From positions 37,072 through 101,071 of the IMG/VR virus record IMGVR_UViG_3300035145_004174: a stretch of DNA of 64,000 nucleotides. One strand, written 5' to 3'. A program made the position numbers and the translations under genes. This DNA comes from a virus. Position 1 is the first letter of the stretch; every line of letters starts with the position of its first letter. Positions 1-64,000 of the stretch are shown here, piece after piece. The notes below the pieces were generated by a model that worked only from the letters and a program-made list of their open reading frames with translations, did no database searches and was not told the origin of the DNA.

Positions 1-2
1 CT

Positions 3-1751
3 GGAATACATCCTTCTGGAATTGCAATATCTTTTAGTAAAATATCTGAAATATGTCCTCTTCAAAAAAGTAACGATGGCTCTCTGGTTACTGGATATGA
101 CATGAACTGGGTCTCAGAACTCATGGTTAAATTTGATATACTCGGATTGCGAACATTGTCAGCCATTTATTCTTGCTGTAATAATTTAAAAATCGATCCT
201 ACTGATATAAATCTCGATTCTGATGATATTTATTCTAACCTTGATGATTTGAGAACTCCTCATGGTCTTTTTCAAATTGAGGCTAGTGCAAATTTTATGG
301 TTTGTAAAAAAATAAGACCTTCTAGTCTTGAGCAATTGAGTGCTGTTATTGCTATAGCTAGACCAGGAGCTATGGATTTTGCAGATTTATATAAAGACTA
401 TAGAGATACTGGCAGACACCAAAGTGTTGATTCTTTTTTTGACGATGTATTGTCTTATACTGGCGGCATACCATTATACCAAGAGCAGCTCATGAAGATG
501 GCTGTAAAGGTTGGATTCAGCCTAGAAGAATCAGAAGAATTGAGGCGTATCGTTGGGAAGAAAAAGGTAAAAGAGATGCCTAAATGGAAAAAGAAAATAG
601 AAGAAAAAATAAAATCCAACAATTTGTCCAGCAACATTTCTGATGTTCTTTGGAAGGTTGCTGAAGATAGTGCTAATTATTCTTTCAATAAAAGTCACTC
701 TATTTCTTATGCCATATTGGCGGCTTGGACTATATATTTAAAATTCAAACACCCTCAAGACTTTTTCCTTAGCTTATTAAAAATGACTAAGTACGAGCCT
801 TCTCCACAAGATGAGATAAACAAAATATCTCAAGAGTTAGCTCATTTTGGAATTTCTTTACTTTCTCCAGATTTAGCTCTTTCTGAGATGGATTTTACTA
901 TAGAAGGTTCTGATATACGCTTTGGCCTCAATAGCATAAAAGGAATAAGCGAAAAGTCTTTAGAAAAATTAAAAGATTTCAGAAACTCTAGCAAGCCAAA
1001 CAAGTATGATACTTTTCTATCAGCGAAAGAGTCGGGTCTTAACATTGGAGTTTTATCTGCTTTAATTCAAGCTGGAGCATTATCTTCCTTCAAAACAAAC
1101 AGACCTCGCTTGGTTTTAGAGGCCCAAGTTTTTAACTTATTAACAGACAGGGAGAAAAGAAATTTTATAAAAATTGGTCCAAAATATAATTTTGATATTT
1201 TAAATTCCATACATGATTGCGTTCAAAACCAAATAATTGGAGACGACAACAAGCCTATCATGAAAGACTCTAGGTTTGCTACATTAAAATCCAAATACAA
1301 ATCTTATAAATCTATTTATGAAAAAAATAAAAAATATGAAGATTTTGCTAATTGGTTTTTTGAAAAGACCTTATTAGGGTTTAGTTATAGCAAAAATCTC
1401 TCTGAATGTTTCGGTGCTAATAAAAATTTCAAAACATCCTTGCATTTCAACTCTTGCGAAAAAGGAGATCGAGCTAAATACATTGGTGTGGTTGAAGATA
1501 TTATTTCTAGAAAAAGCAAGAAAAATAATAATTATATTAAAATGACAATAGGTGACGAATACGGTCGATATGATGCTTTAATTTTAGATGCTAAAGAAAA
1601 AAATCTTACTAAATTTTTATCATCAAATACTATGCCTGAAAAAAATAGCATAATTGTTTTGCTTGGTAGCAAAGGTGAAGATATATTATTTGTTAATCAA
1701 GCATCTGTTATAGATGAAAAAATATATATGAAACTTTCTGAAATTAGATAA
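3..1751 (+). CDS. dnaE: DNA polymerase III alpha subunit (family C), 5'-truncated by the window
   Basis: Frame is open from position 3 (GIHPSGIAI..., the DnaE G.H..G motif), in frame with the 102 ORF. Motifs VKFDILGL, LFQIE, AIARPG, PLYQEQLM, YSFNKSHS, IRFGLNSIKGI and a C-terminal OB fold. Confidence 0.95.
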   Translation, partial: GIHPSGIAISFSKISEICPLQKSNDGSLVTGYDMNWVSELMVKFDILGLRTLSAIYSCCNNLKIDPTDINLDSDDIYSNLDDLRTPHGLFQIEASANFMVCKKIRPSSLEQLSAVIAIARPGAMDFADLYKDYRDTGRHQSVDSFFDDVLSYTGGIPLYQEQLMKMAVKVGFSLEESEELRRIVGKKKVKEMPKWKKKIEEKIKSNNLSSNISDVLWKVAEDSANYSFNKSHSISYAILAAWTIYLKFKHPQDFFLSLLKMTKYEPSPQDEINKISQELAHFGISLLSPDLALSEMDFTIEGSDIRFGLNSIKGISEKSLEKLKDFRNSSKPNKYDTFLSAKESGLNIGVLSALIQAGALSSFKTNRPRLVLEAQVFNLLTDREKRNFIKIGPKYNFDILNSIHDCVQNQIIGDDNKPIMKDSRFATLKSKYKSYKSIYEKNKKYEDFANWFFEKTLLGFSYSKNLSECFGANKNFKTSLHFNSCEKGDRAKYIGVVEDIISRKSKKNNNYIKMTIGDEYGRYDALILDAKEKNLTKFLSSNTMPEKNSIIVLLGSKGEDILFVNQASVIDEKIYMKLSEIR

Positions 1752-4132
1752 TGGAAAAATACAACCTAACACCTAGGGTTCAAAAAGTAATATCTTTAGC
1801 TAGAGAAACTGCTGATAATTTAAAATGTGATATAGTAGATTTAGATCATTTATTATTTGCGGTTCTAGATAGCGGCCAGTCTACAATTGTTAGTTTCTTT
1901 GAAGACTTGAACATATCTTTAGATGATTTTAAAACATTTGTATTTAACAATATACAAGGTGATTTTTTTAGCAGTTCTGATTCCTCAAAAATTTCTTTTT
2001 CTAAAGATTTTAAGGATGCGTTTTCGGAGTCTAAGGTTTTGTGTGAAAAATTAAATCACAATTATATAGGGGTTGAGCATTTATTTTATTCTTTGATATG
2101 TCATGAAAAATCTCCTTTAATTGATTTTTTCAAAACTTTTAAAGTTAGCGTTAAAAAATCAAAAGAAAAACTTGAGAAGTTTTTTAAGACTGGCGAATGG
2201 GACGAAACAAAAAAAAGAAAAAAAGTAAGCCCTCCTCCTATCCCCCAACAGGACAACTCAAACCAATCTTCAAATTTAGAATCTTATTGCAAAAATTATA
2301 ACTTAATGGCTCTTCGTGGTCATTTTGATAAAGTCATATTTAAAGAAGAAGAATTGTCTAAAATATCTGAAATATTATGTAGGAGAAATAAAAACAATCC
2401 TGTATTGGTTGGGCTTCCTGGCACAGGAAAAACTACTTTGGTCGAGGGTCTAGCTCAATCTATAGTCAATGGAACTTGCACCAGTTTTCTTTCTAATAAA
2501 ATTATCTATGAGTTGGATCTTGCTGCCATGATAGCTGGAACTAAGTATAGAGGTCAGTTTGAAGAAAGACTAAAAGGTTTGCTAAAAGAAGTTTCGAATT
2601 CTAATAATATAATTCTATTTATTGATGAGATTCACACTATAATAGGGGCGGGTTCTGCGGAGGGCAGTTTAGATGCCGCAAATATATTAAAACCTTCTTT
2701 AGCTAGAAATAAAATTAAATGTATAGGAGCTACCACCCCCAAAGAATTTAAAAGATTTTTCACGAAAGATCCTGCTTTAGAAAGGAGATTTGAGGAAGTC
2801 CAAGTGGTGCAACCTTCTCCTAAAGAAGCTTACGAGATATTGAAAGGCATCAGTTCTCAATATGAAAAATTTCACCATGTAGTATACAGAAAAAATTCTT
2901 TAAAGCTAGCTGTAGACTTATCTGTTAGATATATAAATGATCGACAGTTGCCAGATAAAGCTATAGACATCATAGATCAAGCTGGAGCCAAAGTTAAAAT
3001 GAGAAATTTTAAAAAGCCAGAAAAAGCTCTACTTCTTGAGAAAAAGATAGATGATTCTATGCATAAAGATTATGATGGTTTTGACGAAGAGCAGGAGGAT
3101 TTATTGTCTCAATATAAGTCTGTATTAGAATCTTGGACAAATTCTTATCAAAATAAAAAATTCTTTGTAACTAAAGATGATATTTACGATGTGATATCAT
3201 CAAGGACAGGCATACCAGTCGGAAACTTAACCGAGAAAGAATCTAATATTTTATTAAATTTAAATAATTCTTTAAATAAAATTGTTTTTGGTCAAAGTAA
3301 AGCTTGTTCTGCCGTTTCTCAATGTATACTTAGGTCAAAAAGCGGACTTACAGAAGGGAGCAAACCCGTGGGATCTTTTCTCTTCTTAGGTCAGACTGGT
3401 GTTGGCAAAACTTTCATGGCTAAAGCTTTAGCCAAGCATGTATTTGGTAGCGAAGATAATTTAATACATATAGATATGTCAGAATATTCTGAGAAGATAA
3501 ACATATCAAGACTTATAGGCTCTTCTCCAGGTTACGTTGGTTATGAAGATGGAGGTCAATTAACTGACAAAATCAAAGCTAAGCCTTATTCTGTCGTACT
3601 TTTTGACGAGATTGAAAAAGCTCATCCAGATGTTTTAAATGTTCTCCTTCAGCTTTTAGATGAAGGTAGGCTTACTGATAATTTTGGAAGAGTTTCCGAC
3701 TTCACTAATACCATTGTTATATTAACTAGTAATATAGGAGCGAGATCTTTGACTAAAAATACTTCAGTAGGGTTTGTTTCTTCAAAAAAAGAATCAATGA
3801 GTGACGCTCGCAAGGAAGCTGAAAAAAAATTAACTCCAGAATTAATTAATAGACTTGATGAAATTATAGTTTTTAATTCTTTCTCTTTAAAAGATATAAA
3901 ATCATTTTTTATCAATGAGCTTAAGCAACTAAAATCTAAAGTAAAAAAGAACAATAAAATTATTTTAGAAATAGAGCCAGAAATGGTTGATTTTTTATCA
4001 GAAGAAGCTTATAATAAAAACTTAGGTGCTAGACCAGTAAAAAGAATGATTCAAAAATATATTGAAAATGATGTATCCAAATGGATAATAAATCAACAAA
4101 CTGGAAAACTGACAATTAAAAAACCAATTTAA
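1751..4132 (+). CDS. clpC: ClpC/ClpA-like ATP-dependent Clp protease ATPase subunit
   Basis: Clp N-repeats (EHL), NNPVLVGLPGTGKT, AGTKYRGQFEERL, LFIDEIH, second Walker A GQTGVGKT, PPG-like SPGYVGY, LFDEIEKAHPDV, SVGF ClpP-docking loop. TAATG overlap with dnaE. Confidence 0.93.
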   Translation: MEKYNLTPRVQKVISLARETADNLKCDIVDLDHLLFAVLDSGQSTIVSFFEDLNISLDDFKTFVFNNIQGDFFSSSDSSKISFSKDFKDAFSESKVLCEKLNHNYIGVEHLFYSLICHEKSPLIDFFKTFKVSVKKSKEKLEKFFKTGEWDETKKRKKVSPPPIPQQDNSNQSSNLESYCKNYNLMALRGHFDKVIFKEEELSKISEILCRRNKNNPVLVGLPGTGKTTLVEGLAQSIVNGTCTSFLSNKIIYELDLAAMIAGTKYRGQFEERLKGLLKEVSNSNNIILFIDEIHTIIGAGSAEGSLDAANILKPSLARNKIKCIGATTPKEFKRFFTKDPALERRFEEVQVVQPSPKEAYEILKGISSQYEKFHHVVYRKNSLKLAVDLSVRYINDRQLPDKAIDIIDQAGAKVKMRNFKKPEKALLLEKKIDDSMHKDYDGFDEEQEDLLSQYKSVLESWTNSYQNKKFFVTKDDIYDVISSRTGIPVGNLTEKESNILLNLNNSLNKIVFGQSKACSAVSQCILRSKSGLTEGSKPVGSFLFLGQTGVGKTFMAKALAKHVFGSEDNLIHIDMSEYSEKINISRLIGSSPGYVGYEDGGQLTDKIKAKPYSVVLFDEIEKAHPDVLNVLLQLLDEGRLTDNFGRVSDFTNTIVILTSNIGARSLTKNTSVGFVSSKKESMSDARKEAEKKLTPELINRLDEIIVFNSFSLKDIKSFFINELKQLKSKVKKNNKIILEIEPEMVDFLSEEAYNKNLGARPVKRMIQKYIENDVSKWIINQQTGKLTIKKPI

Positions 4133-4133
4133 A

Positions 4134-4676
4134 ATGACTGAAGACAAAAAAAAATATAAATATCAAGTATCTATAGCTGACAAAAGGGTAATGGAGTACA
4201 ACCAAGTTGGCCCTGAATATCATTCAAGAAACTGGTTCAAGTTTGAAACCATTCTTGATTTTTTAAAATTTTTGAAATCAAAAGATGGTAAGAAATTTGA
4301 ACTTTCTGACGGCATGAATATCTCAATGATAACGCAAAAAGACACTGACAGAATTTTAAGCATAAATCTTGTAGCGTCAATTGATTGTGATGTAGAGGGA
4401 GCTATTGAAGAGCATGTTTTTGACTCCAAAGAAGAGGCTAATGATTTCATTAAAAAAGAAAACCTTAAGCCTTCATCCAACCTTCTTGACGAAGAATCTA
4501 AAGATCAACTTAGTAAATTCTTTTCGGGCAAAAAGTGCTTTTTTCCAGAAGCTTCTAAACTTCAGTCTGATTATTTCGATGCGAAGGAAAAATTGGAAGC
4601 CTCAGATGTAAAAGGAGAAATTATTCTAGGGATGGAGTACGAACAAAAGGTCGTAGATATTTTAATCAATTATTAA
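4134..4676 (+). CDS. hypothetical protein
   Basis: 180 aa ORF tightly packed in the plus-strand operon; no motif recognised. Confidence 0.7.
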   Translation: MTEDKKKYKYQVSIADKRVMEYNQVGPEYHSRNWFKFETILDFLKFLKSKDGKKFELSDGMNISMITQKDTDRILSINLVASIDCDVEGAIEEHVFDSKEEANDFIKKENLKPSSNLLDEESKDQLSKFFSGKKCFFPEASKLQSDYFDAKEKLEASDVKGEIILGMEYEQKVVDILINY

Positions 4677-4694
4677 ACAAAAACCAAAACAATT

Positions 4695-5291
4695 ATGTCT
4701 ATTCAAATATATAAACCAAACAGCAAAAACACAGGATCAGCTTTCACATTTTCCAAAAGTTTAGATAAAAAAACTGGATCTCCCGTTTTTTATATCAGTG
4801 CTATATCTCAGTTCTCTTGGAATGATGATACTAAAACTGGTTCTTTTTCTGGAAATTCAAAAAACCCAGAAAAAACTATAAATGTCAAGATCAGTGAATC
4901 TGAAGCTGGTTCGTTAATAAGCTCGTTTAATTCTAGGTACGAGTATACCGCTTTTCATAGTTACGAAGGCAACAATACAACAATTAAATCTACACCTTGG
5001 GATAAGAAGCAGAAGGTTTCTAAATACGATACAGCCTCAAAGGGTTTCGTCGATTCCGAGATTCAAGTTCCAGCTTTTGGTATGACTTTGTCTAAAGGCA
5101 AAGGCAACTCTATAAAGATAGCTCTTGAGCCTGGAGAGGTTGAGCTTGTTAAAAGCTTGCTTTCAATATTCATTGAAGATTTCTTAAGATTTAAAATTTC
5201 TCTATCAGAGTCTTACTCGCAAAAATCTACTCAAAAATCAGAACCTCAATCAACCGAAGAGCAAGATGAGTTTGAAGATGCTCCATTCTAA
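4695..5291 (+). CDS. putative ssDNA-binding protein, Whirly-like fold with SSB-type acidic tail
   Basis: Pattern IYK...VKISESEAGSLIS...AFH...IALEPGEVELV parallels plant Whirly (IYKG...SLSVTEIGSIIS...FFH...IPVTKAEFAVL). C-terminus DEFEDAPF resembles the SSB tail DFDDDIPF. Confidence 0.65.
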   Translation: MSIQIYKPNSKNTGSAFTFSKSLDKKTGSPVFYISAISQFSWNDDTKTGSFSGNSKNPEKTINVKISESEAGSLISSFNSRYEYTAFHSYEGNNTTIKSTPWDKKQKVSKYDTASKGFVDSEIQVPAFGMTLSKGKGNSIKIALEPGEVELVKSLLSIFIEDFLRFKISLSESYSQKSTQKSEPQSTEEQDEFEDAPF

Positions 5292-5296
5292 TCCAA

Positions 5297-7210
5297 GTGG
5301 ATAAAAAATTAAAAATATTATATCACAGTAATTATTCCAAAATACTTACTGGGTTCGGCAAAAATGCAAAAAATGTATTAAAATATTTAGCGAAAACAGG
5401 TAAGTATGAAATTGTTGAATTAAGTAACGGTGTAAGCAAAAGCAGTGAAGACTTAAAGAAACTTCCATGGAAAGCTGTGGGTGGCATACCAGATGATCAG
5501 TCTGTGATAGATAAGATAAACAAAGATCCTAATTTATCTAGACAAGCCCAATATGGAATGATTGGGATAGACGATATTATCAAATCTGAAAAACCAGATG
5601 TTTACATAGGTGTAGAAGATATATGGGGTCTCTCCTCGTTTACCAAAAAAAGCTGGTGGAACAAAATCAATTGTATGATATGGACCACCTTAGATAGCCT
5701 TCCTCTTTTACCCGATGCTGTCAAAAGAGCCCCATCTATAAAAAATTATTTTGTCTGGGCTTCTTTTGCCGAAAAAGCCATGAAAAAACTTGGTCATGAC
5801 CATGTTAAAACATTGCATGGGGCTGTAGACTGCTCTAACTTTTTCAATGTTGGCCCTGAAAACAAGAAAAAATTAAGAAATTTTTTTAATATTGACGAAG
5901 ATGCTTTTGTTATAGGTTTCGTTTTTAGAAATCAGCTCAGGAAAAGTGTCCCAAATTTATTAGAAGGATTCAAGATCTTTAAACAAAAAAACCCAAAATC
6001 TAAAGCTAAATTATTATTACATACTAACTTTGCTGAAGGTTGGGGGATTCCCGCATTAGTTGAGGAGAAAGGTTTAGATAAAGATGACATTTTATGTACT
6101 TACTATTGTCCTAATTGTAAAAGATATGAAGTAAAACCTTTTCAAGGACACAAGCTTGATTGCAAGTTCTGTGGGTCAAAAGAAAGCTGTAACACAACCT
6201 CTATAGTTGCTGGGGTTGACGAAAATCAACTTAATGAAATTTACAATTTAATGGATGTTTATTGCCATCCTTTTACATCTGGGGGGCAAGAAATACCGAT
6301 TCAAGAAGCTAAACTTACTGAGCTTATAACTCTAGTCACTAATTACTCTTGCGGTGAAGACATGTGTACTGATGAATCTGGAGGTTTCCCTCTTGATTGG
6401 TCTGAATACAGGGAGCCTGGAACTCAATTCATAAAAGCTAGTACATCCCCAAACAGTATCTCTAATAAATTAACTAAGGTTTATAAGATGGATGATTTAA
6501 AGAGATCTTCTCTTGGTAAAAAATCTAGACAATACATCATTGACAATTATTCCGTTGATGTTATTGGTAAAAAATTAGAAAATATAATTGATTCTATGGG
6601 GGCTACTACTTACGACTTTTCTTTTGAGGCGGAAAAGAGAAACCCAAAATACATTCCACCAAATATAGATAACGATTCTGATTGGCTTATAGATTTATAT
6701 AAAAATATTTTAAAAGTTGATTTGGACCATAATGACGATGGGCACAAGCATTGGATGAATGCTTTAAAAAACGGAGCCACTAGAATTTCTATTTTAGATT
6801 ATTTTAGATCAGTAGCTGAGCAAGAAAATAAAAACATGTCTCAGAAACCTATAGACTTGAATAATATAATTCAAAACTCTGGTAATAAGAAAGCTTTATT
6901 TTCCGTAAGTACGTCAAGGGAAGATGTTTTTTTGGTTCTAACTTTATTAGAATCCTTCAAGAAGAAAAATGAAAATTGCGATATCTTTTTTGCTACTCGT
7001 CCTGAATTTTTTTCCATGGTTGATTGTAATCCTTTTGTTTACAAATGCATACCTTATCAAGATGGGCTTGACAGTGAAAAATCTATGCTAGGAGCAAACT
7101 TAAAAGAAGGTGAAAAATATTTTGATTATTGTTATAATTTTAATTTTTTACTTAGAGGTGGTCCAGACATGATTTCGGCTCAAAATAATTTATTTGAAAT
7201 TTATGAATAA
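5297..7210 (+). CDS. GT4-family glycosyltransferase with Zn-ribbon insertion and extra C-terminal domains
   Basis: TGFG N-terminal motif, HGAVD, FRNQLRKSVP, YNLMDVYCHPFTSGGQEIPIQEA (GT-B E-x7-E-like region), CPNC...CKFC insertion; GTG start. Confidence 0.8.
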   Translation: MDKKLKILYHSNYSKILTGFGKNAKNVLKYLAKTGKYEIVELSNGVSKSSEDLKKLPWKAVGGIPDDQSVIDKINKDPNLSRQAQYGMIGIDDIIKSEKPDVYIGVEDIWGLSSFTKKSWWNKINCMIWTTLDSLPLLPDAVKRAPSIKNYFVWASFAEKAMKKLGHDHVKTLHGAVDCSNFFNVGPENKKKLRNFFNIDEDAFVIGFVFRNQLRKSVPNLLEGFKIFKQKNPKSKAKLLLHTNFAEGWGIPALVEEKGLDKDDILCTYYCPNCKRYEVKPFQGHKLDCKFCGSKESCNTTSIVAGVDENQLNEIYNLMDVYCHPFTSGGQEIPIQEAKLTELITLVTNYSCGEDMCTDESGGFPLDWSEYREPGTQFIKASTSPNSISNKLTKVYKMDDLKRSSLGKKSRQYIIDNYSVDVIGKKLENIIDSMGATTYDFSFEAEKRNPKYIPPNIDNDSDWLIDLYKNILKVDLDHNDDGHKHWMNALKNGATRISILDYFRSVAEQENKNMSQKPIDLNNIIQNSGNKKALFSVSTSREDVFLVLTLLESFKKKNENCDIFFATRPEFFSMVDCNPFVYKCIPYQDGLDSEKSMLGANLKEGEKYFDYCYNFNFLLRGGPDMISAQNNLFEIYE

Positions 7211-8369
7211 AATAGAAAAGATTAGCTTGAGTTATGCTTTGAAGTCCTCAAAGCCTTTTATTAATTTTTGCTTTTACCCTCTCCCTTTTGATAGGTATGT
7301 CACGATGGATTTCTCTAAAGATCCTCAGTCTCTTTGCTATAATCATTGGCAAGATGTTATTGATATCATCAAACCTTATTTAGATGAAAATAACATTCGT
7401 ATTCTTAGGCTAGGAGATGCAGATAGTTACCAAGTTGACGGCATTCAAGATTATACCTCTAAGACTTTCAATCAAAATGCTTATATTCTAAAAAATTCCA
7501 TGTTGCACTTTGGTTCGAATGGGTTATTGACTTTTCTTTCTAGCAATCTGGACATCCCTTTAGTTTCTCTTTTTTCAGGCACACCTTCTTCCCTTTTTCC
7601 TTTTCCTGAGACCTCTAAACGTATATTCATAGACTCTCCTAAAGATGGCAAAAATCCAAGTTTTTCCGACTATGAATCACCAAAAACTATTGATAAAATA
7701 GATCCCTGTGAGATTTCTAGATCTATATTAAATTTGTTGAACATCTCTCACCAATTAGAATCTTCTAAGCTTATATTTCAAGGGGATATGTCTAACATTA
7801 AAACTATAGAAATAATTCCAGATTTCTTTCCCTCCAAAAGTCTTCTTCCAGGATCACTTATAAATGTAAGGGCTGACCTTTTTCTTGATGAACAAAATAT
7901 TTTTGGACTATCTCAATCCAATAGACGTCTTGGGATTATAACAAAAGATAGGCTTTCAGCAGGTCTTCTTAGTTCTATTTCTAAAAGTGTTCAAAGGATA
8001 ACTATTAATGCTGATGAGGGAATAGATGAAAAATTTCTTTTTGATTTAAAGATGTTAAATATTCCATATGAATTTTTTGTAACAAAAAAAGACAGGCTTA
8101 AAGAATTAAGATTAGATTATATAGATGAAACGATTGAGCTTTTTGAGAAACCAAAAAAACCCCTTGCTTTTAAAGTTGAAAATTCACATAATGCTTATGT
8201 GAAGTCATCTAAAATATTATTATCTAAGTTGGGTAGTTTTCCTACAAAAGCCCACTGGATCTGTGATAAAAAAAGTGAAGGAGTTTTTCAGGAATATATA
8301 GATTCCTCTGATTTTTGGGAAGACTCTGATTTTATAAATATATATCAATCTAAAAATGAAATCGTCTGA
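7194..8369 (+). CDS. GT9-like (heptosyltransferase-like) GT-B protein
   Basis: YNHWQDVID...RILRLG...TFNQNAYILKNSMLHFGSNG...IPLVSLF is a degenerate GT9 pattern; overlaps the preceding GT. Confidence 0.55.
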   Translation: MKFMNKIEKISLSYALKSSKPFINFCFYPLPFDRYVTMDFSKDPQSLCYNHWQDVIDIIKPYLDENNIRILRLGDADSYQVDGIQDYTSKTFNQNAYILKNSMLHFGSNGLLTFLSSNLDIPLVSLFSGTPSSLFPFPETSKRIFIDSPKDGKNPSFSDYESPKTIDKIDPCEISRSILNLLNISHQLESSKLIFQGDMSNIKTIEIIPDFFPSKSLLPGSLINVRADLFLDEQNIFGLSQSNRRLGIITKDRLSAGLLSSISKSVQRITINADEGIDEKFLFDLKMLNIPYEFFVTKKDRLKELRLDYIDETIELFEKPKKPLAFKVENSHNAYVKSSKILLSKLGSFPTKAHWICDKKSEGVFQEYIDSSDFWEDSDFINIYQSKNEIV

Positions 8370-9114
8370 AAAAAATACTCCTCCAAGCTCGTATAAGAGA
8401 AACGAATATGGATTAATTTCTAATGTAGATTATGTGTTCAATGAAGATGGATCTGTTGACTGGAGATCCATGATTAAAGAAGAGCATCTTTTCCCCAATA
8501 AAGGCTGGTTTGATGCCAGAAAAAAAACCATGCCCAAGAGTATTTCTGGATTAAAAGATCACCAACTTTTAATTAAACTTGGGGGTATCAAAGAGCTCGC
8601 AAAACTAAGGGGGTTCACATCTGTTCAATATAAAACTGTGAAGTGTGACCAAGACCATGTTGCGGTTTCTTGTTCTATAACTTTTTTACCTAATTATGAA
8701 ACAGGAGACAACCCTGTCGTCTTTGAAGACATGGCGAATGCTACCTTAAACAATACCAGTAGTTTTGCTACAAAATTCCTTGAAACTATAGCTTGTAATA
8801 GGGCTTTCGTTAGGTGTGTTAGAAATTTTTTAAATGTACATATTGTTGGCGATGATGAGATAGATAAATCTGATGGTTCCAACTCTATACCTACTATTTC
8901 TAAGTCAAGTTCTTTATCTCCACAGGGCATATTAAAGAATACATGTATTGACCATGGACATTCATCTTTTAATGAATTTATGGAAGTGCTAAGGACTTGG
9001 CACACTACAGGCATTTATATTGTACCAGATAATGTTGACCCCAAAACATGGTCTGATTTTGAAGACATCCCCGCAAAACAAGCTAGGGAGTTTTTAAAAT
9101 TAATTAAAAATTAA
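8356..9114 (+). CDS. putative ssDNA-annealing protein (Rad52/Sak-like)
   Basis: beta-beta-beta-alpha core ending LETIACNRAFVRCVRNFLN...DEI, typical of phage annealases; sits in the replication block. Confidence 0.5.
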   Translation: MKSSEKNTPPSSYKRNEYGLISNVDYVFNEDGSVDWRSMIKEEHLFPNKGWFDARKKTMPKSISGLKDHQLLIKLGGIKELAKLRGFTSVQYKTVKCDQDHVAVSCSITFLPNYETGDNPVVFEDMANATLNNTSSFATKFLETIACNRAFVRCVRNFLNVHIVGDDEIDKSDGSNSIPTISKSSSLSPQGILKNTCIDHGHSSFNEFMEVLRTWHTTGIYIVPDNVDPKTWSDFEDIPAKQAREFLKLIKN

Positions 9115-9149
9115 TATTCGTAAAAGTGATAGGGATTTTAAATACATTT

Positions 9150-9581
9150 TTAATCCTTATAAATTAAATCTATGCACTTTTTAACCCATTCATCAACAGT
9201 TCCTTCTTCTAAAATTAAATCAGGATTTTTTGGAGGATCAAATATTTTATTAGTGTCTTCAAATCTTCCTTCCTTAATTCTATCAATATATATTATTATA
9301 TCTGCATTAAAAGCCTCCCTAGTTTCGTCTGTGGGGCAAACGAAGTCTGCTATAACATAGCCCCCTCCAAAAGACGCCCAATCGCACATCTTACTGAGTC
9401 TTTTGGCTTGTTCTAACCTATCTTCCATTGACCATTTCAAATCTTTATTTATGTGTTCTCTTACTAAGTCAGCATTAAACCATCCAGATTTAATTTTTTT
9501 GGACAAAACAGAAGCTAATGTAGTTTTACCGCTACCAGGAAGCCCCATAATTAAAATTTTTTTATTCATTGATAATATCAT
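9150..9581 (-). CDS. cysC: adenylyl-sulfate (APS) kinase-like protein
   Basis: GLPGSGKTT, FNADLVRE, SMEDRLEQ, ADFVCP, FDPP; start is probably 9569. Confidence 0.75.
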   Translation of the reverse strand: MILSMNKKILIMGLPGSGKTTLASVLSKKIKSGWFNADLVREHINKDLKWSMEDRLEQAKRLSKMCDWASFGGGYVIADFVCPTDETREAFNADIIIYIDRIKEGRFEDTNKIFDPPKNPDLILEEGTVDEWVKKCIDLIYKD

Positions 9582-9609
9582 ATAATGATAATTAATACTT
9601 TCAAATGTT

Positions 9610-10152
9610 ATGAAAAAAAACTTATTATTTAAAACTAAAACATACTTAGTAGGCCATATGCAATATTTAAATGGCAGAAACTGGAGGCAAGAAGTTTGCT
9701 CTCAGTTAGAGCCTAAAGGTATAACATGTTTTGATCCTTATAAAAAACCTTTTGTTAAAGATATAGAAGAGGACGAAAAATCTTTACAGGAGATGCAAGA
9801 GCACATTGAGCTTGAAAATTATGAATTAGTTTCTGAAAAGATGAGGGTAATAAGATGCTATGACCTTAATCTTGTTGACAGAAGTGACTTTGTGATCGCT
9901 CATATTAATCCTAAAATTGCTAGTTGGGGTAGTGCTGAAGAAATAGTAACTGCTGTTCGAATGAAAAAGCCTATTTTTATTAGCGTGGAAGGTGGGAAGA
10001 AAAAAACTCCTTTATGGATTTTAGGAATGCTGCCTCATAAATATATCTATGATTCGGTTGATGATATAATAAAAACTATTTTTGATATAGATTCTGGAGC
10101 GATAGAGATAGATTCTGATAGATGGAGGTTATTGAGAGAAAATTTCAGATAA
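9610..10152 (+). CDS. nucleoside 2-deoxyribosyltransferase-like protein
   Basis: YLVGHM, WRQ, FDP, DLNLVDRSDFVIA, SWGSAEEI. Confidence 0.7.
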   Translation: MKKNLLFKTKTYLVGHMQYLNGRNWRQEVCSQLEPKGITCFDPYKKPFVKDIEEDEKSLQEMQEHIELENYELVSEKMRVIRCYDLNLVDRSDFVIAHINPKIASWGSAEEIVTAVRMKKPIFISVEGGKKKTPLWILGMLPHKYIYDSVDDIIKTIFDIDSGAIEIDSDRWRLLRENFR

Positions 10153-10166
10153 CTTTTTTATTTCTG

Positions 10167-10177
10167 GTGTATATATA
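10167..10177 (+). promoter_or_regulatory. candidate phage late promoter motif GTGTA-W6
   Basis: GTGTATATATA upstream of the putative virion module; similar intergenic motifs at 23469, 25541-25557 and 36918-36930. Confidence 0.4.
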
Positions 10178-10228
10178 GTTGTGACGGTAAAACTTCAAAC
10201 AACTAATTTATTAAACTATTAAAATATT

Positions 10229-10699
10229 ATGGCAGGACAAGGATTAGCAAGAGCAGCGGTAGCAGCTGGTAGAGCAATAGGGCCAGCAGTCTCGAAACTT
10301 GGAAAACGGGCAGCTCAAGAGAGCGGAAAATACAGTAAAGCAGGAAAAGAGGCTGGGTCGAATGTAGTATCAAATACTGGTGCTTATGTAGACGACCCTA
10401 GTAGACCTTTTCAAACAGGAAACAAAATTATAGATAATATAGGTAACTTCATTTTTGGAGATAACAGTCCGACAGATGATGATTTTAAACCAGGTGGTAA
10501 ATACAATCCTTTTCCACCAGATCATCCTGCTCCAGGGTCTGGAGATGAAGGAAATCCACCAGGCGGAGAAGGTAAAGATGGAAAAGGCAGCAAAGCCAGT
10601 ATCGCTGCAGCAAAAGAATTACAAAATCAACAAAATTTACCTAAAGGCAGGCAGGACTTCCCAGACATTCCTGCTAGTAGCTGGCCTATGTTTGGATAA
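10229..10699 (+). CDS. Gly/Pro/Ala-rich low-complexity protein (possible virion/internal protein)
   Basis: 156 aa, amphipathic basic N-terminus, G/P-rich middle; first gene of the duplicated module. Confidence 0.6.
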   Translation: MAGQGLARAAVAAGRAIGPAVSKLGKRAAQESGKYSKAGKEAGSNVVSNTGAYVDDPSRPFQTGNKIIDNIGNFIFGDNSPTDDDFKPGGKYNPFPPDHPAPGSGDEGNPPGGEGKDGKGSKASIAAAKELQNQQNLPKGRQDFPDIPASSWPMFG

Positions 10700-10718
10700 T
10701 TTTAAACTATTATAAAAA

Positions 10719-12620
10719 ATGAGTGAAAAAAGAGTATGGACACGTCAAGAGTTAGTTGACCCCTTGGTTGGAGATTTTGATACTTCTCCTTTTCCTATAA
10801 CCCTTGGTGTTGATGGTAATGAATTGCTTCAATCTGAATTTAAAGATTTAACGCCAGAACAAAGACTTGATTCTTTGTATACCACGATGGCGGTAAATCA
10901 TGCGAGAAAATCTTTAGGCTTAGATAGCTTGTATCAATTGCGCATAAATAAAAATCCCGAAGTTATTAACCTTACCGCTGAAGGTGGTAAATTTGTTTAT
11001 GATAATACACCTCAACCAAGAATACTTCTTGTTGTGGGTAAGTCATATACAATCAATACTCCCTCCCCTCATCCTATCGCTTTAGCAGAAGAGCTAGATG
11101 ATAACGGCCAAGGGTTCGTAGAGTATACGGCGGAAGGTATTACTAGAGTTACTCCTAATCAAATCAAGGTAACACCTACGGTTCGTACTCCCAATTTATA
11201 TTATTACTGCACTGCACACGCTAATATGGGAGGAGAAATAGGAGCTACAAATGCTTACACTTTTGAAACTGTTCAGGTTGAAGGATCAGACGGGCTTGTT
11301 GATGATTATTTTATTCGATGGGATCCTTCACAATTTAATAGGCTTTCAGTTGAAGAAGTGGCTATAGACTTAGCAGCTCTAACCTTAGATTCGGATAGTC
11401 AAGTAAGACAAACTTATCTTTCTTTTATTCCTCAAATAGACACTACAACAAACAATAGTTTTGATGCTAGTGTAAATGTTCAAAATTTTAAAGATTCCAT
11501 TGCTAATGACATGGTCTTTTTAGATCAGGAGGATTATTTAGATTTATCAGGAAATACTCTTCTTATGAAATGGACCAACACTGAAGAGCCTATAATTCAA
11601 AACGAATATAGTGATGCCCTTGCTATGAATTCTGGACCTGGGCACAAACCCTATACAGACAACTTAACCACAGAGCAAGCAGCTCAAATAGATACAGGGA
11701 TAAATAGGTATAAAGAAATTATTTCCGAAGGCAAATTACCAGCTAGTAGCTATTTCAATCCTCCAAGAAAACAAGCTAATGACAATCCATCTGCTTTTGA
11801 GGTTGTTGAAACTGCACCTATAGCCGCAAGATCGTACTTGCATCAATGTTATGAACTTTGCAACTGGAATGAGATTTACCAACCAGCAGACGGAATCTTC
11901 TTTGATAGTATATTTTTGTTTTTAAATATCAAAGACCCAGCCTATGGAATATCTGCGGATGGTAGTGGTTGCCAAGACTACATGGAACCCAGACAGAAAG
12001 TTAGAATTGCTAGGGTGTTAACCGAAAAAGGGATTTTCAGTAAACGTAGAAATGTAGAGTTTACAATGGAGGATCAGCCTCGTGGTTCTCTTTTTATGGG
12101 AGATTGTGTGGTTTCAGTTCCTACGGCATATGTTTCGCCTAGATATGATATATTTCCTAGGTTTGATATGTTTTGTTATGGCGAAAACAACCACAAGTTT
12201 GAAAATAATCCAAATTTAAAGTATAGAGTAAAGCACGATTTAGAACAAAAAGATGGTAACATATCCCTTACTGAAGAGCAGCTTCAAGAAATGAGTGATA
12301 ATGCGGTTTGGTCGGCAGTTCAAGATTTGCCCTCCGCTTTTTCCCAAGACCATTTTAAGCTTAGAGGTACAGATGGAATCACAAAAATTAGTGTGTTTAA
12401 AAGAGGCGTTAATATTAACACATCTAATGTTGGTTACAAATCTGCTACTTTTAGTGCTGGGACAGCGCAGCAAACATATTGGGTTCTTGATCCAGCATTA
12501 ACATTGAACTTAGATCTTTTTAATCATGGGGTAAAAAGAATGTTCATTTTAGACGAAACTGGTTATGATCTAAATTCATCCGCTCAATCTTTTGAAAACT
12601 TATATTCTTATAAAGTTTAA
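10719..12620 (+). CDS. putative virion protein with a cupredoxin-like insert
   Basis: Acidic 633 aa; HPIAL...PNLYYYCTAHANMGG motif as seen in marine phage structural proteins; paralog of 13866..15941. Confidence 0.6.
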   Translation: MSEKRVWTRQELVDPLVGDFDTSPFPITLGVDGNELLQSEFKDLTPEQRLDSLYTTMAVNHARKSLGLDSLYQLRINKNPEVINLTAEGGKFVYDNTPQPRILLVVGKSYTINTPSPHPIALAEELDDNGQGFVEYTAEGITRVTPNQIKVTPTVRTPNLYYYCTAHANMGGEIGATNAYTFETVQVEGSDGLVDDYFIRWDPSQFNRLSVEEVAIDLAALTLDSDSQVRQTYLSFIPQIDTTTNNSFDASVNVQNFKDSIANDMVFLDQEDYLDLSGNTLLMKWTNTEEPIIQNEYSDALAMNSGPGHKPYTDNLTTEQAAQIDTGINRYKEIISEGKLPASSYFNPPRKQANDNPSAFEVVETAPIAARSYLHQCYELCNWNEIYQPADGIFFDSIFLFLNIKDPAYGISADGSGCQDYMEPRQKVRIARVLTEKGIFSKRRNVEFTMEDQPRGSLFMGDCVVSVPTAYVSPRYDIFPRFDMFCYGENNHKFENNPNLKYRVKHDLEQKDGNISLTEEQLQEMSDNAVWSAVQDLPSAFSQDHFKLRGTDGITKISVFKRGVNINTSNVGYKSATFSAGTAQQTYWVLDPALTLNLDLFNHGVKRMFILDETGYDLNSSAQSFENLYSYKV

Positions 12621-12662
12621 TTTTAAAAATTAAAAATAAATCCAAAACGAAAAGGAAAAATC

Positions 12663-13841
12663 ATGAAAGCACAAAGCTCATTAGTATCAAGTAACATAAG
12701 TCAAGCAATGCTTGCTAGTTCTAAGAAAGAAGCTAGATTTGCAGGGGGAACTACATCCAGATCTATGAATGGTAGCGATACTGACCGACTTCCCAGGGGA
12801 GCAAAAGTTTATCATCAAGGCACTATACCAAATGACAGCGCTTATACTAAAGCCCTCCAAGATTCCGTTGAAAGTAGTGTCAATCGAATAATGCATCCTC
12901 AAGTCGGAGAAGGCGGAGGTCCTGGTGCGGTAAAAAGCTGGAGAAATCAAAAAGATGATGCTGGTTATCCAAAAAATGACAGTGATATTCCCGAAGATTG
13001 GGAAGAGCAATATCACAAGGACTTTCCTACACCTGGCGGACAAGACTGGCCTCAACAACCCAATCCTCCCGCTAGCAACACTGGAGCGAAAGGTCATTCA
13101 GGAAGTTCAAGTAGCCATGCAGCTGCTGCAGGGGGGCAAGGGGGCACGCTTCCTGATTTCGTTAGTGGGCCAAGTGTTTCTCCTGGGTTAGGCTCAGGGG
13201 CTGGGGGGCCTGTTTTTAAATCTCAGTCTAATACTGGCTCAGAAGAAGATGCTCCCGTCAATCAAATTGTGAACGCTCTTGATACAAGCAGTAAGCCAGC
13301 ATTACTCAACAGTATTGAAAATAGTCTTAAAAGTAAACTACGACCAACTGGAGAAATAATTGATTCTCCTCGGGGGCAAGTAATAGGAGTGGCTCTAGAT
13401 AAATTAGGCGGAAAAGATACTGTTATATTCCCTTCTAAACCTAGCAAGGGTGTTACTAAGACAGATAAATTAGTAAAGAAAGGTGTACTTTTACAAGCTC
13501 CCACTTCAGGTAAAACAGTTAAAACTTATGTGGCTTTATCTGACCCTAAAGGCTCGGATATGCCTAAAGTTTGTGGGTGCAAAGCGTTAGCGCCTCTTGC
13601 TTTGTCCAAAAAAAGACCCCAGAAAGGCCAAACTCATCAGGTTATTGATGGCGATAAATATAAAAATATGAGCAAGTTTTCCCTTCAAAAACCTTCAGGA
13701 ATACATAAGCCTTCTGGCCCTGTTTTTGATAGCGTAGTTAAAGGTTCTTCAAAAAGACCCAAGAATCACCAAGTTACCGTCGCGACTGTTTCGGTCAACG
13801 GTGGTAGAACTTACAATACTCTTGCTTACAAAGTCGATTAA
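12663..13841 (+). CDS. Gly/Ser/Pro-rich protein with basic C-terminal half (possible virion/internal protein)
   Basis: 392 aa low-complexity ORF with an AAAGGA RBS; occupies the same module position as 10229..10699. Confidence 0.6.
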   Translation: MKAQSSLVSSNISQAMLASSKKEARFAGGTTSRSMNGSDTDRLPRGAKVYHQGTIPNDSAYTKALQDSVESSVNRIMHPQVGEGGGPGAVKSWRNQKDDAGYPKNDSDIPEDWEEQYHKDFPTPGGQDWPQQPNPPASNTGAKGHSGSSSSHAAAAGGQGGTLPDFVSGPSVSPGLGSGAGGPVFKSQSNTGSEEDAPVNQIVNALDTSSKPALLNSIENSLKSKLRPTGEIIDSPRGQVIGVALDKLGGKDTVIFPSKPSKGVTKTDKLVKKGVLLQAPTSGKTVKTYVALSDPKGSDMPKVCGCKALAPLALSKKRPQKGQTHQVIDGDKYKNMSKFSLQKPSGIHKPSGPVFDSVVKGSSKRPKNHQVTVATVSVNGGRTYNTLAYKVD

Positions 13842-13865
13842 TAATTTAAATAAATTTAAAATAAA

Positions 13866-15941
13866 ATGAGAACATTAGAATTCCCAGAAAGCGAAAAAAA
13901 TGTAGATAGAACTGAAAAATTGACAGTTCAAAAAAGACTGAGTGATGATATAGGCAAATTTGATTACTCTCCCTATCCTATAACAATAGGGTTGGATGGC
14001 GATGAAATTGATGAAGCAGCATTCGCCTTACTTACAGAAGAACAGAGAAAGCAAGCTATATATTTAACTATGGCAGTAAATTATGCTAGAAAAAAATTAA
14101 ATATAGATGACTTGGAAGATCAAAGAAAAAACGCTAATACCACAATATATGTACTTGGTGGAAATCCTTCAGACTCTAGCTTTACTTGGACCAAGTATGA
14201 AACCAACCACTATGGGGATAAATTAGGAGATGGACAAGTTATTACTGCCGATGCAACCAATCCATTGGAATTTACGGTTGGTAAAAGGTATGTTTTTGAG
14301 GTTTCAGCGACAGAAGAGCTAGGTTTTTATCTAGATCCTAATGACAAAGCTGGTTCAGAGTTCTGGGATTCAGAAGTCCTTACTGATAGTGATGGTCAAT
14401 TTGACGAGCCAGAAATGAGAGAAAATTTACCCGCAGGATGGGAGCAAATAGTTTTTGAGCCTAATGAACTTACTCCTAATTTATATATTTGGTCACAGGC
14501 TAATTCTAATAAAGATGTTGCTATAAATATATTTTTGCCTATAGACGAAGGTGATGATACTATCAAGCATACTCCTAGCGAATTTAACTTATTAAGTAAA
14601 GAGGCTGTTGGTTTCGAGCTAGATGAAACGGTTGATCTTGATGCACTTGATGACACTAATGATCCAACAGGGCTATTAAGATATTTTGCGACAATAAAGA
14701 ATGATCTTCCTTATTTCCCATTAGTTACCGATAATGGAGATGGTAGTTTTGACATGGATGTTGATATTACAAATTTCATAACTGCCGTTGAAAAAGGAGA
14801 AATTTTACTTGATTATGAAGACTGGATCGATCCAATAGGCAATAATTGTTTTGCTAAAGTTATGGAGCGTCCCGCTGGAGATACACTCGCTTATATTTTT
14901 GGTTCTAACCACTTGCCGTTTACCGATGGCATGAGTGCTGAAACTATTGCTGCGATCACTAAAGCTAGAGATGATTATTTTCTTGAATTAAAAAAAGGAC
15001 GTCTTCCAATGAGTGGATATTTTAATCCTGTAAGGAGGAAGATGAACCCTGATGACGCTGATAGTCTTCCCATTATTCCAGAACAATCTCTTGCCTCTAG
15101 AGCCCCCAGCCATTCATTTTTTGAATTATCTAATTGGGGAGAGGAATATGTTGGAGTTGAAGGTGTTTATTTTGATGACATTTTTAGCTTATTAAATATT
15201 AAAGATCTGGGCTATGGGATTTCTGACGATGGATCTGGCGGACAAAACTTAATGCTTGCTAATCAAAGATCTAGAAGTTGCAGGGTTGTTGGCGATAATG
15301 GAATGATGGTAGATGTGGCTGAATACTTTTTTCACCATGCTACTCAACCAAGAGGTGGTCTTTATTTTGGTGAGTTTGTTGTTGCTCCTCCTAGGAGTTA
15401 TATTCCTATTAGGTATAAAGCTGTACCAAGACTTGATCTTTTTTGTTTTGGCGATATTGCATCTAATTTAACTCTAGACTCTCAGTGGTCAAATGATTCA
15501 TCTTGGACTCAACTTGCAAAACTTGGAGAAATTGGATGTAATGTAAATTTAAGATACAGAATATATCATGATTTACTGCAAATTAATCCTGATTTTGAAC
15601 TTTCTGATTTAGATAGCGTCATAAATTTAATTGAAATTAATTCTGATACTTTTAGTACTTCTAAATCTTTTGATTCTGCAACCAGTTCTCATAATTTTGG
15701 ATTCAGAATGAAAGACGGAAAAACTGTTCGTCCTCTTTTCAAAAAAGGCGGCTCTAGTGTCTCAGTGCCTCAATACAAAGAGGCCATCTTAAATTACCAA
15801 GACGAGGTTAGAACATATTGGATTCTTGATGCTGTAATAGATAAACCCGTATTAAAAATTCCATATTTAAAAAAATATGTTATTTCTCCAAATGGAATAA
15901 GCTCAGACGAATCAGCTTCATCCATTACTTTTGTAGTATAA
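13866..15941 (+). CDS. putative virion protein, paralog of 10719..12620
   Basis: Shared blocks FDxSPxPITxGxDG, TMAVNxARK, LPxSxYFNP, LNIKDxxYGISxDGSG, QPRGxL, PRxDxFCxG. Confidence 0.65.
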   Translation: MRTLEFPESEKNVDRTEKLTVQKRLSDDIGKFDYSPYPITIGLDGDEIDEAAFALLTEEQRKQAIYLTMAVNYARKKLNIDDLEDQRKNANTTIYVLGGNPSDSSFTWTKYETNHYGDKLGDGQVITADATNPLEFTVGKRYVFEVSATEELGFYLDPNDKAGSEFWDSEVLTDSDGQFDEPEMRENLPAGWEQIVFEPNELTPNLYIWSQANSNKDVAINIFLPIDEGDDTIKHTPSEFNLLSKEAVGFELDETVDLDALDDTNDPTGLLRYFATIKNDLPYFPLVTDNGDGSFDMDVDITNFITAVEKGEILLDYEDWIDPIGNNCFAKVMERPAGDTLAYIFGSNHLPFTDGMSAETIAAITKARDDYFLELKKGRLPMSGYFNPVRRKMNPDDADSLPIIPEQSLASRAPSHSFFELSNWGEEYVGVEGVYFDDIFSLLNIKDLGYGISDDGSGGQNLMLANQRSRSCRVVGDNGMMVDVAEYFFHHATQPRGGLYFGEFVVAPPRSYIPIRYKAVPRLDLFCFGDIASNLTLDSQWSNDSSWTQLAKLGEIGCNVNLRYRIYHDLLQINPDFELSDLDSVINLIEINSDTFSTSKSFDSATSSHNFGFRMKDGKTVRPLFKKGGSSVSVPQYKEAILNYQDEVRTYWILDAVIDKPVLKIPYLKKYVISPNGISSDESASSITFVV

Positions 15942-16084
15942 TATATTATTTAACTTGACAAAGCTAAAAGCTTTGCCTTGATCTTTCCTTTCTTTTAGTT
16001 AGGATTATTTCGTGAAACAAAATTTTTTTTTTGAAAGCTTTTGTAAAAAGTTCGAATACTGATAAGCCACCTTTAAATTAGAAC

Positions 16085-16981
16085 ATGGACACGATTGTAA
16101 CTATAGCAATATGCACGAGTAATAATTATAATACCTGCGCGCGTCTATTAAATAGTCTTTTTGTACAGGATTTCAATGGTTTTAATGTTATCATACAAGA
16201 TAACACTCCAGCGCATCAAAAAGATACAGGCTTCATTAAAAAACTTATAAAAGATAAACTAAATTATAAGTATATTTATAAAAATTATGGAAACTCTTGT
16301 AGTTCTAGAAATTTATGCATCAAAAAATGCAAAACTAAATACATACATTTTCTTGACGACGATGTCATTTGCCCAAAAAATTTCTGCAAAAATTTATCAT
16401 CTTTTCTGTATGAATTTTCGCCTTCCGCCGTGGGTAGCAAAGTAATCCCTGACTGGAATGGCCTTCAGAGGCCAGAATGGATGTCTATTTACTGTTTGTC
16501 TTTAATGTCAATGATTGACCATGGCTCAGAGGTAATAAAGGTCGACAACAAGACAAGAAGCCCTCTTATAATAGGAGCTAGTATTTGCTTTTTAACTTCT
16601 GCTCTCAAAAAGTTTGGCGGTTTTACCGAATCGCTAGGCAGAAATAGTTGGAACGAATCTTTAATAAGTAATGATGAAACTCAAGTTATCTCAAAAATGC
16701 TTGATTCAAACTTAGATGTTTATTATGCCCCTAATTTTCCAGTCTACCATTTGGTTCACGAGGATAGGCTAAAAAAAAGTTGGATAATAAAAAGGTCTGC
16801 TTGGCAAGCGGTTTCAGATATCATTTCTAATGACACATCTTTTTACGAAAGTTTTAAAAAAAAATCTTTTATAGAGTCTTGTTATATATCTATTTTTACT
16901 GGCAGGCTTTCAAATATAGAAGAGCTTTCTAGAAAAGTTAGAATTTTGACATACTTCCTTCTATCTGGTATTATAAAATAA
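16085..16981 (+). CDS. GT2-family glycosyltransferase
   Basis: VTIAICT, IIQDN, SRN, FLDDD, GGF..LGR, NDET. Confidence 0.85.
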   Translation: MDTIVTIAICTSNNYNTCARLLNSLFVQDFNGFNVIIQDNTPAHQKDTGFIKKLIKDKLNYKYIYKNYGNSCSSRNLCIKKCKTKYIHFLDDDVICPKNFCKNLSSFLYEFSPSAVGSKVIPDWNGLQRPEWMSIYCLSLMSMIDHGSEVIKVDNKTRSPLIIGASICFLTSALKKFGGFTESLGRNSWNESLISNDETQVISKMLDSNLDVYYAPNFPVYHLVHEDRLKKSWIIKRSAWQAVSDIISNDTSFYESFKKKSFIESCYISIFTGRLSNIEELSRKVRILTYFLLSGIIK

Positions 16982-16983
16982 CT

Positions 16984-17895
16984 ATGAAAAAAAATATAAT
17001 CTTATGCTTTCGTCACCAAGCGTTTTTTAATGGTAAAATTGACTCAACTTTTTACGGTATTGGAGATATAATGAAATCATTTTTATCAGCCTACTTGTTT
17101 TGCAAGCAAAATAATTTTAATTTTTTTGTTAATTTTGACGGACATTGCCTTAAATCTTTTTTAAATTTTAAAAAAAATGATTTTAGGTTACATTTTAAAA
17201 ACAAAAAAATTCCTAAAAATGTTCCCTTTATTAAAGGCTCTGATTTTTTTGGTTATATTGAAGATTATGCGGGCAACGATGTCTTTTTAACAACTGATGG
17301 TAATAATTTATTTAATTTTCACTACGAGGATGAAGTTTTGCATGATTTTGAGGAGACTTTCTTTTCTAGCCCTAAAATAAAAAGCATTTATGAATCTAAT
17401 TTTTCAGGTTGCAAAAAAGTTTTTCATGCTAGATTGGGCGATGGGAATATGGTTTCAGATAATTTTTTGAATGATTTTTATTTAAGAGATTTTAAACATC
17501 AATATTCTTCTGCCGATTGGTATAATTCTATAAGCTTTGACGATCTATACCCTTTTATTTTAAAGAACTTCAAAGTAGAAATAAGTTCTTGCGACTATAT
17601 CTCATCTGACCATCTTTCCTTCAAGAAGTTAGTTTCTTCTAATTTTGATATTAAATTCACAGATTCTGAACCAGTTCATCTCGGCATAAAAACTCCATCT
17701 AAAAATTTGATAAGTACATTATGCGATTTATATTCAATCTTCTATTCCGATGGGGGTGTTTCAATATCACAATATCCTTTCTCAGAAAGACCTTCGGGGT
17801 TTGTTTATTGGATAGATAAAGTATTTTTAAAAGATTATAAATATTATGCTGTAGATTGGCTTTACAAAGGTATAAAACCAATTAATTCCTTTTAG
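16984..17895 (+). CDS. fucosyltransferase-like (NodZ/GT11/GT23-type) protein
   Basis: YGIGD N-terminal motif, FHARLGD motif I, ISSD, CDLY...SGF. Confidence 0.55.
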   Translation: MKKNIILCFRHQAFFNGKIDSTFYGIGDIMKSFLSAYLFCKQNNFNFFVNFDGHCLKSFLNFKKNDFRLHFKNKKIPKNVPFIKGSDFFGYIEDYAGNDVFLTTDGNNLFNFHYEDEVLHDFEETFFSSPKIKSIYESNFSGCKKVFHARLGDGNMVSDNFLNDFYLRDFKHQYSSADWYNSISFDDLYPFILKNFKVEISSCDYISSDHLSFKKLVSSNFDIKFTDSEPVHLGIKTPSKNLISTLCDLYSIFYSDGGVSISQYPFSERPSGFVYWIDKVFLKDYKYYAVDWLYKGIKPINSF

Positions 17896-18859
17896 TTTTT
17901 TTTCTTGTTAGATGTCCCTTTATAGACCTTACTGATTTAAGCGGGACCTTTGTTGTTTTAGCTACATCTATACAAGAAGCTCCTTTTTTTAACATTCTGG
18001 TAGCTTTTTTTACATCTCTAGGTTTTTTGATTAACCAAGATAATTTATTTTTTATTATACAGCTTGCCACCTGCTTGGTCTCAAATTTATTAGAAAACAA
18101 CCTTCGATTTATTTCTTTCGGTGAAAATGTATTTGGGTTTAAATATAATGTTTTTTTTATTAATTCTTTATCTTCTTTTTTTATGAATATGTGAGATTTT
18201 TCAAAAAAATTTTTAATTGCAATTTTTCCTTGGCTTACTTTGTCGTAGGATTCGTCTTTTAATGTAGCTCCGTTGAAATAAGACCTCACATTAGCTTTAA
18301 TATCTGAAAAGTATTGCGATATTCTTTGATGCGTCAACCCCATCTGTTTAGCTACTTCTTCTCTGGTTAAGCCTTTTTCTAACAACTCAAATACTTTTTT
18401 CTCTTTTGAGTTAAGTATTGATGAATATTCTTTTATTATTTTTAGTAGAGATTCATGTTTATCTTTTTTATCAAATTCAAAATCGTCATCAATCCCCGTT
18501 GTGTTAATTATGTTTTCGTAAACACTAATCATTTCTCCATCCTCATTGTAAACAGAACCATCAACTCTTCTTTTTACATATGATTTATTTGATTTTATTT
18601 GATGAGACCATTTTATCAAATTTCTTGCATGCACAAATGCAGATATTTTAAAATTATTTTGATTAAATTCTCTTTCTCTTTTATTATATTCTATAATTGA
18701 ATCTCTTTTTTTTATTAAATCCATATTTATTTCGCTCACTAACTCTTCGTGAGTCATTATATGGTTCTTGTATCTATATTTTCCGATTATTTTAGCTAGG
18801 TCTTCTTGGAATAGTTCGAGCCAAGAATTATAATTTTCAATATCTTTTTTTGTAACCAT
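17882..18859 (-). CDS. sigma-70-like factor with region-4 HTH and an extra C-terminal HTH
   Basis: LNSKEKKVFELLEKGLTREEVAKQMGLTHQRISQ; region-2-like N-terminus; second HTH KGASCIDVAKTTKVPLKSV; paralog of 19879..20544. Confidence 0.65.
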   Translation of the reverse strand: MVTKKDIENYNSWLELFQEDLAKIIGKYRYKNHIMTHEELVSEINMDLIKKRDSIIEYNKREREFNQNNFKISAFVHARNLIKWSHQIKSNKSYVKRRVDGSVYNEDGEMISVYENIINTTGIDDDFEFDKKDKHESLLKIIKEYSSILNSKEKKVFELLEKGLTREEVAKQMGLTHQRISQYFSDIKANVRSYFNGATLKDESYDKVSQGKIAIKNFFEKSHIFIKKEDKELIKKTLYLNPNTFSPKEINRRLFSNKFETKQVASCIIKNKLSWLIKKPRDVKKATRMLKKGASCIDVAKTTKVPLKSVRSIKGHLTRKKTKRN

Positions 18860-19892
18860 TATTTATTAAATGGAGTTTTAAATGGGCTAGGGTACTCCTT
18901 CTCCCAATTAATTTCTTGTTTGCTTTGTTGCATATATTTTTTTAATAAAGATTTTTTTATTTTTAAATAATCTGCCGCTTTAGATCTAACATTATTACAG
19001 TTATTTAAAGCATGTTTTATTATAGGTATCCAATGTTTTAATTTTTCTTCTCTTTTTCTTGTTTTAGCTTTTTTTAAATTTTTATTTTTTTTTTCTCTTG
19101 TTCTTCTGTCAAACAGAAAGGTTTTATTCCTTGCTCTGCCCTCTTTTTCATAACTTTTTTTTGAATTTCAGACCTTTGCTCTTTAGAGATTTTAGGTAAA
19201 ACTCTTTCGTAAGGAAAGTTTTCATTCCACCAGCTCAAGGGGTGGATTCTTTTCATTACCTTGTATAACTGAGTTCTTCCCATGTTTAAAGATAATGAAG
19301 CAGCCTTTCTGTTGTTTTTAGAAATTTCTAAAGCTTCTATTATTCTTTTTTCGGTTCGGAGCATTTCTTCTTTGTCCCAATCTATCCATTTTGCCCCATT
19401 CCATTTTTTTCCAATTCTTTTTTCTATAGCTAAATGCTTTCCTTTTCTGTGTATAGTTGAATAGTTGTTTGGCCCACTCTTAAACCCTATTGTTTCCAAG
19501 TGTTCGTAGTTTGTTTTGTTGAACCTGTTAGAGTAACCTTTTGGTCTTTGGGTTTCGTATTTAAATAAAAAATCATTTTCATTTGGGTATGCACATTTCT
19601 TAATTTGATCCCAATCCTCTAAGTCTAACCTTCTTGATATCCCTTCTCCTATTAATCTTTTATAATCTTTATGAAGCATAAAACCTTGCAAGGATTTAAT
19701 CTTCACACCACCTTCAAGCAATTTACTCTTAAGGATATTTTTGGCTAAATCATAAGATTTAGATTTTATAAATGTTTTATAATCTTTTTCTGATTTATCT
19801 CGGTATATTTCTGTATAAGATATTATCCAATATTGATCAAAATTAAAAACAGTATTCCTAAATTGTTTTTGACAATATTTACCTTTTTTCAT
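18859..19892 (-). CDS. domain-X protein with two Fis-type HTHs, interrupted by a -1 frameshift at an A10 tract (19085-19094)
   Basis: The 0-frame ends at 19074 after ALEISKNNRKAASLSLNMGRTQLYK. The -1 frame continues NLKKAKTRK...IKHALNNCNNVRSKAADYLKIKKSLL...INWEKEYPSPFKTPFNK* and stops in a TAATG overlap with the ATG at 18859. Confidence 0.7.
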
Positions 19893-20544
19893 TTGAAAAT
19901 AACTCTTCCATTGCATTATTTCCTATAGATATATTCTCCCAAGATTCGTCTTGAAGATAATCATCTTTTACTCTGCATCTTAATTTGTCTTCTAATCTAA
20001 TTATGTTAAAGCTTACAGCTTGATGGGTAACTCCTAAAATTTCAGATATTTCCACCTGTTTATACCCCTCTAAAATTAGGTCTATTAATTGAATTTCATT
20101 TTTAGTTAAGAATTCTGAGTAATTTTTAATTAATTTTAAAAAATATTCATGTTTAGAGTTTTTATCAAAATCGAAATCTGATTCTATACCTTTTGTATGT
20201 TCTAAAGATTCGAATGTACTTACTTGCCCTCTATAGGTTTTTATTGAATAATCATCTCTGTTTGTGTAAAACTTTTCTTGTTTTTTTCTGCATTGATACC
20301 ATCCAATTGCATTTTTTATGTAACAACAAACTTGAAATCTAAAAGATTCGAAATTGAACTCATCAAAAAAATCATTCCTGAAGTTTATTATTGCATCTTT
20401 CTTTTTTATTAGGGCTAAATTTAAATCGCTAGCAATCTCTTCTACCGACATTAAGTGATTGTGCCTTCTTTTAGAAGCTATCAAACTTAAAATATCATTT
20501 TGAAATTCTGATAAGTACTTGTAAAATTTATCTTCTTGGGTCAT
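19879..20544 (-). CDS. sigma-70-like factor
   Basis: LTKNEIQLIDLILEGYKQVEISEILGVTHQAVS region-4 HTH; FQNDIL..HNHLMSVEEIASDLN shared with 17882..18859. Confidence 0.65.
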   Translation of the reverse strand: MTQEDKFYKYLSEFQNDILSLIASKRRHNHLMSVEEIASDLNLALIKKKDAIINFRNDFFDEFNFESFRFQVCCYIKNAIGWYQCRKKQEKFYTNRDDYSIKTYRGQVSTFESLEHTKGIESDFDFDKNSKHEYFLKLIKNYSEFLTKNEIQLIDLILEGYKQVEISEILGVTHQAVSFNIIRLEDKLRCRVKDDYLQDESWENISIGNNAMEELFSNEKR

Positions 20545-20939
20545 TATGCTTTAATTTTTTCCTCCATATTGTTTTCTTGTTCTTGCTTTACTGTTCCTAT
20601 GCAATATTTGAATAAATAATCATTTTGATTAGGAAATGAACATTCCCTAATGTGCTGCCAATCTTTTATTGATAGTGGCAATTTGTGTCTGTTCAAATAG
20701 TTTTTATAGAACATATGAAAATTTTTGAATTTAAAATCTTTAAATGAGTTTTGCTCTTTTAATTTTTCTTTCAACACGAAGGTTGCAAACTCAAGCGATC
20801 TAGCTTTTATTACTGAAATAAACTCAAAAACTTCTCCACTTAGAGATGTTAGTGTGTAATTTATTTTCCAATATTGGTCGTAACCAAATTTCTTTTTTCT
20901 ATACTTTTCTTGAATATTTTTTTTAGTCTTCATCTTCAA
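20544..20939 (-). CDS. stand-alone domain-X protein
   Basis: DQYWKINYT...IKARS...DWQHIRECSFPNQNDYLFKY matches the N-terminus of the 19892 gene. Confidence 0.7.
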   Translation of the reverse strand: MKMKTKKNIQEKYRKKKFGYDQYWKINYTLTSLSGEVFEFISVIKARSLEFATFVLKEKLKEQNSFKDFKFKNFHMFYKNYLNRHKLPLSIKDWQHIRECSFPNQNDYLFKYCIGTVKQEQENNMEEKIKA

Positions 20940-21168
20940 CCTTTCTATCTACTTTTTCTTTAAAGCATGGATTATTCTCGTATTCACCTACAGATCTTCC
21001 GATATTGAAGGAAAATCTGTCAATAAATATTATTACTCCAAATAATATATATAATGCATAATTTGTCAAATCTAAATTTAACAACAATAACCCTATTACT
21101 ATTACATATGGTAAATACTTATTTAATAAGTAGTCTATTACCGCCCAATTACTTTCTTTAATCTTCAT
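20923..21168 (-). CDS. small two-TM membrane protein (possible anti-sigma)
   Basis: Two hydrophobic stretches; lies directly downstream of the ECF sigma gene and overlaps it. Confidence 0.55.
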   Translation of the reverse strand: MKIKESNWAVIDYLLNKYLPYVIVIGLLLLNLDLTNYALYILFGVIIFIDRFSFNIGRSVGEYENNPCFKEKVDRKVEDED

Positions 21169-21730
21169 AATTTCCGTATACTTCGTATTTATTCATTTTT
21201 CTTTTTGCGCACTTTGTTAAGTTACTTCTGATCCTAAACATTGTGCCTGAGACAGCTCCAATGCTTCTTCCTGTTATTTTTGAAATTTCTTTCATGCTTT
21301 TTTCTTGCTTGAACCATAAATTAGCTATCAAGCTCATATGATCTGGCAAGTCTCTATAGCATGAATTTAAAATTTTACTTTCTAGTTTTATGTCATTTTC
21401 ATTTATTTCCTGTGCTTCATCCATTATAGTTTCTACCATTTCACTGTTAAATGATAACCTATTTCTTTTTGATTTTGTTAAAAATCCCATTATTTGAAAC
21501 CTAGCTATAGCGAAAACCCAATTCTTGAACTCGCCTTTTGAGGGGTCGTAGCAATCTTGTCTTTTGAATGAGATCATATTTGTTTCTTGGAGTACATCCA
21601 TAGCATCCGCTTTATTCGGTATTATTGATAATATAAAACCAAGTAGCCTTGGTTGTAGTATTTTTAACTCGCTCTCAAAACAAAATTGTTTTGAATTCTG
21701 CTTTGTAATTTTCTTTTTTGCTTTAAACAT
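21158..21730 (-). CDS. ECF sigma-70 factor, Rhodopirellula/Verrucomicrobium-type (TIGR02989-like)
   Basis: LQPRLLGFILSIIPNKADAMDVLQETN...FKNWVFAIARFQI...RNRLSF...SMKEIS..TGRSIGAV...RIRSNL.KC. Confidence 0.85.
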   Translation of the reverse strand: MFKAKKKITKQNSKQFCFESELKILQPRLLGFILSIIPNKADAMDVLQETNMISFKRQDCYDPSKGEFKNWVFAIARFQIMGFLTKSKRNRLSFNSEMVETIMDEAQEINENDIKLESKILNSCYRDLPDHMSLIANLWFKQEKSMKEISKITGRSIGAVSGTMFRIRSNLTKCAKRKMNKYEVYGNYED

Positions 21731-21953
21731 CCTGCATCTCCCATTTCTCAGAATACGGATTATACTTTTCTACCGAAATGGTTTGTACCGTGATCTTGTT
21801 TGAATCTAACATTGCATCATGAAACTTTATAGCTTCTTCAGCGTTATGGGCCATATAATAATGATAATTGTTCATCGCAATATGTTCGGACGATGCATTG
21901 TATTTAACTCTGAATTCAAATAATTTATCAAATTTATATTTTTTCTTCTTCAT
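21723..21953 (-). CDS. hypothetical protein
   Basis: Coupled in the minus-strand operon; start moved to MKKKKY. Confidence 0.6.
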   Translation of the reverse strand: MKKKKYKFDKLFEFRVKYNASSEHIAMNNYHYYMAHNAEEAIKFHDAMLDSNKITVQTISVEKYNPYSEKWEMQDV

Positions 21954-22122
21954 GACCTCGCCAATAAATACCATCAAGTAAAACAAAATTTATTTCATTT
22001 TCGATTTCGATATCGACACCTACTGGGTCTCCCTCTAGCACTGGAAGGTCTGATTCTACATAGAAGAATTCTTCTTCTTGTTCTGCGTGTACTAATTGGC
22101 ATGATTTCATTTTAATATTCAT
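21934..22122 (-). CDS. hypothetical protein
   Basis: Overlap-coupled acidic small ORF. Confidence 0.55.
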   Translation of the reverse strand: MNIKMKSCQLVHAEQEEEFFYVESDLPVLEGDPVGVDIEIENEINFVLLDGIYWRGHEEEKI

Positions 22123-22379
22123 ATTTTAATTTCTAGTTGTTTTTGATTATGTTCTGATTCTAAAGCATTTTTCTGGTTAATGTCAACACTTTTTTTATTT
22201 TTTTTGAAATTCTTTTGGGCTATCCTTACCATGAACCTCATCAAGGAGAAAGAATAAGCTTTACTGAAGCTTATGGTTTGCACCTCTTCTGTTTCTTTAT
22301 TTTTGATAGTTACTCGAAATTGCTTTAGCTCAGAATCGTACTCAAATTCTCCAAATTTAAGTTCTTTTATTATTTTCAT
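22119..22379 (-). CDS. hypothetical protein
   Basis: Overlap-coupled ORF following the methylase. Confidence 0.6.
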   Translation of the reverse strand: MKIIKELKFGEFEYDSELKQFRVTIKNKETEEVQTISFSKAYSFSLMRFMVRIAQKNFKKNKKSVDINQKNALESEHNQKQLEIKI

Positions 22380-22380
22380 G

Positions 22381-23424
22381 TCAATCGATTGGAATTGTTT
22401 TAATTATTTCTCTCGCCATTGTTGGGGGAAAACATTCACCAAGAACTTTTCTAATAAAATTCTCTGATTTGTTACCTTTAAATTTGTCTAAAAATCTTTC
22501 TGGAAGTCCACAAATAATACCTAATTCTTCAACCGACAAGACTCTTGCGTCGGAATATGTTCCATCTGTTAGTTTATTTCCTGGGTGAACATTGTTTTGG
22601 CTTGAAACCGCTCCATTGCACATGGTAACTGTTGGGGCTGGCTTGTCCCAATCTATTCTTTTGTAAGTCGTAGAGAACCCTTTTATTCTTCTTCCATCTT
22701 TTTTTGGATAATGAATTTTATTTTCAAATGCGGTTTTCCCTGTTGGTGTGTTTTTCATCCAAACTATGTGATTAGGATTATGTTTTTTTGCGTAATGCCA
22801 AGGTAATGAGCTTTTTTCTCCAGATTCTAAGGAATCTAGATGGGATATCGCATCTTTTGTTGTTATTATTTTTTTTCTAGATTCTGGATGCTTCCATTTT
22901 CCGCCTCTAGAGATCAGCCCAATAAACCTTTTCCTTGATTGAGGTGTATTATAATTTTTTGCATTTAAAATTTTCCACCTTAGAGACCAAGGTTGGGGAA
23001 GTTTTGACTCAATATAATTTATGATGTTTACTATGTTTCCGTCATCATTTATAAACGTCTCTGACATGCCAGATACATTTTCTATCAACATATATTCTGG
23101 TAAAATTTCATTAAACACTTCCATGGCATGAATTATTAATGAGTTCCTGTGGTCATTTGGAGACCTTTTTGCATTAGCAACACTCATTCCTTGACAAGGT
23201 GGGGTTGCTATAATTAAATCTATTGTGTCGCAATTCTCATAAATTTGCTCTTTTATTGTTGCATTTGTTATGTCTCCGCAAATAACATTCACATCAGGAT
23301 GTATCTCTCTGTACATCTTGCATCTATCTTCTTGTAGCTCGTTAGCTACAACAACATCCACTCCGAATTCCTTGAAATAAACCTCGCCAAAACCTACATT
23401 AGAAAAAAGAGATAAAGCCTTCAT
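22381..23424 (-). CDS. DNA (cytosine-5)-methyltransferase
   Basis: LSLFSNVG, GDI, TPPCQGMS, IENV, PQSRKR, Y.R..WD.PAPTV, RVLSVEEL, LGECFPP. No cognate restriction enzyme adjacent. Confidence 0.92.
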   Translation of the reverse strand: MKALSLFSNVGFGEVYFKEFGVDVVVANELQEDRCKMYREIHPDVNVICGDITNATIKEQIYENCDTIDLIIATPPCQGMSVANAKRSPNDHRNSLIIHAMEVFNEILPEYMLIENVSGMSETFINDDGNIVNIINYIESKLPQPWSLRWKILNAKNYNTPQSRKRFIGLISRGGKWKHPESRKKIITTKDAISHLDSLESGEKSSLPWHYAKKHNPNHIVWMKNTPTGKTAFENKIHYPKKDGRRIKGFSTTYKRIDWDKPAPTVTMCNGAVSSQNNVHPGNKLTDGTYSDARVLSVEELGIICGLPERFLDKFKGNKSENFIRKVLGECFPPTMAREIIKTIPID

Positions 23425-23510
23425 TCTGTATTATAATAATATTATTAACAAGAATATCAACTCAAAAAGTGTATTTATAATTTAGTTGAATTTTTAATAT
23501 ATTATAAGCG

Positions 23511-24161
23511 ATGAAAAACTCTAAAGTAATAACATGTATAGGGAATTGCCAAGCCCTTAGTTTGACTTGGTATTTGTCTCAATTGGGTCCAGAATTTGAT
23601 GTTTCCTATGTGAGTCCTTCTATGAAGCTCCAGAATTTGATTATTGGAGATTCTGTCGAGGAGGCTCCATCGGCTCCTAATTATGCATTAGACGATTCCA
23701 AACACGACGAAATAAAACCATGGGCAGGGAAGCTCATTAAAAGGGCAAAAAACCCATCTATGGGGGTCGATATGGTCAAAAAATCAGATCTAGTTTTTTA
23801 TCAGACAATTAGATTGGAAACATCTAAACTTTTCAACCTTGCAAAATTGCGAAGCTATGTTGATGTTTCTAAATTAAAACAAATTGGAGTGTTTCATTAT
23901 AATCCCAATGACCCTTTTATTGAATCTGGTTTTGTGGGAATGATGGAAAGAGAAAAAAGACATAAGATAGAATTTTCGATTTGTGAATTGATTTACAAGC
24001 ACCGAGATAAAATTTACTGCCAACCAGGAAACCGCAGGCATCCAAATTCTTTTTATTTTTTAGAATTAGTGAGGTCTATTTGTGAAAAAATGGAATGGGA
24101 TTTTTATGATGAATCTACTTATATGGAAATTCTTGAACAAAAATGGCCATTTAAATGTTAG
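23511..24161 (+). CDS. WcbI-like polysaccharide biosynthesis protein
   Basis: IGNCQA N-terminal motif, SDLVFYQ, HPNSFYFLELV; paralog of 27198..27860. Confidence 0.55.
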   Translation: MKNSKVITCIGNCQALSLTWYLSQLGPEFDVSYVSPSMKLQNLIIGDSVEEAPSAPNYALDDSKHDEIKPWAGKLIKRAKNPSMGVDMVKKSDLVFYQTIRLETSKLFNLAKLRSYVDVSKLKQIGVFHYNPNDPFIESGFVGMMEREKRHKIEFSICELIYKHRDKIYCQPGNRRHPNSFYFLELVRSICEKMEWDFYDESTYMEILEQKWPFKC

Positions 24162-24865
24162 AACTTATAATTAAAATACTCTATATCTTTTATATAAATT
24201 TCTTTAACTAAATTAAAGGATTTATCATCGTAGTATTCTCTGTAGTCTCTTGGCTTGATATTTTTTTTAATTTGCTTTCGTTTTCGCATTTCATTTATCT
24301 TTTTTTCTAAATCTATTATTTTTTCTGTATCTTTAGTCGAAGTTTTTTCCTTCTCTAAAAGTTTTATCAATCTTTTTTCTTTTTTTTCGTTATCTCTTTT
24401 GTTTAAATGGTAGAGCTTTTCCATCTGGCCCAAGCCTATAATATTGCAAATATTTTTAAAATCTTCTTCTAGGTTTTCGTATTTTCCAATAAAGTCTAAA
24501 TTTCCGTAGTTTTTTTCGCAAAATTGATGAAATGTTGGTTGCATTTTAAAATGCATTGAAGATATGTACTCAGAGAATTCCATTTCTCTGTATTTTTCGT
24601 TATAAATTAGGTGGTATTTTAAAGAGACAGCTCTATCCCAAGGGTTCCTAACAAATGCAAACTTGAAATAATTGCTGCATTCTGGGTACTTTATTAATGC
24701 ACCTTTTAATCCGCTATGTCTAATTTTACCTTCTTTTTTTTTGTGGTTTTCGAATCTGACCCAATTAATTTCTGGATGATGTCTTCTTAAAGCAGTGGAT
24801 ATCGAAAGAGTTCCTGTTTTTGGGTATTCTAAAAATATAAATTTATGTTCGTGTGATATTATCAT
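24158..24865 (-). CDS. sulfotransferase family 2
   Basis: FIFLEYPKTGTLSI (5'-PSB), FAFVRNPWDRAVS (3'-PB), DFIGKYENL, YREYYD. Confidence 0.88.
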   Translation of the reverse strand: MIISHEHKFIFLEYPKTGTLSISTALRRHHPEINWVRFENHKKKEGKIRHSGLKGALIKYPECSNYFKFAFVRNPWDRAVSLKYHLIYNEKYREMEFSEYISSMHFKMQPTFHQFCEKNYGNLDFIGKYENLEEDFKNICNIIGLGQMEKLYHLNKRDNEKKEKRLIKLLEKEKTSTKDTEKIIDLEKKINEMRKRKQIKKNIKPRDYREYYDDKSFNLVKEIYIKDIEYFNYKF

Positions 24866-25515
24866 TACTTATCTTCAAATTCATAACCAAAAAACTCAAT
24901 GTCTTTTGCGTATTTTTTTGCAACAATTTCTCTAGTCTCATCGTCGTAGTATTCGGTATAATGTTTGTGACTTGATTTGTTTTTGTGTGGAAGTTGTTGT
25001 GTTGGGATTCCGATTTTGTCACAAACTATATTGAAGTCTTTTTGGATATTTTCAAATCTGATTACATAATCAAGTTTATGGTCATTATATTTTTTTACAC
25101 AAAAATAATCAACACATGGTTTGGGTCTGTAGTTATTTCTGTTCCTTTGAATTAGGTTATTAATAAATATCTTTTTATTAAACGATTTATGCCCTTTCCA
25201 AAAATAATATGAAATAGCACGATCCCACGGATTCCGTGTTACGCCAAACTTGAAAAAGTCTTCAATGCTTTCGTATTTTTTTTGCCAAGCATTATAGTAT
25301 GCGTTTAATGTTGCATGCTTATGTATTTTTAATTTTTTATTAGATGACCTAATTTCAAATCTGTCTAAATGAGATTTACTCTTCGCATTATGAGTTGCTT
25401 GTTCCTCGGTTACCCAAATCTTATCCTCAGAATAGTTTTGAAGGTAATTTTGTATAGAATTACCCGCAGTTTTTGGAACATGAATAAAAATAAATTTATG
25501 TTTATGACTTATCAT
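24865..25515 (-). CDS. sulfotransferase family 2
   Basis: FIHVPKTAGNSI, RNPWDRAISYY, IRFENI, HYTEYYD. Confidence 0.9.
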   Translation of the reverse strand: MISHKHKFIFIHVPKTAGNSIQNYLQNYSEDKIWVTEEQATHNAKSKSHLDRFEIRSSNKKLKIHKHATLNAYYNAWQKKYESIEDFFKFGVTRNPWDRAISYYFWKGHKSFNKKIFINNLIQRNRNNYRPKPCVDYFCVKKYNDHKLDYVIRFENIQKDFNIVCDKIGIPTQQLPHKNKSSHKHYTEYYDDETREIVAKKYAKDIEFFGYEFEDK

Positions 25516-25540
25516 TATTGTTAATCATTATTAATCTAGC

Positions 25541-25557
25541 GTGTATAACTTATACAC
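25541..25557. promoter_or_regulatory. palindrome GTGTATAA-C-TTATACAC (candidate late promoter/operator)
   Basis: Perfect 8-bp inverted repeat in the 92-nt gap between two sulfotransferase genes. Confidence 0.45.
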
Positions 25558-25607
25558 CATTGCATTTTTATGTAGACATCTTTCTTTCCAAAATTGTTTT
25601 TTTCATT

Positions 25608-26183
25608 TTACTCTCCAAATTTGTATCCAAAATACTCAATGTCTCGTGCATATCTTTCCGCAACAATTTCACGAGTTTCATCATCGTAGTATTGGGTGTA
25701 GTGTTTTTTGTCTGAACGTCGCCTTTTTTTTGTATTTTTATTTATGGTGATCCCTATTTTTTTGCAAATATATTCGAGGTCTTGAGTTCGGTTTTCAAAT
25801 CGACCTATGAAGTCCATTTTTTCGGGTTCAAAATAATCCAACAAGCTATCTCCGCTTTCATGAATAGCTGGCTTGTAATGCTCTAAAAAATATTTTAAAG
25901 TTTTACCAGAATGATGCCCAATTTTACCACCTCGCCCTTTAATTGGACTAGAATACCAACCTCTATCAAAATATTTTGATATTATAATGTCCCAAGGGTT
26001 TCTGACAAAAGTGAATTTAAAATAGTTCTCAAAGTTTTTTTGGTTCAAATGATTTTCCCAATCTCTTAAACTCCAATGTTTATTTCCCTCTTTTGCCTCG
26101 TTGTATTGAAACTGAGCTTCTATACTCGTGCCTCCAGTTCGAGGAACATGGATGAAAAGAAATTTATTTTTGTGGTTAATCAT
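25608..26183 (-). CDS. sulfotransferase family 2
   Basis: FIHVPRTGGTSI, FVRNPWD, DFIGRFEN, HYTQYYD. Confidence 0.9.
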   Translation of the reverse strand: MINHKNKFLFIHVPRTGGTSIEAQFQYNEAKEGNKHWSLRDWENHLNQKNFENYFKFTFVRNPWDIIISKYFDRGWYSSPIKGRGGKIGHHSGKTLKYFLEHYKPAIHESGDSLLDYFEPEKMDFIGRFENRTQDLEYICKKIGITINKNTKKRRRSDKKHYTQYYDDETREIVAERYARDIEYFGYKFGE

Positions 26184-26199
26184 TTAAATATTACATTGT

Positions 26200-26970
26200 T
26201 CATTCTAGCGATTTAAATTTTGTTTTTGTTGTGCATGTATTGCTAATATATCTATACACATTACTAGTTCTAGTTCCCACAAAACTCACAGATCTCTTTG
26301 CTATTTCGATTTCTGAAAAAAATTGTACAAAAAAATTTCTATCATATTCTTTTTTCTCTTCTATATCAATATCTGTAGAATGTCCGTCTTGTTTTTTTTC
26401 TGTTAAATAATACAGCTTTATTGGCAAATTTTCAAACAATATAAATTGCTTAGCTTCATCGATGACTTTGTAATCATCAGTCATTATAAAAATTGACCCA
26501 AATTTTTTTGAGATTTTCGCCAAATATTGGTCAAATTCATACCTTTTAGACTCTGGTCTGCCCCTCCGTTCTCCCCATTTGTATTTTTTCTCCAACACCT
26601 TGTCCCCTCTTCTTATATGAAAACAACAGAATTCTTCAGGTAAATTCAAAGATGATATTTTGTCTTCCACTTCTTCTAAGAATTTTTTTTTATATTTAAA
26701 AAAATTTGAACATTCGACTTTTGATAAATTCGTGTGTCGTGTTAAACGACAAGGGCCTTTTCTTGTAGAAGAAGCAGCTCGCCTTTTTAGGGATTGAGGA
26801 AAGTCAAATATTTCGTAAATATGTGTTTTTTTAAAATATTGAGAATTTCTTGAGTTAACAAAAAATTTAGATTCAGTATTTGCTATGTCTCTTTGAAAAA
26901 AACTAACCAAGCCATTTAGTTCCGAGCATAACCCTCTTTTACTCATTGTATAATAATAGTTCTTGCTCAT
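26200..26970 (-). CDS. alpha-1,6-fucosyltransferase-like (GT23/NodZ) protein
   Basis: RGLCSE, FHIRRGDK, IFIMTDD, EIEIAKRS..FVGTRTSNV, i.e. FUT8-type motifs I-III. Confidence 0.75.
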   Translation of the reverse strand: MSKNYYYTMSKRGLCSELNGLVSFFQRDIANTESKFFVNSRNSQYFKKTHIYEIFDFPQSLKRRAASSTRKGPCRLTRHTNLSKVECSNFFKYKKKFLEEVEDKISSLNLPEEFCCFHIRRGDKVLEKKYKWGERRGRPESKRYEFDQYLAKISKKFGSIFIMTDDYKVIDEAKQFILFENLPIKLYYLTEKKQDGHSTDIDIEEKKEYDRNFFVQFFSEIEIAKRSVSFVGTRTSNVYRYISNTCTTKTKFKSLE

Positions 26971-26995
26971 TATGTATCAAAATACTTAATAGTAT

Positions 26996-27205
26996 TTAAT
27001 CCATTTCGTCTCCCTGTTTCCAGCTAGAACACCATCTGTAGCTTTGTACGTTCACCACCTTTTCCTTATCTTCTTCGGATAAATAATTGACCGCAGTTCT
27101 TAAGTTTACCTGTAGTGTATCTATCAATGCATATAGGTCGGCTATTTGCTTTTCTTTCTTATGTATTTCTAATTTTAGTTGTCTTTCGTTCATTGTTTTA
27201 ACCAA
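26996..27205 (-). CDS. hypothetical coiled-coil protein
   Basis: Small ORF overlapping its upstream neighbour. Confidence 0.5.
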   Translation of the reverse strand: MVKTMNERQLKLEIHKKEKQIADLYALIDTLQVNLRTAVNYLSEEDKEKVVNVQSYRWCSSWKQGDEMD

Positions 27206-27860
27206 ATGGAAATCTAATTTTTGAATATTTTTCTACTTCTTCATCCGAGAAGTACTCCCAATCATAAATTCTGCAAATTTCTTTAACCAAATCTAAAAAA
27301 TAAAAAACATTTGGATGGTTGGGTAAATTTGTTCCGTTTATTTTTTTGTTGTTTTTTATCAATTCAGTAGCTCTAAGTAAAACTTTTACCTCAGCCTCCC
27401 TCTTCGCCATCTCTAGAACAAATTTATTGTTTTTCTTATCGTGAAAAAAAGAGCTTATTGAAATCAATTTAGCATCATCTCTAGCTAGAATTTTAACATT
27501 TTGCCAATTTAGAAGTTTAGATGTAGAAGGTCTTATTTTTTGAAATATTACATAATCAGACGCTTGTAAACTCTTTCTTATTTGATCTGATTTAAATATA
27601 TTAAATCTAAAGTCTCCTTTATCTTCTGTAACTAGTCTATGTACATTTGCAGGGTTTGTGTGCAAAAATAAATGTTTTGCAAATTTTTCTTTATTTACTC
27701 TCTTCATGTGTTCTCTGAATTTTTCAGCAACAAGCCAATTACAGACAACTTTCCCATTTTTTGCACCTTCTCTCATTTGAGGTAACCTTCTTATATACCA
27801 AGCTAAAGCTTCACTTTGGCAGTTTCCGATTACAGATATTCTAGCTTTTATTTCCTTCAT
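27198..27860 (-). CDS. WcbI-like polysaccharide biosynthesis protein
   Basis: IGNCQS, SDYVIFQKIR, NHPNVFYFLDLV..IC...W.Y. Confidence 0.55.
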   Translation of the reverse strand: MKEIKARISVIGNCQSEALAWYIRRLPQMREGAKNGKVVCNWLVAEKFREHMKRVNKEKFAKHLFLHTNPANVHRLVTEDKGDFRFNIFKSDQIRKSLQASDYVIFQKIRPSTSKLLNWQNVKILARDDAKLISISSFFHDKKNNKFVLEMAKREAEVKVLLRATELIKNNKKINGTNLPNHPNVFYFLDLVKEICRIYDWEYFSDEEVEKYSKIRFPFG

Positions 27861-27934
27861 TTAACTATATAATATTTTTATATTGATTTTTTTTTACAAA
27901 AACTTATGCTTAAGTAAACAAATACATAAAAATC

Positions 27935-28216
27935 ATGGATAATACACATAGCAACGAAAATGGAAGCACGTCCGAATGGAGAAAAAGAGAGCTTGGCGCT
28001 CTTTGGAAAAAAGAAGGAAAATCCCAACAATTCTATTCGGGAATGGTTAAGTTAAACAAAGGTACTGATCAAGAAAAAGAAATTAGACTAGTTATCTTTG
28101 TAAATAAGCATAAATCTAGCGATAGAGCTCCCGATTTAATTATTTACGAAGAAAAAAGCGAACCCGTCGCTAGTGAAAAGTCGCATGACGAAATCCCCGA
28201 CAGCTTCTTGGTTTAG
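27935..28216 (+). CDS. DUF736-like small protein
   Basis: ELGALWKK..K...YSG...N..K....PD pattern with acidic tail DEIPDSF. Confidence 0.5.
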   Translation: MDNTHSNENGSTSEWRKRELGALWKKEGKSQQFYSGMVKLNKGTDQEKEIRLVIFVNKHKSSDRAPDLIIYEEKSEPVASEKSHDEIPDSFLV

Positions 28217-28249
28217 ATTTTTTAAAATTTATTTTTTTTTAAAAAAACC

Positions 28250-28278
28250 TTGACATACCTTATTATCTCTGTCATATT
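28250..28278 (+). promoter_or_regulatory. sigma70 promoter, leaderless
   Basis: TTGACA-17-CATATT; ATG at 28285. Confidence 0.7.
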
Positions 28279-28284
28279 TATGGC

Positions 28285-28548
28285 ATGATTGATAACAAAG
28301 TAACATACAACAAAGACGGCACTCCTAGAAAAAAAGGTAGTGGTAGAAAAGCTGGATCGAACTCGTTTGTAAGAGTAACATTTTCAGAATTAAGCGAATA
28401 CATAGGCAAAAATACTCCGATGTTAGTTAGCCGAGTTTGGCTAGAAAACATAGGGATTAGTATTGAGTCTCCTAAAAAGTCAAAAATAAAATTGACAGAC
28501 GAAGGGGAGTCTGATACAGTTTTGTTTAAAGTTAAAAAATTCGATTAA
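28285..28548 (+). CDS. small basic protein with an AT-hook-like segment
   Basis: TPRKKGSGRKAGSNSF. Confidence 0.55.
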   Translation: MIDNKVTYNKDGTPRKKGSGRKAGSNSFVRVTFSELSEYIGKNTPMLVSRVWLENIGISIESPKKSKIKLTDEGESDTVLFKVKKFD

Positions 28549-28561
28549 GAAAGAAATTAAT

Positions 28562-29488
28562 ATGAAAGATATATTCTCACATCTAGTTGGACAAAAAAAT
28601 GTAAAGAAGAAGCTTAGCTTTTACTTGAAAGCTTTCAATAAGACAGGGATCAGTCCTTTTTTGGGCTTCTTTGGGGCTAAAGGTTTAGGTAAAACAGAAT
28701 TCGCTAATGCATATGCTAGGAATTTAGAAAATCAAGATGGTTCAAAAAGACCTTTGCTTGAGCTAAATTGTTCTACTATCAAAAATAATGATAGTTTTTT
28801 CGAACAAATCTTTATACCATTAATTTTAGATAATGAAATAACTGTCTTGTTTGACGAAGCTCACGAGTTACCCAATGACTTAACTATGGCTTTGCTTTCT
28901 ATCCTAGACACTAGAACATCTCATGTTAGAGAGTTTACATGGAAAGAGACTCGCTTCCCTTTTAATTTCAAGAAGCAAACTTTTTTGTTCGCAACAACTG
29001 AAAGCGATAAACTTTTTCCGCCACTTAAAGATAGGTTGACTTCTGTTGACTTCGATCCTTATTCCGAGGAAGAGTTGGGTAGAATTTTGTCTCTAGCTAT
29101 TGAATGCCCTGTTCATAAAAGTGTTCTTGCTCAACTAAGTTCTGTTGTGAGAGGAAATGCTAGAAATGCGATGATGAGATCAAAAGATATTAATCTCTAT
29201 ATAGCATCTGAAGAATTGACTCAATTTTCCTTGAGTGATTATCATAATTTTTGTGATATATTAGGCATTTTACCTTTTGGAATAACTTGCACAGAAAGAC
29301 AAATTCTAGAAGTCTTGCAAGATAAGGGTGCTTGTACCCTTGGCATGTTGGCGGCAAAAACAGGCTTAAGTTCTACTTCGTTAAGAGGTGATCATGAAAA
29401 ATATCTCCTAAAGAAAAATTTAATGGAGATAGATGTTAAGAGAAAAATTACTCCTCTTGGTAGGAAAGTTGTAAAATCTTTAAACTAA
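28562..29488 (+). CDS. ruvB: RuvB-like Holliday junction branch-migration ATPase
   Basis: LVGQ, GAKGLGKT, LFDEAH, ATTE...PLKDR, YSEEEL, RGNAR, C-terminal winged helix (EKYLL...RKITPLG). Confidence 0.8.
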   Translation: MKDIFSHLVGQKNVKKKLSFYLKAFNKTGISPFLGFFGAKGLGKTEFANAYARNLENQDGSKRPLLELNCSTIKNNDSFFEQIFIPLILDNEITVLFDEAHELPNDLTMALLSILDTRTSHVREFTWKETRFPFNFKKQTFLFATTESDKLFPPLKDRLTSVDFDPYSEEELGRILSLAIECPVHKSVLAQLSSVVRGNARNAMMRSKDINLYIASEELTQFSLSDYHNFCDILGILPFGITCTERQILEVLQDKGACTLGMLAAKTGLSSTSLRGDHEKYLLKKNLMEIDVKRKITPLGRKVVKSLN

Positions 29489-29489
29489 T

Positions 29490-29999
29490 ATGTTTGTACA
29501 TAAGTTTGATAAGAGAAACGCGGCATCTATTGGTAATAGAGCTGAAAGAATTTTTGTATCTCTTGCTGGAGCAAGGGGTTATAAAATAAAACCGTCATCT
29601 ACTACAGATAATAAAATTAAAAGAGTCGATTTTTATTTAGAAAAAAATTCCCAAATCAAAGGAGTTGATGTAAAATCAAGGAAGAAAATATGCTATTATG
29701 ATAAAGATTATAATGATGATTGGACTTGGGTCGAATTTAAAAACGGAGATGGCTTTAAAGGATGGCTATATGGAGAAGCAAATTATATAGCATTTGAGAA
29801 AAAAGATTATTTTATCGTAGTAGACAGAATCTCCTTGAAAAACTTAAGTGAATCTCTTATTGATAGAAATAAAGAATTTGTGAAAGATTGTTATAATGCC
29901 AAATATAGAATTTACCAAAGAAGAGATCAAGAAGAAATTTCGTTAATAAAAACTTCAGATATTAAAAAAATTAAAAGAAAAGCAATTTGGAAAAAATGA
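29490..29999 (+). CDS. PD-(D/E)XK endonuclease (possible junction resolvase)
   Basis: GNRAE...VDF...VDVKS...WVEF...GWLYG. Confidence 0.65.
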   Translation: MFVHKFDKRNAASIGNRAERIFVSLAGARGYKIKPSSTTDNKIKRVDFYLEKNSQIKGVDVKSRKKICYYDKDYNDDWTWVEFKNGDGFKGWLYGEANYIAFEKKDYFIVVDRISLKNLSESLIDRNKEFVKDCYNAKYRIYQRRDQEEISLIKTSDIKKIKRKAIWKK

Positions 30000-30214
30000 A
30001 TTTTGACGAACAGACAGATGCCTTTAGATTCGACTTAGATGACCTTTGTGATAGGTATTTAGAAGAGTTTGATATTAATATATTTACTCAAGTAGGAGCT
30101 TTAGAAGAAAAAAAACTTGAACTTTCAAGAATAATTGATACTATAGAAGAAAAAAAGATAGAACTTTTAGGTGAAGATATTGAATTCGAAGTAGACGAAG
30201 ACTTTTTTAATTAA
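29987..30214 (+). CDS. small acidic hypothetical protein
   Basis: Coupled ORF with internal repeat LEEKKLEL/IEEKKIEL. Confidence 0.55.
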   Translation: MEKMNFDEQTDAFRFDLDDLCDRYLEEFDINIFTQVGALEEKKLELSRIIDTIEEKKIELLGEDIEFEVDEDFFN

Positions 30215-30241
30215 TTTTTTTTAGTAACAAACAAACTAATA

Positions 30242-30889
30242 ATGAAAACAAAAACATATATTACGGCACTTTTGTGCCTGATTTCTAACGTCGTCGTTGC
30301 TGGCACAGGCTCAGCAGGACTAGGATATTCTTCTGATTACTTCAGAAGAGGGGCTTTGCTTTCCGAGCAAGCTATTCAGTCCAACATTGGCTATTCTCAG
30401 TCATTGGCAGGTCTAGATTGGTCTGTTGGAGCATCGACAAATCAACCTGTTTCAGTAGGAGAAGACTCTTACATAATTGAAGGGGGAGCTTCTGCTCAAG
30501 TTGGCGAACTTCTGGGTCTTTATGTTGGTCTTCAGCACTTCGAACAGCGCTCTGGCGATGCTACCCTTGAAGTCAATGCGGTAATCTCTTTAGATACACT
30601 ACTTAGTCCTAGTGTTTCGGTCTTTAGAGATACTGACGATGAGCTATATACCTACGAACTAGGTGTGTCTCATTCGATTAATGTCGATTTTGCTGAATTG
30701 GGATTTTCTGCTCTTTACGGAATTACTGATGTAACAGAGAACAATGAAGAAGATTACTATTCTTTAGGAGTTGTTGCGAGCAAATCTCTTTCTGCTAATA
30801 CTGACCTTCAGTTGGGTTATGATTATGTTGATTCCGACTTGATTGATGATGAATCTATCTTGTCTGCATCAATTTCATTCTCCTTCTAA
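30242..30889 (+). CDS. outer-membrane beta-barrel protein (TorF/Gcw_chp-like)
   Basis: Signal peptide, YSSDYFRRG motif, alternating amphipathic strands, C-terminal ISFSF beta-signal. Confidence 0.75.
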   Translation: MKTKTYITALLCLISNVVVAGTGSAGLGYSSDYFRRGALLSEQAIQSNIGYSQSLAGLDWSVGASTNQPVSVGEDSYIIEGGASAQVGELLGLYVGLQHFEQRSGDATLEVNAVISLDTLLSPSVSVFRDTDDELYTYELGVSHSINVDFAELGFSALYGITDVTENNEEDYYSLGVVASKSLSANTDLQLGYDYVDSDLIDDESILSASISFSF

Positions 30890-30917
30890 TTGAAACATTT
30901 CAAACCATAATAAAAAA

Positions 30918-31175
30918 ATGAGTGAAGTAGTAAATAAAATCAAATGTGCCGTTTGTGGCATCAGCGCCGTACTATTGTCCGTTATCGGGCTTTTAGTACT
31001 CTCCCAAGTTGTTTTCGGAGCAAATGCGGGTATCGACGTAATCGGTAACCTTCAAGCTATCGTAAATGGATTTGTAGGTCCAGGAGCAAGCCTTGCTGGA
31101 GTTATTACTCTTGTCTTAGTTGTTGCCGTTCTTGGTAAACAAACTGAAGGGAATTGCCCTAACAACAAAAAGTAA
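30918..31175 (+). CDS. small inner-membrane protein
   Basis: Two hydrophobic helices flanking QVVFG..DVIGNL. Confidence 0.7.
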   Translation: MSEVVNKIKCAVCGISAVLLSVIGLLVLSQVVFGANAGIDVIGNLQAIVNGFVGPGASLAGVITLVLVVAVLGKQTEGNCPNNKK

Positions 31176-31199
31176 TTATACTTAATTAAGTTATAATTC

Positions 31200-31229
31200 A
31201 CCCCCCCTCGAAAGAGGGGGGTTTTTTTT
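31200..31229 (+). terminator. intrinsic terminator
   Basis: CCCCCCTC-GAAA-GAGGGGGG followed by T8. Confidence 0.9.
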
Positions 31230-31261
31230 GTATTTTTTATTTTTTGTGTTATAATCTTATT

Positions 31262-31753
31262 ATGCATTTTACGGATAAATTTTTATTTATAGTGTATTAT
31301 ACATTATACCTTGATAAGCCTAGATTCTATAAAAGTTTTATATGTTCGGTAAACAAATCTGAAGCAAAAAATATTTTCTTAGTAAAGATAAAAAGAGACT
31401 TAAAAAATATAGATGTCAGAAATATTAGATGTATTAAAATGAACAAGTCAAAGTACAAAGGTTCTTCAATATCAGATAAAGAATGGGAGTATTTAAAGAA
31501 AGCCTCGTACCCAAATAAATCTCATAAAATGCAAAGATTCCACAAAGACTCTTGGTTTAAGAAAAAAACTTACAAAAACAGAAACTCAAACGGAACATTC
31601 AAGACAGGCAATGTGCCTTGGAATAAAGATTTTAAAATTTTAATAACTAAAAAAAACTCCAAAGGAAGATTTGTTCAAGCTAGAGATTCTTTAGGTAGGT
31701 TCAAAAAGGGTAATCAACCTATTTTAATTGGATCAAAAAATGAAAAGTCTTAA
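31262..31753 (+). CDS. domain-X protein with three xxxG(R/T)F repeats (NUMOD-like)
   Basis: YYT...FICSVNKSEAKNIF...EWEYLKKASYPN, then RNSNGTFKTGNVPWNK, KNSKGRF, RDSLGRFKKGN. TGTTATAAT extended -10 ends 7 nt before the ATG at 31262. Confidence 0.6.
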   Translation: MHFTDKFLFIVYYTLYLDKPRFYKSFICSVNKSEAKNIFLVKIKRDLKNIDVRNIRCIKMNKSKYKGSSISDKEWEYLKKASYPNKSHKMQRFHKDSWFKKKTYKNRNSNGTFKTGNVPWNKDFKILITKKNSKGRFVQARDSLGRFKKGNQPILIGSKNEKS

Positions 31754-32108
31754 AAAATATTTAGATAGTAAAAATTATAAAACAATTTTCAATCAATTTC
31801 ACTCTGTTTTTTTAAAGGGTAATTATACCGATGATGAAATTCAATTAGTTGCTATCAAATTTAGCAATTTATTATCTTTGATAAAAGAGTACTCCACAAA
31901 AGAAGAAAAACTTTATGTCAAAAAAAATGAATATGGTTTAATTGAAGTATATGGATCTCTTGATTCAAATAAACCTTTAAAGATTGAATTGAAAATTCCT
32001 GAATATATAGAGAGAATATCTTCCTCAGAAATCGTAAACCAAAGCAATATAGATAATAATATTTTATATTTATATTTAATAAATGAACTTATCGAAAATT
32101 TTGAATGA
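31740..32108 (+). CDS. hypothetical protein
   Basis: Overlap-coupled ORF. Confidence 0.55.
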   Translation: MKSLKKYLDSKNYKTIFNQFHSVFLKGNYTDDEIQLVAIKFSNLLSLIKEYSTKEEKLYVKKNEYGLIEVYGSLDSNKPLKIELKIPEYIERISSSEIVNQSNIDNNILYLYLINELIENFE

Positions 32109-33259
32109 AAATAGTGCATAATATAAATTTGAACGACAAAAGTTCTATAATTAAAAGAACCGAGTGTTATTTAAACTTACTGTTAAATTTAAAAAATAAA
32201 GGTTGCGATTTAGTTTATAAAGAATTTGATTTAGTAGATAAATCGGAGCTTATAGAGAGCTGTGATGTATTAATTTATAACCCCTTGAATAGAAAGGTTA
32301 CAGTTCGTGATATAAAGCCCCCTCCTAAAGGTTGTCAAATTAAAAAAATAATTTTTCTTTCGGATAATGAGCTGTTCCCCACTGAACGTTTATTTTTTAA
32401 TTTAAATCGGCGTTTGCCTTTACTATATAAATGTAAAAATGTATTTGTTTTAACACAGGACAAACTGCCTAGCGAAAAAGAAGAATGGATAGGTTACATA
32501 AACCGATGCTGGCTCCAAGGTATGGATGTTGCTCTTTTTCCAAAAAAATCATATACTTTAACTCCTGAATCTAATCCTTATTTTCTCTTTAATACTACTT
32601 TTGGAACAACTACCGCAAATAAGTATCACTTTTATTCAAAGTTAAGCTCTAGCAAATTGCTTTCTCATAAAAAAGTCGCTCACTTATGCGGATCAATTTG
32701 GACTGGCAAAAACAAAAGAACTATACGTGACCTTCGGAAACTAAATTTGCAAACAAAAAATTTAAATATTTTTAATAAAAAAATTTTTATAGATAGAGAA
32801 GAAGTTAGCCGAGAGAATATGAATGATTATTTGGTAAAATCAGGAATCGATCCTGATACTGAACCAAATCAATTATATATGATGCTTAATAGCAGATTTA
32901 CATTAACTATTGAAAGCGAATCTGCGAACTATCGTAGGTATACAGAGAAATCTATGAAACCTATTGCCATACGTCAACCCTTTCTTATTCGTGGAAACTA
33001 TAAAGTTCTAGATTTGCTAAAAGAAGACGGATTCAAAACATTCCATCCTTTTATAGATGAATCTTATGATAACATAAGTAATTTTAACGAAAGAGATGAT
33101 TTTATTATTAAAGAAGTCGAACGTTTAATGAGTTTATCTTTAGATGAATGGCAAAATTTACTTGAAAAAATATCACCAATTTTAGATCATAATCATAAGC
33201 ACTTATCAAATATCAAACAATTGTATGAAAATAATTTATTAAAATATATAGAAATATAG
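32105..33259 (+). CDS. GT10-like glycosyltransferase-related protein
   Basis: TIESE...YTEKSMKPI...PFLI.G...L...GFKTF...IDESYD resembles the GT10 TEK motif region. Confidence 0.55.
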   Translation: MKIVHNINLNDKSSIIKRTECYLNLLLNLKNKGCDLVYKEFDLVDKSELIESCDVLIYNPLNRKVTVRDIKPPPKGCQIKKIIFLSDNELFPTERLFFNLNRRLPLLYKCKNVFVLTQDKLPSEKEEWIGYINRCWLQGMDVALFPKKSYTLTPESNPYFLFNTTFGTTTANKYHFYSKLSSSKLLSHKKVAHLCGSIWTGKNKRTIRDLRKLNLQTKNLNIFNKKIFIDREEVSRENMNDYLVKSGIDPDTEPNQLYMMLNSRFTLTIESESANYRRYTEKSMKPIAIRQPFLIRGNYKVLDLLKEDGFKTFHPFIDESYDNISNFNERDDFIIKEVERLMSLSLDEWQNLLEKISPILDHNHKHLSNIKQLYENNLLKYIEI

Positions 33260-33289
33260 TAAAATTGATAGATTATAATGAAAGTTTAA

Positions 33290-33853
33290 ATGAAAAAATA
33301 TCAAAAAAGAAAAGAAGATATAATAAGATTAAGAAAAGAGGGTAAAACTTACTCAGAAATACAAGAAGAAATAGGGTGTTCTAAATCTACAATATCATAC
33401 CATTGCTCAGAAGATGGGAATGAAAAGAAAAGAACTAAACAAAGAAATAAAACAATTAATCATAAATTAAGTAGAAAAATAACTGCATTTAAATCTAGAT
33501 GTACTAGAGAAAATTATCAAACTTTTAGATCAAAAGTTAAAACTTATAAAAGAAGCGGAACGTCAAATTATACCCATTCTGTAGTAAATAATTTAAAAAA
33601 GAATTTTACAACCAAAGATGTTATTAAAAAAATAGGAGAAAATCCAGTATGCTATTTAACTGGAGAAAAAATAGATTTAAATAAACCTCACACATTTCAA
33701 TTTGATCACATAATCCCCACTTCGAAAGGCGGAACAAATGATCTTGAAAACTTGAACATTTGCATTAAGGAAGCTAATTTTGCAAAGGGAGATATGTCTG
33801 TTGACGAGTTAAAATGTCTGTGTGAAAAAATATTAAAACATTTAAGCAAATAA
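33290..33853 (+). CDS. HNH endonuclease with N-terminal HTH
   Basis: GKTYSEIQEEIGCSKSTISYH; CYLTG...FDHIIPTSKGGTNDLENL...AN.AK. Confidence 0.85.
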   Translation: MKKYQKRKEDIIRLRKEGKTYSEIQEEIGCSKSTISYHCSEDGNEKKRTKQRNKTINHKLSRKITAFKSRCTRENYQTFRSKVKTYKRSGTSNYTHSVVNNLKKNFTTKDVIKKIGENPVCYLTGEKIDLNKPHTFQFDHIIPTSKGGTNDLENLNICIKEANFAKGDMSVDELKCLCEKILKHLSK

Positions 33854-33857
33854 AAAT

Positions 33858-34049
33858 GTGAAAAAACTTTGGTTGATTTGGGCGAGAACATTAGATCATC
33901 GAGTTGGAAAGACAGATGAAGATCAGCCCGACATACCTATCCTTTCACTAAAAGAGGCTAGATTTAGCTTGATCTTAAGAAGTTTTATAGTCGTTTTAAA
34001 TATGGTGACTTGCATTTTTATTATTTTAAACGTGATTAGACATTGGTAA
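33858..34049 (+). CDS. small membrane protein
   Basis: GTG start, C-terminal TM ending IRHW. Confidence 0.5.
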   Translation: MKKLWLIWARTLDHRVGKTDEDQPDIPILSLKEARFSLILRSFIVVLNMVTCIFIILNVIRHW

Positions 34050-34444
34050 TGGATGAAAAAAAAGTACCCGACAATGTCGCGCCAAACCCTCACTCTCTTC
34101 CTTATGGTAGTAATTTGGGCGCTCCTGTTATTAAGCCCGACCATAGTTTGGTTGGCTGGAAAGTTGGAGCAGTTCATCGAGCAAATAAACATTATGAAGA
34201 AAGATTCAACAAGTTAAAAAAAGAGTTCGAGCAACTTTCTGAAGATGTTAAGTGGAATGAAATAATATTTAATGCGGAGATGAGAATGAAGCCTGTAATT
34301 GGGCAGGTTTACTATCTATACAAAAAAGATAACGAACAATATTTCATGAGCCTATTTGCTCCTAACGAATGTTCTTGGGGTGAAAAATTTGTAAATAGTT
34401 TTATTTTGAATTATGATAATAGATGGGATATTATTAAAACATGA
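34043..34444 (+). CDS. DUF2452-like protein
   Basis: LPYGSNLGAP...KPVIGQVYYLY...SLFAPNE.SW. Confidence 0.6.
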   Translation: MVMDEKKVPDNVAPNPHSLPYGSNLGAPVIKPDHSLVGWKVGAVHRANKHYEERFNKLKKEFEQLSEDVKWNEIIFNAEMRMKPVIGQVYYLYKKDNEQYFMSLFAPNECSWGEKFVNSFILNYDNRWDIIKT

Positions 34445-34581
34445 AAGAGAAATCAACAAAACAAAATAAACAAATAAAATCTAAACCAAAACATCAAAAT
34501 GGAAAAGGCTCTGCCCCAAGAAATATATCTGAAAATTTTAAAAAAAATTATGAGCAAATAAATTGGAGCAAAAACAAATAA
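34441..34581 (+). CDS. 46-aa basic peptide (not in ORF track)
   Basis: MKEKSTK...NGKGSAPRNISENFKKNYEQINWSKNK; ATGA overlap with the upstream gene. Confidence 0.6.
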   Translation: MKEKSTKQNKQIKSKPKHQNGKGSAPRNISENFKKNYEQINWSKNK

Positions 34582-34595
34582 TTTATTGAACTTTT

Positions 34596-35333
34596 ATGAA
34601 TGTAGCATCGTTTTGTCTTTATGGAAATACTGAAAAGTATTTTGGTGGAGCGCTCAGAAATGCTGAGATGAAAAATGACTATTTTCCAGATTGGGAAATG
34701 AGACTATATCATGATAATTCTCTTTCTTTGGAAAACAAAAGAAAGTTAGAAAAACATGATGTAAATCTAATTAACATTGAGAATCAAAATGATGGATTAT
34801 TTTATCCACGATCCAGTGATTCCTCCACATATGGAATGTTTTGGAGATTTCTTCCATCTTCTGATTCTAATATTGATTACTTTACTTCTAGAGATTGTGA
34901 TTCTAGATTTACCGAAAGAGAAGTTTGTGCAGTAAATGAATGGATAGAATCGGAAAAACCCTTTCACATTATTAGAGATCATCCACGAGGACATGGTTGG
35001 TTAATTAATGGTGGTATGTGGGGATCTGTTGGTGGATTTATTGAAAATATAAGTGATTCTATTAATCAATTTCTTAAATCAAGCTCAAAAGCACACATAC
35101 GAGGTTCTGACCAATGGTTTCTAAAGGAGTGTATTTACCCTGTTGTTAAATCTCATGCCTTTGTTCATGATGAATATTTTAATTATGAACGAACATCAGT
35201 TCCAATTAAAAGGGATCGAAAATTAGATAACTTTGCTTTTATTGGAGAACCATTTGATAGCAACGATAATTATAATCAGATTCACCGTGATATGATCATT
35301 GCGAGGTCTTCTAAAAAAAAAGAATTCGTCTGA
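34596..35333 (+). CDS. putative glycosyltransferase (GT-A-like)
   Basis: SFCLYG, MFWRFLP, SRDCDSR (DxD), FHIIRDHP, GGMWG, DQWFL. Confidence 0.55.
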   Translation: MNVASFCLYGNTEKYFGGALRNAEMKNDYFPDWEMRLYHDNSLSLENKRKLEKHDVNLINIENQNDGLFYPRSSDSSTYGMFWRFLPSSDSNIDYFTSRDCDSRFTEREVCAVNEWIESEKPFHIIRDHPRGHGWLINGGMWGSVGGFIENISDSINQFLKSSSKAHIRGSDQWFLKECIYPVVKSHAFVHDEYFNYERTSVPIKRDRKLDNFAFIGEPFDSNDNYNQIHRDMIIARSSKKKEFV

Positions 35334-35414
35334 AATAATTATTTAAAAAAACACTTGATAAATTAAAGAATGTCCCTCATAATAGAGAAAATATAACTTT
35401 AAATTTTTGGTAAA

Positions 35415-35801
35415 ATGAAATTATCACTTACATTACATAATAAAACTTATAGTGTTGAATCTGACGAAGGTTACGATGGGTCAAATGTTTATGAGCTTGC
35501 CGAACAATTCAAGGGATTGCTCGTCAATGCGGGATTTCATCCGTCTAATGTTGATAGTATTTTTGATTTAGACTATCAATGGTTTACTGATGAAGAAAAT
35601 GAAGGTAATATGCAAGGTCACTTGACTCATTCAAATAAATTTGTCAGTAAATGGCATGATGATTGCCTTAAAGAAAACTCAAGAGCATACGAATATCACG
35701 AACAACTAGAAAAAGAAAAAAGAATAGAAGAGTTTCAAGATAATTTATATAAGTCCGATCACATTGATATGGAAAACAACAAAATAGAAGATTCTGAATA
35801 A
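35415..35801 (+). CDS. hypothetical protein
   Basis: Preceded by TTGATA-17-CATAAT at 35355. Confidence 0.6.
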   Translation: MKLSLTLHNKTYSVESDEGYDGSNVYELAEQFKGLLVNAGFHPSNVDSIFDLDYQWFTDEENEGNMQGHLTHSNKFVSKWHDDCLKENSRAYEYHEQLEKEKRIEEFQDNLYKSDHIDMENNKIEDSE

Positions 35802-35989
35802 TGATACAAATAGAAGATGCTAATAATGAAAAATATTTCATTAATCCTAAGAACGTCGTTTATGTAAAAGAAAGAGTTGACCCCGTAAAAAAAGACAAGT
35901 GGTGGAAAATTACTTTTGTAAATGGGGAGCAGTTGCATACAAAAAATGAGCAAGGTGTTTGCTCTATAATTGATGCTATCAGAAGGTAA
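35801..35989 (+). CDS. small beta-rich hypothetical protein
   Basis: YFINPKNVVYV...ITFVNG pattern; TAATG-coupled. Confidence 0.55.
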   Translation: MIQIEDANNEKYFINPKNVVYVKERVDPVKKDKWWKITFVNGEQLHTKNEQGVCSIIDAIRR

Positions 35990-35993
35990 TTTT

Positions 35994-36070
35994 ACAGGAG
36001 TAGCTCAGTTGGATAGAGCATCTGCCTTCTAAGCAGAATGTCGTGAGTTCAAGTCTCACCTCCTGTGCCA
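35994..36070 (+). tRNA. tRNA-Arg(UCU)
   Basis: Acceptor ACAGGAG/CTCCTGT, D-arm GCTC/GAGC, anticodon loop CTTCTAA, T-loop TTCAAGT, encoded CCA. Confidence 0.95.
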
Positions 36071-36072
36071 TT

Positions 36073-36651
36073 TTATAATATAATAAATTTAATATATTCT
36101 TGGTTTGGGTAATTTTGCAACTCTATATATTCACCTGTTTGCGGTTCAAATATATACCAAGCTCTAGTTGTGAAAACTAAATTGAGCATATGTAATCCAC
36201 CCGATGGAATACCCCCAAATGGATTTTCTTGCATTACGATTACTGATGCTACCGCAAATTCTTGAGAATTATTAGAAGCATATGCCCCGACACTAAATAA
36301 AGACTTATATAACATTGCAAAGTTATCACAATCAATTATTTCGTTTTGATTTATGGGCATAATCCCATTTTGAAAAACTATTTTCTTAAACCATTTATTA
36401 AATTTTTTAAAATAAAAGTAATCAACAGATTGGTACTTGCTATCAAGTATTAACATTCCAACATCTTTAGGAACTTTTATGTTAATTGAATTATGACCCT
36501 TTTGATGATTAAAATGATAACCCAACCTCTTTCTGTCAAATATTGTGTAGGATTGTTCGTTTCCTATTTTGGGTATATCGTTAATTTCATTAAAATCTCT
36601 ATTCAAGCAGGATGGTGTTAAGAATAGCAGTAATATTAATAATATTTTCAT
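36073..36651 (-). CDS. lipoprotein with a papain/transglutaminase-like Cys-His-Glu triad
   Basis: Lipobox LTPSC; DCDNFA, GLHMLN, IFEPQ. Confidence 0.6.
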   Translation of the reverse strand: MKILLILLLFLTPSCLNRDFNEINDIPKIGNEQSYTIFDRKRLGYHFNHQKGHNSINIKVPKDVGMLILDSKYQSVDYFYFKKFNKWFKKIVFQNGIMPINQNEIIDCDNFAMLYKSLFSVGAYASNNSQEFAVASVIVMQENPFGGIPSGGLHMLNLVFTTRAWYIFEPQTGEYIELQNYPNQEYIKFIIL

Positions 36652-36902
36652 TTGTTTATTTTTTCATGTATAGATTCAATTTTCTCAAATATCTTTACTA
36701 TATCGAGTCTTCTGTCTTCTAGTAATTTTTGAGTTTCTCTCCATCTTTCTGAATCTTTTGCAGAATTTTTTGCTAATTCTATTTCCATGTGTCTGATTTT
36801 TGTTGATAATTTATCAATTTTAACACTTTCTTTTTTTAAGAAAAATGCTACAACTGAAACCATTATGCCCAAGCAGACAAAAAGTATTTCTTGTATTTCC
36901 AT
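36648..36902 (-). CDS. single-TM coiled-coil protein (holin-like?)
   Basis: GGAGG RBS before the ATG at 36902; N-terminal TM then coiled coil. Confidence 0.55.
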   Translation of the reverse strand: MEIQEILFVCLGIMVSVVAFFLKKESVKIDKLSTKIRHMEIELAKNSAKDSERWRETQKLLEDRRLDIVKIFEKIESIHEKINK

Positions 36903-36940
36903 TTGTTTCCTCCCTTTTATTATATTACACCAAAAAAAAC

Positions 36941-36969
36941 TTGACAATGAAGATTCTATACCCTATAGT
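36941..36969 (+). promoter_or_regulatory. sigma70 promoter, leaderless (uvsE)
   Basis: TTGACA-17-TATAGT; ATG at 36977. Confidence 0.75.
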
Positions 36970-36976
36970 ACGAAAT

Positions 36977-37984
36977 ATGACTACATTAGGATTAACTTGT
37001 ATTAGTGAGCAATTAAAAGATAAAGACAAGAAAGTTTACTCGTTTCGCACAATGACACGCAAACGTTTCAACGACTTGTGTAATAAGGAAGGTAGACATG
37101 AAGCAATTAAGGAATTATCTGATAGAATTTTGCATAATGTTGTTGTTACTCAACATATTATCCATCATTGCGCTAAGTCAAACATTGGGCATTATCGTGT
37201 TAGTTCTGCTCTTTTCCCTCTCGTTACCGATGAAACTTTGGAAATTGATCTTGAAGAATTGCCCGATATTGAAGAAATTGACCAAACATTACGACAAGTA
37301 GGCATAATTGCCAAGACTCTTGGTATCAGTATGGGTTCTCATCCCGATCAATTCAATGTTCTTGCTTCCCCTAATAGAGAAGCCGTAAACAGAACTATTC
37401 GTGAACTAAATATGCAAGCTAGTGTGCTTGACAAAATGGGTTTACCTCAAGATCATACTGCACCCATGAATATCCACGTCAATTATACTCCCAAGATGGA
37501 TGAAACTTTAGAGATTGTTGCTACTAGATTTTTTCGCAATCTCGCAATGTGCAATAGTGGTGTTTACAATCGTCTTACTATCGAGAACGAAGACAAAGGT
37601 TTCTTTAATGTAGATAATTGCATTAAATTCAGCGAGTATTTATTTGCGGTTCATGGTGTTAATCTTCCTGTTTGCTACGATAATCTTCATGATTTTTGCA
37701 ACCCATCAGAAGATCGTAGTGTTGCATTTCAAGCAGAACGTTGTGCGCATACATGGATAGCTCAAGGTAATAGTGAAGGTAATTTTATTGCTCCTGTCTT
37801 CCATTGGTCAGAAGGCACTCCCCAAAAACCTCGCGCTCATGCAGACTACTTTGCTCTAGGAAATTTTCCACCTCATATCGCCATTGAACCCGACAAACCT
37901 GCCAAGTGGGAATGTGAAGTAAAGGCTAAAGACAAAGCTATCGCATTGTTAATTCAGAATCAGCTTAAAACAACTTATGCTTGA
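36977..37984 (+). CDS. uvsE: UV-damage endonuclease
   Basis: LGLTCI, YRVSSALFP, SHPDQFNVLAS, MNIH, RLTIENEDK, YDNLH, FHWSE, RAHADY, ECEVKAKD; start reassigned to MTTLG. Confidence 0.92.
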   Translation: MTTLGLTCISEQLKDKDKKVYSFRTMTRKRFNDLCNKEGRHEAIKELSDRILHNVVVTQHIIHHCAKSNIGHYRVSSALFPLVTDETLEIDLEELPDIEEIDQTLRQVGIIAKTLGISMGSHPDQFNVLASPNREAVNRTIRELNMQASVLDKMGLPQDHTAPMNIHVNYTPKMDETLEIVATRFFRNLAMCNSGVYNRLTIENEDKGFFNVDNCIKFSEYLFAVHGVNLPVCYDNLHDFCNPSEDRSVAFQAERCAHTWIAQGNSEGNFIAPVFHWSEGTPQKPRAHADYFALGNFPPHIAIEPDKPAKWECEVKAKDKAIALLIQNQLKTTYA

Positions 37985-37987
37985 GTT

Positions 37988-38737
37988 ATGAACCCAAGAG
38001 TTCATTGCATTTCTTATTTTAATGATAGGTTTGAAAAATCTAGTGCAAGACTTCGTTCTGAAGCTAGTGAATTTAAAGAATTTTTAAATTTCAAGTTATT
38101 ACAAAGTAAAAATTTACCCGAAAGTTTCCGAAAAGAATTTAAAAAAATTTTAAACAAAAAAAAGGGAGCGGGATTTTGGATATGGAAACCTTTCATAATA
38201 AAACATCAGCTAGATTTAATAAAAAATGGTGAATACTTATTATATTTAGATGCAGGTTGTACTATAAACAAAAAAGGCAAAGGCAGATATTTTGAATATT
38301 TAAATATGTTAAATAGTTCAGATATTGGTTGTATATCTTTTAAGTTCAATAACTCTTGGCGTCCCGAAAAACATTGGACTACAAATGAAATATTTAAATA
38401 TTTTGGAGTCAAAGATGCTTCTATAAAAAATACAGGTCAGTTTATAAGTACAATCCACATTCTTCAAAAAAAAGAGCATAGTGTTTTTTTAGTTGACAAA
38501 TGGATTCAGACCCTCTATGATGATAGAGAATTATTTACAGATCATTATGCAAACAACCAAAAACTATTTTTTAAAAAAAATAGGCACGACCAAAGTGTTT
38601 TCTCCGTTTTACGAAAAATACATGGCTCTTTGGTTTTATCTGATGAATCTAAATTTTTAAACAATACTGAATCTATGTTAGATGATGGTAAAAAATACAA
38701 ATACCCATTTTGGGCTACTAAAATAAAAGATTATTAA
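37988..38737 (+). CDS. putative glycosyltransferase (GT-A-like)
   Basis: GAGFWIWKPFII, LLYLDAG, RHDQSVFS. Confidence 0.55.
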   Translation: MNPRVHCISYFNDRFEKSSARLRSEASEFKEFLNFKLLQSKNLPESFRKEFKKILNKKKGAGFWIWKPFIIKHQLDLIKNGEYLLYLDAGCTINKKGKGRYFEYLNMLNSSDIGCISFKFNNSWRPEKHWTTNEIFKYFGVKDASIKNTGQFISTIHILQKKEHSVFLVDKWIQTLYDDRELFTDHYANNQKLFFKKNRHDQSVFSVLRKIHGSLVLSDESKFLNNTESMLDDGKKYKYPFWATKIKDY

Positions 38738-38738
38738 A

Positions 38739-39239
38739 ATGGATACTATAACAAAAAATATTGAAATAATTGATGGCAACTTGTTAAAGATGCACTTTCA
38801 TGGATTTGATTACATTGCTCATTCTTGCAATACCCAAAATGTAATGGGTGCAGGTATCGCGCGAGACATTAAACATACTTATCCCGAAGCATATAGTGCT
38901 GATTGCCATGCAATGATGGAAGGGGACAATCAATTAGGTTGGTATAGTTTCGCATGGACTGATGCCACTCAAACTAAGGGCATATATAATATGTATACGC
39001 AAAGTTATATTGGGAAAGGTAGACAAGTTGATTATGAAGCATTCTACAAGGCTCTACACAATGTTGCTGACGACATTGAATGGAAAGATAAGCATGATGA
39101 TAAAACTTCTACTTTCGCCTTGCCTTATGGTATCTCTTGCGGTCTTGCGGGTGGAAGCAAAAGAATAATTAATTCAATAATCCACGAAATTTTAGTTGAC
39201 AGAAAGTTTAAAACTTGTATAGTTAGGTATCATGAATAA
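38739..39239 (+). CDS. macro domain protein (ADP-ribose processing)
   Basis: DGNLL, IAHSCNTQNVMGAGIA, IYNMYTQ, PYGISCGLAGG. Confidence 0.88.
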   Translation: MDTITKNIEIIDGNLLKMHFHGFDYIAHSCNTQNVMGAGIARDIKHTYPEAYSADCHAMMEGDNQLGWYSFAWTDATQTKGIYNMYTQSYIGKGRQVDYEAFYKALHNVADDIEWKDKHDDKTSTFALPYGISCGLAGGSKRIINSIIHEILVDRKFKTCIVRYHE

Positions 39240-40650
39240 ATTAGAAGAAGCAATAAGTCATTTAAACAACATTCAAGACAATCTTGATGCAATCATTAAA
39301 GCGATTGCAGACTCTCCTCGAAAACCCACAGAAGACGAGCTTTTAAATATGTTGATTGGGGCTAAGGATTTGCACCAAGTTTGGTATGATAATAGTTGGA
39401 TCGAGTATGAAAATTTCAAACGAGAGCATAGAGCTTTTGATAAAGATGATATTTTCGATCAAAATTATCTCAGAGAATATAATGACAAAAAAAAGAAAAA
39501 GGATAAAAAATGAAGAAGTTATGGTATTGGATTAATGACCGATTTCTTGATACTATTACTTATAATAAGTATTTGTTGGTTGAGTATTTTATTCTTTTGG
39601 TGTTGACAGGATTTATTATTTATTCTATATTTTAATTATGAAAACACAAATAGATAGTTGGCTTACAATTAGACAAGAAGATGATGAAGATGTCATGTCT
39701 GCACCAATCATGTGGTTGGATGATGAATCAGAATATGATTTGTTTCCATCTGAAGACCTAAATATAGATTGGGTAGAGGAAATGGACAAAGAGGGAGCGC
39801 CGATCATTGATGGCGATTTTCTTGGCAGAGACATCTGCATTGAAGTTTCCTCTCAATCTAAAGGTTGGAACAAGAGGCGAGCAGTAGGTTATAATATAGA
39901 TTTTAATTGGAACTAGATAGAAAGATTATAGATATGGGTTACGATTTATCAAACAGAAAAAGAGGCTTCAGATGGAATATTTGGGGTTGGGGTAGTGTTA
40001 TTAATTTAGGTTTAGCTTATGGTTGGCAACCAAAAGGCACAGAGCTAGATAAAGATGCTTATGAGCATTACGAAGACTATGAAGAACACTCGAAACATTT
40101 CGAGCATAGTTACTTTGGAAACGATGGTCAATTAGTTCTTGCTGAAGATGCAAAAGCATTTAGCAATGCGTTAGAGTCTGCATTAGATGATATTCCCGAT
40201 GAAGATTTAAATAATTACCCCGAAGGGGGTGTTCCTGTAAATAAAGAATTCTTTGAAAAGAGGGCTAAAATTTGGAATCAAGAAAAAGCTACTTTGGTCA
40301 CTTTATTTTCGGGCGAAGACAATAAAGAATATTTAAAAGATTTTATTTCTTTTTTGCGAGAAGGAACTTTCGCAATATATTAACATAACAAATACATAAA
40401 CATGAAAGAAGAAGAAGCTACAAAAAGACTAAAAACATTATTACTTAAAAGACATATACTTCAAAAATTTGACCCTATGTCTTGCGAAGATATAGCAAAA
40501 GAGTCTGGAGTTCCGCTAGAAGTTGTAGAAGATAGCTTATCAGCAGGACTATCTGCTTTAGCTAAAAAAGGCGTTACAGAAGATCATCTAAGAGAATTTT
40601 ATAAAAGTTCTAAAATGCAAGACTGCATCAATAAAATGATAAAAGAGTGA
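39232..40650 (+). CDS. four small early genes (39232..39513, 39638..39916, 39934..40383, 40402..40650)
   Basis: Acidic small ORFs in phase with TTGACA promoters at 39196 and 39603. The last has an HTH-like segment MSCEDIAKESGVPLEVV. Confidence 0.6.
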
Positions 40651-40815
40651 TATGAGATTAATTCTCAGCAAAATACTTTTTTATATTGGTGATACAATTA
40701 GTAATTTATTATATTTTGAATGGATGGGAATAGTTTTATATCCTGTTTATAAGAAATTAATGGTTTGGAGTTCTGATCTTGACAAAGATGGCGTAATATG
40801 GAAGAATGTTGAAAA

Positions 40816-41457
40816 ATGAAATATTATGCACACAAACATGGTATAGACAAATATATACATCAAAACTTGATCACTAAATCTTTTACCGATGGAACTTTTT
40901 TGGAATTGGGTGCTATTGATGGTGTTAAATTTTCAAATACAAAGTTTTTTGAAGATAATATGGGTTTCAATCAAGGAGTGTTAATTGAACCCGACCCACA
41001 ATCTTTTGAGAGGTTAAAGGTCAATCGACCTAATTGTGAATGTTTTCATTATGCTATACATTCATCCCTTAAAGAAGTTGAGTTTTTGCAATCTCAACAA
41101 AATGCAGTTGGTTGCATTGATTCTATTGCTTCCGATACTTTTAAAAGTCGTTTTCATAAGAGTTCTCAAAAAATTAAAGTACCATCTACCACACTTTCTA
41201 ATATATTAAATCAATCAAAACTCAAATATATAGATTTTTGGAGTTTAGATGTAGAAGGTTCTGAAGTAGAGTGTTTAAATTCTATGGATTGGAATATCCC
41301 GATTGGGCTTTTGTGTATTGAATTACATCAAAATATCAATGAGATAATAAAAATATTAAAGGCTAAAGAATTTACTTTACTTCATTCATTTTACGATGGG
41401 AATAAATTATTTTTTAATTATAAATATTTTAGAAAAGAGTTTTTTAATATAAAATAA
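40816..41457 (+). CDS. FkbM-family methyltransferase
   Basis: FLELGAIDG..SNT, LIEP, IDFWSLDVEGSE, CIE. Confidence 0.88.
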   Translation: MKYYAHKHGIDKYIHQNLITKSFTDGTFLELGAIDGVKFSNTKFFEDNMGFNQGVLIEPDPQSFERLKVNRPNCECFHYAIHSSLKEVEFLQSQQNAVGCIDSIASDTFKSRFHKSSQKIKVPSTTLSNILNQSKLKYIDFWSLDVEGSEVECLNSMDWNIPIGLLCIELHQNINEIIKILKAKEFTLLHSFYDGNKLFFNYKYFRKEFFNIK

Positions 41458-41597
41458 GACTAAGTGAGAAAACAATAAAAAATGATTGACTTACTAACAC
41501 AATATAATATAAAATGGGATGGAGTAGTTGCAGGTATTGTAATAATAGTCTGTTTCTCTATTTCAATTTTCAATCTTTGGTATAATAATAGAAAATA

Positions 41598-42299
41598 ATG
41601 AACGAAGAAGGCAAATCAAAAGAAGAGTTAAACCTTCAAATAAGAACTAATTTTTTAATTAAACTTAAATCATTATTGCCTAATAATCCTATGTGTGTTG
41701 AAGTTGGGGTCGCAGGTGGACATTTTTCAAAAGTCATTAAAAATAGATTAAATCCTAGCAGACTTCACCTAATAGACCCTTGGGAGATAGGCTCTGACAA
41801 AAATGGAAAACAAAGTCATTATGGGGGCGAGTTATCTCACATGGCAACGGCTCATTCTAGCGAATCTCAATATCTAAGATTGCAAAAAGTTTTTTCAGAA
41901 GAAATTTCTTCCAAAAGAGTGGTTTTGCATAGAGGTTATTCCTATGATTTTGCATCATCTTTTAATGATGAGTATTTTGACTTCATATATATAGATGCTT
42001 GCCATCTTTATGATTGCGTCAAGGCAGACTTAGAGATGTTTTTGCCTAAGTTAAAGAAACAAGGCTTGATGTGCGGGCATGATTATTTTGAAGATAGAAG
42101 AGGTAGCAACTTTGGGGTAATAAAAGCGGTAGATGAATTTTGCGAAAAATATGATTTTGAAATGATTATTCTTAGTGATCGCAAAGATTGGTGTTTGAGA
42201 AAAAAACAAAGCGATGAATATAAAAGAGGTTACATTGATGGATTAATCAATGCAAGAAAAATGCTTAATAAAGAAATAAAAGTGTTTGAAGATGTATGA
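41598..42299 (+). CDS. class I SAM methyltransferase (Methyltransf_24-like)
   Basis: VEVGVAGG, LIDPW, FDFIYIDACHLYDCV..DL, GLMCGHDY, GVIKAVDEF. Confidence 0.85.
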   Translation: MNEEGKSKEELNLQIRTNFLIKLKSLLPNNPMCVEVGVAGGHFSKVIKNRLNPSRLHLIDPWEIGSDKNGKQSHYGGELSHMATAHSSESQYLRLQKVFSEEISSKRVVLHRGYSYDFASSFNDEYFDFIYIDACHLYDCVKADLEMFLPKLKKQGLMCGHDYFEDRRGSNFGVIKAVDEFCEKYDFEMIILSDRKDWCLRKKQSDEYKRGYIDGLINARKMLNKEIKVFEDV

Positions 42300-42541
42300 A
42301 AGATAAGTTGATTCACTATGTAGTATTGTTTGCTGATTTTATTTTAGAGGAAAATTATTCTGATGATATAATTAAAGAGATGCAGGATAGATATTTATTT
42401 TTAATGGAAGAAATTTACTTTTGGGAATCAATAGGAGAGCCTTTTCGAGACAAAAGGCAAGATTATGCCTTAAAGTCTTTTTTATCTTGGATGTATGGTC
42501 ATGTTGCTCCAAGATTTGGCGAAAATGGTAGTATCAGATAA
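42296..42541 (+). CDS. hypothetical protein
   Basis: ATGA-coupled ORF. Confidence 0.55.
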   Translation: MKDKLIHYVVLFADFILEENYSDDIIKEMQDRYLFLMEEIYFWESIGEPFRDKRQDYALKSFLSWMYGHVAPRFGENGSIR

Positions 42542-43055
42542 ATATAAATTCGTTTTTATAGAAATACCTAAAACTGCATCGACATCAATATCTCATGGTC
42601 TTTGCAGGTCTTTTGGTAGAGATAATTTAACATTTTATAAAGATTCAAGAAACAGACATTGCACATTAGAATATGCTCTTCAAGTTTTTCCAAAAATAGA
42701 TGGGTACAAGAAATTTTGTTTCGTAAGAAACCATTGGGACGTCGCAGTTTCTTTTTATTTATTTGAAAAAAAAATGGGCATACATGAATTAACATTTGAC
42801 AAATGGGTTAAAGAATGGTACATTCATCAAATGAGATGGATAAAACCTAAAATGGATTTTATAGGAAGGTTTGAAAATTTACAAAAGGATTTTAACTTAA
42901 TATGTAACTCTTTGGGGGGTAAATTAGTTGAGCTTAAAAAATTAAACGATTCTTTGGGAAGAAAACATTATTCTTATTATTACAATAAGTCAACTAAACT
43001 ATCATTACAATCAAATTGTGCATTAGATATAGCTCAATTAAAATATTTTTTTTAA
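42525..43055 (+). CDS. sulfotransferase family 2
   Basis: FVFIEIPKTASTSI, FVRNHWDVAVSFY, DFIGRFENL, HYSYYY; start reassigned to MVVSD. Confidence 0.85.
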   Translation: MVVSDKYKFVFIEIPKTASTSISHGLCRSFGRDNLTFYKDSRNRHCTLEYALQVFPKIDGYKKFCFVRNHWDVAVSFYLFEKKMGIHELTFDKWVKEWYIHQMRWIKPKMDFIGRFENLQKDFNLICNSLGGKLVELKKLNDSLGRKHYSYYYNKSTKLSLQSNCALDIAQLKYFF

Positions 43056-43068
43056 TTTTAAAAAAGAC

Positions 43069-43097
43069 TTGACATACAAATTTTATTCTGCTAACTT
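43069..43097 (+). promoter_or_regulatory. sigma70 promoter, leaderless
   Basis: TTGACA-17-TAACTT with TG extension; ATG at 43104. Confidence 0.7.
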
Positions 43098-43103
43098 GGT
43101 TCT

Positions 43104-43322
43104 ATGACAAAAAAAATCAAAAGATACGAAATTGAAATAGCAAGTACAACCTACCGCACTTACCTTATTGATGCAGAATCGCAAGACGAAGCAGAAACAA
43201 GAGTATTTGAAGAGATAGATGCTGATTGGGAAATAAGCAAGGCATGGCGTCAAAATGCAGAAATAACCCACATAGAAGAGAAGGAAAAAGAATCAGAAGA
43301 AGATTCAATGGAATTAAAATGA
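43104..43322 (+). CDS. DpnD/PcfM-like small protein
   Basis: YEIEI...YLIDAESQDEA. Confidence 0.55.
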   Translation: MTKKIKRYEIEIASTTYRTYLIDAESQDEAETRVFEEIDADWEISKAWRQNAEITHIEEKEKESEEDSMELK

Positions 43323-45036
43323 AACAAGAAGAAAGAGAAAAATTGTTAGATCAAATAGATAAAGATAACCCTATCGAGCTTGAGGATGAGGAAAGATCAA
43401 TAGTGCTTGCTCCTAGAGAAATATTTGATTCAGCGATTATTGGTTATGAGAATAAAAGAGTTGTATATAGCGAAGAGGCTATCATACAAATATACATTGA
43501 AGAAGATGGAATGACAGAAGAAGAAGCAATAGATTTTTATCAATTTAATACCAAGTGTGCTTACATGGGCAAGTATAATCCAATATATAAAAGCGAAAAC
43601 CATGAGGAAGAATTATGGAATTAAATCAAATAAGTAAAGAAATAAAGTTAAAGATTGCTGACCTAGCGTTAACTCACATCAAAAAAGTTATTGCTGATCC
43701 CGAAGTCAAAACCGATGGAGATAATTTTGACTATTGGAATAGTTACAAATTGGAAGATGGAAGTTTTATAGATTACAATATTTATTGTGGCGATGATGTT
43801 GGGGAATTTAACCTTGATGGTAAATTTGAGTATGGCGATTCAAGTGAGTGGTCATTTGGTCTTTCTCTTTATGGGGTTAATCCACCAACAGATGATAATA
43901 AATACCATGAAATAGACATGGATGATTCAGAGTATATATTTACATATCAAAATGGGGAAGTAAGTTGGGAAGAGGTAGTAGCATGAGTGAAATAAAAGAA
44001 TTATGGGATTTGTCATGGTCAGATGGTTTCACCTTGACATTTATTTTAATGGGGCTTTATACTTATAAAGTATGGATAGATAATAAATTTAAAAAATAAA
44101 TTATGATAAAACTAGGAGTTAGAGGTAGCACCGATTCGGTTAATCATATTCTAATTAAAATAGATGATTTGACTTTGATGACCACAGAAAATTTGTTTCT
44201 CGCAGGAGAACAATATAGAATTAAAACAGGAGAAAATTTAGTTGAATTATTGAATTCTCTATCAAAAGATCACGAAATATCTGTCAAGAGCAATGTAGCA
44301 GATGAAATCGAAGATGTTTTAAACCTCAAAAGCAATCAAATAAAAAAATATTCAGAATGAAAACAATTCACACTCCTAAAAATTGCAAATATAGGCAATA
44401 CTTGATCAAAAAGAAAAAGCAAGGCAAGATTAGCGGGCGTTTCTATAAGTTTCTTTGCAGAAACTTTCCTTATAGATTAACTCAAAGGGAAGTTCAATGT
44501 TGGGTAAACGAAGTAGTTACTAAAAAAATTAAAGAATCTAGTGCTATCAATATAATTAACACAAAGCATAAAGATTTAATTAAACGTCAAGCTGAGATGT
44601 ATCAATCTAATGTCGAATGTATGAAAAAAACCAATAATGAAAAAAATAAAACAGATTTATGATTTTTTTGCTTGCATTGTGGTTTTTATCGTGATAATGT
44701 GGCTTCAATTAGTTTATATTTTAACAGGTCGTGAATAATATTATGCAAGTTGTATCAAAACAAATAAGCGGAACAATAGAATGGTCTAAAGGTAGGACTA
44801 AAAAAGAATTATCTAAACAAACTTTTTGGTCTAGCTCAAAAGATTTTAGCGGATTAAGTGGTCTTGAAATAAATGGTTTTACTTTTAATAATCATGTCAA
44901 ATGCACCGCAATTACAAGCCAAGGATTAAGTCAACATAAATATTTTACGATTCCTGTTGTCAAAGTTGAAGAGTTTTGCAATAATTTAATGGAAGCTAAA
45001 AAATTTGTAGAAAGTAAAAATAATGAAGAAATTTAG
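43319..45036 (+). CDS. run of small hypothetical early genes (43319..43624, 43615..43986, 44103..44360, 44357..44662, 44731..45036)
   Basis: Overlap-coupled plus-strand ORFs. The first carries the phage motif AIIG...VVYS...GMT.EEA.DF..FN...AYMG..NP. Confidence 0.6.
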
Positions 45037-45759
45037 ATTATCAATAACAGAAGAAATCGGTGGATATATCGAAGTTAATGCACAAGACGCGACTCATGCA
45101 GAAACTCTTGTGGAAGATTTACTAGATGAATATGGAGCAGATAGATTATTTTACCCAATCCCCGAAGACAAGCAAGTTTTAAGTAAATATCACACTCGTC
45201 ACACTCATGGCGACAGGGGAGTGTTTGGTTGTAAGGAGATAAAATGATATGAATAAATCCGAAGAAATAATGAAGTTAAAAAGTATGCACGATTCTGAAA
45301 GTGGGTTAGACACTCGCCTTTACGAACTTGCAGGTTATCCTCTCATTGAAGACCTCGTAGATGAGATGTTTGAATTAAAAGAGAAGATGAATCAAAGATT
45401 AAATAAAAGAATTAAAGAGCTTAAATTAATCGGAGAGTTTGGAGTCAAACCCATTAACACTTCTCATTTAGATGATGATGACTTTGGTGCATTTATTAGA
45501 GGTGAGATGACAAGAGAAGAAGCAGAATCAAAAAGGGTATAAAATTATGAAAAAGACATATAGAGTTCCATGTTCATGGCAAGTTTATGCAACGGCAGAA
45601 GTTGAAGCAGAATCTTGGGAAGAAGCAATTACTAAAGTCGAAAGTAATAGTGTTCCACTACCAACAGACCCCAATTATGTAGATGCTTCTCTTGAAGTTG
45701 ATATGGAAATAATTGAAGAGGAAATGCAACATCCAAATACTTTTGGATTAGTAGATTAA
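45023..45759 (+). CDS. small early genes 45023..45247 and 45547..45759 (DpnD/PcfM-like) and 45249..45542
   Basis: IEVNAQDATHA and AEVEAESWEEA motifs. Confidence 0.55.
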
Positions 45760-45799
45760 TTCCTTGACAGAATAAAAAATATTTGCTAAAGTCATTGGC

Positions 45800-46730
45800 A
45801 TGAGCGGAGAAGGTAAATCAGTAAGTTTTAGAAGAACTGCAAATACTATTAAAACAAATCAAGAATTGCTTGAAGAGTTTAAGGATTTAATTTATTCTAA
45901 TAAAAAGATAATGTCTCACATGAAATGGTATGGTTATGCCCATAGCGTTTATATGGAAGAGCATGGTGATAAAGAATTGGAAACATGGCAAAAAGAATAT
46001 GTTGCAATAAAAGATACTTTTAATTTTTGCATTAGTGTTTATGATTCTTGGCATCAAGATGCAGACCTTTACGAGTCGCATGATAGAGAAGATAGCTTTG
46101 TTTCTCTTGCTAGAAAGTTTGCAAACGACAATGCTCTCATGTACTTTCCTTGTGGTTTTACTCCCGAATGGTATGAGAAAAACGAAGAAGGAAAATATCA
46201 ACACTTTAAGGTTGAACATGATCATAAAAATATTGACAAAATATGTGATATGTGGCATCGTTATGGAATAATGAAACTACAAGCATTTGACGAAGAACTT
46301 GAATCTCAACTTTTGGGAGAGGCTCAAGAAAAAATTAAACAATTAATGATCGCATAATATGTGGAATTATAGAATAATCACAGACAAAGAAAGCTATGGA
46401 GTTTTTGAAGTTATTTACAACGATGATGGCAAAATATGTGCCCATACAGAAGAACCCGAAGTGGTTGGAGATAGCGTTGAAGATTTAATAAAAAATATAG
46501 AATCTCATTTAAACAAAGCCAAAGAGGGCAATTTAGTTTCTAATAAAACTTCAGAAGAGGAAGAGGATTTAGTTTTAACATTTGAACTAATGCTTTCTGA
46601 TGTAAAGAAATATAAGAATAAAATTCTTGAACATGATAATATAGATTTTGCTCCTTGTGCAGAAGATTTTGACGAAGGAGAAGGTGTTGTGTTTGAAGAT
46701 TTTGACATTAGCGACATATTTAAAAAATGA
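45800..46730 (+). CDS. two hypothetical early genes (45800..46357, 46359..46730)
   Basis: Promoter TTGACA(45764)-17-TAAAGT. The second gene has the phage motif MWNYRII...EV.Y.DDG. Confidence 0.6.
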
Positions 46731-47017
46731 ATACAAATGAATTAAAATTACAAGAAACGGATGATGGTGAATTATTTTTCATTATTCCCGATGATATACT
46801 CGAAAGATTAGCTTGGGAAGAGGGTGATGAGATAGAGTTCATTGAACGAAACGATGGTTTTTTAATAAAAAAAGTAAAATATGAGTCGATTGAGCTTGAC
46901 TTCGATGAGAAAGATTTGTTAAAGTACATGATGTTCGCACATGAACAAGATATAACATTTAATGAATTATGTCAAAATGCAATCAAAGAAAAACTAAAAG
47001 AATTAGACGATGAATGA
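46727..47017 (+). CDS. AbrB/MazE-like swapped-hairpin DNA-binding protein
   Basis: GELFFIIPDDILERLAWEEGDEIEF...LIKK. Confidence 0.7.
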   Translation: MNTNELKLQETDDGELFFIIPDDILERLAWEEGDEIEFIERNDGFLIKKVKYESIELDFDEKDLLKYMMFAHEQDITFNELCQNAIKEKLKELDDE

Positions 47018-49545
47018 AATTATAGGAGACGATTACCCAACTTACGAAGATTCAGTAAATGCTACTCTTACAGAAAAGCAACAAGAGGGTGCTTATACTT
47101 ATTTAAAAGAAGTTGAAGACAAAATTCACAAGGACAACTTAGAGAGGTTGATGAAAGAAAACTTTGAGCTTCGACATAGGCTTGCTTGTATTGCTGATGA
47201 CATAGAGATTATTGAGAGACACATTGCATCTTATAAAAAGTCTCGCAAGTGGTTCAAGCAACCAAGCACTAATGCTGATGGAAGTGTCTATGCAGATCAA
47301 GCATGGCATAATGTTACCAATATACAAATTGCTTGTGACTTAACTGATGGTGCGCCACTTGAGTGGGCTAGTGAAGACCCCATTCTTGAAGCTCAAATAA
47401 AACACATGGATTTAGTAGCTGAATATTCTAGCAAATACAAAGCAAAAAATGAAAATGCTAAGAGTTAAAGTTCCTGTTTCGCAATGTATAGATGAAGTCT
47501 TGGAATACATTTCCGAGATGGAGAAAGGTAAAGATTCTTGGAAATCAGTTTACGAATCATTAAAGAAATTAAAAAGCAAAGTGTTAAAGGAAGAAGAATG
47601 AAAAAAGAATACGCGGTAGGAGTAAAAATAATTAATTGTTTTTATGTAGAGGCAGAAAGTCGAGATGAAGCAGAACAAATAGTGCGTGAGTATGATCCAT
47701 ACAAAACTCTTGATGATTGTGATTTTAATATTGAATATGTTGATCCCACAAATGGAGAGATCGCATGGAAAATAAAAGCAGACGAAGTAGATTGGAGTAA
47801 ACTCCACAATAAACATGATGAATGGAAATAAATAATATGAATAAAGAAACTATGCAATCGCTAAAAAAAGAAGAAGATAATAGAGGTTTAATTGATGATC
47901 TTAAAACTTCAATTAGACATTTAGAAATTGAGTTGGATTATGAAGAGTCTCAACCTAGAATTAATTACAAGTACATCAAAAAGATAGAAAAAGAAATAAA
48001 CGAAAAATACGAAAAATTAGATTTGTTATATGAAACTTACTAATTGTTAGCATTTTAACTTGACAGGAGATGAAGATGATGTTAAGTTATTGGTAGTAGC
48101 AAAAAAGAGAAAGGGACTTAAATTATGAGAACGACCGAAAGACAAACTAGGGATCACGAACCATCAGTAGATGAGATGAGGCGTGATATTGCCGAGAGAG
48201 AGCTTCAATTTTATTTAGATAATCCTTCTGAGTTGGTGGAATTATTACTAGATGGTTGCATTGGTTTAAATGAAACATCTGATCTTGAAATTAAAGACGA
48301 ACATAAAGAAAATTTTCAATAAAATTAAAAAAAGTTTGACAAATTGTGATCCTTGTGTTTTAGTAGGGTTATGACATTAGAAGAAGCATTAGAATTAGTC
48401 GTCAATGAAGCAGAGGTTTCTGCTCTTGGTGAAAGTACAGATCAAAATAAATTAGTATTAAGTGCTTGCAAAATGTTGCGAGATCATTTAAAGTTAATCA
48501 ATAAAATAGAAAGCGAAAATTATGAAATTCTTTGAGAGAAGTAGAGTTAAATGGAATCGTTGGCAACCAACGGACATTATGTTTAAAAGAAATAGTTTAG
48601 TAAAGAAACTTGTGCCAAGTACAAATTATTTAAGTTATTCTACTAAGGTTGGTCGTGACCATGATATGGCGAGACTCACAGGCGGTACTCAACGACAAAG
48701 AAAAAATTGGGAGGGTGAAGTCTATAATTATTACGACAATGACAAATATCGTGCAGTTCATGTTAAATTAAAAGATTTAAAAACTCCATTTCCAACTGCC
48801 GATATTGATTTTATAGATTATGTAGCTCAAAATGATAGTGTAGGCAATAGATTTTCACCAATAGATGCTCTTGTTTATTTAGGTAGTTTTCATCAAAGAA
48901 CACAATGGAGTCAAGCCAATAATGGTCAATGGCATAGTGTCAAGACAGGCAATATTGCTCCTGTTCGTGAGGGTTACAGAATTGCTTATGGTGGACAAGG
49001 AGACTCAAATTATATGTCCCCTCAAAACTTAGAAGAAATAGCTCAAATAACAGATGCAGTTCTAAACTTTATTGTTGAAGTTGTTATTCCATTTAATAAT
49101 GGAGAATCTGTCGAACATCATCTTGAGCATGATTTAATGGTAGCATGATAGAATATATAGATAAAAATGTTTATTTATTATTCGATAAATATGGTAGTAA
49201 AAAATTAATTACATTAGACGATGTTTTATGCTTGAGTCCGATTATGAGATTAATGACTAAAGATTCTGCGCAAAGAGTTAATAAAATTAAATTATCAAAT
49301 AAATTAATTAATTTAAAAGTCGAAGAGTTAATGGAGTATTGCAAATGATTAATAAATTTAACCCAAGTGAGAAAGAACACTTGTTATACCAAATAATTAG
49401 TTCGGCAGAATTAATTCTTGATGAATTAAATAATGGTTCTGAGATTAGCGAGCGTAATTATGACCAAATTAAATTAGCAGATCAGATTTTGCTTGACATA
49501 GAACAGGAATTGACATCAAAAAATAAACCATCCCATTTAAAATGA
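47010..49545 (+). CDS. run of small early genes (47010..47468, 47598..47831, 47822..48043, 48125..48322, 48371..48535, 48522..49148, 49145..49348, 49339..49545)
   Basis: Dense co-oriented ORFs with TTGACA promoters at 48060 and 48336; 47598..47831 is DpnD/PcfM-like (YVEAESRDEA). Confidence 0.55.
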
Positions 49546-49633
49546 ATATAATAGATTTAATTGAGCTTTTCTGCTTTTTGCTTGGTAGTCTAGCATTTGT
49601 TTTGTTTTTAGCATTTGTCGTTTTTGGCGGAGA

Positions 49634-50053
49634 ATGACTAAAAAAGGCTACATTATTCCGAAATATTCTGATTGTTATAATTGCGGAAAAAAACTGATTG
49701 GTAGGCAAAGGATTTATTGCTCAAAGAAATGTAAAGACAGGCAGGAAAGAAAAAATAATCCATCTTATAGAAGACAACGGAACAGGGGGATAAAAAGAAA
49801 ATTAAAACTAATTGAAACAAAAGGTGGAAGTTGCGAATTATGCGGTTACGACAAAAATATAAGTTCATTAACATTTCATCACATTGACCCTCAACAAAAA
49901 TCTTTCAATGTTGAACTGAGAAATATTGCTAATTATGATTGGTCTAAAGTTTTAAATGAATCTAGTAAATGTATGTTGCTTTGCCATAATTGCCATCACG
50001 AATTACATCATCCCGAATTTAATAAAGAAAGTTTGAAAAAAAGTTTGACATAG
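49634..50053 (+). CDS. HNH endonuclease with N-terminal Zn finger
   Basis: CYNCG...YCSKKC; CELCGY...LTFHHIDP...LLCHNCHHELH. Confidence 0.85.
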   Translation: MTKKGYIIPKYSDCYNCGKKLIGRQRIYCSKKCKDRQERKNNPSYRRQRNRGIKRKLKLIETKGGSCELCGYDKNISSLTFHHIDPQQKSFNVELRNIANYDWSKVLNESSKCMLLCHNCHHELHHPEFNKESLKKSLT

Positions 50054-50079
50054 CAAACCATGTACTCTATCTTGATGGA

Positions 50080-50586
50080 ATGAATAAAAGAAAAGCAGAA
50101 GGACTAACTAACTATTTAATGTACAAACATAATCTTCCTTATGATTGGAAGTTTCGTTGGCAAAATAAAAAAAATGCTTTAGGTACTTGTAGTTATCGTA
50201 GAAAACTTATTCTTTTATCTAAATGGTACGTTGAATTAAATGATATAGAAGAAGTTAAAGATACTATATTGCACGAAATCGCTCATGCTTTAGCTTATAT
50301 TCGTTATGGCAAATTGGGCATGGGTCATGGAGATTTATGGAAAAGAGTTTGTGTAGAAATTGGAGCAATTCCTAAGAGTTGTTCTAAAGATAATTTAAAT
50401 AAACCAAAAGATCATTACAAATACAATCACACTTGTAAATGCGGAATACATTATGGTATGCACAGATTAAGAAAACATTACAAATATCGTTGTCCAAAAT
50501 GCAATGATCCTCTTTTTGTCTCCAAGAAAGAGAGAATAGCACATGATAGTGCAAAAAAAGTTTTAGAAGAGATTCTTTCTTCTTGA
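50080..50586 (+). CDS. SprT-like zinc metalloprotease
   Basis: LGTC, DTILHEIAHA, HGDLWK...IGA, CKC...CPKC; leaderless promoter at 50045. Confidence 0.88.
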   Translation: MNKRKAEGLTNYLMYKHNLPYDWKFRWQNKKNALGTCSYRRKLILLSKWYVELNDIEEVKDTILHEIAHALAYIRYGKLGMGHGDLWKRVCVEIGAIPKSCSKDNLNKPKDHYKYNHTCKCGIHYGMHRLRKHYKYRCPKCNDPLFVSKKERIAHDSAKKVLEEILSS

Positions 50587-50617
50587 CATGGTTTGAAACA
50601 GAATATATTGTAAGAGA

Positions 50618-50809
50618 ATGAAAAGCGAAGATATAGAATTCATTATTAAACAAACTTTAATTGAAGCATCTTTACATCACGATGAAGATAGTAGACAAAG
50701 ATATTACAATGGAATACTTGAATTAGTAAATCATTACAAGTATCTTGAGAACAAAATGAGAGAGATTATGGATGCTAGGTATAATGACGGAGCAGGGAGA
50801 GAAAATTAA
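50618..50809 (+). CDS. hypothetical early protein
   Basis: TTGACA(50583)-17-TATTGT; ATG 7 nt after the -10. Confidence 0.6.
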   Translation: MKSEDIEFIIKQTLIEASLHHDEDSRQRYYNGILELVNHYKYLENKMREIMDARYNDGAGREN

Positions 50810-50909
50810 TTTTTAAAAAATTTAAAAAAAAGTTTGACATACCATTTTATATATGCAATACTAAGTTCATAGTTTAAATTTTATCACACAAAAAAGAAAG
50901 TAAAGCGAA

Positions 50910-53222
50910 ATGATTATCACACAAAAAAGTAAAGAACAAGTCGTTCAATCACATGACTTTGAACAAGTCAACTGCACCATTGATGCCGAAGATATGCGCT
51001 ATGTAGCATCTCTTCTTCGTAACAACTACTCTAATACTCGTCTTGCAGTAGTTCGTGAGATTAGTGCCAATGCTATTGATGCAAACAAAGAGGCAGGAGT
51101 TACTCGTCCTATCGAGATCAAGTTGCCATCAACTATGACTCCAACATTTGCAGTTCGTGACTTTGGGGGTGGACTTAGCCAAGAAGATGTGTTTGGTCTT
51201 TATTCCAAGTATGGTAAGTCAACCAAGCGCACATCAAACAATTATATTGGTGCATTCGGTATTGGCAAGTTTGCTCCATTATCTTATGGTGACAACTTCA
51301 CTTGTGTATCTTATCATGGTGGATTAAAAACATCTTACAATGTATTCGTTAATGATGATGACGATACAAAGATTGTTAAGTTGCATGAAGAACCAAGCAA
51401 CGAACCAACAGGTTTATCTATCGAAGTTGCAGTTGCAGAAGGTGATATATCAGAATTTACTGATGTTGTCAAGAAATTTTTCAGATTCTTTCCCGAAGAT
51501 GAAATGCCAAAATTTATTGGTCAAGAAGATGACTTTATTCCCGAAATTAAAACTTCATTAAAAAGCGAGAAAGATAATTGGTTTATCTTAGAAAATGATG
51601 ATAATGGATATTATGGTTATAATCATTCTTGTCATGTTATCATGGGTAAAGTTACTTATCGTCTCGACAGAAGTGCGGTAAATGTAAGTAACTTTATTAA
51701 AGACGATAAAGCTAAACAAATCGTAGGTGAATTATTAGAAGAAAGAAACTTCTATCTTCGTATGCCAATAGGTTCTGTAAAATTGCATCATAGTCGTGAA
51801 GCATTAGAATATAACAAGACAACACAAAAAGAATTATGCAAAGCATTATATAATGCAAGTCAAGAAATTCTTGAAATCGCTAAGTTGAAACTTGCAGATA
51901 GTGCAGATTTGTGGGAAGCAAAAAGAAATCATGCAGTTATAGTCAATAGTTTATCTCATTCAATGCGCAGGATTTTTGATAATGCTTTTGAATGGAACGG
52001 CGTAAAGATTGAAAATGCTCATTTCTCTGTTCCTTATGATGAATCAGAGAACATTACCATTACTAGATCAATCAGAACTAAAGACAATGACGCTCGCAAT
52101 GGTTACAAAGTTACTTCTAGTAAGCAAAACAAAGCATTTTGTCAAGACAATTATTTGTTCGTATATCAAGATTTAGACTCTTCTCATGGCAACAATCTTC
52201 GTGCTAGAACATTGTTCAATGAAGATGAAAATTTAGAAGAAATCTTTTTCATTAATCCTACCAATCAAGATGGTATTGATTATATGAAGAACGAATGGAG
52301 TTTTAATTTAATTGACTCAAAGCATATTCGTTATGCATCGAAAATTGAGAAAGAAAAACCTGTTTACAATCGTGTAAGTGGAGAGAGCAGAGCATCTATA
52401 CCATTATTCAAAATGGTCAAGAAAAAAGGTTATGCTCATAAAAATGTAGATTATTGGTCAAATGTTAATGATCCAATCAATTCTGTTGAAGCAGGAGATA
52501 TGGAAGGTTCTATTGATGGAAAATTAATCTATGTTCCAATCACTCGTTATCAAATTGATTGCCCTAAAAATGAATTATGGGACTTGGATAAAGTATATAG
52601 TTTGTCTAGTCAAGTTCGTGCAGTTGGCAAGTCAGCAGATAATGAAGAGTTGGCAAATTTAGTTGTCTTCGGTGTTCGCAAAGCAGATGTTAAGAAATTA
52701 GATAAATCTAATTGGGTTAGTTTTGCTGATTTTATGCTTGACCATTACAAGGAATATGTTAGAGAGAACAAAAGAAATTGTTCTATTACATTCAGAAGGG
52801 TATTAACCTCAGAATCACAATCAGATTATCAAAAGATTATGGACTCTCTTAGTCCTATTGAAAATGTGTTTGTTAATCCAAATATGAATTTAAATTTTCT
52901 CTCAGAGGATCATCTCTTGCATCAAGTGAATGACATCTGTTCAGTAATGAATACCGCAGATCATAAGCAAAAAGCATCTTCTTCAGTTATGTATATTGCT
53001 CTACATGATCGCCAATGGTTAAAGGATACTTTAGATGTTGACGTTGATTCAGAATCAATGCTCAAAACTATTGAGAAAGTAACAAGCAAGTATTCTCTTT
53101 TAAGTTTTATTGCCGATTCCATTTCTTACTATGGCGCAGTCAAAGATCATTACAGACATGGCAATATTCAAACCAAGTTTGAAGGCTACATAAATTTGTG
53201 TGATAAAGGAGATGGGGAGTAA
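50910..53222 (+). CDS. rIIA: rIIA-like protein (GHKL/Hsp90-type ATPase N-domain)
   Basis: YSN...AVVREISANAIDA, VRDFGGGLS, YGKSTK..SN..IGAFGIG, SREALEY; followed by an rIIB-like gene. Confidence 0.85.
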   Translation: MIITQKSKEQVVQSHDFEQVNCTIDAEDMRYVASLLRNNYSNTRLAVVREISANAIDANKEAGVTRPIEIKLPSTMTPTFAVRDFGGGLSQEDVFGLYSKYGKSTKRTSNNYIGAFGIGKFAPLSYGDNFTCVSYHGGLKTSYNVFVNDDDDTKIVKLHEEPSNEPTGLSIEVAVAEGDISEFTDVVKKFFRFFPEDEMPKFIGQEDDFIPEIKTSLKSEKDNWFILENDDNGYYGYNHSCHVIMGKVTYRLDRSAVNVSNFIKDDKAKQIVGELLEERNFYLRMPIGSVKLHHSREALEYNKTTQKELCKALYNASQEILEIAKLKLADSADLWEAKRNHAVIVNSLSHSMRRIFDNAFEWNGVKIENAHFSVPYDESENITITRSIRTKDNDARNGYKVTSSKQNKAFCQDNYLFVYQDLDSSHGNNLRARTLFNEDENLEEIFFINPTNQDGIDYMKNEWSFNLIDSKHIRYASKIEKEKPVYNRVSGESRASIPLFKMVKKKGYAHKNVDYWSNVNDPINSVEAGDMEGSIDGKLIYVPITRYQIDCPKNELWDLDKVYSLSSQVRAVGKSADNEELANLVVFGVRKADVKKLDKSNWVSFADFMLDHYKEYVRENKRNCSITFRRVLTSESQSDYQKIMDSLSPIENVFVNPNMNLNFLSEDHLLHQVNDICSVMNTADHKQKASSSVMYIALHDRQWLKDTLDVDVDSESMLKTIEKVTSKYSLLSFIADSISYYGAVKDHYRHGNIQTKFEGYINLCDKGDGE

Positions 53223-53240
53223 AATCCCCTCTCCAAACTT
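53208..53240 (+). terminator. GC-rich hairpin over the rIIA stop (terminator or stabiliser)
   Basis: GGAGA-T-GGGGA GTAAAA TCCCC-TCTCC, then AAACTTTTT. Confidence 0.55.
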
Positions 53241-53316
53241 TTTAAAAAAAATCTTGACTTATTAAAAAAATCAATCTATACTCTTAACATAACATTAAAT
53301 TAGAAAGCTAAAAATT

Positions 53317-54501
53317 ATGAATAAAGTTCCATACATACAAAGCGAAAATTCACTCACAATCTTTTGGGAAGGTAAACCATATACTCTCCGCAAAGATCAT
53401 CCTAATTTCCACAATGCCAAGAAAGCTATTCTTGATGGTGAATATGATCGTTTAGGTGATTTAGTTGACATTGCTAAGTCAGTTGAAGATTTTGTAGAAG
53501 GTGACATCGAAGTTAAAGACGAAGTTGTTTATTACAAGGGGCATCGTCTTCATGGTGTTGTTGTAGATAAATTAATTGAAATGCTTCGTGCAGGTGCAAA
53601 AGATTCTGCTCCAATCGTTAATTTCATTACTAGATTGCAAGCTAATCCAAGTGCTAATAGTGTTGCAGAATTGTATACATTCCTTGGTTACAAATCTTTA
53701 CCAACAACCCCCGAAGGTCTTTGTCTTGGTTACAAGGGTGTTCAAGGTGATTATTGGAGTAGCACAGGCAATGCAGATACCATTGTTGTGCAAGGTCAAA
53801 CCAACGAGCGTCATCAAATTCTCAATGAAGTTGGCACAACTATCGAAGTTGCACGTCGTTGTGTAGATGACAACAAAGATAACCATTGCAGTTTCGGTCT
53901 TCATGTCGGTTCATACGATTACGCCAACGATTGGGCAGGAGAAAGTGGTAGATTGCTTGTTGTAGAGTTTGATCCTGCTGATGCAGTCTCCGTTCCAACT
54001 GATTGTGACTTTCAAAAGCTACGTGTCTCAAAGTACAGAGTTGTGTCTGACATTACAGATACTCGCAAAGAGTTAAATAGACCTGTATACGAGGCTAATA
54101 AACCTATTTATGGATCGGATGATGACATCAACTTCGATGAAGACGAAGAAGATGAAAACGATTGGGTAGATCAAGGCGAATGGGATGATGATGATTCTGA
54201 TTGGACTGAAGATGAACATCGTGACTTTGTAGCTAAAGAATTTGAAGATGATGATGAACCCGATGGTTACAATGGTGAAGAAGATAATCGTATTTCTTTA
54301 GTTGACTCATATAATGTCTATATTGGAAATCGCTTGCACAATGGTCAAAAAGTAACATTAAAAAATCTTGCAGATATTAAAGTTTCAAGAGATGAAAACT
54401 TGACTTGTTCTGAAATTATGAATATTGTCAATAAAGAAACTAATTATTTCGTCAGATGCGATGACGATAGACCTCTTTATTTATATGAAGTAGAAGTGTA
54501 A
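53317..54501 (+). CDS. rIIB: rIIB-like protein
   Basis: NPS..SV.ELY.FL, PEG..LGYKGV..DY, CSFGLHVGS..YA, DPADAVSVPTD...KLRVSKY; acidic linker. Confidence 0.88.
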   Translation: MNKVPYIQSENSLTIFWEGKPYTLRKDHPNFHNAKKAILDGEYDRLGDLVDIAKSVEDFVEGDIEVKDEVVYYKGHRLHGVVVDKLIEMLRAGAKDSAPIVNFITRLQANPSANSVAELYTFLGYKSLPTTPEGLCLGYKGVQGDYWSSTGNADTIVVQGQTNERHQILNEVGTTIEVARRCVDDNKDNHCSFGLHVGSYDYANDWAGESGRLLVVEFDPADAVSVPTDCDFQKLRVSKYRVVSDITDTRKELNRPVYEANKPIYGSDDDINFDEDEEDENDWVDQGEWDDDDSDWTEDEHRDFVAKEFEDDDEPDGYNGEEDNRISLVDSYNVYIGNRLHNGQKVTLKNLADIKVSRDENLTCSEIMNIVNKETNYFVRCDDDRPLYLYEVEV

Positions 54502-54521
54502 AACTTATAATTTAAATAAAC

Positions 54522-57500
54522 ATGAAAGAATTGACGCATGATTTAGAAACCTTAGCTTCATTGGAATCTCAGTTCAGAGAAGAGTATGAGGATGAATATT
54601 TAATTAAACAAATTAATTTGCATAAAAAAAGTTTATTATTTTTTCTCAGAAAAAAAGATTTTAATAGGTCTAGGTACGAATGTAACTCACTAATGAACAA
54701 ATTAATTTATTACCTAATTGATTGATATGGAACTAATTATAGTAATAATCGGAGTGTGTTTTGTCGCTTATTTTTTAGATAAATAATAAAAAATTAAAAA
54801 AAACATTTGACAATCGAAAAAAAATAAACTAAAGTTGTATTATGAAAAAAGATAAAGTGTTGCTAGTTAGAGAAATTACATATCATAAAATAGAATCTAT
54901 TGACGATTTAAAATTCTATACTGATTGTGATACCTCAAAAATTAAATCGGCTAAAGATTTGGGTTTCGTATCTATCAAAGATATAGATGAAAGATTAGAA
55001 GATTTTTACGAAACTAAAAAGGGTGATGGTTGTGGATTTTCACTTTCGGAAGATACTCAAGATCATTGGGGGGAAGATTATGCTATTTTTGATGCAGATG
55101 ATAAAGAAGGAATGTTTAATTGGGAAACAAACTATTTGTTTAAATAAAAAATGGAAGAAAATGTATCATTTGAACTAGATGGATTTGAGTTTAGCGACAA
55201 TGGCATAGATTATTTTGCAAATATCGAGGGGGATGCGAATTGGTGCATTGATAACGATTCTTTTGATTATGCAGGAACTCATTGCACAAACGGAGCAAGT
55301 GGAACTCATACTTTGCCCGACTATGCCATACTTCAAGACTTCAAGATACATAAAATAACATTATATTTTGAATTAAAGGATGAATATACTAATCATTGGT
55401 TTGAAGCAGAAAAATCATTTGATTACTCTCACAAAGAACATCAAGATTTTATTAATTTCTTTGAAACACAACATGGAGAAAACTTATATGATGCAATTCA
55501 AAAACAAGAAGATGATGAATCTAATGTAATCGAATGGTTACAAGAAGTTTAAATTAAATTAATAAAAGTTTTTTAAAATTTTATTTGACAAGTAGAAAGG
55601 AATATGCGAAAGTATAGTTATGAATACGACAGAAGCATTTTTAGCAAGTATAGATCAATCAATCGCACAAAGAAAAAAGATTGAAGCATCAATACCATAT
55701 AAAGGCATGAATACTTATCGAGATAAATCCACAATGGTGATGGAAAAGTTCTTTGACCCCAAGGCATTTGAGTATGCAAAACAAGCAACTGCACGTAAAG
55801 GTCAATCAAGTATTCTTAGGTTTCAAATGGATGGAATGGGTAGATTAAAATGAACTTAGAGCATCATGGATGATGAATAAATCAAATTGTTAATCAAAAG
55901 TTGCGAAAATGATTCACAAAGCATGATAAAAGATGCAAAATCTTTGTTTAACTATACAAACACAAATTTTTCATAAAAAAACCATCAAAATGCTTGACGT
56001 ATCATGCAAATTAGCCTACTTTAACGGCATGAAGGAAACAGAAATTATAGTCAAATTACAAGATTACATTGATGATTGCGGAATAGTAGAATTAGTTAGT
56101 TTATATAATTTTGTATTTAATGAAGAAATCACTTGGGAAGATATAGAATGGAATAAATAAAATAAAATATATAAATATGATTATACACAAACAAGATGTA
56201 AACCTATTAGAAGATGTACTTCAAATCTTACGAGACTATTCTCTCATGGATGGTTTTGAGGAAAATTATAATGATTACGAGTTAGAATGGATTAAAGAAT
56301 CTATATCTAAATTAGATATGCTCAAAGAAAGGGCAAAGCAAGAATTTTTAAATACATGAAAAGAATTGATATAAAGTCACACATGAGAGAATTATTTAGA
56401 GAACAAGGTCTTTTAGAAGATTTACCTACATACGAAGAGTATACAGAAGATATGCCACTAATAGATCAATTAACGATGTATTATGAGGTTGACATTGATA
56501 ACTTTATAGGTAATCCTTGGGACATCATCAAAGATATGACAGAAGATTATTCAAAATGGTTAAAAGAGTTTAATAAACAATTCAAAGAATATTTACAAGA
56601 AAGGGATTATATACGATGAATGAAATAAATTATTATAGAGTGAACGAAATTCCTTATTTTCATATTGCAGAAATTGTTAAAGAAGGTCATTCTCTTTATG
56701 GTAAAAAAGTTAAAGTTGATGCTTTTACTATTGACGATACAACTAATAAGATTTATCATGTAGGTTGGGATAGAGCAATAAAATCTCATGTAGAAAAAAT
56801 TAATAACAAGAAAAGAAAAGAACAATTATATATGCCATGAAAGAACTTAAAGAAAAATTAAATAAAGTTATCTTCAAGCAAGTTGAGATGGTAAATAAAT
56901 ATGGCTCAAATACTCTTTCTACTTGCGATCATTATAATTGGGATAAAGATATTTGGAATCATAGATATTCTATCATTGACAAGTTTATTGATTTAGGTTT
57001 TAATGTTGATAGTCAAATGAATCATGGAGTATTAGATATAACAATAACTGCAAACTTAGAATTATGAAAGTAACAGAAGTTAAATATGTTAAAACGATTA
57101 ATGGTGGATGTTCTTATCGTTGCAAAACAAACATTAAAGGCATAGAAATATGCAATGATGGAAATGGTGGAGCAACTTATATAGATGGAGCATTTCAGAA
57201 TATTAAATTGCTCAAAGACTATACAGAATGGGAATTAGAAGATTTAATTGACGAATATGAGAGTGGAAACAATGATTGATGAAGAAAATGAAGATTTATG
57301 GTTGACAGGTATGAGTTAATACGTTTATATTGATTACATATTATTAATCACACGTTTACAAAAGGAGAAAAAATCGACATGAACATTGAAACATTATCAG
57401 CAGATGAAGTTTGGAATAAAACAAATGGAACTCGTTATCAAGATACAATCGAAACAAGTTATTTTAATTTAATTAATTTATTTGGTTTGCCAACATTTGG

Positions 57501-59505
57501 TAAAGGAGATAAAACATTATGTGAGTGGGTGCTACAAAATCATTTGGGCGACATTGTAACTATTTACGATTGGAAATCCAACACAAACGATCCCGAACTC
57601 GTAACTCGTTGGAACTTAGGGGGTAATGGAGATACTTATTCAAATGTTTTTCTTGACCAAGTAATGGAAAAAATTAAAAAAGGTGTTGACGTGCAGAATC
57701 TTGTATGCTAATTTGTTATTATGAATTATCAAACAGACCCAATTACATTTCAAATCCCCTCAAATGGTGGATATAATTATAGATTTAGTGAATGTGTAGA
57801 ACAAATGGCACAATTAGCAGGTCGATATTTTGACATATATGTTGAAGATACAAGTCCAATTAGCAATATGCTTGACGAAATAGTTGTAAATGCAATGCGA
57901 GAACAAGAAAAACAAAACAAATTAGATAATATAAATGGGGGATCAAAATGAAAAAAGTTGTAGTTAAAGGTTATACATACGAAACGGATTTAAATGTTAA
58001 AGTTGGTGATGTCGTAGAATTGCCAAGTGCTTATTGGTTGAGGGATATATTAGGTGATACATGGGAAGGTGTTGTTAATTCACTAGAAAGTGATTATGTT
58101 GGTAGTTGTGCAAAAATAATTAGAATCGTCAAGCAAGCAGAGAGAAGCAAATGAATAAAGATATTTTACTTGTTTTAAAAATACATTATAGAAATTATTT
58201 TGAAGGAATAAAGATAAGATTGAGAAATCTTTTAGATATTGAAATTGAAGATGAGGTATTAACTTATGTTTTGTTCAAACTAGAGAAAGAATCTAATTTA
58301 ACTAAATTACAATTTGGAGCAAAGAAAGTTGATGATGTATATGATTTAGTTGTACAAAATTTACATTTGATAGAAGAATGTAGAAAAAACATAGAATATT
58401 AAAATTTATAAATTTTTATTTGACAGAGTATAAATCATTTGCTAGAGTATTATTAAATCAAGATTATTAACCTTAAAAATTATTAGAAATGAGTAAAGCA
58501 CTAAAATCACACATAGCAAACAATATACTTAATGGAACTTACATCATGCAAAGAAAATGGCGCGACTATGGTTCTGTTGTGGAAGACTCTATAAAAGCGC
58601 AACAAAAACAATTTGAAAGAAAGTTGGCAATGATCCAACAAGCAAAACAAGATAAATTAATCAAGTAATTTAAGTAATGCAAGATAAAGTAAATAGTTTA
58701 GATGATCTTAAATGGTCTTCAAGCCACAAAGTTGGCGATATAACCATCTCTATCATTCAAGGTAAGGGTTGTGTTGGCAAAAGACTATCAAGAACCTTTG
58801 AGGTATGGATATGGGACTCTATTGGCGATATTCCATACAAAGGTCAATTCGATGCAGAAATGACTACTGATCCATTTGTTATTTATGATTGTGATTTATT
58901 AGATTTAATTAAACAAATTGAACTTGATCCACAAGGATGGGTAAAAAACCAAAGAGATGCTTTTAATGAACTCGGATGATATTATAAAAAGAATAATGAA
59001 AGTTGTTGAGAATAACTTCAGTTCAACAGATATGTTAATGTTCAATTTCGCGCTAAAATCATTGAATGAAGAACTAGATAATTGGCACAACTTAAACAAC
59101 GAAGAAAGAGAAGAAATTAAACAATCTGTTAGAAGCATTATAGCTTTAGGAATTATTTAAATTTTCCCTTGACTTTTATGTAAATTACAATTAACTTATA
59201 ACTAAATTACAATATTATTACAATTTATGAGATATTCAGTATATGATTCAAGAGGTCAATGGCAAGCAAGCTATTCCCACAATATCCCTAACGTTCCCCT
59301 CAAAGAAGTCAAAAAATGGGCAATTCTTACAGGAAAACTCGTTGGGGGCAAGGTCTATGAATACATCGTTCCTAGTGATAGAAGATATAAACCTAAAGAA
59401 CATCTTCTATATGATTTTACTAATTATAAGTCTCAATTAAGAGATGATCAACCAAATCATTCTAATAAACATAACAATAAAGAGAATAAACAAGAGAAAG
59501 AATAA
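54522..59505 (+). CDS. array of about 18 small plus-strand early genes (including corrected 56029..56160 and unlisted 58489..58668)
   Basis: Co-oriented short acidic ORFs with TTGAC promoters at 54807, 55585, 55994, 57302, 57686, 58420 and 59169; no family recognised. Confidence 0.55.
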
Positions 59506-59592
59506 AGGAATTTATACAGAATTTATACTTAAATTAATTTAATGTATTATGGTTGATTGAGTAGTGCGAGATTTAAATATATAAATAATTCT

Positions 59593-59622
59593 ATTATAAC
59601 ACACATTTATAATTTATGTCAA
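59593..59622 (-). promoter_or_regulatory. consensus sigma70 promoter on the minus strand (antisense)
   Basis: Reverse complement reads TTGACA-18-TATAAT with a TG extension; no minus-strand ORF follows in the track. Confidence 0.55.
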
Positions 59623-59963
59623 GCAAAAAATTTGATTTAAAAGAATTGCGATTTGAGCAACAAGAATATTTAAAAGAATTAAAACAAATAAGAGATGGTA
59701 TAGATTCAGATTATTTTAATTTTACTTTATCAGAGAAAGCAGAATTATATAAACTATTTAATAAACAAATATACTTTATAGAAGGAGTAGTAAATACAAT
59801 AGCAAATTTAATAGAAGAGTTAAATACAAGTACAGAAGAAACAGAAACAAAACAATTAGAAGATAGAGCGATTAAACTATTTAATTTCTTAATAGAGGAA
59901 TTAGATGAAAAGCAAAAAGAAATAGATGAAATATTAAATAATTACTTTACAGAGGGTTCTTAG
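59616..59963 (+). CDS. coiled-coil hypothetical protein
   Basis: 115 aa; its stop codon lies inside the tRNA. Confidence 0.5.
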   Translation: MSSKKFDLKELRFEQQEYLKELKQIRDGIDSDYFNFTLSEKAELYKLFNKQIYFIEGVVNTIANLIEELNTSTEETETKQLEDRAIKLFNFLIEELDEKQKEIDEILNNYFTEGS

Positions 59964-60027
59964 CTCAGTTGGTTAGAGCATCCGACTCATAATCGGCAGG
60001 TCGAGAGTTCGAGCCTCTCAGAACCCA
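59954..60027 (+). tRNA. tRNA with CAU anticodon, most likely Ile2 (lysidine), otherwise elongator Met
   Basis: GGGTTCT/AGAACCC acceptor, GCTC/GAGC D-arm, CCGA-CTCATAA-TCGG, T-loop TTCGAGC. No initiator features; CCA not encoded. Confidence 0.9.
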
Positions 60028-60047
60028 CTATTTAAATTAAACAAATA

Positions 60048-60469
60048 ATGACGGAATTTATAGAACTGACAGAACTATGGCAAAATAAACAATATAATTT
60101 AATAGGAGAAATAATAAGAGAAGAAGAATGGGATCAAATAAGAGTAGCTGAATTTTGTGCTTACTTCGCCAAATATATAGGATTGCATGACCTTCAAATA
60201 TTATACAAATTCTTATAGAATTACGCGAAATTTAAATTAATTTAATTAAATAATAAAAAATTAAAAAAAGATTTGACATATCTAACTTATTCTAGTATTG
60301 TTGTTGTATGAATGAAAATATAAAACTATTAGCGGAAATTAAATTAACCTTTGATAATAATGTTAAATGGGGAGAAGATAATAAACAAAGTGCATTAGAA
60401 GTTTTAGGTGATTTAATATATGATTTACAAAAATTAGAAGAGGCAAGTGTGCAATGCGAAGAATCTTAA
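60048..60469 (+). CDS. two small genes not in the ORF track (60048..60218, 60308..60469)
   Basis: 56 aa and 53 aa ORFs; the second is leaderless behind TTGACA(60273)-17-TATTGT. Confidence 0.55.
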
Positions 60470-60491
60470 TTATATTATTTATATTTATTAA

Positions 60492-60571
60492 TGTCGGGTG
60501 TACTAAATCCCAACACCAATGGGGTGATGTATGCGAGGGGACGTCTTCATGCCCCGAATTGGGTCACGGCA
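60492..60571 (+). ncRNA. candidate structured RNA (three-way junction), strand uncertain
   Basis: GC-rich island: CCCAA/TTGGG enclosing CACC/GGTG and GGGG/CCCC hairpins. Confidence 0.4.
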
Positions 60572-60627
60572 CTTGTCCATTTTGTTTTGATGAAAATTAC
60601 TTAGATTAAATAATTGAAAAAAAAACC

Positions 60628-60713
60628 TTGATTTTTCTAAATAAGAGTCTATAATAAAACAAATAATTGAGAAACTAAACTCAATCAAATCAAATAAGTC
60701 GTTCTTTTACATT
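60628..60713 (+). promoter_or_regulatory. sigma70 promoter + hairpin + boxA-like antitermination leader
   Basis: TTGATT-16-TATAAT; ATTGAG/CTCAAT hairpin at 60666-60685; GTTCTTTTACA at 60701. Confidence 0.55.
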
Positions 60714-60720
60714 TTCATAT

Positions 60721-60823
60721 AGGGGAGTTATGCAGAACCGCCTTTGGTTCTGTGGCAGAAGTAATAGATTTAGGGTTAATCATAATAATGTCTTGCTGAG
60801 GTGAGATGAATCTTCTGCCCCCT
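60721..60823 (+). ncRNA. candidate multi-stem structured RNA
   Basis: AGGGG/CCCCT ends, GCAGAACC/GGTTCTGT hairpin, GGCAGAAG/CTTCTGCC stem enclosing a TCTTGC-TGAG-GTGAGA hairpin. Confidence 0.5.
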
Positions 60824-60852
60824 GCTATTTTGGAAGAGCTAGCTACTCTTCC

Positions 60853-61034
60853 TGTGGGTGACTGAATTAACCTGTCGTGAGCGGGTTAAGGTATGCGATT
60901 CTCTGTGGTGGAGTGCCAATGGACAAATGTCTGAGGTAGGACAAACACCAAGTCTAATCGTAGTTGGAAGTAGGTAATCATTGAACTGCTGTTCACGCCG
61001 AAAACTTGAGGGTATACAGGAATCCCTCCCCACA
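60853..61034 (+). ncRNA. manA-like RNA motif
   Basis: TGTGGG/CCCACA closing stem; GGTGACTGAA, TTAACC/GGTTAAGGT, CGATT/AATCG, GTGGTG...ACCA, GAGGG-TATACAGGAAT-CCCTC. These blocks match my recollection of cyanophage manA RNAs. Confidence 0.6.
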
Positions 61035-61052
61035 CATTTTCCATCCCTACAT

Positions 61053-61097
61053 ACCCTCTCTCTGTTTTTTCCTTTCGGCAGGGAGAGGGTTTTTTTT
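61053..61097 (+). terminator. intrinsic terminator closing the ncRNA operon
   Basis: ACCCTCTCTCTG...CAGGGAGAGGGT followed by a T tract. Confidence 0.85.
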
Positions 61098-61142
61098 GCA
61101 TTTTTATTTGACAGGGGTTCTCTTATATGGAATATTGTTGGT

Positions 61143-64000: not shown

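What the first reader, a model, noticed from the sequence alone, without database searches (positions are those of the whole stretch)
60628..61097. Dedicated ncRNA operon: promoter, hairpin + boxA leader, two structured RNAs, terminator
Seen: a 470-nt GC-enriched unit without a credible ORF, bounded by a sigma70 promoter and a strong terminator. It has a hairpin then GTTCTTTTACA, RNA 60721-60823, a GGAAGAG/CTCTTCC hairpin, and RNA 60853-61034. Known: boxA/Nus antitermination protects untranslated rRNA-type transcripts from Rho. Inference: the phage makes a processed polycistronic ncRNA early in infection. The same promoter + boxA-like start recurs at 63863-63909.
Basis: partly seen in the sequence, partly recalled or inferred. 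Interest (0 to 1): 0.72.

Follow-up and report, generated by a model that had tools for sequence, protein, structure and literature searches.

The report
Phage manA RNA gene, rRNA-style leader
This gene-free stretch of an uncultured marine phage is a self-contained gene that makes the already catalogued "manA" folded RNA behind a leader copied from ribosomal-RNA operons, with a second, previously uncatalogued folded RNA plugged into a swappable slot in front of it.

Summary
Window 60628-61097 is a non-coding transcription unit. It has a sigma70-type promoter, a small hairpin, a boxA-like element (GTTCTTTTACA), a 102-nt branched RNA ("RNA1"), a 207-nt RNA and a strong terminator.

It is filed as a cis-regulator. 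Here it ends in its own terminator, and the next gene has its own promoter.

All 26 distinct related units in viral contigs keep the order promoter, boxA, manA. Most also keep the terminator and the following promoter. The space between boxA and manA is empty in 16 and holds about 9 unrelated stem-closed modules in the rest. Even the closest relatives differ there.

RNA1 is one such module. I found 7 further homologues, always in this slot, and 9 base pairs show compensatory changes. It has no Rfam match.

The same boxA also precedes phage tmRNA genes and a tRNA-like RNA. It matches a real rrn boxA from a marine gammaproteobacterial MAG.

Nus-dependent antitermination, early timing and processing remain inferred. 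A 2026 preprint reports that manA RNAs form RNA-only cages in vitro.

This scan has already noted free-standing manA genes with boxA leaders in at least 41 other genomes.

The parts
60628..60655 (+). sigma70-type promoter, TTGATT-16-TATAAT
   Evidence: Consensus scan, 10 of 12 matches. Related units have TTGACA-17-TATAAT at the same relative position.
60666..60685 (+). Leader hairpin (boxB-like position): 6-bp stem AUUGAG/CUCAAU with an 8-nt A-rich loop
   Evidence: Folds in isolation and within the full transcript. Present in 21 of 26 related units, with one compensatory change TTGAG/CTCAA to TTAAG/CTTAA. Absent from 5 short-leader units, so it is dispensable.
60701..60715 (+). boxA-like element, GTTCTTTTACA followed by TTTT
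   Evidence: G[AT]TCTTT[AT]A[CT]A is present in 26 of 26 distinct manA units. It is 10 of 11 identical to the rrn boxA GTTCTTTAACA of a Cellvibrionales MAG. It is predicted single-stranded in the full transcript. The same motif directly precedes phage tmRNA genes.
60722..60823 (+). RNA1: uncatalogued multibranch RNA with a closing helix GGGG/CCCC, a hairpin, and a second helix that carries two hairpins, one with the conserved loop GCYGAGGU
   Evidence: Seven further distinct homologues, all in the same slot. RNAalifold gives 29 pairs, 9 with compensatory changes; 96.5% of cells pair, against 50-56% when partners are slid. No Rfam match at E <= 10. Single copy in its own contig.
60832..61038 (+). 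manA RNA (Rfam RF01745), including the P1 hairpin 60832-60852
   Evidence: cmscan 80.2 bits (gathering 55.2), E = 8e-19, model positions 1-192 of 192. 25 distinct homologues aligned, with covarying helices.
61053..61097 (+). Intrinsic terminator: 14-bp stem followed by U8
   Evidence: -22.2 kcal/mol, z = -4.26. It forms independently in the full-length fold. A terminator in the same position appears in most related units.
61108..61136 (+). Separate promoter (TTGACA-17-AATATT, TG-extended) for the downstream gene 61143-61532. This marks the boundary of the unit.
   Evidence: TTGACA immediately after the terminator is conserved in most related units.
63863..64000 (+). Second unit: TTGACA promoter, boxA-like GTTCTTTAATA (63899-63909), and the start of a tRNA-like RNA cut off by the contig end
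   Evidence: Sequence. The complete copy in relative L161:1764-1880 folds with a long acceptor-like stem and a T arm, GCAGG-UUCGACU-CCUGC. ARAGORN and Rfam find nothing there.

Best explanation
Window 60628-61097 is a free-standing gene for a stable, untranslated RNA. The steps below are marked as shown or inferred.

1. Inferred from consensus only: host sigma70 RNA polymerase starts a few bases after 60655.
2. Shown: the nascent leader presents a small hairpin and then a single-stranded boxA. This is the same order as in bacterial rrn leaders.
3. Inferred by analogy with rrn operons and CRISPR arrays: the boxA recruits host NusB/NusE and their partners. That would shield the roughly 440-nt untranslated transcript from Rho. 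It could also hold the 5' strand near the polymerase until the distant 3' strand of manA's closing helix emerges (GUGGG with CCCAC, about 170 nt apart).
4. Shown: the polymerase then transcribes a lineage-variable, stem-closed module, which here is RNA1.
5. Shown: it then transcribes the conserved manA RNA.
6. Shown: transcription meets a strong intrinsic terminator, and the downstream gene has its own promoter.
7. Inferred: manA therefore acts in trans as an abundant product, not as a switch for the next gene. That fits the preprint report that manA RNAs self-assemble through kissing loops.

Whether RNA1 is cut away from manA or stays attached as a 5' appendage is not known.
For: Identity and boundaries:
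- manA is identified by cmscan.
- The terminator is strong, and the next gene has its own promoter.

Conservation of the architecture:
- 26 of 26 distinct related units in IMG/VR have a promoter and boxA upstream of manA. Most also have a terminator and then a new TTGACA promoter.
- All 22 occurrences of GATCTTTAACATTTT that lay behind a promoter-like site or the leader hairpin (20 had a promoter match) were followed by manA.
- The downstream genes fall into at least 7 unrelated families. That argues against control of one particular gene.

boxA as an RNA-level signal:
- Its distance from the promoter varies from about +8 in short leaders to about +45 in long ones. A DNA-level promoter element would be expected to sit at a fixed distance.
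- The same motif sits directly 5' of phage tmRNA genes in L303 and L008, and before the tRNA-like RNA at 63899.
- A genuine rrn leader (L306) reads hairpin, then GTTCTTTAACAAT, then 13 nt, then GAGTGTGGGTGC, then 16S. manA's 5' strand, CCTGTGGGTGAC, resembles that boxC. The boxB-boxA-boxC order and the role of boxC in the leader-trailer helix are described in PMC10250234.

manA as a product in its own right:
- In cyanophage S-CREM1, manA lies flush between tRNA-Leu and tRNA-Asn, so there too it looks like an excised product.
- The manA loops GUGGUG and ACCA are complementary and covary: GUGGCG goes with GCCG or GCCA.
- A cryo-EM preprint reports assemblies held together by kissing loops (10.64898/2026.07.01.735769).

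Expression:
- Salt-marsh RNA-library contigs cover 60680-60905 and 60683-60833 with one difference each, bridging leader, RNA1 and manA. Pieces of the manA core from relatives reach depth 40-87.
Against: - No experiment shows Nus binding, antitermination, the transcript ends or the timing of expression.
- The window's boxA has U where rrn boxA has A at position 8. The host, and therefore its own boxA, is unknown.
- A densely folded RNA is a poor Rho substrate, so protection from Rho may not be the point of the boxA.
- The RNA-library evidence comes from assembled contigs. One of them also contains a relative's promoter sequence (table 7), so DNA carry-over or read-through from upstream is not excluded.
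- In two related units (L008, L032) there is no terminator and an ORF starts 10-13 nt after manA. A 5'-UTR arrangement therefore exists within the family.
Confidence: 0.72

Rival explanations
1. manA is a riboswitch or other cis-regulator here, as Rfam files it. The terminator at 61053-61097 would be its expression platform, and read-through would control the phrog_586 gene at 61143-61532.
For: - The published interpretation is cis-regulatory (PMC2864571).
- A terminator follows the RNA within about 15 nt.
- The G-rich 3' arm of the terminator could pair for about 5 bp with manA's CUCCC.
- In L008 and L032 an ORF follows manA directly, with no terminator.
Against: - The downstream gene has its own TTGACA promoter directly after the U-tract, both here and in most relatives.
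- Downstream genes belong to at least 7 unrelated families.
- The 14-bp terminator forms independently in the full-length fold, and no competing structure appears.
- In S-CREM1, manA is flanked by tRNAs, not by a coding region.
- An rrn-type leader is unusual for an mRNA 5' UTR.
Confidence: 0.1
2. The boxA-like motif has nothing to do with Nus factors. It would be a conserved site for something else, such as a phage protein, an RNase processing signal, or a pause or initial-transcript element shared by this phage group's small-RNA genes.
For: - Only sequence resemblance links it to boxA.
- The motif varies at positions 2, 8 and 10.
- It precedes several different ncRNA genes. A processing or maturation signal would fit that pattern equally well.
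Against: - It is 10-11 of 11 identical to a genuine rrn boxA.
- It is invariant at G1 and at the TCTTT core.
- It is single-stranded in the predicted fold.
- It is preceded by a hairpin and followed by a boxC-like GU-rich strand, in rrn order.
- boxA is reported to be necessary and sufficient for rrn antitermination-complex formation (PMC10250234), and a boxA insert recruits SuhB in a non-ribosomal context (PMC4807359).
Confidence: 0.15
3. RNA1 is not a functional RNA in its own right. It would be a selfish or neutral insertion, such as a small palindromic mobile element, or merely a processing stem that happens to sit in a permissive spacer.
For: - The slot is empty in 16 of 26 units and is filled by about 9 unrelated stem-closed modules. 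These differ even between phages whose neighbouring gene is 89-93% identical.
- Each module's ends pair, as terminal inverted repeats would.
Against: - RNA1 is single copy in its contig.
- All 8 distinct members occupy exactly this transcribed slot, in the same orientation.
- Internal helices covary, and the loops AGUUA and GCYGAGGU are conserved. That points to selection on the folded RNA, not only on its ends.
Confidence: 0.2

Closest known systems
manA RNA motif (Rfam RF01745; Weinberg et al. 2010, PMC2864571)
   Same: The 3' RNA at 60832-61038 matches the full model above the curated threshold. It shares the conserved core sequences and helices, and its homologues covary.
   Different: It is filed as a cis-regulatory riboswitch candidate in 5' UTRs of Photobacterium and cyanophages. 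Here it is a separate unit with its own promoter, an rrn-type leader and a terminator, in a phage with no close cultured relative (best RIIA identity 26-28%). It also carries a variable 5' module.
rrn operon leader (boxB-boxA-boxC) and other Nus/boxA-protected untranslated transcripts such as CRISPR arrays
   Same: The order is the same: promoter, hairpin, boxA, then a GU-rich strand that pairs with a distant 3' strand. The boxA core is the same as in a marine gammaproteobacterial rrn leader. The transcript is untranslated and structured.
   Different: The product is about 0.4 kb of phage RNA, not rRNA. The hairpin is dispensable. The boxC-like strand lies 33-35 nt (or more, with an insert) after boxA, against 18-19 nt in Enterobacteriaceae. 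No Nus dependence has been shown.
manA embedded in a cyanophage tRNA array (S-CREM1, OP535465; PMC9964418)
   Same: It is the same RNA family in a phage, among other small-RNA genes, in a position that points to a released stable RNA.
   Different: In S-CREM1, manA is flanked flush by tRNA-Leu and tRNA-Asn, so tRNA-processing enzymes would define its ends, and no boxA is visible. Here a leader and a terminator define the unit.
manA RNA-only oligomers and 60-mer cage (Ren et al. 2026, bioRxiv 10.64898/2026.07.01.735769)
   Same: It is the same family. The complementary hairpin loops that covary in this lineage are the kind of contact those assemblies use.
   Different: Those are in vitro assemblies of other manA variants. 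Nothing here shows assembly of this variant or assembly in cells. The preprint still calls manA putatively cis-regulatory.

Membership tests
manA RNA (RF01745) | Covariance-model score at or above the curated gathering score, over the whole model | tested here: met
   80.2 bits against 55.2, model positions 1-192 of 192, E = 8e-19.
manA RNA (RF01745) | Helices maintained by compensatory changes among homologues | tested here: met
   The 25-sequence alignment A3 shows, for example, GCCTGT/GCGGGC changing to GCTCGT/GCGAGC and to TCTCTT/TCGAGA, and three P1 variants.
manA RNA (RF01745) | Location in the 5' UTR of a gene that it regulates (Rfam type 'Cis-reg') | tested here: not met
   A terminator (-22.2 kcal/mol plus U8) and a new promoter separate it from the next gene. 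Downstream genes are unrelated across loci. This is a contextual annotation, not part of the RNA's definition.
rrn-type boxA antitermination leader | boxA sequence in the transcribed leader, matching the rrn consensus | tested here: met
   GTTCTTTTACA matches rrn GTTCTTTAACA (L306) at 10 of 11 positions. The motif is present in 26 of 26 related units, with G1 and TCTTT invariant.
rrn-type boxA antitermination leader | boxB-like hairpin 5' of boxA, and a boxC-like strand 3' of it that forms a leader-trailer helix | tested here: inconclusive
   The hairpin is present in 21 of 26 units. CCUGUGGGUGAC resembles boxC (GAGUGUGGGUGC in L306; UCUGUGUGGG in PMC10250234) and pairs with the 3' CCCAC. The spacing differs, however, and the resemblance could be coincidence.
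rrn-type boxA antitermination leader | Binding of NusB/NusE and Nus-dependent resistance to Rho | not testable with these tools
   This needs biochemistry or genetics in the (unknown) host or in a surrogate.
Riboswitch with a terminator expression platform | Mutually exclusive pairing between the aptamer and the terminator | tested here: inconclusive
   In the full-length MFE fold the terminator and the manA helices form side by side, with no competing structure. Only a 5-bp alternative pairing can be drawn by eye. An MFE fold cannot exclude a kinetic switch.

The most novel reading that the evidence does not exclude
The unit is the in vivo gene for a self-assembling RNA particle. Under this reading the phage mass-produces manA protomers behind an rRNA-style leader, and these assemble through kissing loops into decamers or cages. 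The hypervariable slot between boxA and manA would then supply a swappable 5' appendage (RNA1 here) that is displayed on, or packed into, the particle. Such an appendage could serve as a multivalent decoy or sponge in the arms race with the host, which would explain why it turns over faster than the neighbouring genes.
Probability: 0.12. Interest if true: 0.9.

Novelty: new variant of a known kind. Interest (0 to 1): 0.6.

Why it matters
manA has been listed as an orphan riboswitch candidate since 2010. A 2026 preprint shows that it builds RNA-only cages in vitro, but gives it no biological context.

Three features of this locus are what one would expect of a high-copy structural or trans-acting RNA, and not of a switch:
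- a dedicated promoter, an rrn-like leader and a terminator;
- the same leader in front of phage tmRNA genes and a tRNA-like RNA;
- manA placed inside a tRNA array in a cyanophage.

This makes the question 'what is manA for?' directly testable. One can express this roughly 440-nt unit, map its ends, test for Nus dependence, and look for particles.

The hypervariable slot, together with a new conserved RNA family (RNA1) inside it, also suggests a modular RNA platform in phages. Phage use of host rRNA-type antitermination signals for several ncRNA genes would itself be a small but new point.

Tried and rejected
- BLASTN of the unit, and of a relative's unit, against 50,697 deposited phage genomes gave only chance matches of 33-41 bases. 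No cultured phage in that collection carries this manA variant at detectable DNA identity.
- tblastn with the RIIA-like protein gave at most 28% identity, so no taxon or host could be assigned.
- A permissive Rfam scan (E <= 10) of the window stretch gave nothing for RNA1. A scan at E <= 1 of eight loci carrying other slot modules gave nothing for the modules: no ribozyme, tRNA-like or sRNA family.
- The covariance model of RNA1, run over 44 manA-bearing loci, found only its own 8 members and one identical copy. The other slot modules are therefore not divergent RNA1.
- I tested RNA1 as a multicopy mobile element. It is single copy in the 101-kb contig.
- I considered a small ORF in RNA1 (GAGGUG, 3 nt, then AUG, 19 codons). 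The AUG is absent in the homologues, so I rejected it.
- I considered the overlapping ORFs (117 aa and 71 aa on the minus strand, 39 aa on the plus strand). They are not conserved in L139, so I rejected them.
- I tried to infer the host from bacterial genomes. A manA-specific gapped pattern hit three MAG contigs binned to three different phyla or classes (Cellvibrionales, Rickettsiales, Neomarinimicrobiota), plus one chance hit in Dermabacter. The conflicting bins point to mis-binned phage contigs, so I drew no host from them.
- Counts of the boxA 11-mer in those three MAGs were at chance level. One of the hits nevertheless proved to be a true rrn leader and was used for comparison.
- A literature search for the exact boxA strings gave nothing relevant.
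- RNA-library contigs left parts of the flanking genes uncovered. As the tool warns, this cannot be read as absence of expression.
- No back-spliced or circular joint appeared in those contigs. The one joint found (60911 to 60979) is a relative's replaced segment.

Full report
**What is in the sequence.** Window 60628-61097 is a G+C-enriched island, 0.40-0.47 against 0.21-0.33 in the flanks. It lies in a region of small genes near the end of a 101-kb IMG/VR viral contig estimated to be 73% complete.

In order, the island contains:
- a sigma70-type promoter, TTGATT-16-TATAAT, at 60628-60655;
- a 6-bp hairpin at 60666-60685;
- GTTCTTTTACA at 60701-60711, the only exact match to TCTTTWACATTTT in the window;
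- a branched RNA at 60722-60823;
- a 207-nt RNA at 60832-61038;
- a 14-bp terminator followed by U8 at 61053-61097 (-22.2 kcal/mol, z = -4.3).

A second promoter, TTGACA-17-AATATT at 61108-61136, follows directly and serves the gene at 61143-61532 (PHROG 586, function unknown).

The overlapping reading frames are not genes. The 117-aa minus-strand frame is broken in the closest relative, and homologues differ by indels that are not multiples of three.

**Identity of the 3' RNA.** cmscan against Rfam 15 places 60832-61038 in manA (RF01745) at 80.2 bits, against a gathering score of 55.2, over model positions 1-192. It is the only manA copy in the contig.

Weinberg et al. 2010 describe manA as a probable cis-regulator and riboswitch candidate found in marine metagenomes, two gammaproteobacteria and T4-like cyanophages (PMC2864571). 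The 2023 paper on cyanophage S-CREM1 repeats that description (PMC9964418).

**Comparative anatomy.** Exact-pattern scans of IMG/VR with a manA core motif and with the leader motif, plus a search with the downstream protein, gave 26 distinct units.
- All 26 carry G[AT]TCTTT[AT]A[CT]A upstream of manA and behind a TTGAC-type promoter.
- 21 have the hairpin between promoter and boxA. In 5 'short-leader' units the boxA follows the promoter directly.
- The hairpin shows one compensatory change, TTGAG/CTCAA to TTAAG/CTTAA.
- All 22 occurrences of GATCTTTAACATTTT that lay behind a promoter-like site or the leader hairpin (20 had a promoter match) were followed by manA.
- In most units, a C-rich spacer, an intrinsic terminator and then a new TTGACA promoter follow manA.
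- The first downstream ORFs fall into at least 7 unrelated families.
- Two units (L008, L032) lack a terminator and have an ORF 10-13 nt after manA.

**The slot and RNA1.** The distance from boxA to manA is 33-35 nt in 16 units. In the other 10 it is 83-143 nt, and the extra sequence belongs to about 9 unrelated kinds. Each kind folds as a module closed by a terminal helix (z = -1.3 to -4.9).

The three closest relatives of this phage (L138, L139, L140) have a downstream protein 89-93% identical to the window's. All three keep the promoter, hairpin, boxA, manA and terminator. Each carries a different module from the window and from one another.

RNA1 is single copy in its contig and has no Rfam match. 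A scan of bacterial genomes first turned up a homologue on a MAG contig (L172). A pattern built from the shared 5' end then recovered more from metagenomes. In total there are 8 distinct members (window, L172, L199, L214, L235, L277, L287, L292), every one lying between boxA and manA.

RNAalifold predicts 29 pairs in 6 helices, and 9 pairs show compensatory changes. On that structure, 96.5% of cells pair, against 50-56% when the partners are slid by 1-3 columns. The 9 doubly-changed pairs compare with 4.0 +/- 1.3 in shuffles and 1-3 in the slid controls. With only 8 related sequences this is supportive evidence, not proof. The conserved unpaired stretches are AGUUA after the closing helix and a hairpin loop, GCYGAGGU.

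A covariance model of RNA1 found no further members among 44 manA loci. None of the other modules matches any Rfam family.

**Is the boxA a boxA?** Five observations bear on this.

1. *Sequence.* One of the MAG genomes contains a genuine rrn leader (L306). It reads TTGACT-17-TAGAAT, a hairpin, GTTCTTTAACAAT, 13 nt, GAGTGTGGGTGC, and then 16S rRNA 224 nt after the boxA. The phage motif matches this boxA at 10-11 of 11 positions.
2. *Order.* The sequence hairpin, boxA, GU-rich strand is the rrn order boxB-boxA-boxC (PMC10250234). manA's CCUGUGGGUGAC resembles boxC and, like boxC, forms the 5' strand of a long-range helix with the 3' end of the RNA (the bracketed pairs in the Rfam model).
3. *Position.* The motif lies at variable distances from the promoter. 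That fits an RNA signal better than a promoter element.
4. *Context.* The same motif directly precedes two phage tmRNA genes. In L303 the tmRNA scores 131.6 bits and starts 5 nt after the motif. In L008 the arrangement is TTGACT-17-TATACT, then GTTCTTTAACA, then tmRNA. The motif also precedes the tRNA-like RNA at 63899.
5. *Accessibility.* The motif is unpaired in the predicted full-length fold.

All of this is inference. No tool here can show Nus binding, and the host is unknown. boxA is reported to be necessary and sufficient for rrn antitermination-complex formation (PMC10250234), and a boxA insert recruits SuhB in a non-ribosomal context (PMC4807359). The 'RNA chaperone' idea, in which boxA tethering helps the leader strand find its distant partner, comes from the rrnTAC model discussed in PMC10250234.

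**Stand-alone product or switch?** Several observations favour a product in its own right:
- the unit has its own terminator, and the next gene has its own promoter;
- downstream genes are diverse across loci;
- the leader is of the rrn type;
- in S-CREM1, manA (10215-10429) lies flush between tRNA-Leu (which ends at 10213) and tRNA-Asn (which starts at 10429) inside a tRNA array;
- the preprint of Ren et al. (10.64898/2026.07.01.735769) reports cryo-EM structures of manA decamers and a 60-mer cage held together by kissing loops.

In this lineage two manA hairpin loops, GUGGUG and ACCA, are complementary and covary: GUGGCG is found with GCCG or GCCA in L042, L048 and L061. Whether that contact forms within one molecule or between molecules cannot be told from sequence.

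**Expression.** Six salt-marsh metatranscriptome runs hold parts of the stretch, and four were laid on it.
- One contig, with one difference, spans 60680-60905, covering leader, RNA1 and the start of manA.
- Another, also with one difference, spans 60683-60833.
- Pieces of the manA core from relatives have contig depths of 40-87.

These are assembled contigs from RNA libraries. One also contains a relative's promoter sequence, so DNA carry-over or upstream read-through is possible. I count this as weak support for transcription and co-transcription. It says nothing about transcript ends, processing or timing.

**Verdict.** The interpretation as a dedicated non-coding unit with an rrn-style leader is well supported by comparison. 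The claims of Nus-dependent antitermination, early expression and processing remain inferred.

The main RNA is a known family in a genetic context that contradicts its database label. RNA1 is a new small family that occupies a fast-evolving slot. Earlier reports of this scan describe free-standing or enlarged manA genes with boxA-like leaders in at least 41 other genomes. The architecture is therefore recurrent in uncultured aquatic phages, and I reached the same reading independently here. Specific to this window are the RNA1 family and the demonstration that the slot content differs between near-identical phages.

Noticed in passing
window 63863-64000; complete copy in L161:1725-1880: A second small unit: a TTGACA promoter, boxA-like GTTCTTTAATA, then a roughly 105-nt tRNA-like RNA. 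It has a 9-10-bp acceptor-like stem with one bulge and a canonical T arm (GCAGG-UUCGACU-CCUGC), but non-canonical arms where the D and anticodon arms would be. ARAGORN and Rfam do not call it. The contig end cuts it off in the window.
   Followed up: partly
L303:1130-1510 (-) and L008:10941-11448 (-): Phage-encoded tmRNA genes (Rfam 131.6 and 102.6 bits) in manA-carrying contigs are each directly preceded by a promoter and the same boxA motif (GTTCTTTAACA). In these phages the boxA appears to mark ncRNA genes in general.
   Followed up: partly
leader region, e.g. L013:928-1005, L016:8038-8115 (-), L014:8371-8448 (-), L010:8232-8309 (-), L277: In several lineages the loop of the leader hairpin is complementary to the 3-5 nt just 5' of boxA, and the two sides change together: GGGC/GCCC, GAGGC/GCCTC, GGAT/ATCC, AGCT/AGCT, AGTC/GACT. 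This suggests a pseudoknot or an alternative longer hairpin. In the window only ACU/AGU can pair.
   Followed up: no
window 60853-60863 compared with L306:1525-1537: The invariant 5' strand of manA, CCUGUGGGUGAC, resembles the boxC of a gammaproteobacterial rrn leader (GAGUGUGGGUGC). Both form the 5' strand of a long-range closing helix. This may be mimicry or coincidence.
   Followed up: partly
L006, L078, L110/L138 (slot module 'type A') and L009: One slot module is a hairpin whose stem covaries (GUUGAU/AUUGAC to GUUGGC/GCCGAC) around a conserved loop, CUGAGUAUCGG. A similar GCUGAGUAAUCGG occurs inside the larger module of L009, and GCUGAGG occurs in an RNA1 loop. GCUGAG may be a shared docking motif.
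   Followed up: no
L168 (S-CREM1, OP535465: 9745-10643): In this cultured cyanophage the array reads wcaG RNA, tRNA-Met, tRNA-Leu, manA, tRNA-Asn, abiF motif, tRNA-Gly. manA abuts both neighbouring tRNAs, so tRNA-processing enzymes would release it.
   Followed up: partly
window 59954-60028: A tRNA-Met (CAU) gene starts inside the last codons of the ORF 59616-59963, about 600 nt upstream of the manA unit. It has no promoter or boxA of its own. A tRNA-Arg (UCU) lies at 35994-36070.
   Followed up: no
window 102-1751, 1751-4132, 50910-54501: The phage encodes a large DNA polymerase fragment (PHROG 405), a 793-aa Clp/Lon-type ATP-dependent protease homologue (PHROG 4871, E = 4e-236), and RIIA/RIIB homologues. 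The best RIIA identity to any deposited phage is 26-28%, so it has no close cultured relative.
   Followed up: partly
L169, L170, L172 (MAG contigs): manA units of this type sit on contigs binned into Cellvibrionales, Rickettsiales and Neomarinimicrobiota MAGs. The conflicting taxonomy and low G+C (0.30-0.37) suggest phage contigs mis-binned into bacterial MAGs.
   Followed up: partly
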